A stretch of DNA of 25,540 nt, from positions 83,914 to 109,453 of the IMG/VR virus record IMGVR_UViG_3300029775_000166; one strand, 5' to 3'. Position 1 is the stretch's first letter, and each line of letters opens with the position of its first letter. A program made the translations under genes and the position numbers. This DNA is from a virus. The notes under the pieces were generated by a model. That model ran no database searches. It was not told where the DNA came from and saw nothing but the letters and a program-made list of their open reading frames with translations. Shown one piece after another: positions 1 to 25,540 of the stretch.

Positions 1-1292
1 AGTGGGTTATTATGATCGTGTTCAAAACCACCTTCAGGACTAACACCTAGTAATCTATGGATGGTGGATGCTTGAAATCCTGTTGCCTCAATAATTCTTT
101 GTGCTGCCTTTGCAGAAAGTGAACAACATGATACTGAATAATTTGCTGCTGAATAAATTTTAAGCAACGTTCTTGAAATTGTAGTCTTTCCAGTACCACT
201 CTTTCCTACGATTAGAACTACATTATCATCTAATGCTTTTATTACAGTGTCCCTTTGTTCTTCTGTTAATGGGAAACCTTGTTCATCTTCTGCTTCTTTA
301 ATTCCTTGTAATATTTGTTCTTCCGTCAATTCTAATTTAGGATATTTATTCAAGTCTTTAAGAATATTGTAGATATTCAACTCAGTTTGATAATATCTTT
401 TTAATCCAATCTTATCGCCATCAATATGTAATATTCTCTCATGCTCTAACTCTTCTTCAATAATTTGCTTATAAATATCTATACACTCATTAATATTATC
501 AATAACTGCATTCTCTAAGGCATTTTTTGTAACCCACGTATGCCCCTTACTATTACCGATCTCTTCAAAATAATAATTAATAAAAGCATAAGTTCTTTTT
601 GCCGATAATTTTAAACCCGGATTTAATTTGAGTGCTAATTGATCTACTGTCTTAAAGCCAAACCCTCTGAATTGTGTCATTATATAAGGATTATCAATAA
701 GCTTCTGCTTTAACAAAACTGGATTTGGTTCATTCATTAGTAATTTTTTTATCATTTTAAAGCTAACGCCTAACGGTTGTAATAACACCAAAATATCAGA
801 TATAACATAATTCTCTAATACTTTTTCTTTTATATTTTTGTATGTAAATTCTCCAATGCCATGCAAAATAGATAAATCAACATCATCTTTCCCATTAATC
901 ATATCTTCTACAATATTAGGATAAGCAGCTAATAATGTATCACACTGCTTATCCGTTACTAATGATGACAAAAACTTTCTTTGTTGTTCTTCACTCTTAG
1001 GTGCAATCGCTGTTATAGTAATAGGTTTATACTGATACGATTTATATTTTGTATTATAATCCATTGTAGCCGTTACTTCATACTCTGCACCTAAATATAA
1101 ATGTTGCATGTTACCGGCAAGAATACTCATTTTTAAGTTATCGTTTGGAAAATCATCAAATTGATTTTCTGGAACGATATCATATTCTGGGATATCATCC
1201 GATGTATGAAATACATACACACCATAAGATGAATCATCAGAATAAAACCGTTCTGTTTGTGGAGTTATTTTAAACTTTAGTGTTTCTGCCAT
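1..1292 (-). CDS. recD2: RecD2-like SF1B helicase (3' part runs off the window)
   Basis: Hand translation from the ATG at 1292: MAETLKFKITPQTERFYSDDSSYGVYVF..., HhH-like LHGIGEFTY, NPYIMTQFRGFGFKTVDQLA and Walker A GKSGTGKTT near 180-206. Open to the window edge, so absent from the ORF track. Confidence 0.9.
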   Translation of the reverse strand, partial: MAETLKFKITPQTERFYSDDSSYGVYVFHTSDDIPEYDIVPENQFDDFPNDNLKMSILAGNMQHLYLGAEYEVTATMDYNTKYKSYQYKPITITAIAPKSEEQQRKFLSSLVTDKQCDTLLAAYPNIVEDMINGKDDVDLSILHGIGEFTYKNIKEKVLENYVISDILVLLQPLGVSFKMIKKLLMNEPNPVLLKQKLIDNPYIMTQFRGFGFKTVDQLALKLNPGLKLSAKRTYAFINYYFEEIGNSKGHTWVTKNALENAVIDNINECIDIYKQIIEEELEHERILHIDGDKIGLKRYYQTELNIYNILKDLNKYPKLELTEEQILQGIKEAEDEQGFPLTEEQRDTVIKALDDNVVLIVGKSGTGKTTISRTLLKIYSAANYSVSCCSLSAKAAQRIIEATGFQASTIHRLLGVSPEGGFEHDHNNP

Positions 1293-1303
1293 CTTATCCC
1301 TTC

Positions 1304-4300
1304 TTACATTAATTTAGTTAATCTTCTATCTTCCAACCATTGCTGATAAGTTTTAATTTCACTCACTATTGGCTTGTCATTACTCTTTTTACATAGCATT
1401 GTAACTTGATTACCACGTTTAATTAAGTCCTCATATTGTTTATATTGTGTATGCCAACAAATTACTTCGACTAATCCATACGCTGAGTTAATCCAGACAA
1501 ACGCAAATTGTTTGCCTCTTCTGTCTTTTTTCTTTTGTACATTAGAAATAATACCAACGATTATTCCTTTACCGCCCTCATCAACTTCGTCAAATGGCAA
1601 TTTTATATACTTATACGCTTCTACAAATGGATTGTTAGTGATAAATACTGATAGAGCATCAAATTCCCAAAACTGTTCATCTTGTAAATATTTATCATAA
1701 AACTTTTGCATCTCTTCTTGATACTTTTTCTCTTGCTGAACATAAAAGTCTATTCTTCTTGCTTGATTATATAAAGCTAATCTATCTTCTTTTGACTTAA
1801 TAACATCCGTATCAATATTAAATTTGTCTTTTAATATTGATAACTTGGGAAGTGATGTTACATTGCTATATTCTTTCTTCTCAAATTGCTTTGATGCATA
1901 ATTAATTAAAAATTTTTTTTTGTTATTACATGGAATTGCACCGGCTTTAGTTAATGCAATCACTATTGTATTCGATGGATTTATTCTTTCATAGAAATCA
2001 TTAAAACTCTTAAATTCTCCGTTAGCTTGTCTTTCATTTAGAATTATATCTATTGTTTTTTCTCCTAACCCCTTAATAGCGCCAAGTCCAAATAATATCT
2101 TTCCATCTTTAACTGTAAAATCTAAATCTGATTTATTCATATGAGGTGGAAGAACCTCAACGCCAAATTCTCTTGCATCAATAATGTATTTATTTAAAGC
2201 GCCATAATCAGTTTTGTTCAAATTAAGCAGCGCCTTAAAGAAATATGCTGTATAATGTGCTTTTTGATAAGCAGTTTTTAGTGTAAGGATTGAGTACAAA
2301 GCTGAATGCGATTTATTAAATAGATAACCACCCTTTTTCTTTAAATCATTACTAATTTCTTTGGAAAGCGGTTCACTATAATTATTATCAATTATTTCAT
2401 GATATAATTTTTCAGATTCGGTTCTAATTAATTCCTTATCCTTTTTACCAATTGCTTTTCTAAATAGATCTGCACCACCATATGTTCTTCCACCAAATTT
2501 TCTAACTATATCCATCAATTGTTCTTGATATATAAGACATCCATATGTAGAATCCAATATTGGTTTCATATCTGGATGAATATATTCAATTGGTTTTTTA
2601 CCATGTTTTCTATCTATGTAATCATCTAAAGCCCCCATACTATCAGGTCTGTAAAGTGCTAATACAGCAGAAACATCTTCAAGTGAAGTAGGTTGTAATC
2701 TTAATAATAAATCTTTCATGCCCTGTGATTCTACTTGAAATACACCGTTTGTTCTTGCAGATTGTAACAGTTCATACATTTTTGTATCATTCAAAAACTC
2801 AGGATTGCTTGCACTAAATTCAAACGGATCTAAATGCAAATCATTTATTACATCTTGTACTATATTTAAAGTTGCTACACCAAGTACATCAAATTTAATA
2901 ATTCCTATTGATTCAATTTTCTTTTTATCAACTTGAATAACTTTTTCGCCTTTTGAACCAATTTTCATTCCCATATAATCAGTGATTTTAGTATCTACAA
3001 TTCCAACACCACCTGCATGAATACTTGCATTACGTACTCTTCCACTAATTTTTGACGCTATATCAAATAATTCTTTATAGTCAATATACTCTTCATTCAA
3101 TGTCGGATTATTTTCAATACATTCTTCGAATGTATCATATGTAAACTTCTTACTAATTTTGTCACAAATGTTATATGGTATCTCTAATACCCTTCCAACA
3201 TCTTTTATTGCTACTATTGGTGTAATATATGAGAAATTAATAACCTGGCAAACTCTATCGCTACCATATTTATTTGTAAGATATTCTACTATTTTATCTC
3301 TATCTGCAAAATCAACATCAATATCTGGCATTGATACACGTTCAGGATTTAAGAAACGTTCAAAGATAAGATTATATTTAATCGGATCTAACTCTGTAAT
3401 TCCTAGTAAATAGTTTACAATAGATGATCCTCCAGAACCTCTGCCATCCCCAACTACAATTCTATTTTTCTTTGCATAATCTACGAAATCCCAAACAATG
3501 AGAAAATATCCATCATAATGCATTTGATGAATAATACCTAATTCATACTCTAATCTTTCTCTTCGTACCTTTTGTTCTTCTACCGATAGCTCATCAAACT
3601 TTCTTTTTTTCCAGCCTAATCCTGTGAGATATCTTAAATATGAACAATTATCATTAAACCCTTCTGGTAATGGATATGTTGGTAATTGTGGTTCTTGGAA
3701 TGGCATATTAACTACATCAATCATATCTGCTATTTTATTTGTATTCTCTAATCCGATGTCTACATTCTGCTTGCCAATTTGTCTGTCCATAATAGCGTGA
3801 ATTTCATCTTCTGACTGTAAATAACAATCATCGTATAATTCAGTTAATGTATCTTCATCTCTTGCAATCTGAATATGTCTTGCCTGATATACTAAATCTT
3901 CTTTTTTAGCTACGTGACTATCTGTTGTAATGGCAAACTCTGTATTAGTATCTACTGATAATTGAAGGATTTTCTTATTGTATTCTTCCTGAGTATCTGT
4001 TGAATGACTTTGCATCTCCAAGTAAAAATGCGGAAATATTTTTTTATATTCATTAATATATGAAACACATTTATCATAATCTGGTTCTCTTGCTAATTTT
4101 GATGCTAAACAAGCAGATAGTATTATTAAGTTATCTGCATATGGCTTTAGCATATTTAAATCAACTCTCGGTTTATAATAAAAGCCATCAAAATTGCTTT
4201 TTGTAATTATCTCATTAAGTGCAATTCTTCCTTGCTCATTCTTTGCTAATGCAATTAAGTGAAAGTATTTATTCTTAGGATCTTGTATTCCTATATCAAA

Positions 4301-4513
4301 ACATTCATATAGCTCCACACCATAAATCATTTTTAAATCCGGATATTTTTGTTTTAATTCATCAAAATAAACCCAACTATATTGATTCCCATGCTCTGTT
4401 ACGGCAAATGCATTAAGTCTTAATTTACTGGCTAACTCTAAATACTCTTCTGGTTTTGAAAACCCATCCAATACAGAAAAATCTGTATGGTTATGTAATG
4501 CCGAATAACTCAC
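1304..4513 (-). CDS. dnaE: DNA polymerase III alpha subunit (C-family, YorL-like)
   Basis: PHP motif HNHTDFSVLDG, GRGSGGSS, LIFERFLNPERVSMPDIDVDF, HAGGV, KFDVLG, YQEQ, FNKSHS and a C-terminal OB fold. Confidence 0.98.
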   Translation of the reverse strand: MSYSALHNHTDFSVLDGFSKPEEYLELASKLRLNAFAVTEHGNQYSWVYFDELKQKYPDLKMIYGVELYECFDIGIQDPKNKYFHLIALAKNEQGRIALNEIITKSNFDGFYYKPRVDLNMLKPYADNLIILSACLASKLAREPDYDKCVSYINEYKKIFPHFYLEMQSHSTDTQEEYNKKILQLSVDTNTEFAITTDSHVAKKEDLVYQARHIQIARDEDTLTELYDDCYLQSEDEIHAIMDRQIGKQNVDIGLENTNKIADMIDVVNMPFQEPQLPTYPLPEGFNDNCSYLRYLTGLGWKKRKFDELSVEEQKVRRERLEYELGIIHQMHYDGYFLIVWDFVDYAKKNRIVVGDGRGSGGSSIVNYLLGITELDPIKYNLIFERFLNPERVSMPDIDVDFADRDKIVEYLTNKYGSDRVCQVINFSYITPIVAIKDVGRVLEIPYNICDKISKKFTYDTFEECIENNPTLNEEYIDYKELFDIASKISGRVRNASIHAGGVGIVDTKITDYMGMKIGSKGEKVIQVDKKKIESIGIIKFDVLGVATLNIVQDVINDLHLDPFEFSASNPEFLNDTKMYELLQSARTNGVFQVESQGMKDLLLRLQPTSLEDVSAVLALYRPDSMGALDDYIDRKHGKKPIEYIHPDMKPILDSTYGCLIYQEQLMDIVRKFGGRTYGGADLFRKAIGKKDKELIRTESEKLYHEIIDNNYSEPLSKEISNDLKKKGGYLFNKSHSALYSILTLKTAYQKAHYTAYFFKALLNLNKTDYGALNKYIIDAREFGVEVLPPHMNKSDLDFTVKDGKILFGLGAIKGLGEKTIDIILNERQANGEFKSFNDFYERINPSNTIVIALTKAGAIPCNNKKKFLINYASKQFEKKEYSNVTSLPKLSILKDKFNIDTDVIKSKEDRLALYNQARRIDFYVQQEKKYQEEMQKFYDKYLQDEQFWEFDALSVFITNNPFVEAYKYIKLPFDEVDEGGKGIIVGIISNVQKKKDRRGKQFAFVWINSAYGLVEVICWHTQYKQYEDLIKRGNQVTMLCKKSNDKPIVSEIKTYQQWLEDRRLTKLM

Positions 4514-6246
4514 TAACGAACCTCCTCATAGTCTTTTACAACAATCTGCGGTGTAAGTATCCCTTTGAAATTATTAATTGACATTTTCCCAATAACATTT
4601 AGATATTTAACCGGTACATCTGCTGTCTCTTCTAAATCTTTATAAGTATTAATTATTAAATCATCGTCACCACAATTAAATTTAATAAATGCAAATCCAT
4701 TTTCATCTGTAACTTTCCATGTGTTTTGTGTTTTACCCATAATTGAAATATCACAAGCATTTACAGGAATATATTTTATTAACACATAGGGTTCTTTGAC
4801 TCCATGACCATACATATCTGCTAAATCACAAATATCTTTAATAAATCCAATTGTTAATTCCTCATAACCCAATTCAAAATCAACATTGTAGTATTTTGTA
4901 AAGTCAACATCACTTAATTTTTCATTTGCTATTTTGATTGCACGTGTAATATTTTTTCTATCAATTGAAAAACCAAATGCAGATGGATGTCCATTTACAA
5001 ATTCAAAGATATTTAAATCATTAAGAAAATCTCTAAAACTATCAAGTGGACTATCATCAAAATTTCTACCGGAGCCACCATAAAGAATTCCATTAGATTC
5101 ATCTTCTTGCTTTCTTAATAACAAACACGGTCTGTTATAGTATTCTGCTAATTTAATTGCTGCTAATCCAGTTAAAGTAGAAGCTAAAACGTCAGTTACA
5201 TTAACAAACATTACTTTATTTTTATATAATTGATCAGCATCAATCAGTTTATGTATTTCAACTACTGCCTTATCAACTGTTTTTCCTTGCCTACTCTTGG
5301 CATTTGTACATAATCTAGCAGCTCTTGTATATATATCTTCATCAACCTCATCTGTTGTCCCACGTTTCTTATATTTAAATACTTCATCTGTTTCTATAAA
5401 CGCCCTGAATAATAGATCCTTTTCATCTGTATCACCTACTCTAATCATGGCATTTAAAAGAGGAGTAATATAAAATTGAATTGTTGTAATATTTATATGA
5501 TCATTCATTGAATATGACTGCTTTTCAATCAATGCTTTAAATAATTTACTTCTTATCTTATTAATTCCTAAATTAACTAAATGCCTAGTCTCAAATTCTC
5601 TCATATCCATAACATCACTAATATTTGCTAATGCTACCATGTCAAGATAATCATCTGCATAGTCGTTCCACATTTCATCATCAACCGCTTGCAAAAATTT
5701 ATATACAATGCCGGCACCGCATAAATTTTTATTTGGATAATCACAAATCTGATTATTTACTGTAATAGCATATGGATTTTCACCTTCATCACATAAGTGA
5801 TGATCCAAAATAATGATATCCATACCCTTATTCCTTAACTCTTTACACTGTTCAAAATCATTCGTTCCTGCATCTGGTATAATTAATAATTTTGTATCTA
5901 TTGGAATGTTAATCTCATTTGATAATCCATGTTGTTTACCACTATGTAACGAATAACTAACCGGTATATTCCCATCTATACTTTTTATATATCTATACAT
6001 CATACTTGCTGAAGCATACCCATCAACATCACAGTCAACAAGTATATGAATTTTATTACTACATTCAACATGTTTTATAAATGTCATTACTGCTTCGTCT
6101 ATATTCTTCAATAGCTTATAATCATGTAAATAATTATCATTCAAATTTAAATAAGTTTTATAATCAATAATTCCACGATTAAGTAATATTGTTTTCTGAA
6201 TATTATTTACATCATTAAGACTATTTTCAATTAATCTATATCTCAT
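4513..6246 (-). CDS. recJ: RecJ-like DHH-family ssDNA exonuclease (YorK-like)
   Basis: DCDVDG, PDAG, ILDHH, LCGAG, GSGR and GHPSAFG motifs of DHH/DHHA1. Confidence 0.95.
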   Translation of the reverse strand: MRYRLIENSLNDVNNIQKTILLNRGIIDYKTYLNLNDNYLHDYKLLKNIDEAVMTFIKHVECSNKIHILVDCDVDGYASASMMYRYIKSIDGNIPVSYSLHSGKQHGLSNEINIPIDTKLLIIPDAGTNDFEQCKELRNKGMDIIILDHHLCDEGENPYAITVNNQICDYPNKNLCGAGIVYKFLQAVDDEMWNDYADDYLDMVALANISDVMDMREFETRHLVNLGINKIRSKLFKALIEKQSYSMNDHINITTIQFYITPLLNAMIRVGDTDEKDLLFRAFIETDEVFKYKKRGTTDEVDEDIYTRAARLCTNAKSRQGKTVDKAVVEIHKLIDADQLYKNKVMFVNVTDVLASTLTGLAAIKLAEYYNRPCLLLRKQEDESNGILYGGSGRNFDDSPLDSFRDFLNDLNIFEFVNGHPSAFGFSIDRKNITRAIKIANEKLSDVDFTKYYNVDFELGYEELTIGFIKDICDLADMYGHGVKEPYVLIKYIPVNACDISIMGKTQNTWKVTDENGFAFIKFNCGDDDLIINTYKDLEETADVPVKYLNVIGKMSINNFKGILTPQIVVKDYEEVR

Positions 6247-6258
6247 TTAACACGCACC

Positions 6259-7284
6259 TTATTTAATTCTAATCATACATTTATCTATAAGTGTCTTAAA
6301 TTTTTCGCTATTATCCGTTGGAGACTCTTTATCATCAAGTATTCCTAATGTATCAATAACAGCATATATAACAACTCCGTCTATAAATCTATTTGCTATT
6401 GTTTGTAATTCTTCTTGTGTTACATCTTTATCAAAAAGAAATATTATATCTGAACACAATCTTGTAAGTTTATCTATCTGACATTTAGATATTCTTTTAC
6501 CACCAATTCCCACTGCATTAAAATATCCCATACTGCACATTTGAAGAACACTTTTTTCACTTTCTCCAACATATACAACTCTTGATTGCATAATATATTG
6601 ATATGTTTTATGTAATCCAAACAATATTTTTGATCTATTGCATGGCTCTATATATAAATATTTTTCTTCGTTCTCACCTATTTTTTCTTCAAATAGTCTA
6701 CCCTTTACTCCTACTAAATTTCCTAACTCATCTCTTATAGGAATAGTAATCCTGTTACTCTCTTCATCGTAACCAATTTCAAACTCTTGTTGAATTTCAT
6801 AATCTATATTGTCATTGTAGAAAAAATCATTAACATAATTTTTATAATAGGAAAGGATGGTTTCAGGAATTGGCTTTAAAGGTTTATCATCAGCCTGTAT
6901 ATTGTCTGTCTGTTGCATTTCAAGTATTAATTTCGTTATTTTAAGGCTTTCCGGTAAATCTTCTTCAAAATCATGGTAGTAATCTATATCAACAACATCA
7001 CATATCCACTTCATTGCTTCATAGAAAGAAGAATCTCTTACAAACTCTACAAGTGATATTAGGTCAGTAGATATATTTCTTCCCTTTGTAATATCTCTTG
7101 TATAATTGAATGTAGTCAAATATGTATTTTCATAAACGGTAATAGCTGTTTGATTATCTCCATCTGGATTAGCTGCTTGATAATAACCATCCTTATGCTT
7201 AATACAATGACAACCTAACTCTCCAAGTATCGTTTCAATATAATTATTTTCTAATATATATTCCTTTAGGTTTTCAATATCCAA
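6259..7284 (-). CDS. dnaG: Toprim DNA primase (YorJ-like)
   Basis: RITIPIRDELGNLVGVKGR, KYLY, LFGL, Toprim VYVGESEK and FLFDKD. Lies between the helicase and RecJ. Confidence 0.88.
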   Translation of the reverse strand: MDIENLKEYILENNYIETILGELGCHCIKHKDGYYQAANPDGDNQTAITVYENTYLTTFNYTRDITKGRNISTDLISLVEFVRDSSFYEAMKWICDVVDIDYYHDFEEDLPESLKITKLILEMQQTDNIQADDKPLKPIPETILSYYKNYVNDFFYNDNIDYEIQQEFEIGYDEESNRITIPIRDELGNLVGVKGRLFEEKIGENEEKYLYIEPCNRSKILFGLHKTYQYIMQSRVVYVGESEKSVLQMCSMGYFNAVGIGGKRISKCQIDKLTRLCSDIIFLFDKDVTQEELQTIANRFIDGVVIYAVIDTLGILDDKESPTDNSEKFKTLIDKCMIRIK

Positions 7285-7305
7285 TTCCTTATTTCCACCT
7301 ACTTT

Positions 7306-8838
7306 TTACTTTTTGACTAGTTCACCTTTTTCAATCCAAATATTTAAATCCAAATCAACTTCCCATATTAGTTTAGTTTTTCTTCCAAATCTATTTTTAT
7401 CAATGCAGTCACAATAGTACCTTTTATTTATATCTAATTCATGCACCACTGAATCTCCCCAATCCGGATTATCACACATATACCCATATTTATGATATTC
7501 ATCCTTATTAATCTCTTTAAATAACATTAATGTATGTAATATATGTTTAATTTGTTTGGCATTTGCAATTTGACTTGAAGTCATTTCATCTGGTTTAACG
7601 TAGTTTGCATCATCTGATAACTGAATAGATAAATATCCAAACATATCTAATTCCTTTGCAATTTCAGTTAATTTTGTAACAGTAGCCTTAAATGCAGCCC
7701 ATTCTCCAATTGCATCTACATCTGATTTAGCAGTATCATAGAAAAAATAATTAATTCCTTGCGTTAAATTAGCTTTTCTAATCTCAAATTCAAGTGTTTT
7801 ATCATCATATGCTGTTGAAACATCTTTAGCAAATATCATTCCTTGTGTTTCATCTTCTATCCATTTGGCGATTTCCATTATTTTATTGTACTCATCAGAG
7901 TTTTCAGAAACCCGCTGCGCGTATTCTTCAATGGTTTCCACTGGATCTCCCCATTCATCTTTAATTGGATAAATGAACTCTCCGAATTTATCTTTGTATA
8001 GACCAAGTGTTAATTCTTTTTCTTTCTTTTTTAACTTTAGACCATGTAAATGCTGAAACTCAGGATTATTAATAACCGTAGTAATCAAAGCATATCGCAT
8101 CTCTTCTATTGTCATCTCATTTAGCAATACAAATACTTTTTCTTTCATTACTAATGCAATATAGGCAATCAATTTAATCATGAATCTACTCTTACCGGCA
8201 TTACTAAGCATTCCCACTGCCATAACAGATTTACGTTTTAACCCACGAAAAATATCATTACATATTGAATATGGCATTGCTAATCCAATATCAGGAGTTT
8301 CCATACATTTAAGTAAGGTACTTGTAATATTACTGTTTAATATCTCTGCTTCTTCATTTGTAAGTATTACTGTATGTATACGATCTGTTTTTCCACGTAT
8401 TAATCTATAAATGTCCATTGCTGTAAATAATTCGAAATTCTTATGATTAATTATTTTTTCTACATTAAATCCATTTCTTTGATATTCTCTTAGTAATGAG
8501 AATTTTTTTAATACTTCAAAATAATTTTCAAAATTCTCTGTAACAGCTAAGTTCATCCAACTATCAATAGTTTTCCAACCGCCATATTTTTTATAAGAAG
8601 CTAATCTATCTGAATCCTCTGTCATAAAGGTACTAATTATTGATTTATTAAATATCTGTGTACGTTTTCGATACATTATTTCTGCTACGTCATAGAAAAA
8701 TCTTGTTGCTTCATCTGAAAAATCATACTTACTTTTAATATGCTGACCATGTTCTATAAATAATTCTGGTTTTTTGTATATACACCCAACCAATAAAAAT
8801 TCATTTTGGATATTAGAAACTGTGTCGATACAAAACAC
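7306..8838 (-). CDS. dnaB: DnaB-like replicative helicase (YorI-like)
   Basis: N-terminal E-x-LVG-x-I..P DnaB-type segment, Walker A variant GMLSNAGKS, NEM, FFYD, SIQLS and DKNRFG. Start uncertain: GTG at 8838, or ATC at 8829 just after SD GAGGTG. Confidence 0.9.
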   Translation of the reverse strand: MFCIDTVSNIQNEFLLVGCIYKKPELFIEHGQHIKSKYDFSDEATRFFYDVAEIMYRKRTQIFNKSIISTFMTEDSDRLASYKKYGGWKTIDSWMNLAVTENFENYFEVLKKFSLLREYQRNGFNVEKIINHKNFELFTAMDIYRLIRGKTDRIHTVILTNEEAEILNSNITSTLLKCMETPDIGLAMPYSICNDIFRGLKRKSVMAVGMLSNAGKSRFMIKLIAYIALVMKEKVFVLLNEMTIEEMRYALITTVINNPEFQHLHGLKLKKKEKELTLGLYKDKFGEFIYPIKDEWGDPVETIEEYAQRVSENSDEYNKIMEIAKWIEDETQGMIFAKDVSTAYDDKTLEFEIRKANLTQGINYFFYDTAKSDVDAIGEWAAFKATVTKLTEIAKELDMFGYLSIQLSDDANYVKPDEMTSSQIANAKQIKHILHTLMLFKEINKDEYHKYGYMCDNPDWGDSVVHELDINKRYYCDCIDKNRFGRKTKLIWEVDLDLNIWIEKGELVKK

Positions 8839-8846
8839 CTCTCATT

Positions 8847-9686
8847 CTAAATTTCATCCAATATTTCATTTATGTTAATTCCACCTTTATTTTTAAGCGG
8901 TTGTCGTATTGTTGTATTTATATTTTCATAATTAATTGTGTCTTGCTTCTGTTCCTTTTTTTCTTCTTGTTCTACTAATGCTATTTTCTGTTTCTCTTTC
9001 CACATTAAATAACCATCATATTTATTAACAAGAATAGCCAAGTCATAAACTATACGTTTATCTCCTGTAATTTCATTTCCTTTTTGTTTGTTTCTTTGAG
9101 CTATTTTATTTAATGTGTTAATTTTTTGTCTCCACATATCAAGTAAATCTTCTGGTGGAATTGGTCTTGTAAGATTTTTATATTTACCGCTGTAAACTTG
9201 TGAGATCTGATACCATGGAACATTAACCACATTATACTGTTCTCTTAAAAATGCATTAACATCCGATTCGGCAAATATTCGTTTTATATTTTTTTGCGCA
9301 TCTTTTTTATACTTATCTATGTTAGTTAAATCAGCTTTTTTTGATTTAAATAATTTTTCAATTTGTATCCTTGCATCTTCTTTATATGTTTCAATGTATT
9401 GTAAAGCAGTTTTCCACTTTGGCGTTTTCATAGAACTACATTTCTCAATAAAACAATTAATATCATAGTACCTACCATCATAGTAAATTACATTATCATC
9501 TGGAGAATTAATAATTATATCCTTCTTACAATACGCACATTTCTTCTTAATACCAGACATATCAATAAAACACTGTTCATCGTAAAAGTGATTATCAAAA
9601 AAAACTACATTAGCATTCGCACCATTCCTCCTTAAAATAATGTTAGATTTACAATGAAAACATTTTCTATTAAAAAGTTCTTCCAT
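8847..9686 (-). CDS. Zn-binding replication protein with two CxxC...YDxxC repeats (YorH position; possible helicase loader or initiator)
   Basis: Repeats CFHC...FYDEQCF and CAYC...YYDINCF; sits between the ATPase and helicase. The start is more likely ATG 9686 (SD-like GTGGTG) than 9743, whose extension overlaps a hairpin. Confidence 0.7.
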   Translation of the reverse strand: MEELFNRKCFHCKSNIILRRNGANANVVFFDNHFYDEQCFIDMSGIKKKCAYCKKDIIINSPDDNVIYYDGRYYDINCFIEKCSSMKTPKWKTALQYIETYKEDARIQIEKLFKSKKADLTNIDKYKKDAQKNIKRIFAESDVNAFLREQYNVVNVPWYQISQVYSGKYKNLTRPIPPEDLLDMWRQKINTLNKIAQRNKQKGNEITGDKRIVYDLAILVNKYDGYLMWKEKQKIALVEQEEKKEQKQDTINYENINTTIRQPLKNKGGININEILDEI

Positions 9687-9705
9687 AATACACCACTTTT
9701 CTATA

Positions 9706-9739
9706 ATATGGGCGATAGATACAATTCCACCGCCCATAT
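9706..9739 (-). other. Intergenic RNA hairpin after the AAA ATPase gene
   Basis: atatgggcg (9706-9714) pairs with cgcccatat (9731-9739). On the minus strand the stem extends through G-U pairs (gtgga/tctat). No U-tract follows. Confidence 0.6.
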
Positions 9740-9757
9740 ACATCTAATACTATCTAA

Positions 9758-10927
9758 TTACCGTGATACGATTTCGTAATATTTCTTTAATTGATCAATA
9801 TCAGTAAGTTTCTGATATGCCTTTGGTAGTTTATTTTCAATTACAATTGCCTGTATTTTAGATTTCTCTACCTGTGGCAGCTTAGTGATAATTTCCTTAA
9901 TTGCATGATGATAATCGCTAGGTGTCTTTAAAGTGGTTTCAGTATTATTCTCACTTTCTTTTTCTCCATTTAGTTCTTCATCAAATTTAGCGTTCTCTTT
10001 TTCAATAGCTCTGCGCTCAATTTCAATAGATTCGTTCATGGTATTTACTACTGTAAAATCTTTCTTTCCTTTATTCTTATCAATGGCTACCTGCCAATCA
10101 AGGATTGACGGCTCGATTAAAATCTCATTCTGTTCATGTACTAATGTTCTATCCTTCTGATCTACAAGTGCCTTAATAATCCCATCATCATCTTTGAACA
10201 TTCTCAAAGCAGTTTTGCAGTTAAATCCAATATCCTTAAATCCATCAACAATAAACTTACCTGTCCTCATTGACTTAATAGAACCATCTTTATCTCTGTA
10301 TGGTTCTGTCTCAGGCTTTTCTCTGCATGTCACAGCAAAATGCTTACCTGAAGATAACAAGTCAAGAATCAAATCTTGTCCTACAAATTTCAATGTATTA
10401 TAGTCTTTAATTTCAATGCTTGCGGATTCAATAGCTACTTCCTTCTCCATACCAATAAGCTCATTCTTATTGGCTCTAACTGTTGCACGTTTCTTAGAGA
10501 AGTCAATAATACTTTGTTGCTTTGCTACATATAGCAATGTAACACCGTCAACAATGATTATATCTGGTCTAAATGGTTGTCCATCAGCATCTAAATACAC
10601 ATCTTCTGTTTCATTGCCATCTTCATCAAAGTCGTAAAAATCTTCTCCATCCTTAGCTCTCTTGATAAAATCTTTTACTTCCGATAATGACTGTGTATAT
10701 ACTATATAAATATTCTGTAAATCGTATCCTTCATTTTCGTATTTCTCTAAGTAGCTATCTACTGATCCTGCTTCCGCATCTATGTATAATACCCTAAATG
10801 GTCTACCTGATTCTGTCTTTAATTTTAATGATTCAAGGCAAAAACTTGATTTCCATGTTCCGTAATCACCATATAATAAAAATCCTAATTTTGTCTTAAC
10901 AGCCTTACCGCCTCTGCCTGTTGCCAA
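9758..10927 (-). CDS. AAA_24/Sak4-like P-loop ATPase (YorG-like), probable recombination or annealing protein
   Basis: LLYGDYGTWKSSF Walker A variant, VLYIDAEAGS and IIIVDGVT Walker B. TTG start with SD GGAGG; adjacent to the SSB-like gene. Confidence 0.75.
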   Translation of the reverse strand: MATGRGGKAVKTKLGFLLYGDYGTWKSSFCLESLKLKTESGRPFRVLYIDAEAGSVDSYLEKYENEGYDLQNIYIVYTQSLSEVKDFIKRAKDGEDFYDFDEDGNETEDVYLDADGQPFRPDIIIVDGVTLLYVAKQQSIIDFSKKRATVRANKNELIGMEKEVAIESASIEIKDYNTLKFVGQDLILDLLSSGKHFAVTCREKPETEPYRDKDGSIKSMRTGKFIVDGFKDIGFNCKTALRMFKDDDGIIKALVDQKDRTLVHEQNEILIEPSILDWQVAIDKNKGKKDFTVVNTMNESIEIERRAIEKENAKFDEELNGEKESENNTETTLKTPSDYHHAIKEIITKLPQVEKSKIQAIVIENKLPKAYQKLTDIDQLKKYYEIVSR

Positions 10928-10991
10928 ATTACATTCCTCCTAATTTTACTGTATGTTTTAAGATGCTATGTTATTTGATGCAAAGTGGTTT

Positions 10992-12053
10992 TTACCACCC
11001 TGCATCCATTTCCTCGTCATCATCTGTACTACCAACACTACCCCATGTATCATTACTATCATTACTATTACCAAAATCATTTTCTGCTGTCTTTGATGCT
11101 TTAATTATTGCAATAGCTTTATCAATTGCTTCCTCTGTATATGTAGTTGTATCAATAGTCTCTGGATCAGCACCAGTAATATATAATTCTCTAACTGTTG
11201 GACTATTAATCTTATCCATATCATTTTCTTCTCCCCAACAGTCTGTAGTAGTTACTGTTACAAAATTCTTTTCAATTGAAATGTCTCCCCATACTTTAAT
11301 ACCCGTGTATGGTTTTAACTGCTTGTAAAATGTTTTTGCCAAACTCATATTTGTTGTATAAAATTCTGCATCTTCAATACTGTTATAATTAACAATTTTT
11401 GCACTTATAGTAGCTTTTGTATTATCTTCATTACGCTTAATACCAGTGAATACAATATACTGTGTAAAGTTTGCGATCGGCTTGAAATCTTCTGCTTCGA
11501 AATCAACATCCTTGCAAAGAGAAACCTGAGAAGGAACAAAATTAGTCGTGTGCCTATCGTTATATGTACTATAATCAATAGCGCCTTTTACGAAAACAAA
11601 TTGATTATCATTCAGATTATCACCAATCTCTTTACAAGCATCATATTCAGTCAAACGTTTCTTATCGTTTACATCATTGCCCTTTGCATCCTTGATCTTT
11701 GTTACTCCAACATTTACTCCAATTAAATTAAAATCTTTGTTTTGAGGATTCTCCTTAAAACTAAATCTCTCTTTCCAACCAACCTCTAAAATAGTTGGTT
11801 TTCCTCCCTTTTCCTCTGGTTTCTTACTATAATAAACCGATTGTTTTTCCATACCATTCAATCTTACATAGAGAGTATTATCCTTATCAAACTGAACTCC
11901 AAATCTAGTCTCTCTCCAAGGTTTATTTGTTTTTGTAAGTTTTTCTGTGTAGAAATTATCTTTATCTGTTCCAATAACCATGCCTCTTGTCTGGAATGTC
12001 CCCTTAGTTTGTGGAATTCCTAAATCAAATTTCTTCTTTTTATTATCTGCCAT
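10992..12053 (-). CDS. Probable single-stranded DNA-binding protein (YorF-like)
   Basis: Beta-rich OB-like segments and an acidic tail ending in an aromatic residue (DDDEEMDAGW). First gene of the replication operon. Confidence 0.6.
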   Translation of the reverse strand: MADNKKKKFDLGIPQTKGTFQTRGMVIGTDKDNFYTEKLTKTNKPWRETRFGVQFDKDNTLYVRLNGMEKQSVYYSKKPEEKGGKPTILEVGWKERFSFKENPQNKDFNLIGVNVGVTKIKDAKGNDVNDKKRLTEYDACKEIGDNLNDNQFVFVKGAIDYSTYNDRHTTNFVPSQVSLCKDVDFEAEDFKPIANFTQYIVFTGIKRNEDNTKATISAKIVNYNSIEDAEFYTTNMSLAKTFYKQLKPYTGIKVWGDISIEKNFVTVTTTDCWGEENDMDKINSPTVRELYITGADPETIDTTTYTEEAIDKAIAIIKASKTAENDFGNSNDSNDTWGSVGSTDDDEEMDAGW

Positions 12054-12120
12054 ATAAATCTCCTTTACATTTTTAATTCCTTATTATGTTCTATTTCATA
12101 GTTAATATATACTAATATTG

Positions 12121-12127
12121 CATTAGG
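12121..12127 (-). promoter_or_regulatory. Repeated phage motif CCTAATG, copy 1
   Basis: Plus-strand cattagg, 68 nt upstream of the SSB-like gene start. Confidence 0.6.
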
Positions 12128-12242
12128 TGTGTATTCATAGATGAAATTCTAGTTTTATACAAACTCATCTATGTTAATTCATTGATTTATAACAATCTAT
12201 TATCTTCTATTAAGATCTCTGAGCTGTTTAAGAGCCACTTAA

Positions 12243-12599
12243 TTAAAAACTTAATAAACTATCAAATAACTTGCTAAATCGATCAAAATCATTAGAATTT
12301 CTAAATACCTCTAACATACTATTTCCATTTGATCTAGCACATGTAAATTCAAGATGTTCACCTGTAGTATTTGTATATTCCTTTGCCAATTGATTGAGTT
12401 TATCAACATGTTCATTAATTTCCTTACTAAGTTTATTAACAGCTTCCTTCTTAGCCTTTCTTTCTTCTTCTGCCTTACGTAACTGCTCTTTTCTCTCAAT
12501 TTCTTTCTGCTCTACCTCTGCTAAATAAGCATTAGCTGCTTCTTCATCTGTAAATTCTTTACCATTTACTTTAAACACTTTTTCAATATTCATAGTCAT
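12243..12599 (-). CDS. Hypothetical coiled-coil protein
   Basis: 118-aa ORF with SD AAGGAG and an E/K-rich helix. Confidence 0.8.
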   Translation of the reverse strand: MTMNIEKVFKVNGKEFTDEEAANAYLAEVEQKEIERKEQLRKAEEERKAKKEAVNKLSKEINEHVDKLNQLAKEYTNTTGEHLEFTCARSNGNSMLEVFRNSNDFDRFSKLFDSLLSF

Positions 12600-12761
12600 A
12601 TTCTCCTTTGTTTTTAACTTTTGTCACTTAAGTCGTTTTGCTATTTTATATCAATAATTCTTATATTACTGTTTGGATCACCACGAATTCGTATTGGTTG
12701 ATATTTGGATTTATATATATTATAATTATTCATTAGGTTCTTTCGTTTTTGGTTAACTATA

Positions 12762-13028
12762 CTATATACGTTCTTCATCGACACATAAAGAACCTTCTGC
12801 CATTACATCCAAATCCCAAATCTCTGACTTACCATTTGCATTATAAGGTTTAATTTTAATTGCTGCCTTTTCGCCCTTGCCAACAATATCAGATAAAAGA
12901 CCATTTACAACTTCCCCGGTATCTTTAACAATAAATTTGACCGGCATATTTACATCAATTCTCAATATTTCGTCATTAGCACCATAAACCTCAAAACTTT
13001 TAAAAGCATCTTTTTCAATTCTTACCAT
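12762..13028 (-). CDS. Hypothetical protein
   Basis: 88-aa ORF with SD AAGGAAGG; small beta-rich fold likely. Confidence 0.8.
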   Translation of the reverse strand: MVRIEKDAFKSFEVYGANDEILRIDVNMPVKFIVKDTGEVVNGLLSDIVGKGEKAAIKIKPYNANGKSEIWDLDVMAEGSLCVDEERI

Positions 13029-13121
13029 AATTATGTACTTCCTTCCTTAATATATATTTTGTTTTAACTTTGGTTTTATATTATTATTACATTAGGTGTG
13101 TGTCTATTAAATAACGTTTCT

Positions 13122-13150
13122 ATAATAGCATGTTTAATGGATTACGTCAA
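13122..13150 (-). promoter_or_regulatory. SigA-type promoter
   Basis: Minus strand TTGACG-N17-TATTAT with extended TG. Confidence 0.65.
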
Positions 13151-13208
13151 TTGTATTAATTGTTCGTGTATAGCATTTTATTAATATCTTCTATTTTATC
13201 TTTCTTCA

Positions 13209-13454
13209 TCAATATGTATCAGTCAATGCAGAATATATTATTTCTTTGATATCATCTAATACAAATAATGTACAATACTTTTCAGCATAATTTTTGCAAT
13301 ATGGTTTAATTGTTTCAGTGATTTCAGTCCGAATTTCGTCAGCTTTATATTGTTTATCTGCATCTATTTTTGCTTCCATTATCTCACTTAATTCTTTAAT
13401 ACTAGTGATATTGTTATCTTCCATATTTCTTAATACATCAATTAGTATATCCAT
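13209..13454 (-). CDS. Hypothetical protein, 5' end probably interrupted by a 44-bp palindrome
   Basis: 81-aa ORF with no SD at 13454. Removing 13464-13507 puts ATG 13519 in frame. Confidence 0.65.
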   Translation of the reverse strand: MDILIDVLRNMEDNNITSIKELSEIMEAKIDADKQYKADEIRTEITETIKPYCKNYAEKYCTLFVLDDIKEIIYSALTDTY

Positions 13455-13463
13455 ATCTTGATT

Positions 13464-13507
13464 AGTTCGCCACTAACTCATGACTAAAGTCACGAGAGTG
13501 CGTAGCG
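13464..13507. mobile_element. IS200/IS605-end-like palindromic mini element
   Basis: GC-rich hairpin ctcgtgact-tt-agtcatgag (minus strand) with outer tcgc/gcga arms in AT-rich DNA, flanked by a repeated ACT. Confidence 0.6.
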
Positions 13508-13544
13508 AGTCTTCAACATCATCCTTCTCATAATTATTGATCCG

Positions 13545-14198
13545 TTAGTTCTTTTGCTTATCCATCAGTTCATCTATTTGATTTTGCAAATTTTTTATTT
13601 CATCTTGCAATGATTGGATTTTAATTTGTTTATCCATTTTTCCTTTTTCATCAGCTAATTCTTTATCATGTTTGTAAAATGTATCTTCAAAATCCCAATA
13701 ATCGTGTTCAGTTCCCATCCAAGATTCATTACCAATATTAATAATTTTTTTGAGAGTGAACGCTGGCGCATTCCAATCACAATTAATGCCACAACAATGT
13801 TTATCTGCTCTATAATTATCATCATTTGGCATACACTCGCAATATCCCCAATAACGCTGATCTTTATAAAATTCAATTCTATAATTATATAAATCACACT
13901 GTGGAAAATGATTATCATGATCGTCATTATGCAGATTAATTTCAATGTATCCGTTTGTATATCCACCAGTAGAATCCTCAAAATAATTAATAAAATAGTT
14001 ATGTAATTTAATATCCTGAATAAATTCTGTGCACTTATCATCAACTAGTAATTGAAATAATGGTGCAATTATGTATGGAATGTCCAATTCATTTTTATTA
14101 GCATCCCGTCTATAAATATTTTCATTCTTTAATTCAATAACTAGTTTACCAATAAACTGATCCAATGTTTTGTATAATGTAGCTAATACAGATTCCAT
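13545..14198 (-). CDS. Hypothetical protein with a Cys cluster (CEC...HCCGINC) and C-terminal coiled coil
   Basis: 217-aa ORF with SD AAGGAG. Confidence 0.8.
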   Translation of the reverse strand: MESVLATLYKTLDQFIGKLVIELKNENIYRRDANKNELDIPYIIAPLFQLLVDDKCTEFIQDIKLHNYFINYFEDSTGGYTNGYIEINLHNDDHDNHFPQCDLYNYRIEFYKDQRYWGYCECMPNDDNYRADKHCCGINCDWNAPAFTLKKIINIGNESWMGTEHDYWDFEDTFYKHDKELADEKGKMDKQIKIQSLQDEIKNLQNQIDELMDKQKN

Positions 14199-14227
14199 TA
14201 TATTCTCCTTTGCAATTATTATATATA

Positions 14228-14608
14228 TTATTCATCCAAGCAATTCCAATGTTTACCGTGAACTATATTAGTTAACGCATTGATATCTTTAGTGTAGGCT
14301 AATGCAGTTGCAGATTTAGCGGTAGAATCTAACATACTTAGCGGTTCTCTTGTTAGCTCTTCATCAATTTTTCTACCCAAAAAACTAATAAGATTATTCA
14401 ATTCGTCCATAACAAATTCTAATTTCAAATTATCAGAAGTACTTTTTTCTGATTCTATTTGCTTAAAAGTCTTTAGTTCATCCTTATTTAGCCATTTCTG
14501 CCATGAATGGCAATCGGAGCAATATAGTCCAGTATTATTTCCTTTTACTTCTGTATACAAGTTGGTACTGCCACACTTTCTACATACAAAATACGGCAAA
14601 TATACCAC
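14228..14608 (-). CDS. Zn-ribbon hypothetical protein
   Basis: CRKCGS...GLYCSDCHSWQKW. Confidence 0.8.
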   Translation of the reverse strand: MVYLPYFVCRKCGSTNLYTEVKGNNTGLYCSDCHSWQKWLNKDELKTFKQIESEKSTSDNLKLEFVMDELNNLISFLGRKIDEELTREPLSMLDSTAKSATALAYTKDINALTNIVHGKHWNCLDE

Positions 14609-14618
14609 ATCCTTTCTA

Positions 14619-15425
14619 TTAGATATAAGCTCTATTTTCTATATATTCACGATTTTGCGTGAATATTGGAATTTCTTCATCGATAACCCATTCTGATCTT
14701 CCTGTTCCTTTATTAGCGGATTTGACACAGCAGCTACCCCGCTTTAAATACACCGGTAAATCATTCCAATTAATATTTTTATTAGTCATAAGAATTTCTT
14801 GTACTTGATCACATGACTTTTTATGTAATTGCTTTCTTGAAAAATTAGCCTGTCCAACTGATTGGATTGAATTCCTTGTTGCGTCCTGTTGTCTCCAAAT
14901 TAAGCAATTACAAACTTCTTCCTTTGGAATATTGAAAACTCTACTATCAAACATAGCTCTATTTAATTTGCTCCAATATACTGAAATCATATTATATTTT
15001 TCTAATTCTTTTGGAATCGTCTTATCTAAATATTTGCCGTTATTATATTTATATTCCTCAATATTTTTACGATAAAACGTGTTAAATGCCATAGTAGCCA
15101 TACTAGCAGAAATACTAACAATTTTTTGAATATTATTATCAAACCATGGACATGAATTTAACTGTTTGTAATTTACTAATACTAATGTGATTTCATCTGA
15201 CTGAGTGTATCCTAAAACACAACCTTGAATATTTTCGCATAAATATTTCATTGTATGTTGCATCGTTTTTACTAATATATCATCAAAAGGTCTTTTCATT
15301 CCCTTTGTAAATGTATGAAAAGCCTTACCATCTAAACGAATAATCACTGGCATTCTTTTTATCAAATAATGTCTAGTTACATTTTCATAACCTTTCATTC
15401 TATTTCCTAAATTACTTTTATCCAT
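14619..15425 (-). CDS. thg1: tRNA(His) guanylyltransferase Thg1-like protein (3'-5' nucleotidyltransferase)
   Basis: RMKGYE, IRLDGKAFHTFT, YTQSDEITL, MFDSRVF and WRQQDATRNSI; SD AAGGAGG. Confidence 0.95.
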   Translation of the reverse strand: MDKSNLGNRMKGYENVTRHYLIKRMPVIIRLDGKAFHTFTKGMKRPFDDILVKTMQHTMKYLCENIQGCVLGYTQSDEITLVLVNYKQLNSCPWFDNNIQKIVSISASMATMAFNTFYRKNIEEYKYNNGKYLDKTIPKELEKYNMISVYWSKLNRAMFDSRVFNIPKEEVCNCLIWRQQDATRNSIQSVGQANFSRKQLHKKSCDQVQEILMTNKNINWNDLPVYLKRGSCCVKSANKGTGRSEWVIDEEIPIFTQNREYIENRAYI

Positions 15426-15459
15426 TTATACCTCCTTTGAATAAAACTATTCTTCTATA

Positions 15460-16215
15460 TCAATACAACTCAATGTTTCTCCACTTTTTGTCCTTATCAT
15501 ACTTCCATTGTATTTCACCATTGAATATTCTCACTTCAATATCTTCCACTTTATCCATACTAAGCAGCCAGTTTCGATATTTATTTTTTTCTTCATTAGA
15601 TACACCATTTAATGTTTGCCATCTTACTAACTCCATATCAATATGCTCAACAGACCAATCATAGTCTGATAATTCTGCTTGACGATAAAATTCTGCAATA
15701 TTAGCATCCACTTCATCCTTTGCTTCCTTATATGTAAAATATACTTTATCAGGTCTAATACTTGTATACGAAATATGATGTTTCCACGTTGGATATTTTT
15801 TAACTATTCTATATCCCTCTTTAGTTATTTCCGCTTCTATATCACCGTAAAATATTGTACTATCCTTTACCAGTATACCTTTCTCATAAGCCGCCTTAAT
15901 ACTTTTTGGATTTTTAATATCAGCAGATGCACATTGCTCAACGAAATATTCAAAATCACCATATGTAATTTCAAATAGTTTTGTATCATAATTCCAGCCC
16001 TTAGGAAGTTTTTTATATTTATATTCACTTTCAAACTCATCAATTGGTATTCCATTCACAAAACGATTCTCTCTATGGTGTAAATAATCAATACAAACTG
16101 CATCTGAAAACTGTTCATCCACCATCCCATAATGAATTGAATATTTATGTCCTTCTTGATGACATCAATACACTATATCTCCTTGTGCAAATCGTTTTTC
16201 ATATCCATTTCTCAT
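15460..16215 (-). pseudogene. Hypothetical protein with an in-frame TGA at codon 17 (the track ORF 15460-16125 is the downstream part)
   Basis: ATG 16215 with SD GAGG reads MRNGYEKRFAQGDIVY*CHQEGHKYSIHYGMVDEQ... in frame with the 221-aa ORF. TGA at 16165-16167. Confidence 0.7.
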
Positions 16216-16249
16216 AAGTTCCTCTTCTCATTAATTAAACTGTTATTTA

Positions 16250-16375
16250 TATACTATTTTAGTGCCATGCTTAACGCTAATGTTAGGGATATCAGCATTT
16301 GTCTGGATGACAATTAATAAAAGCACTTTATATTAAGAGAATAATCAATCCTCAATATGGCACTAAAATAGTATA
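16250..16375 (-). ncRNA. Candidate structured RNA closed by a perfect 19-bp inverted repeat
   Basis: tatactattttagtgccat (16250-16268) pairs with atggcactaaaatagtata (16357-16375). Internal minus-strand hairpins ttgtc/gacaa, gctgat/attagc and attgag/cttaat. Confidence 0.45.
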
Positions 16376-16422
16376 GTTGAGATTACATTTTATTAATACA
16401 TTAGGGAATATTTTAATTATAA

Positions 16423-16739
16423 TTATCCTTCAGTTGCTACATCAATAACGTCTGCTACTTTATCATTTTCTTTTTTCTCTTTTTCTTCTTCTTGCTTGGC
16501 TTTAATTTCAGCAATACGTTCCTGAATTAACATCTTTTGAATAATAAGTGCATTAATAAAGTCTTTTGGTTTGTCCAAAAATCTCTTTTTCTTTGGCATT
16601 GTATTTACCGGAACTTCACAACCTGCAAATTTTTTTCACGATATGTATCCCATTCATTTTTGAATTTCTTTGTATTACCATCTTTCTTATAGCATTCTGA
16701 TTTAATTACATTTCTTTCTAACTTTCGTAAACTACTCAT
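16423..16739 (-). pseudogene. Small basic protein split by a -1 frameshift at an A7 run
   Basis: ATG 16739 with SD AAGGAG gives MSSLRKLERNVIK...YREKNLQVVKFR*. The -1 frame from the A7 run (16630-16636) continues FAGCEVPVNTMPKKKRF...ATEG* to 16423. Confidence 0.65.
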
Positions 16740-16777
16740 AATATGTGATCTCCTTCATGTCATTATTAATATGACAT

Positions 16778-16942
16778 TTAATAATATTTTTGATTATTTT
16801 GTTGATTTGTGTTTCTTTCGTTATCAACTGACTTTATCTTATTGACTGCCTGCACTCTCTTTTTAATCGCAGTTTTGGACGTTGATAAAGTATTATTTAT
16901 TTGATAAGTATTTATTAAGCAACTTATAGGTTCTATATTCAT
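16778..16942 (-). CDS. Possible 54-aa protein (MNIEPISCLIN...QKYY)
   Basis: Hand-translated ORF that fills the gap and starts 1 nt after the stop of the 129-aa gene. Weak SD. Confidence 0.4.
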   Translation of the reverse strand: MNIEPISCLINTYQINNTLSTSKTAIKKRVQAVNKIKSVDNERNTNQQNNQKYY

Positions 16943-16943
16943 T

Positions 16944-17333
16944 TTAATCATCTATTTCGTCAAGCATTGCTTGAATTTCTTCTGCTGATTTACTCAGCAG
17001 ATCTTCCTCTCTTTTACTTTCCAAAATAGTCATAAGTTTCTGTTTCTTTTCCTTAGCTGCTCTAGCATCCAATTTGGCTCTCTTTTCATCCAACTTAACA
17101 TGAACTATATATTTAACAATTTCAATCTGTAAATCAAGTACTTCATCCTCTTCGGATTTAGTATTTAATAAGTTTTCCTCTTTTACCTGTTTTATTTGAG
17201 AATTAAGCGTTTTAAAAATAGTATCCAAATTTTCTACACTTAAATCCCAAAGATCTTCTACAGAAATTAGACCTCTAAACGGGAATCGAAATTTATTTCT
17301 GGTTGCTAAAATAAACATTTCTTCTTTATTCAT
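16944..17333 (-). CDS. Conserved large-phage hypothetical protein, partner of the 681-aa protein
   Basis: ATRNKFRFPFRGLISVEDLWDL N-terminus plus coiled coil; SD AAGGAG. Confidence 0.85.
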   Translation of the reverse strand: MNKEEMFILATRNKFRFPFRGLISVEDLWDLSVENLDTIFKTLNSQIKQVKEENLLNTKSEEDEVLDLQIEIVKYIVHVKLDEKRAKLDARAAKEKKQKLMTILESKREEDLLSKSAEEIQAMLDEIDD

Positions 17334-17380
17334 ACTATTATTATCTCCTTTTTTATTTTGTTATTTATTGCTATCTATTT

Positions 17381-19426
17381 TTAAAATTTAATTTTTAGTA
17401 ACCTTTCTGTTTGCCCAATTGCTTTTACTATCAATTCATTTCTCTTTGTAGATGAAAAGCCAAGACCACTAAGCTGATCGTCAGTACTATCAACTCTCAT
17501 TTTACTTCCCAAAGCTTCTAATACTTTTCTATTTTTCATTAAATCTTCCTTTAAGAATTCATTATAAAAACCAGAAGGTTGTTCCGGATTAATACAATTT
17601 TTCAGCATAAACATGTAATGTTTATTTCCAATTCCAATTTGATCATCCCAATAATTTGGAGAATACATAACTACTGAAACAGGTACAAATTGATTTGTGG
17701 TAAGTCCCCATATCTCATTAGAAGATACATCATATGGTAGCTTATTAATTAAAGTAAATCCATTCTTTCTACTAAACTTAATAGCTGCTACAGTAACATG
17801 CTCATTATGTCTTACATCCTTATTATAATTGAAGTTATATATCTGACCGTTAAACTCTATTTCTGCTCTGAAACCATCTCTACCACCACGATGGTTATAA
17901 TTATGAACATAGAATAAATAAACGCCTTCTTCCATCTGATTAATATCTTGCCATGTAATATTTTCAACTGCCGGCACATTAGAAATCGGGTGAATAATAT
18001 CTACATCCAACATTCCACCAGTAGGACTTAATCGCATTTTGTTACCAAAATAGATATCATAACCGTTAGGTTCTTTACAATGCGCATCCATATCATTCTG
18101 ATTACGCTCATTGTCATTCCATTGAATTGAAAATCTAAGAACGCCATCTACATTACCACCTGCATTTTTAACATTGTTCTTCATTGAACTATCTGTAATA
18201 TTTCCTGTGTATGTCCAACTAAATGCGTTGTTCCATTTGAACATGGATTTACTATCTTTATTCTTCGGGGCAATTAGTGAAACCATGTTAGCAGCATGTT
18301 TATTTTCTAAAAATACTTCTATTTCTCTAGTTGACGGCAAAATGTTATCAATGAAATCATTAATTGTAATCTCCTCAACTTTTGAAAACTTCTTAGGATT
18401 AATAGCAACTTCATTTAACATTTCATCAAAAATACTTGATCCACTAACTCTCTTAGCAGAATCCTTATTTGCAAATAAAATGTTATTAATCGTAATATCA
18501 TCTAATGTTGCAAATTTTCTTTCGAGAGAATCCAAATAACCTAAATCTGTAATCATTTTTTGCGCATCTTCAAGCATTCGTTTTGTATAAATAGGCTTGG
18601 ATCTCTTGTACCCATCTCCTACTATGAATTCAAATTTGCCAACCGCAGTATTTAAATCCATTCCTTCACTGATATTAATAAGTAATGTTCCCATACTATG
18701 ATTTTTTAGTTTAGCGACTACATCACCGACCTTAATCATTTGTTCCCAGACAAAATTGTCTTTTTCCGCTTCTATATCAATTTTATCGTATTCTCTTTTA
18801 CATTTTAAAAATTTAGTTAATACTGTTTCCCATTCATTACCTCTATATAAAGAATTTTGTGATATAAGTTCTAATACTGTAAGTAAACTATCCTCGGTGA
18901 TCTCTTCTAATGATCGCTTAAATACATTCTTTGTGTCTCTATAATTCCCTTGAATATCACCTATTGACATACCACTTTTATTAACTAATTTATCAGGGAG
19001 TACTAAATAAAAATGATCCCATCTAATAACTTCTCCATCCGATAACTGTTCAAAATTATGATCTGTTCCAATATTTTTAAAATTGCTAACAAAAACATTT
19101 GAAACGACTTTTGATTTTAAATAATTTGATAATATATCAAATACCGGTTGCCATGTAGTGTCATTTGTTTTAATATCCCAAATAGTTTGAACTTTATTGT
19201 CCTTAATTGAAACTACATTTCCAATAGTTTTAATAAAGTGCCTGCAACAACTACAATCAAATTCTCTTCTCTTTCTAAATAATTCATTTGTTCCCTTTGG
19301 AAAACTGTCTAAATACAGTAACCAAAATTCGTCTTTATCTACTTCTACTTGAAATAAATGCGAAACATCTTTCGACATTTCATTAAAATTCTCCTGTAAC
19401 ATTTGATTAAGTTGATTAAATTCCAT
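17381..19426 (-). CDS. Large phage protein with DCSCCRHF motif and a YfaP/DUF2135-like domain
   Basis: LRFSIQWND...DMDAHCKEP...GGMLDVD...AVENITW...GVYLFYVHNY resembles the YfaP-type beta-sandwich; SD AAGGAG. Confidence 0.8.
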   Translation of the reverse strand: MEFNQLNQMLQENFNEMSKDVSHLFQVEVDKDEFWLLYLDSFPKGTNELFRKRREFDCSCCRHFIKTIGNVVSIKDNKVQTIWDIKTNDTTWQPVFDILSNYLKSKVVSNVFVSNFKNIGTDHNFEQLSDGEVIRWDHFYLVLPDKLVNKSGMSIGDIQGNYRDTKNVFKRSLEEITEDSLLTVLELISQNSLYRGNEWETVLTKFLKCKREYDKIDIEAEKDNFVWEQMIKVGDVVAKLKNHSMGTLLINISEGMDLNTAVGKFEFIVGDGYKRSKPIYTKRMLEDAQKMITDLGYLDSLERKFATLDDITINNILFANKDSAKRVSGSSIFDEMLNEVAINPKKFSKVEEITINDFIDNILPSTREIEVFLENKHAANMVSLIAPKNKDSKSMFKWNNAFSWTYTGNITDSSMKNNVKNAGGNVDGVLRFSIQWNDNERNQNDMDAHCKEPNGYDIYFGNKMRLSPTGGMLDVDIIHPISNVPAVENITWQDINQMEEGVYLFYVHNYNHRGGRDGFRAEIEFNGQIYNFNYNKDVRHNEHVTVAAIKFSRKNGFTLINKLPYDVSSNEIWGLTTNQFVPVSVVMYSPNYWDDQIGIGNKHYMFMLKNCINPEQPSGFYNEFLKEDLMKNRKVLEALGSKMRVDSTDDQLSGLGFSSTKRNELIVKAIGQTERLLKIKF

Positions 19427-19555
19427 CTTTTCTCTCCTTCTAATTGTTTGATTTATTTTTATTCTAAATAACTAAGCTATAAATCTATATAAACCATAAC
19501 ACAGTTTTGCTGTCTATACAATCTATTATTATTACATTAGGATGTTAGTTTTGAA

Positions 19556-19577
19556 GGCAACTAAATTTATAGTTGCC
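19556..19577 (-). terminator. Hairpin after the LexA-boxed small gene
   Basis: ggcaacta-N6-tagttgcc immediately after the stop at 19583; weak U-tract. Confidence 0.55.
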
Positions 19578-19582
19578 GTATA

Positions 19583-19945
19583 TTATACAATTAATGCCTT
19601 AATATTAATAGATCCATTATAGAAATTTATTGTTGCTTGATATGTATTATTGTTTTCTAGCCATGAAGCATATATGTTTTTTATGAATGACGTTGTAAAC
19701 ATATTTAATAAATATGTATCATTGCTTATTAAAGTACCTATTATATCACTGCCAAAAATTATATTATCTTCTAACACCATACGCAAATTATAAATTTTAT
19801 ATTTTCTAATTCCATATCTTTGAGAATGCTCTATTATTTGGTATTCTGTTATATCTCTCCATTCATTAAAGGCATTTATTTGATATAATAACTCGTTTAT
19901 TGAAATTTGTTTACCCGTTTGTTCCTCAGCAATATTACTATTCAT
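19583..19945 (-). CDS. Hypothetical protein, probably SOS-inducible
   Basis: Start reassigned to ATG 19945 (SD GGAGGT); preceded by a promoter and a LexA box. Confidence 0.8.
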   Translation of the reverse strand: MNSNIAEEQTGKQISINELLYQINAFNEWRDITEYQIIEHSQRYGIRKYKIYNLRMVLEDNIIFGSDIIGTLISNDTYLLNMFTTSFIKNIYASWLENNNTYQATINFYNGSINIKALIV

Positions 19946-19966
19946 TATAGCTACCTCCATTAATTG

Positions 19967-20019
19967 CAAACATACGTTCTGTTGACTTATATAATAACAT
20001 AATATTCTATAATAATCAA
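19967..20019 (-). promoter_or_regulatory. SigA promoter with downstream LexA (Cheo) box
   Basis: Minus strand TTGATT-N17-TATTAT (20019-19991, TG extended). AGAACGTATGTTTG at 19980-19967 matches the Bacillota GAAC-N4-GTTY box. Confidence 0.75.
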
Positions 20020-20060
20020 GTGCGCTTATTAATTGTTTTTTATTATGTCATTAGGAACAT

Positions 20061-20103
20061 AAACTGTTTAGGTGGTTAAACCACCTAACCATATAAACAG
20101 TTT
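20061..20103 (-). terminator. Nested inverted repeats after the mrpR-like gene
   Basis: ttaggtggtt-a-aaccacctaa (20068-20088) plus outer aaactgttta/taaacagttt. Confidence 0.6.
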
Positions 20104-21112
20104 ATAATATATCTAAAACATCCTTAATATTATATCTTAAATTACTTGCAGATATATTAGAACCAAATTCATTAATATATTTTTGGGTTTTATTATCATA
20201 CACTGAAATTCTACGGTCATTTTCATCTTTTTGTAGCAATGCGGTTTTTAAATCAATACCATCATTTGCAAATTGCTCTTTAATATAATTTATTAAACCA
20301 TTTGTATAAATAACAGACATGGATATAAATCTATTTCCTGTTTGTCTTTTGATATAATACATTCGAGATGAAATTGTCCTAAAAGTTATAGGAGTATTTA
20401 CTCTATTTTCTATTTTTTCACCAGCACCTCCGCTGCACCGTTTTAGTATATATTCTGATGGTATAAATGTATTATTCATTTCGTAATCTATATTTGAATT
20501 TTCTATACCATTCGGATAATATACTTTTTGATCATTTGTCTTTACCATTAACTCATATAACAAATCATCTATTATAACTTCTCTACCTGTAATAAGTTTA
20601 ATTTTTTTGGTTCTTTCATCATAATCAGACATTTTTAAATTAATAAGTTCACAAGCATTTTTACCACATATGCCATTATAAAATCCATAGGCTATAAATT
20701 TGTTACTTACATCATAAATTGAATCCAAATATTTTATCATTGTATGTTTTTTAAAATATCTTTGGTTTAGGCTTTCAGCAGGCATTATATTTTTAATTAT
20801 TTCATTGCTTAATGAAGAATCATAGTAATTCGTAGCATCATTGACATAATGTTTTTCATGTAAGCACCAATTATAATAATTTGCTAAATATGCACATCTA
20901 ACCTTTAATGTATCAGGTGAAGTAGAATTATAACTTTTTAGTAGATCAATAACTTGAGGACGGTTAAAATAACACAAATCCATATCCCATTTTTCTTCAG
21001 CAATTGCGGATGTTTTGAACATAGCAATTATCGATTGTTTTGTTGAATCGTCATATTCACTACTATTTAAGTAGTCTAATTTTTGATTTTCATTATACAT
21101 TTTGTTATTCAT
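20102..21112 (-). CDS. mrpR: MrpR/YopR-like master repressor (tyrosine-recombinase fold with degenerate catalytic motifs)
   Basis: MYNENQKLDYL start, DLCYFNRPQV, FYNGICGKNACELINLK (no catalytic Arg), YELMVKTNDQKVYYPNG, no HxxR box. Translationally coupled to the yopQ-like gene, as in SPbeta. Confidence 0.75.
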   Translation of the reverse strand: MNNKMYNENQKLDYLNSSEYDDSTKQSIIAMFKTSAIAEEKWDMDLCYFNRPQVIDLLKSYNSTSPDTLKVRCAYLANYYNWCLHEKHYVNDATNYYDSSLSNEIIKNIMPAESLNQRYFKKHTMIKYLDSIYDVSNKFIAYGFYNGICGKNACELINLKMSDYDERTKKIKLITGREVIIDDLLYELMVKTNDQKVYYPNGIENSNIDYEMNNTFIPSEYILKRCSGGAGEKIENRVNTPITFRTISSRMYYIKRQTGNRFISMSVIYTNGLINYIKEQFANDGIDLKTALLQKDENDRRISVYDNKTQKYINEFGSNISASNLRYNIKDVLDIL

Positions 21113-22364
21113 TCTCATTCACCTCTTTTAATTCATTCATTACTATTGTAACGTGTCTAGGTTTTGGATTTACCTTAAAGCTAAGATTAGAAGATATTTT
21201 ATCAATATCTAATTTATTCACCATGTTAATAAAATCCAATTTATTCTTTATACTATAATATAAAGTAATAATATATATAAACCATTCCTTTTGATTGAAT
21301 TTTTCATCATATAAATTTTTTTCTTCAATAAGGCTATTAATATTTTCCTCAATTGTTTTAAATAACTTTACACTAGTTGCTCTATCAAGCTTATTTTCTT
21401 TATTAAATGTGAAAACAATTGCTTGCCTAATTATAAATAATTCTTTATCAGATAGTTTACCTTGATGATGAAAATTACTACTAGTGTTTAGTCTATTAAC
21501 TAAATAATTAATTTCATCATTTTTTACCATTGTTTCCTTTTGCTCTAATACTAAATGCGTTTTATGATCTTCTTGCCATATAAAACGGTTTGCTTTTTCT
21601 TCATCAAAAACCGTAATATAAAAACCACAATTAAATTTGAACTCTGGATCCTCATCTTTAAGAGAAGTCATCTCTAAATACCTATGAAAACCATCGCTAA
21701 TATCTATTTCTGATTCACTTGGAATAACTAATTTATCATCTTTGGTTATATATGGAGGATCATAATATTCTGGATTTATATTAAGAGTTAATGTATTACT
21801 AATAAATTTATTTTCTTTCATTAGCTTACGAATCTGTTGCCGTGCTTTAGGATTAAGTGTAACTTTTCTAACTTCATTACCCCTTAATGTTGTTCTTAGA
21901 GTCATCCTTCTCTGTATTTTTTCATTGTATCTAATACGTCTAGAATTCCTCCATTTTATTATCTCATCAACAGAAGCAACTACAATAAATTGATCAGGAT
22001 TCAATTGCAGATATTTATCAAATATAATATCTCCTACAGGTTCTTCATCTATAAATTTTTGATCGAAATATTTTTGCTGATTTTCATTAAAATATACATT
22101 TACATCTAATAGATTTGTATCAAATCCATCTTCTCTATTTTTATTTATCTCATATAATACTCGTGTTAATTTATACATAGTATCAAGAGACATTCCTTCA
22201 ACTGGCAATTTACCATTTATAATATCAACAGTATCTCCAGGCGGTACATTATACATATGCACCATACTCTTTTTTAATTGTTCTTTGTATGTTCTTTTTC
22301 CACGATTCAAGTCTGCAATTGCATCACGTAAAACTTCACGTAACGTATCTTCTTTATTAATCAC
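21105..22364 (-). CDS. yopQ: YopQ-like DGQHR/DndB/ParB-N-fold protein
   Basis: YNEKIQRR, FISNTLTLN, IDISDGFHR and ANRFIWQED; directly upstream of the mrpR-like gene. Confidence 0.75.
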   Translation of the reverse strand: MINKEDTLREVLRDAIADLNRGKRTYKEQLKKSMVHMYNVPPGDTVDIINGKLPVEGMSLDTMYKLTRVLYEINKNREDGFDTNLLDVNVYFNENQQKYFDQKFIDEEPVGDIIFDKYLQLNPDQFIVVASVDEIIKWRNSRRIRYNEKIQRRMTLRTTLRGNEVRKVTLNPKARQQIRKLMKENKFISNTLTLNINPEYYDPPYITKDDKLVIPSESEIDISDGFHRYLEMTSLKDEDPEFKFNCGFYITVFDEEKANRFIWQEDHKTHLVLEQKETMVKNDEINYLVNRLNTSSNFHHQGKLSDKELFIIRQAIVFTFNKENKLDRATSVKLFKTIEENINSLIEEKNLYDEKFNQKEWFIYIITLYYSIKNKLDFINMVNKLDIDKISSNLSFKVNPKPRHVTIVMNELKEVNENE

Positions 22365-22410
22365 GAGACTACCCCCTTATTGACAAACTTTTCAAAATTA
22401 TACTATATAA

Positions 22411-22439
22411 ATAGTAACACTGTTATATTTCTTTGTCAA
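22411..22439 (-). promoter_or_regulatory. SigA promoter for yopQ-mrpR
   Basis: Minus strand TTGACA-N17-TACTAT with extended TG. Confidence 0.7.
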
Positions 22440-22496
22440 TAGGCGTAAACAAAATTTTATTATAACAATAAATATATTAAATATATTAAAATTACA

Positions 22497-22913
22497 TTAA
22501 GTTGTAGCATTACAACATTTTTTATTTTCATTTTTTTGACTATTCTTGTGTCTAACGAAAGTTATTACTTTATTTATATCAATTTCACCCTGTATAAGTT
22601 TTGCTACATCTATTCTTATCATATCATCATTAGATAAACTTCCAATTTTAGTTCTTAATCTATGTTTATCAATTATACCTTCCTGTTCTGCTAGTACCAT
22701 AGATTTAACAGGTAGAAATGGAGGGTTTACTATAACATGTACCGGCATATCAGTACGCTTTATTTCACTTGTTAATGGCATATATTGAATAACTTCAGAA
22801 TGTTTTGTTGCAAATTTATTTGATGTAATTACTACTGGTCTATATCCAGATTGAATCCTGCTATCTTCTATTATCGGGATCTCTGCCCAATAAACATCAC
22901 CTTTTTTACACAT
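22497..22913 (-). CDS. mazF: MazF/PemK-family endoribonuclease, orphan
   Basis: KKGDVYWAE, IQSGYRPVVITSN, PLTS, PVHV, SMVLAEQ and IDKHRL..KIGSLS. Catalytic Arg and Thr positions appear retained. Start at ATG 22913 after SD AGGGTG. Confidence 0.92.
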   Translation of the reverse strand: MCKKGDVYWAEIPIIEDSRIQSGYRPVVITSNKFATKHSEVIQYMPLTSEIKRTDMPVHVIVNPPFLPVKSMVLAEQEGIIDKHRLRTKIGSLSNDDMIRIDVAKLIQGEIDINKVITFVRHKNSQKNENKKCCNATT

Positions 22914-22933
22914 AAAAATCACCCTTTCTAGAT

Positions 22934-22972
22934 TCAGCTTGAATCATTATTTTGTTTTGGATATTTGTACAT
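22934..22972 (-). CDS. Possible 12-aa leader peptide MYKYPKQNNDSS
   Basis: Strong SD AGGAGG 8 nt before ATG 22972; the stop lies inside the hairpin gattca-gct-tgaatc. Confidence 0.4.
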   Translation of the reverse strand: MYKYPKQNNDSS

Positions 22973-23083
22973 TATCAAATCCTCCTAACCAAATATATTC
23001 AATTATCATAATTTTTCATATTAATTATATACATTTGACATCGCCTACCTTCTTTATATTTTATTGTTTCAATCATTAAAATA

Positions 23084-23112
23084 AGTATAGCACTAGAAAA
23101 TAAGAATGTCAA
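23084..23112 (-). promoter_or_regulatory. Near-consensus SigA promoter for mazF
   Basis: Minus strand TTGACA-N17-TATACT with extended TG. Confidence 0.75.
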
Positions 23113-23233
23113 GTATAAACATAAATATTTTATTATTTCATTAGATATATAAATTTCACGCACTTTTTTACAACGGAAGTATTCTTAACACTATTTGATA
23201 AAAGAACGCTTTCATCTACACTATTAATATCTG

Positions 23234-23452
23234 TCAATCCCAATTCTGCATTTCACCGCAGTGATGACAGAATATTTCATTTTTACCTAAATCCAATCTA
23301 CCACCACATCGATAACAATAGTATTCATTTTCGTTATATTTTATCGGTTTCTGGTTTAATAAAACATCTTCAATTATCAAACTATCATGTTTGTCACTAA
23401 GTTTAACATTATATTTTTTACATAAATAATAAAATAAATCCCTATCGAACAA
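23234..23452 (-). CDS. Small protein with C-terminal Zn ribbon
   Basis: CYRCG...FCHHCG; TTG start with SD AAGGTG. Confidence 0.75.
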   Translation of the reverse strand: MFDRDLFYYLCKKYNVKLSDKHDSLIIEDVLLNQKPIKYNENEYYCYRCGGRLDLGKNEIFCHHCGEMQNWD

Positions 23453-23566
23453 CTAAATCACCTTTTTTACTTTCTTAATCTTTAATATATATTTTATTAT
23501 ATATTATTATGTCATTAGGTTAATACGTAATATTGCCATCTTCAGTTCAATTTAATTTGTCATTAA

Positions 23567-23797
23567 TTAAATACTTTCCAAATACTCATTGATTGCAGTC
23601 TTAATATGAAATATAGCAAACGCCTTAAAATCTATATTATCTTGTTCATTAAACTCAAATGTCGCTTTCAATAATCCATTAGTCCCTGCATCAAGAATTT
23701 TGTCCATCATATCATCTTTTTTATAATATTTATCTACTGTTTTATATATTAATTCTTGATGGCTCATGAATAAATTAACACGTTCATCGGCTGTCAT
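23567..23797 (-). CDS. Protein resembling sigma-70 region 2 alone
   Basis: LIYKTVDKY...DKILDAGTNGLLKATFEFNEQDNIDFKAFAIFHIKTAINEYL parallels the region 2 pattern LV..IA.KY...DLIQEG.IGL.KA...FD.....FSTYA.WWI...I. No region 3 or 4. Confidence 0.65.
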   Translation of the reverse strand: MTADERVNLFMSHQELIYKTVDKYYKKDDMMDKILDAGTNGLLKATFEFNEQDNIDFKAFAIFHIKTAINEYLESI

Positions 23798-23835
23798 AAG
23801 TTTTTCTCTCTATTCCATTCGTAATTTATTACTAA

Positions 23836-24132
23836 TCAATACAATCTTAGTGCCCATCTGTTATCTTCTTTCATATAAAGCAAAATTACTATCATCTGTA
23901 TATTATTTAAAGTTATTACACAATAATATTTTATTCCAAATAAACGATTATTCTCAAATTTTTCCACTCTATCTATTGCAACCTTTTCACTTGATCCATC
24001 CGGATAAGTATATCTAAAATACAAAGGTTTACAATGACCTTCAGCATCAAAACTTGCTATTACCGGCACATATTTATTCCGTTTTAAATCAAGTTTGAAA
24101 GTTGATTTCGGTGTACTACTGAAAAATGGCAT
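23836..24132 (-). CDS. Small SOS-boxed hypothetical protein (VPVIASFD..G...PLYFR type)
   Basis: Start reassigned to ATG 24132 (SD AAAGGAG); LexA box upstream. Confidence 0.8.
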   Translation of the reverse strand: MPFFSSTPKSTFKLDLKRNKYVPVIASFDAEGHCKPLYFRYTYPDGSSEKVAIDRVEKFENNRLFGIKYYCVITLNNIQMIVILLYMKEDNRWALRLY

Positions 24133-24160
24133 TATATAGACTCCTTTCACGAATTAATAA

Positions 24161-24208
24161 AGAACATTTGTTCTATGTAATAATACCATATTTTCATTAT
24201 GTTTTCAA
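24161..24208 (-). promoter_or_regulatory. SigA promoter with LexA box at the transcription start
   Basis: AGAACATTTGTTCT (24161-24174); minus strand TTGAAA-N17-TATTAT (24208-24180, TG extended). Confidence 0.8.
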
Positions 24209-24267
24209 GTAGGTGGATTATACATTTCTTATACAGTAGTTAATTTTTCTACTTAAAAAATTTTAGA

Positions 24268-24504
24268 TTACCTAATCGCTTCTAAAACTTCTTCAACCCA
24301 TTCAGCATATTCTTCATCATTTTCTCTTTCAATGCTTAATGCTTTTTCAAAACTACAATTATTAATCATCATAGTGTCCATAATTGTCGCTAAATCTTGT
24401 AATGCATATTCTATTTCAGTATCGTTTAACTTCAAACTATAGTTACTCACGTTACTTAATGCTCTTACTATATCGGACACAACACCCCATCTATATTTTT
24501 TCAC
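24268..24504 (-). CDS. Hypothetical protein
   Basis: 78 aa, GTG start, SD AAGGAG. Confidence 0.75.
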   Translation of the reverse strand: MKKYRWGVVSDIVRALSNVSNYSLKLNDTEIEYALQDLATIMDTMMINNCSFEKALSIERENDEEYAEWVEEVLEAIR

Positions 24505-24543
24505 CAGTACTCCTTTTTTGATCGAGTAAGTCTAATCAATCAC

Positions 24544-24876
24544 TTAAAATATTTCTTTAATGTGAATGGTATTTGATTTTCCAAACCATTCCACTTTGTC
24601 AATAATATCTTGTACATAATCGACATCATACATATCGTTCCGCTTAGCAAATCTGTGTGCATACTTTAAAGCCTCCGCTAGATCCTTATAAGATAGCTTT
24701 GAATTAATCATTAATTCATCATCACTGTTTACTACTTCAACATTCTTATATCCTTCAGTTATAAGTCTGTCAGCATCTTCTTTAGCTTCGTTTATATCAT
24801 CATATTCATCCAATACCCAAGGTTCTGTATCTGAAAAGCCCTTGCCTTCTTTGTCTAAATAATTTACTTTATACAC
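24544..24876 (-). CDS. Hypothetical acidic protein
   Basis: 110 aa, GTG start, SD GGAGGT. Confidence 0.8.
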   Translation of the reverse strand: MYKVNYLDKEGKGFSDTEPWVLDEYDDINEAKEDADRLITEGYKNVEVVNSDDELMINSKLSYKDLAEALKYAHRFAKRNDMYDVDYVQDIIDKVEWFGKSNTIHIKEIF

Positions 24877-24916
24877 ATTTTACCTCCCGAAATGATGATT
24901 TCACGAATCTATATTA

Positions 24917-25108
24917 CTAATTACGATTTCTATATTCATTTAATATAACATTTCCTTTTTCCCATCTACCAACTATAAACCCACAATCAGAGCAAATATA
25001 TTGAGTATTATTAATTGGTAGTGGAATTCCTGTAGTGAAATCATATTCTTTGCCTTGCGAAAATTGACCTATATTATCGCTTCCACATTTTGGACATTTA
25101 ATATACAT
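24917..25108 (-). CDS. Zn-ribbon protein
   Basis: CPKCGS...YICSDCG. Confidence 0.8.
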   Translation of the reverse strand: MYIKCPKCGSDNIGQFSQGKEYDFTTGIPLPINNTQYICSDCGFIVGRWEKGNVILNEYRNRN

Positions 25109-25132
25109 ATTCTATCTCTCCCCCCTCTTGTT

Positions 25133-25309
25133 TTAAACTTCTATCAATTCTAAATCATCATTACACATAGGACTATCATCATCACACACTGCTTTATCAC
25201 CATAATAAATAATGCCATCACTTGATGTCAATAAAACACCGCCTTTTACTTCTAAATATTCAGTGTCGTACCCAGCTTCTAAATCATGTTTTGCCTTATA
25301 TTTTGCCAT
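25133..25309 (-). CDS. 58-aa acidic hypothetical protein (MAKYKAKHDLEAGYD...ELIEV)
   Basis: Hand-translated; SD AAGGAGG. Below the ORF-track size cutoff. Confidence 0.7.
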   Translation of the reverse strand: MAKYKAKHDLEAGYDTEYLEVKGGVLLTSSDGIIYYGDKAVCDDDSPMCNDDLELIEV

Positions 25310-25328
25310 TTTACATCCCTCCTTAGAA

Positions 25329-25457
25329 TTATTTACCCTCCAAAATCTCTTTGACCTTTCTTAATTGTTCTAACGAATATACTGATTTATTTCCATATCC
25401 AGAAAACTTTTCTTTAATCCAATCAACCAGATCTTCCTTTTCAAGTTTATAAAGTCT
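25329..25457 (-). pseudogene. C-terminal remnant of a gene interrupted by the IS
   Basis: Start-less frame RLYKLEKEDLVDWIKEKFSG...EILEGK* beginning at the IS end hairpin. Confidence 0.6.
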
Positions 25458-25540
25458 TAGCCGAAAACCACTATCCCTTTAGGGTAGTGGATGAAGGCTT
25501 ATCCCTGCTCTTGAATGTACTTTTCTATAGCTTCTTTGCT
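25458..25540 (-). mobile_element. tnpA: End of an IS200/IS605 element: tnpA 3' end (25499-25540) plus subterminal hairpin
   Basis: Minus-strand frame SKEAIEKYIQEQG* matches the Y1 HUH transposase catalytic helix (I..YI..Q), followed by the hairpin ccactatccctttagggtagtgg. Confidence 0.8.

Follow-up and report, generated by a model that had tools for sequence, protein, structure and literature searches.

The locus examined here raises the question of why a phage would carry a MazF-type toxin gene directly upstream of a repressor pair known from Bacillus phages. The window, a 25,540-nt stretch of virus record IMGVR_UViG_3300029775_000166 (positions 83,914 to 109,453), belongs to a phage family from fermentation metagenomes with Clostridium-type hosts. 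In phi3T, host MazF promotes lysogeny and spares the sro operon (PMC10769878; bioRxiv 10.1101/2023.04.27.537455); Brady et al. (2023) are cited for the activation of host MazF by SroA and SroB, which bind MazE. Our preferred reading of the block, of moderate confidence given its genes and motifs, is that it provides lysis–lysogeny control, in the form of a MazF-headed SroE/SroF operon, for a large temperate phage that resembles SPbeta and c-st and infects a low-GC anaerobe. The layout given by the sequence-only reading (promoter, mazF, second promoter, yopQ-like and mrpR-like genes, terminator, LexA-boxed 120-aa gene) was confirmed, all of it on the minus strand (Table 1).

Table 1. Features of the mazF–yopQ–mrpR block, in order of transcription (window coordinates).
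Feature	Position	Strand	Details
Repeat copy	23130..23145	-	2 mismatches to CCTAATGTAATAATAA; 17 nt 5' of mazF -35 box
mazF promoter	23084..23112	-	TTGACA-17-TGcTATACT; followed by 5' leader of ~170 nt
Micro-ORF	22934..22972	-	12 codons (MYKYPKQNNDSS); AGGAGG ribosome site
mazF	22497..22913	-	138-aa MazF/PemK endoribonuclease, Gram-positive EndoA type; Arg25 and Thr48 kept
Internal promoter for yopQ-mrpR	22411..22439	-	TTGACA-17-TACTAT, in 132-nt mazF–yopQ spacer
YopQ/SroE-like gene	21105..22364	-	419 aa; no UACAUA in ORF
MrpR/SroF-like master repressor gene	20102..21118	-	336-338 aa, tyrosine-recombinase fold; no UACAUA in ORF
Hairpin right after mrpR stop	20061..20103	-	-19.9 kcal/mol, z -4.1; no U-tract
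CCTAATG repeat, second copy	20040..20055	-	20 nt 5' of next promoter's -35 box
Promoter with SOS-box-like word	19968..20019	-	TTGATT-17-TATTAT at 20019-19991; GAACGTATGTTT at 19979-19968
120-aa ORF	19583..19945	-	two UACAUA sites; candidate SOS-induced antirepressor
Hairpin after 120-aa gene	19556..19577		

The mazF product matches Pfam PemK_toxin (2.3e-16) and PHROG 1936, 'MazF-like growth inhibitor' (4e-22). The S. aureus and B. subtilis MazF structures align with it over its full length, with Arg25 and Thr48 in place; both residues are invariant among the 15 module-linked homologues. Across these 15 lineages, at 31-70% identity, 16 positions are invariant, Pro26, His59 and Glu76 also among them; the Gln beside Glu76 is replaced by Cys or Ser in one subclade. 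Ten of the 15 have in common a C-terminal tail that closes with an aromatic-Ala motif, and the window copy has an atypical tail. Its nearest relatives among solved structures are the B. subtilis, Listeria and S. aureus enzymes, for which U^ACAUA is the exact cut site (bioRxiv 10.64898/2026.08.06.743204). With about 37% identity to characterised enzymes, the phage MazF would, on family likeness alone, also cut UACAUA.

No antitoxin-sized ORF lies in the 312 bp upstream or the 132 bp downstream of mazF, and searches of the contig and of a complete relative genome turned up neither an AbrB-type MazE nor an AimX-like mimic. To this extent the description of the toxin as an orphan stands; it has to be modified in that a conserved micro-ORF, whose stop lies 20 nt 5' of the mazF start, fills the position of mazE in mazEF operons. 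The micro-ORF is kept in 14 of 16 lineages, at 6-12 codons, and always ends in [N/D]-S-S-stop (N-T-S in one case), with differing Ser codons (TCN, AGT) and stops (TGA/TAA). It is absent at 73 other phage mazF loci; confined to module-linked mazF, it is a newly recognised element.

The two genes that follow form the repressor pair. The YopQ-like protein matches phi3T_96, the YopQ homologue (6.5e-11, phmmer), and also PHROG 5732; a central domain of ParB/Srx fold (DGQHR/DndB-like) is flanked by N- and C-terminal helical domains, and related YopQ-like proteins show a weak Pfam DndB match. The mrpR-like gene overlaps the 3' end of yopQ. That its 336-aa product is MrpR-like, as had been proposed, is borne out by Pfam MrpR_N_CB (1.2e-18) and by a profile of 23 homologues, whose hits to the solved structures of MrpR/YopR range from about 1e-17 to 1e-19. 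The hairpin beyond its stop is likely a terminator or a 3' stabiliser.

An equivalent consensus promoter precedes mazF in nearly all related loci, and the mazF–yopQ spacer has a TTGACA-type promoter at the corresponding place in all lineages. No terminator-like hairpin was found in the 132-nt spacer. CCTAATGTAATAATAA is a phage-specific repeat that occurs between genes, at least 14 times on the same strand of the contig, and has no exact copies in related loci; the copy upstream of the mazF promoter is a candidate operator, by analogy with SPBRE.

Is the adjacency conserved? The order mazF–yopQ–mrpR was recovered in 14 diverged metagenomic lineages, as well as in Clostridium phage c-st, with one gene inserted. 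In a neighbourhood survey seeded with MrpR homologues (34-48% identity), mazF lies immediately 5' of yopQ-mrpR in L004, L005, L007, L008, L009, L010/L011, L012, L022, L023 and L024; a 1.5-kb insert separates them in L006, and one relative (L021) has no mazF. With the nearest MazF homologues as seeds, three of three precede yopQ-mrpR. The adjacency claimed for the window thus holds among its relatives, and the arrangement is more than chance, because it recurs in many diverged ones. The proposed lack of AimR, AimP/AimX and yopM–yopP equivalents also agrees with what was found: none is detectable in the contig or the complete relative, which is weak evidence given limited sensitivity and a contig end 2.6 kb upstream of mazF. 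Nor were sroC, sroD (yopP-like integrase) or AgrB detected.

The link between MazF and the switch lies in the distribution of its likely target. In an unbiased scan of yopQ+mrpR from 12 lineages, TACATA came out as the most depleted of 1997 hexamers: the 27,281 nt contain no copy, whereas flanks on the same strand have 187 in 153,652 nt (p 5e-14; Bonferroni 1e-10). Its antisense, TATGTA, occurs at a normal level (18 vs 111). Synonymous-codon shuffles in nine lineages predict 10.4 sites, and 0 of 300 shuffles gave fewer than two. Three further lineages likewise have no site in yopQ+mrpR. In flanking genes the density is about 1.2 sites per kb. The small gene downstream has at least one in 13 of 13 mazF-bearing lineages tested, in differing codon frames and positions, compared with 28% of 75 size-matched flank ORFs (p 6.5e-8). 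In L021, which lacks mazF, the pattern is reversed (one site in mrpR, none in the small gene), a contrast that is a single case. Either mazF or the mazF–yopQ spacer contains a site in 11 of 15 lineages.

Beyond mrpR, a box of the form GAAC-N4-GTT[C/T] lies 98-142 nt past the stop in 14 lineages. The window's version, GAACGTATGTTT, sits just 3' of the -10 box and before the ribosome site of the 120-aa ORF, and is identical to the word before phi3T sar. A complex of MrpR and the 120-aa protein was predicted at ipSAE 0.74 (best of three controls 0.00). Of 80 solved complexes, 58 attain that mark, as do 2 of 110 mismatched pairs; the score expresses model confidence, and SroF–Sar complexes have already been solved. 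Separate runs share at least 73% of contacts, with partner pLDDT at least 79, and the predicted interface involves two domains of MrpR, CB and CAT. Most likely the small protein binds and inactivates MrpR; it is a candidate counterpart, in position and in function, of Sar, an antirepressor under SOS control. It has no detectable resemblance to Sar or YopT in sequence or in fold; its model, a helix plus beta-barrel, has YojF as its top match (Z 7.5).

Taken together, these computational findings suggest a variant of a known circuit, in which, on our best reading of the sequences, phage mazF takes the place of the route by which SroA and SroB free host MazF in phi3T. Its core would be the SroE/SroF (YopQ/MrpR) repressor pair, with the phage endoribonuclease heading the operon instead of the Bacillus phages' upstream sro genes and arbitrium genes. 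Upon infection, the strong sigma-A promoter would yield MazF along with SroE and SroF. MazF would then cut phage messages bearing U^ACAUA, the antirepressor message with its one or more sites among them, and the site-free sroE–sroF message would survive, favouring lysogeny and damping induction. SOS control would act through the small protein encoded just 3' of mrpR, which would bind and inactivate MrpR, as Sar does in phi3T/SPbeta. In most lineages a site lies within mazF or ~30 nt 5' of the yopQ start, so MazF could sever its own cistron from the transcript and thereby limit itself without an antitoxin. The window's own mazF and spacer have no UACAUA, and self-limitation by self-cleavage therefore cannot apply to this member. 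The earlier proposal of an arbitrium-independent variant with phage MazF in lysogeny is supported in part: the motif pattern ties MazF to the switch, with UACAUA missing from the repressor mRNAs and invariably present in the antirepressor-like mRNA. Among direct action, titration of MazE and heterodimer formation, direct RNA cleavage is best supported.

Several observations pull the other way. The pentamer UACAU is not depleted in the window module, and the candidate operator upstream of the mazF promoter may point to repression of mazF in lysogens. Moreover, yopP/yopQ/yopR are UACAUA-free in phi3T, Perkons, phi6255, E3 and Thrax4, all without an adjacent mazF. Host MazF could therefore explain the depletion; the signature alone does not tell phage from host enzyme, because MrpR-family phages with no adjacent mazF share it. 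This feeds a rather unlikely alternative, that MazF is a lysogen-expressed defence or superinfection-exclusion 'moron' at a prophage-cargo site, with the UACAUA pattern shaped by host MazF. The repressor operon is site-free family-wide whether or not a phage mazF is present, PHROG 1936 is filed under morons, and B. subtilis MazEF defends against antitoxin-less SPbeta/phi3T mutants; phages of Firmicutes commonly carry orphan MazF-like genes, mostly in other contexts, and for 74 of the 80 best IMG/VR relatives no yopQ-mrpR lies nearby. Cargo sits poorly, however, with a mazF–module link that is strict and reciprocal across deep divergence in the clade, where all other neighbouring genes vary. 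mazF also shares orientation, and probably a transcript, with yopQ-mrpR, a clade-specific micro-ORF accompanies it, and the small SOS gene has its site in all 13 mazF-bearing lineages and lacks it in both L021 and phi3T sar. Roles in defence and in the switch are, moreover, compatible.

An improbable reading makes mazF the toxin of a maintenance (addiction) or regulatory toxin–antitoxin pair with an unrecognised antidote (micro-ORF peptide, YopQ/SroE, host MazE or a phage protein from outside the block), which would stabilise a plasmid-like prophage such as c-st. The gene order of c-st matches, the contig encodes a ParA-like ATPase, the micro-ORF is at the mazE position in module-linked loci only, and the aromatic-Ala tail could be a regulatory or degradation element. 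Yet a peptide of 6-12 residues, in which no MazF-binding motif was identified, is far below the size of any known MazE; the search for an AbrB-type MazE or AimX-like mimic in contig and complete relative was negative; and the contig also encodes a large serine recombinase, like integrating SPbeta. Addiction also leaves the repressor-versus-antirepressor site pattern unaccounted for. That the adjacency is a historical accident and mazF the inactive leftover of a mazEF locus captured from a host, as the missing antitoxin gene and the window's atypical tail might hint, is hardly credible and already disfavoured: the 16 invariant positions persist, all mazF frames are intact, and every copy is preceded by a consensus promoter and a ribosome site of its own.

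Among known systems, chromosomal MazEF of Bacillota (ndoAI–ndoA/EndoA; PDB 4ME7, 4MDX, 4OF1, 4MZM) shares toxin family, subtype, Arg25/Thr48 and full-length alignment with the phage enzyme, which differs in being phage-borne, with no MazE gene, its own strong promoter, a long leader, the micro-ORF and, in many members, a C-terminal tail. The orphan genes of PHROG 1936 in Firmicute phages likewise encode antitoxin-less phage MazF, but in unrelated contexts, without micro-ORF or yopQ-mrpR partners. In c-st (CST027-CST030, NC_007581), the authors' annotation gives the same order of MazF-like, YopQ-homologous and YopR-homologous genes; yopQ and yopR have no UACAUA, as in the window, whereas nearly all flanking genes of c-st have one. 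Its 220-aa MazF carries a long C-terminal extension, mazF and yopQ are separated by a 218-aa gene, and neither the micro-ORF nor a canonical SOS box was found.

With the Sar–SroF switch of phi3T/SPbeta (Sar = phi3T_99, YopT), the window shares a small gene just after sroF, a LexA-type box in its promoter and, by prediction, the contact with both CB and CAT domains described for Sar on SroF (bioRxiv 10.1101/2025.11.27.690993). Here the small gene directly adjoins the repressor gene, with no yopS-like gene between, and its mRNA carries a UACAUA site, whereas phi3T sar has none. In the phi3T/SPbeta sro operon (sroA-F = yopM-R / phi3T_92-97), the same-strand genes likewise end with a UACAUA-free SroE (YopQ)–SroF (MrpR) pair, MazF sites abound in the phage flanks, and the lysogeny decision involves an RNase of the MazF type. 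The window differs in its Clostridium-type rather than Bacillus hosts, its conserved micro-ORF and a phage-encoded MazF at the operon head, where phi3T has SroA/SroB, the activators of host MazF. A host function borrowed by Bacillus phages thus seems to be built into the genome of this large Clostridium-type phage family itself, since its repressor messages lack the MazF cut site and its antirepressor message always has one.

The module lies within the final 25.5 kb of a viral contig of 109,453 bp in IMG/VR (estimated completeness 72%, GC ~29%), on which structural genes lie on the plus strand and a long block of early genes on the minus strand. The contig also encodes a large serine recombinase, a ParA-like ATPase, DNA polymerase III alpha, ribonucleotide reductase and several TnpB elements; the Pfam scan of the whole contig yields family tallies, in which small antitoxin-like domains are not assignable to individual genes. 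Near-identical DNA is present in seven public DNA runs, all from fermentation or food-production metagenomes (two with small shares), and no RNA run is listed with such sequence. A profile scan of 185,579 species genomes gave no match and so points to neither an integrated prophage relative nor a host. A DNA-level search of a phage collection with the module and a single-protein locus scan of IMG/VR likewise returned no match. All results are computational. The description of the module in the sequence-only reading proved right in every element; the layout is collected in the table. A search of 19400-23400 against Rfam found no RNA family.

Features of the mazF-yopQ-mrpR module and copies of the 16-nt repeat in the window, from high to low coordinates for the module
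Feature	Position	Strand	Remarks
mazF promoter	23112-23084	minus	consensus extended -10
mazF leader		minus	~170 nt; holds micro-ORF
Micro-ORF	22972-22934	minus	12 codons; perfect ribosome site
mazF	22913-22497	minus	138 aa
Spacer mazF-yopQ		minus	132 nt
Second promoter, in spacer	22439-22411	minus	
yopQ-like gene	22364-21105	minus	419 aa
mrpR-like gene	21118-20102	minus	336-338 aa; overlaps yopQ-like gene
Strong hairpin		minus	between mrpR-like gene and next promoter
Promoter with SOS-box-like word GAACGTATGTTT	19979-19968	minus	position is that of the word
Small gene	19945-19583	minus	120 aa
16-nt repeat	23519-23504, 23145-23130, 20055-20040, 19541-19526, 16405-16390, 13096-13081, 12127-12112	minus	more copies elsewhere in contig

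The proposal that the 336-aa protein is MrpR-like is borne out by Pfam and structure-profile matches. The protein matches MrpR_N_CB (PF22822) at 1.2e-18; both MrpR domains (PF22822 and PF22823) are precomputed for it and 24 homologues, and the homologue profile matches the MrpR/YopR structures 8A0A, 8BJ6, 8BJV and 9RD5 at 2e-17 to 2e-19 over ~300 residues. It is therefore assigned as an MrpR-type protein, with predicted core-binding and catalytic-like domains of the tyrosine-recombinase fold. No Arg or His is listed among the columns that are invariant in a sequence alignment of 23 MrpR-like homologues. The gene directly follows the yopQ-like gene on the same strand. The 419-aa product of the latter is homologous to phi3T_96, the YopQ homologue of phi3T (phmmer 6.5e-11, tblastn 3e-5), and matches PHROG 5732 at 1e-38. 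Its model (pLDDT 82) contains a central ParB/Srx-type domain with the conserved motifs NPETQR and D-x-x-[ED]-G-[FY]-H (DxxEGFH). Residues 118-270 of this model match PadC (Z 7.6), the N-domain of pNOB8 ParB (Z 6.6), sulfiredoxin (Z 6.5) and KorB (Z 6.2), all with moderate Z scores; the Foldseek probability for ParB/Noc is 0.94-0.96, and Pfam DndB matches relatives weakly. The central domain is thus modelled as a ParB/Srx fold of the DndB/DGQHR type, with QR and DGxH(R/N) motifs. A 419-aa and a 328-aa gene at contig 67-69.5 kb, considered as a second repressor pair on account of their yopQ/mrpR-like sizes, are unrelated to yopQ/mrpR.

The MazF protein matches PemK_toxin (PF02452) at 2.3e-16 over profile positions 1-102 of 109, as well as PHROG 1936, and aligns over its whole length with the MazF structures of S. 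aureus and B. subtilis in the PDB (2e-13 to 5e-11). Arg25 and Thr48 (B. subtilis numbering), which we take to be the catalytic residues of MazF following the assignment of Simanshu et al. 2013, are aligned in the window protein and unchanged in 15 module-linked homologues. From sequence likeness, and indirectly from how the site is distributed over neighbouring genes, we infer that the phage MazF would cut U^ACAUA like MazF of Bacillota. No cognate MazE gene lies directly upstream of mazF, where a micro-ORF is all that precedes it, and AbrB-type MazE (PF04014) is matched neither in the contig nor in a relative whose genome is complete (130,653 bp, with terminal repeats). As a separate observation, 10 of 15 module-linked MazF proteins in alignment A6 (those of the related loci L004, L005, L006, L007, L008, L010, L012, L022, L024 and L023) extend ~20 residues past the canonical fold; this tail ends in Q-[YFIV]-[SAN]-[YFHM]-A, and tails differ in the window's own subclade. 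A role in degradation, as a tag, or in autoinhibition is possible for it.

The mazF adjacency is conserved in related phages, as shown by neighbourhood surveys anchored on MrpR and on MazF. For the former, long contigs were located that encode homologues of the MrpR-like protein with 34-48% identity. A PemK-family gene stands immediately before the yopQ-like and mrpR-like genes in L004, L005, L007, L008, L009, L010/L011, L012, L022, L023 and L024; in L006, mazF and yopQ stand apart, with an insert of 1.5 kb between them. Genes farther up- and downstream differ in each locus. The authors of the c-st genome, that of a related Clostridium phage, annotated its genes one by one in 2005 as MazF-like, hypothetical, YopQ homologue and YopR homologue, in that order. 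Only L021 lacks mazF and has a divergent 869-aa gene in its place. In the reverse search, the nearest MazF homologues on usable contigs precede yopQ-mrpR in 3 of 3 cases; among the best 80 IMG/VR relatives of MazF, six have yopQ-mrpR nearby, and these are the module loci already known. Phage MazF genes are common and mostly found in other contexts. The linkage is an old and specific one within a single clade, rather than a general property of phage MazF.

The apparent absence of an AimR/AimP equivalent upstream of the repressor operon agrees with null searches for AimR and AimX: queries with the phi3T proteins had no match in the contig, eight related loci or the complete relative, with a reach set by single-sequence queries, which could miss a very divergent AimR, and by a contig that ends 2.6 kb upstream of mazF. 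phi3T_92 and phi3T_93 gave no match in the contig, the related loci or the complete 130,653-bp relative; AgrB was not found in the contig or four relatives, nor was an AimX-like mimic in the contig or the complete relative. Upstream of mazF, a 76-aa protein (23567-23797, minus) shows a weak match to Sigma70 region 2 at E 5e-4, short of the Pfam threshold; it is possibly a small factor of the sigma-like or anti-sigma kind. L012, L022, L026 and L027 encode, within a few genes of mazF on its upstream side, a homologue of TraG/TrwB-type coupling proteins together with a tRNA_anti-like OB-fold protein, unusual cargo in a phage early region.

The distribution of the MazF site came to light from coding-strand k-mer counts in modules and flanks of eight lineages, made with no prior assumption and matched to MazF only afterwards. 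TACATA is the most depleted hexamer in the module; U^ACAUA is the exact MazF site reported for B. subtilis, Listeria and S. aureus, and has been proposed to be conserved in Bacillota (bioRxiv 10.64898/2026.08.06.743204). The yopQ and mrpR frames of 12 lineages, 27,281 nt in all, contain no TACATA, as opposed to 187 copies in 153,652 nt of same-strand flanks (p 5e-14, Bonferroni 1e-10, rank first of 1997 hexamers). Its reverse complement is at the expected level, which indicates that the constraint acts on RNA. In 300 synonymous-codon shuffles of 9 lineages, 10.4 sites are expected, with at least 2 in every shuffle. Three further lineages also have none; the site is absent in 26 of 26 yopQ and mrpR ORFs, compared with 46% of 24 flank ORFs that are 900 nt or longer. 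It takes many lineages to bring out the signal, the hexamer count in the window's contig alone (0 observed against ~2.5 expected) not being significant; in the window's own module the pentamer UACAU is not depleted (6 in 2,976 nt, 2.2 per kb elsewhere).

In phi3T, used as a positive control, yopP, yopQ and yopR are free of UACAUA and the flanks hold 12-13 sites in ~9 kb, which fits the published account of MazF as degrading most phi3T messages other than those of the sro operon. The yopP/yopQ/yopR-type genes of Perkons (L108), phi6255 (L109), E3 (L110), Thrax4 (L111) and phi3T (L001), five distant MrpR-family phages with hosts in Psychrobacillus, Mammaliicoccus, Geobacillus and Bacillus, contain no UACAUA, with 1.2-1.4 sites per kb in their flanks. 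By these counts, avoidance of UACAUA in the repressor operon looks like a family-wide rule of MrpR phages. Since it extends to phages without an adjacent mazF, depletion alone could reflect host MazF. In the minus-strand block at 40.4-83.9 kb of the window's contig, UACAUA occurs at 1.78 per kb in sense and 0.87 per kb in antisense orientation, and the structural block has 0.62 per kb. Early genes are enriched on the sense strand in a way that resembles reports for SPbeta and phi3T.

A tie to the phage's own mazF is suggested by the small gene behind mrpR. In 13 of 13 mazF-bearing lineages this gene contains at least one UACAUA, compared with 28% of 75 size-matched flank ORFs (p 6.5e-8). Reading frames and alignment positions of the sites differ among lineages, so that a site appears to have been kept while it moved. 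In L021, the relative without mazF, the pattern is reversed: its small gene has no site, and its mrpR has the sole site found in any mrpR. This single case is suggestive support for linking mazF to the site pattern. mazF itself is not spared: in 11 of 15 lineages a single UACAUA lies inside mazF or ~30 nt before the yopQ start, just past the internal -10 box; the window's own mazF and spacer have no such site. Where the site exists, cutting of a read-through transcript could inactivate its mazF portion and leave yopQ-mrpR whole.

The small gene is probably under SOS control. A GAAC-N4-GTT[C/T] box occurs 98-142 nt past the mrpR stop, right after the -10 box, in 14 lineages, and the word in the window is the same as that before sar of phi3T. 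The encoded proteins (94-130 aa) form one weakly conserved family. The predicted complex of the window's MrpR and the 120-aa protein reaches an ipSAE of 0.74, a value that 58 of 80 solved complexes and, among 110 mismatched pairs, 2 attain; none of the three controls rose above 0.00. At least 73% of contacts agree between runs, the pLDDT of the partner is at least 79, and contacts are predicted on both the core-binding and the catalytic-like domain of MrpR. The modelling thus supports binding of the 120-aa protein to MrpR. In its own model (pLDDT 89) the small protein is a helix plus beta-barrel, and Sar/YopT (PDB 2DLB) is not listed among its top matches (Foldseek, VIA); we treat it as a presumed analogue of Sar and not as a member of the Sar family. 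The window's sole exact GAAC-N4-GTTC, the perfect SOS box GAACATTTGTTC at 24162-24173, lies elsewhere, just upstream of a 104-aa gene (24150-23836, minus). The L008 homologue of that gene (7549-7887) is the gene immediately before mazF in its locus and also starts at a box, and a paralogue is found at 73201-73500 of the contig.

The mazF leader itself carries a conserved element. In 14 of 16 lineages it contains an ORF of 6-12 codons with a strong ribosome site, which stops 15-25 nt before the mazF start, exactly in mazE's place in a mazEF operon; the leaders of L009 and c-st have none. The peptides, for example MYKYPKQNNDSS in the window, MNNENNDSS and MMNDSS, end in [N/D/other]-[D/N]-S-S-stop in all but one, which has N-T-S. 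Ser codons (TCA, TCG, TCT, AGT) and stops (TGA/TAA) vary while the amino acids remain, indicating selection on the peptide or its translation. In IMG/VR the micro-ORF is present in 6 of 6 module loci and in 0 of 73 other phage mazF loci. RNAalifold detects no structure shared among the mazF leaders, leaving a riboswitch or attenuator fold unsupported. The micro-ORF is possibly a translational leader coupling MazF synthesis to cell state, or else encodes a small MazF-binding peptide.

Intergenic regions of the early-gene block, at least 14 of them, hold a strand-specific 16-nt repeat, CCTAATGTAATAATAA(tATAtAA), which is invariably oriented with transcription and lies upstream of the mazF and small-gene promoters among others. 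Some copies lie 5-20 nt upstream of a sigma-A -35 box, others only 30-55 nt before a start codon; related phages have no exact copy. The repeat is a candidate for either an MrpR operator (an analogue of SPBRE) or a phage-specific promoter element.

Studies published from 2022 to 2026 established that, in Bacillus arbitrium phages, the choice of lysis or lysogeny is made through release or inhibition of host MazF. In phi3T, AimX and YosL block MazF, and active MazF favours lysogeny; according to Brady et al. 2023, the first sro genes, sroA and sroB, free host MazF via MazE binding. In the present clade a mazF gene lacking an antitoxin heads this operon; most simply read, the phage would supply the RNase itself. 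Its repressor message, devoid of UACAUA, would be immune to MazF, antirepressor and lytic messages would be cleavable, and the SOS-induced small protein would provide the way out of lysogeny. The leader peptide could act as a translational sensor of cell state or as a MazF-binding mini-regulator. Taken together, this would amount to a self-sufficient, antitoxin-free RNase switch, in which MazF tells the repressor message from antirepressor and lytic messages and is itself governed by a 6-12-residue Asn/Asp-Ser-Ser leader peptide and by cutting of its own cistron; we put this forward tentatively, as a proposal that is rather unlikely to hold. MazF may serve in defence or exclusion, a role that could coexist with one in the switch.

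If the self-sufficient RNase switch is real, it would be a new way in which a virus chooses dormancy or lysis with no receptor-mediated peptide signal involved. The literature search found no paper on a phage-encoded MazF linked to SroE/SroF, on site asymmetry between repressor and antirepressor, or on the micro-ORF. The module bears on how general MazF-based decisions are and on what MazF discriminates, and lends evolutionary support to a link between MazF and lysogeny outside Bacillus. An antirepressor-like gene that keeps a site throughout the mazF-bearing clade provides a concrete, testable rule for how MazF could bias the decision, and the micro-ORF at the antitoxin position suggests how a toxin may be restrained without an antitoxin. 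At ~3.5 kb, mazF-sroE-sroF-sar is a minimal system that could be reconstituted.

The known systems share part of this layout. Sar of phi3T and SPbeta (phi3T_99, YopT) is SOS-controlled and encoded one ORF beyond sroF; it binds SroF and frees it from DNA (bioRxiv 10.1101/2025.11.27.690993). Both arrangements share a small gene close to sroF with a LexA-type box in its promoter. In phi3T, Perkons, phi6255 and E3 the operon includes a yopP-like integrase gene, whereas the present clade has none between mazF and yopQ. This clade, which includes the neurotoxin-converting c-st, carries an RNase gene at the exact place in the operon that MazF activators occupy in phi3T.
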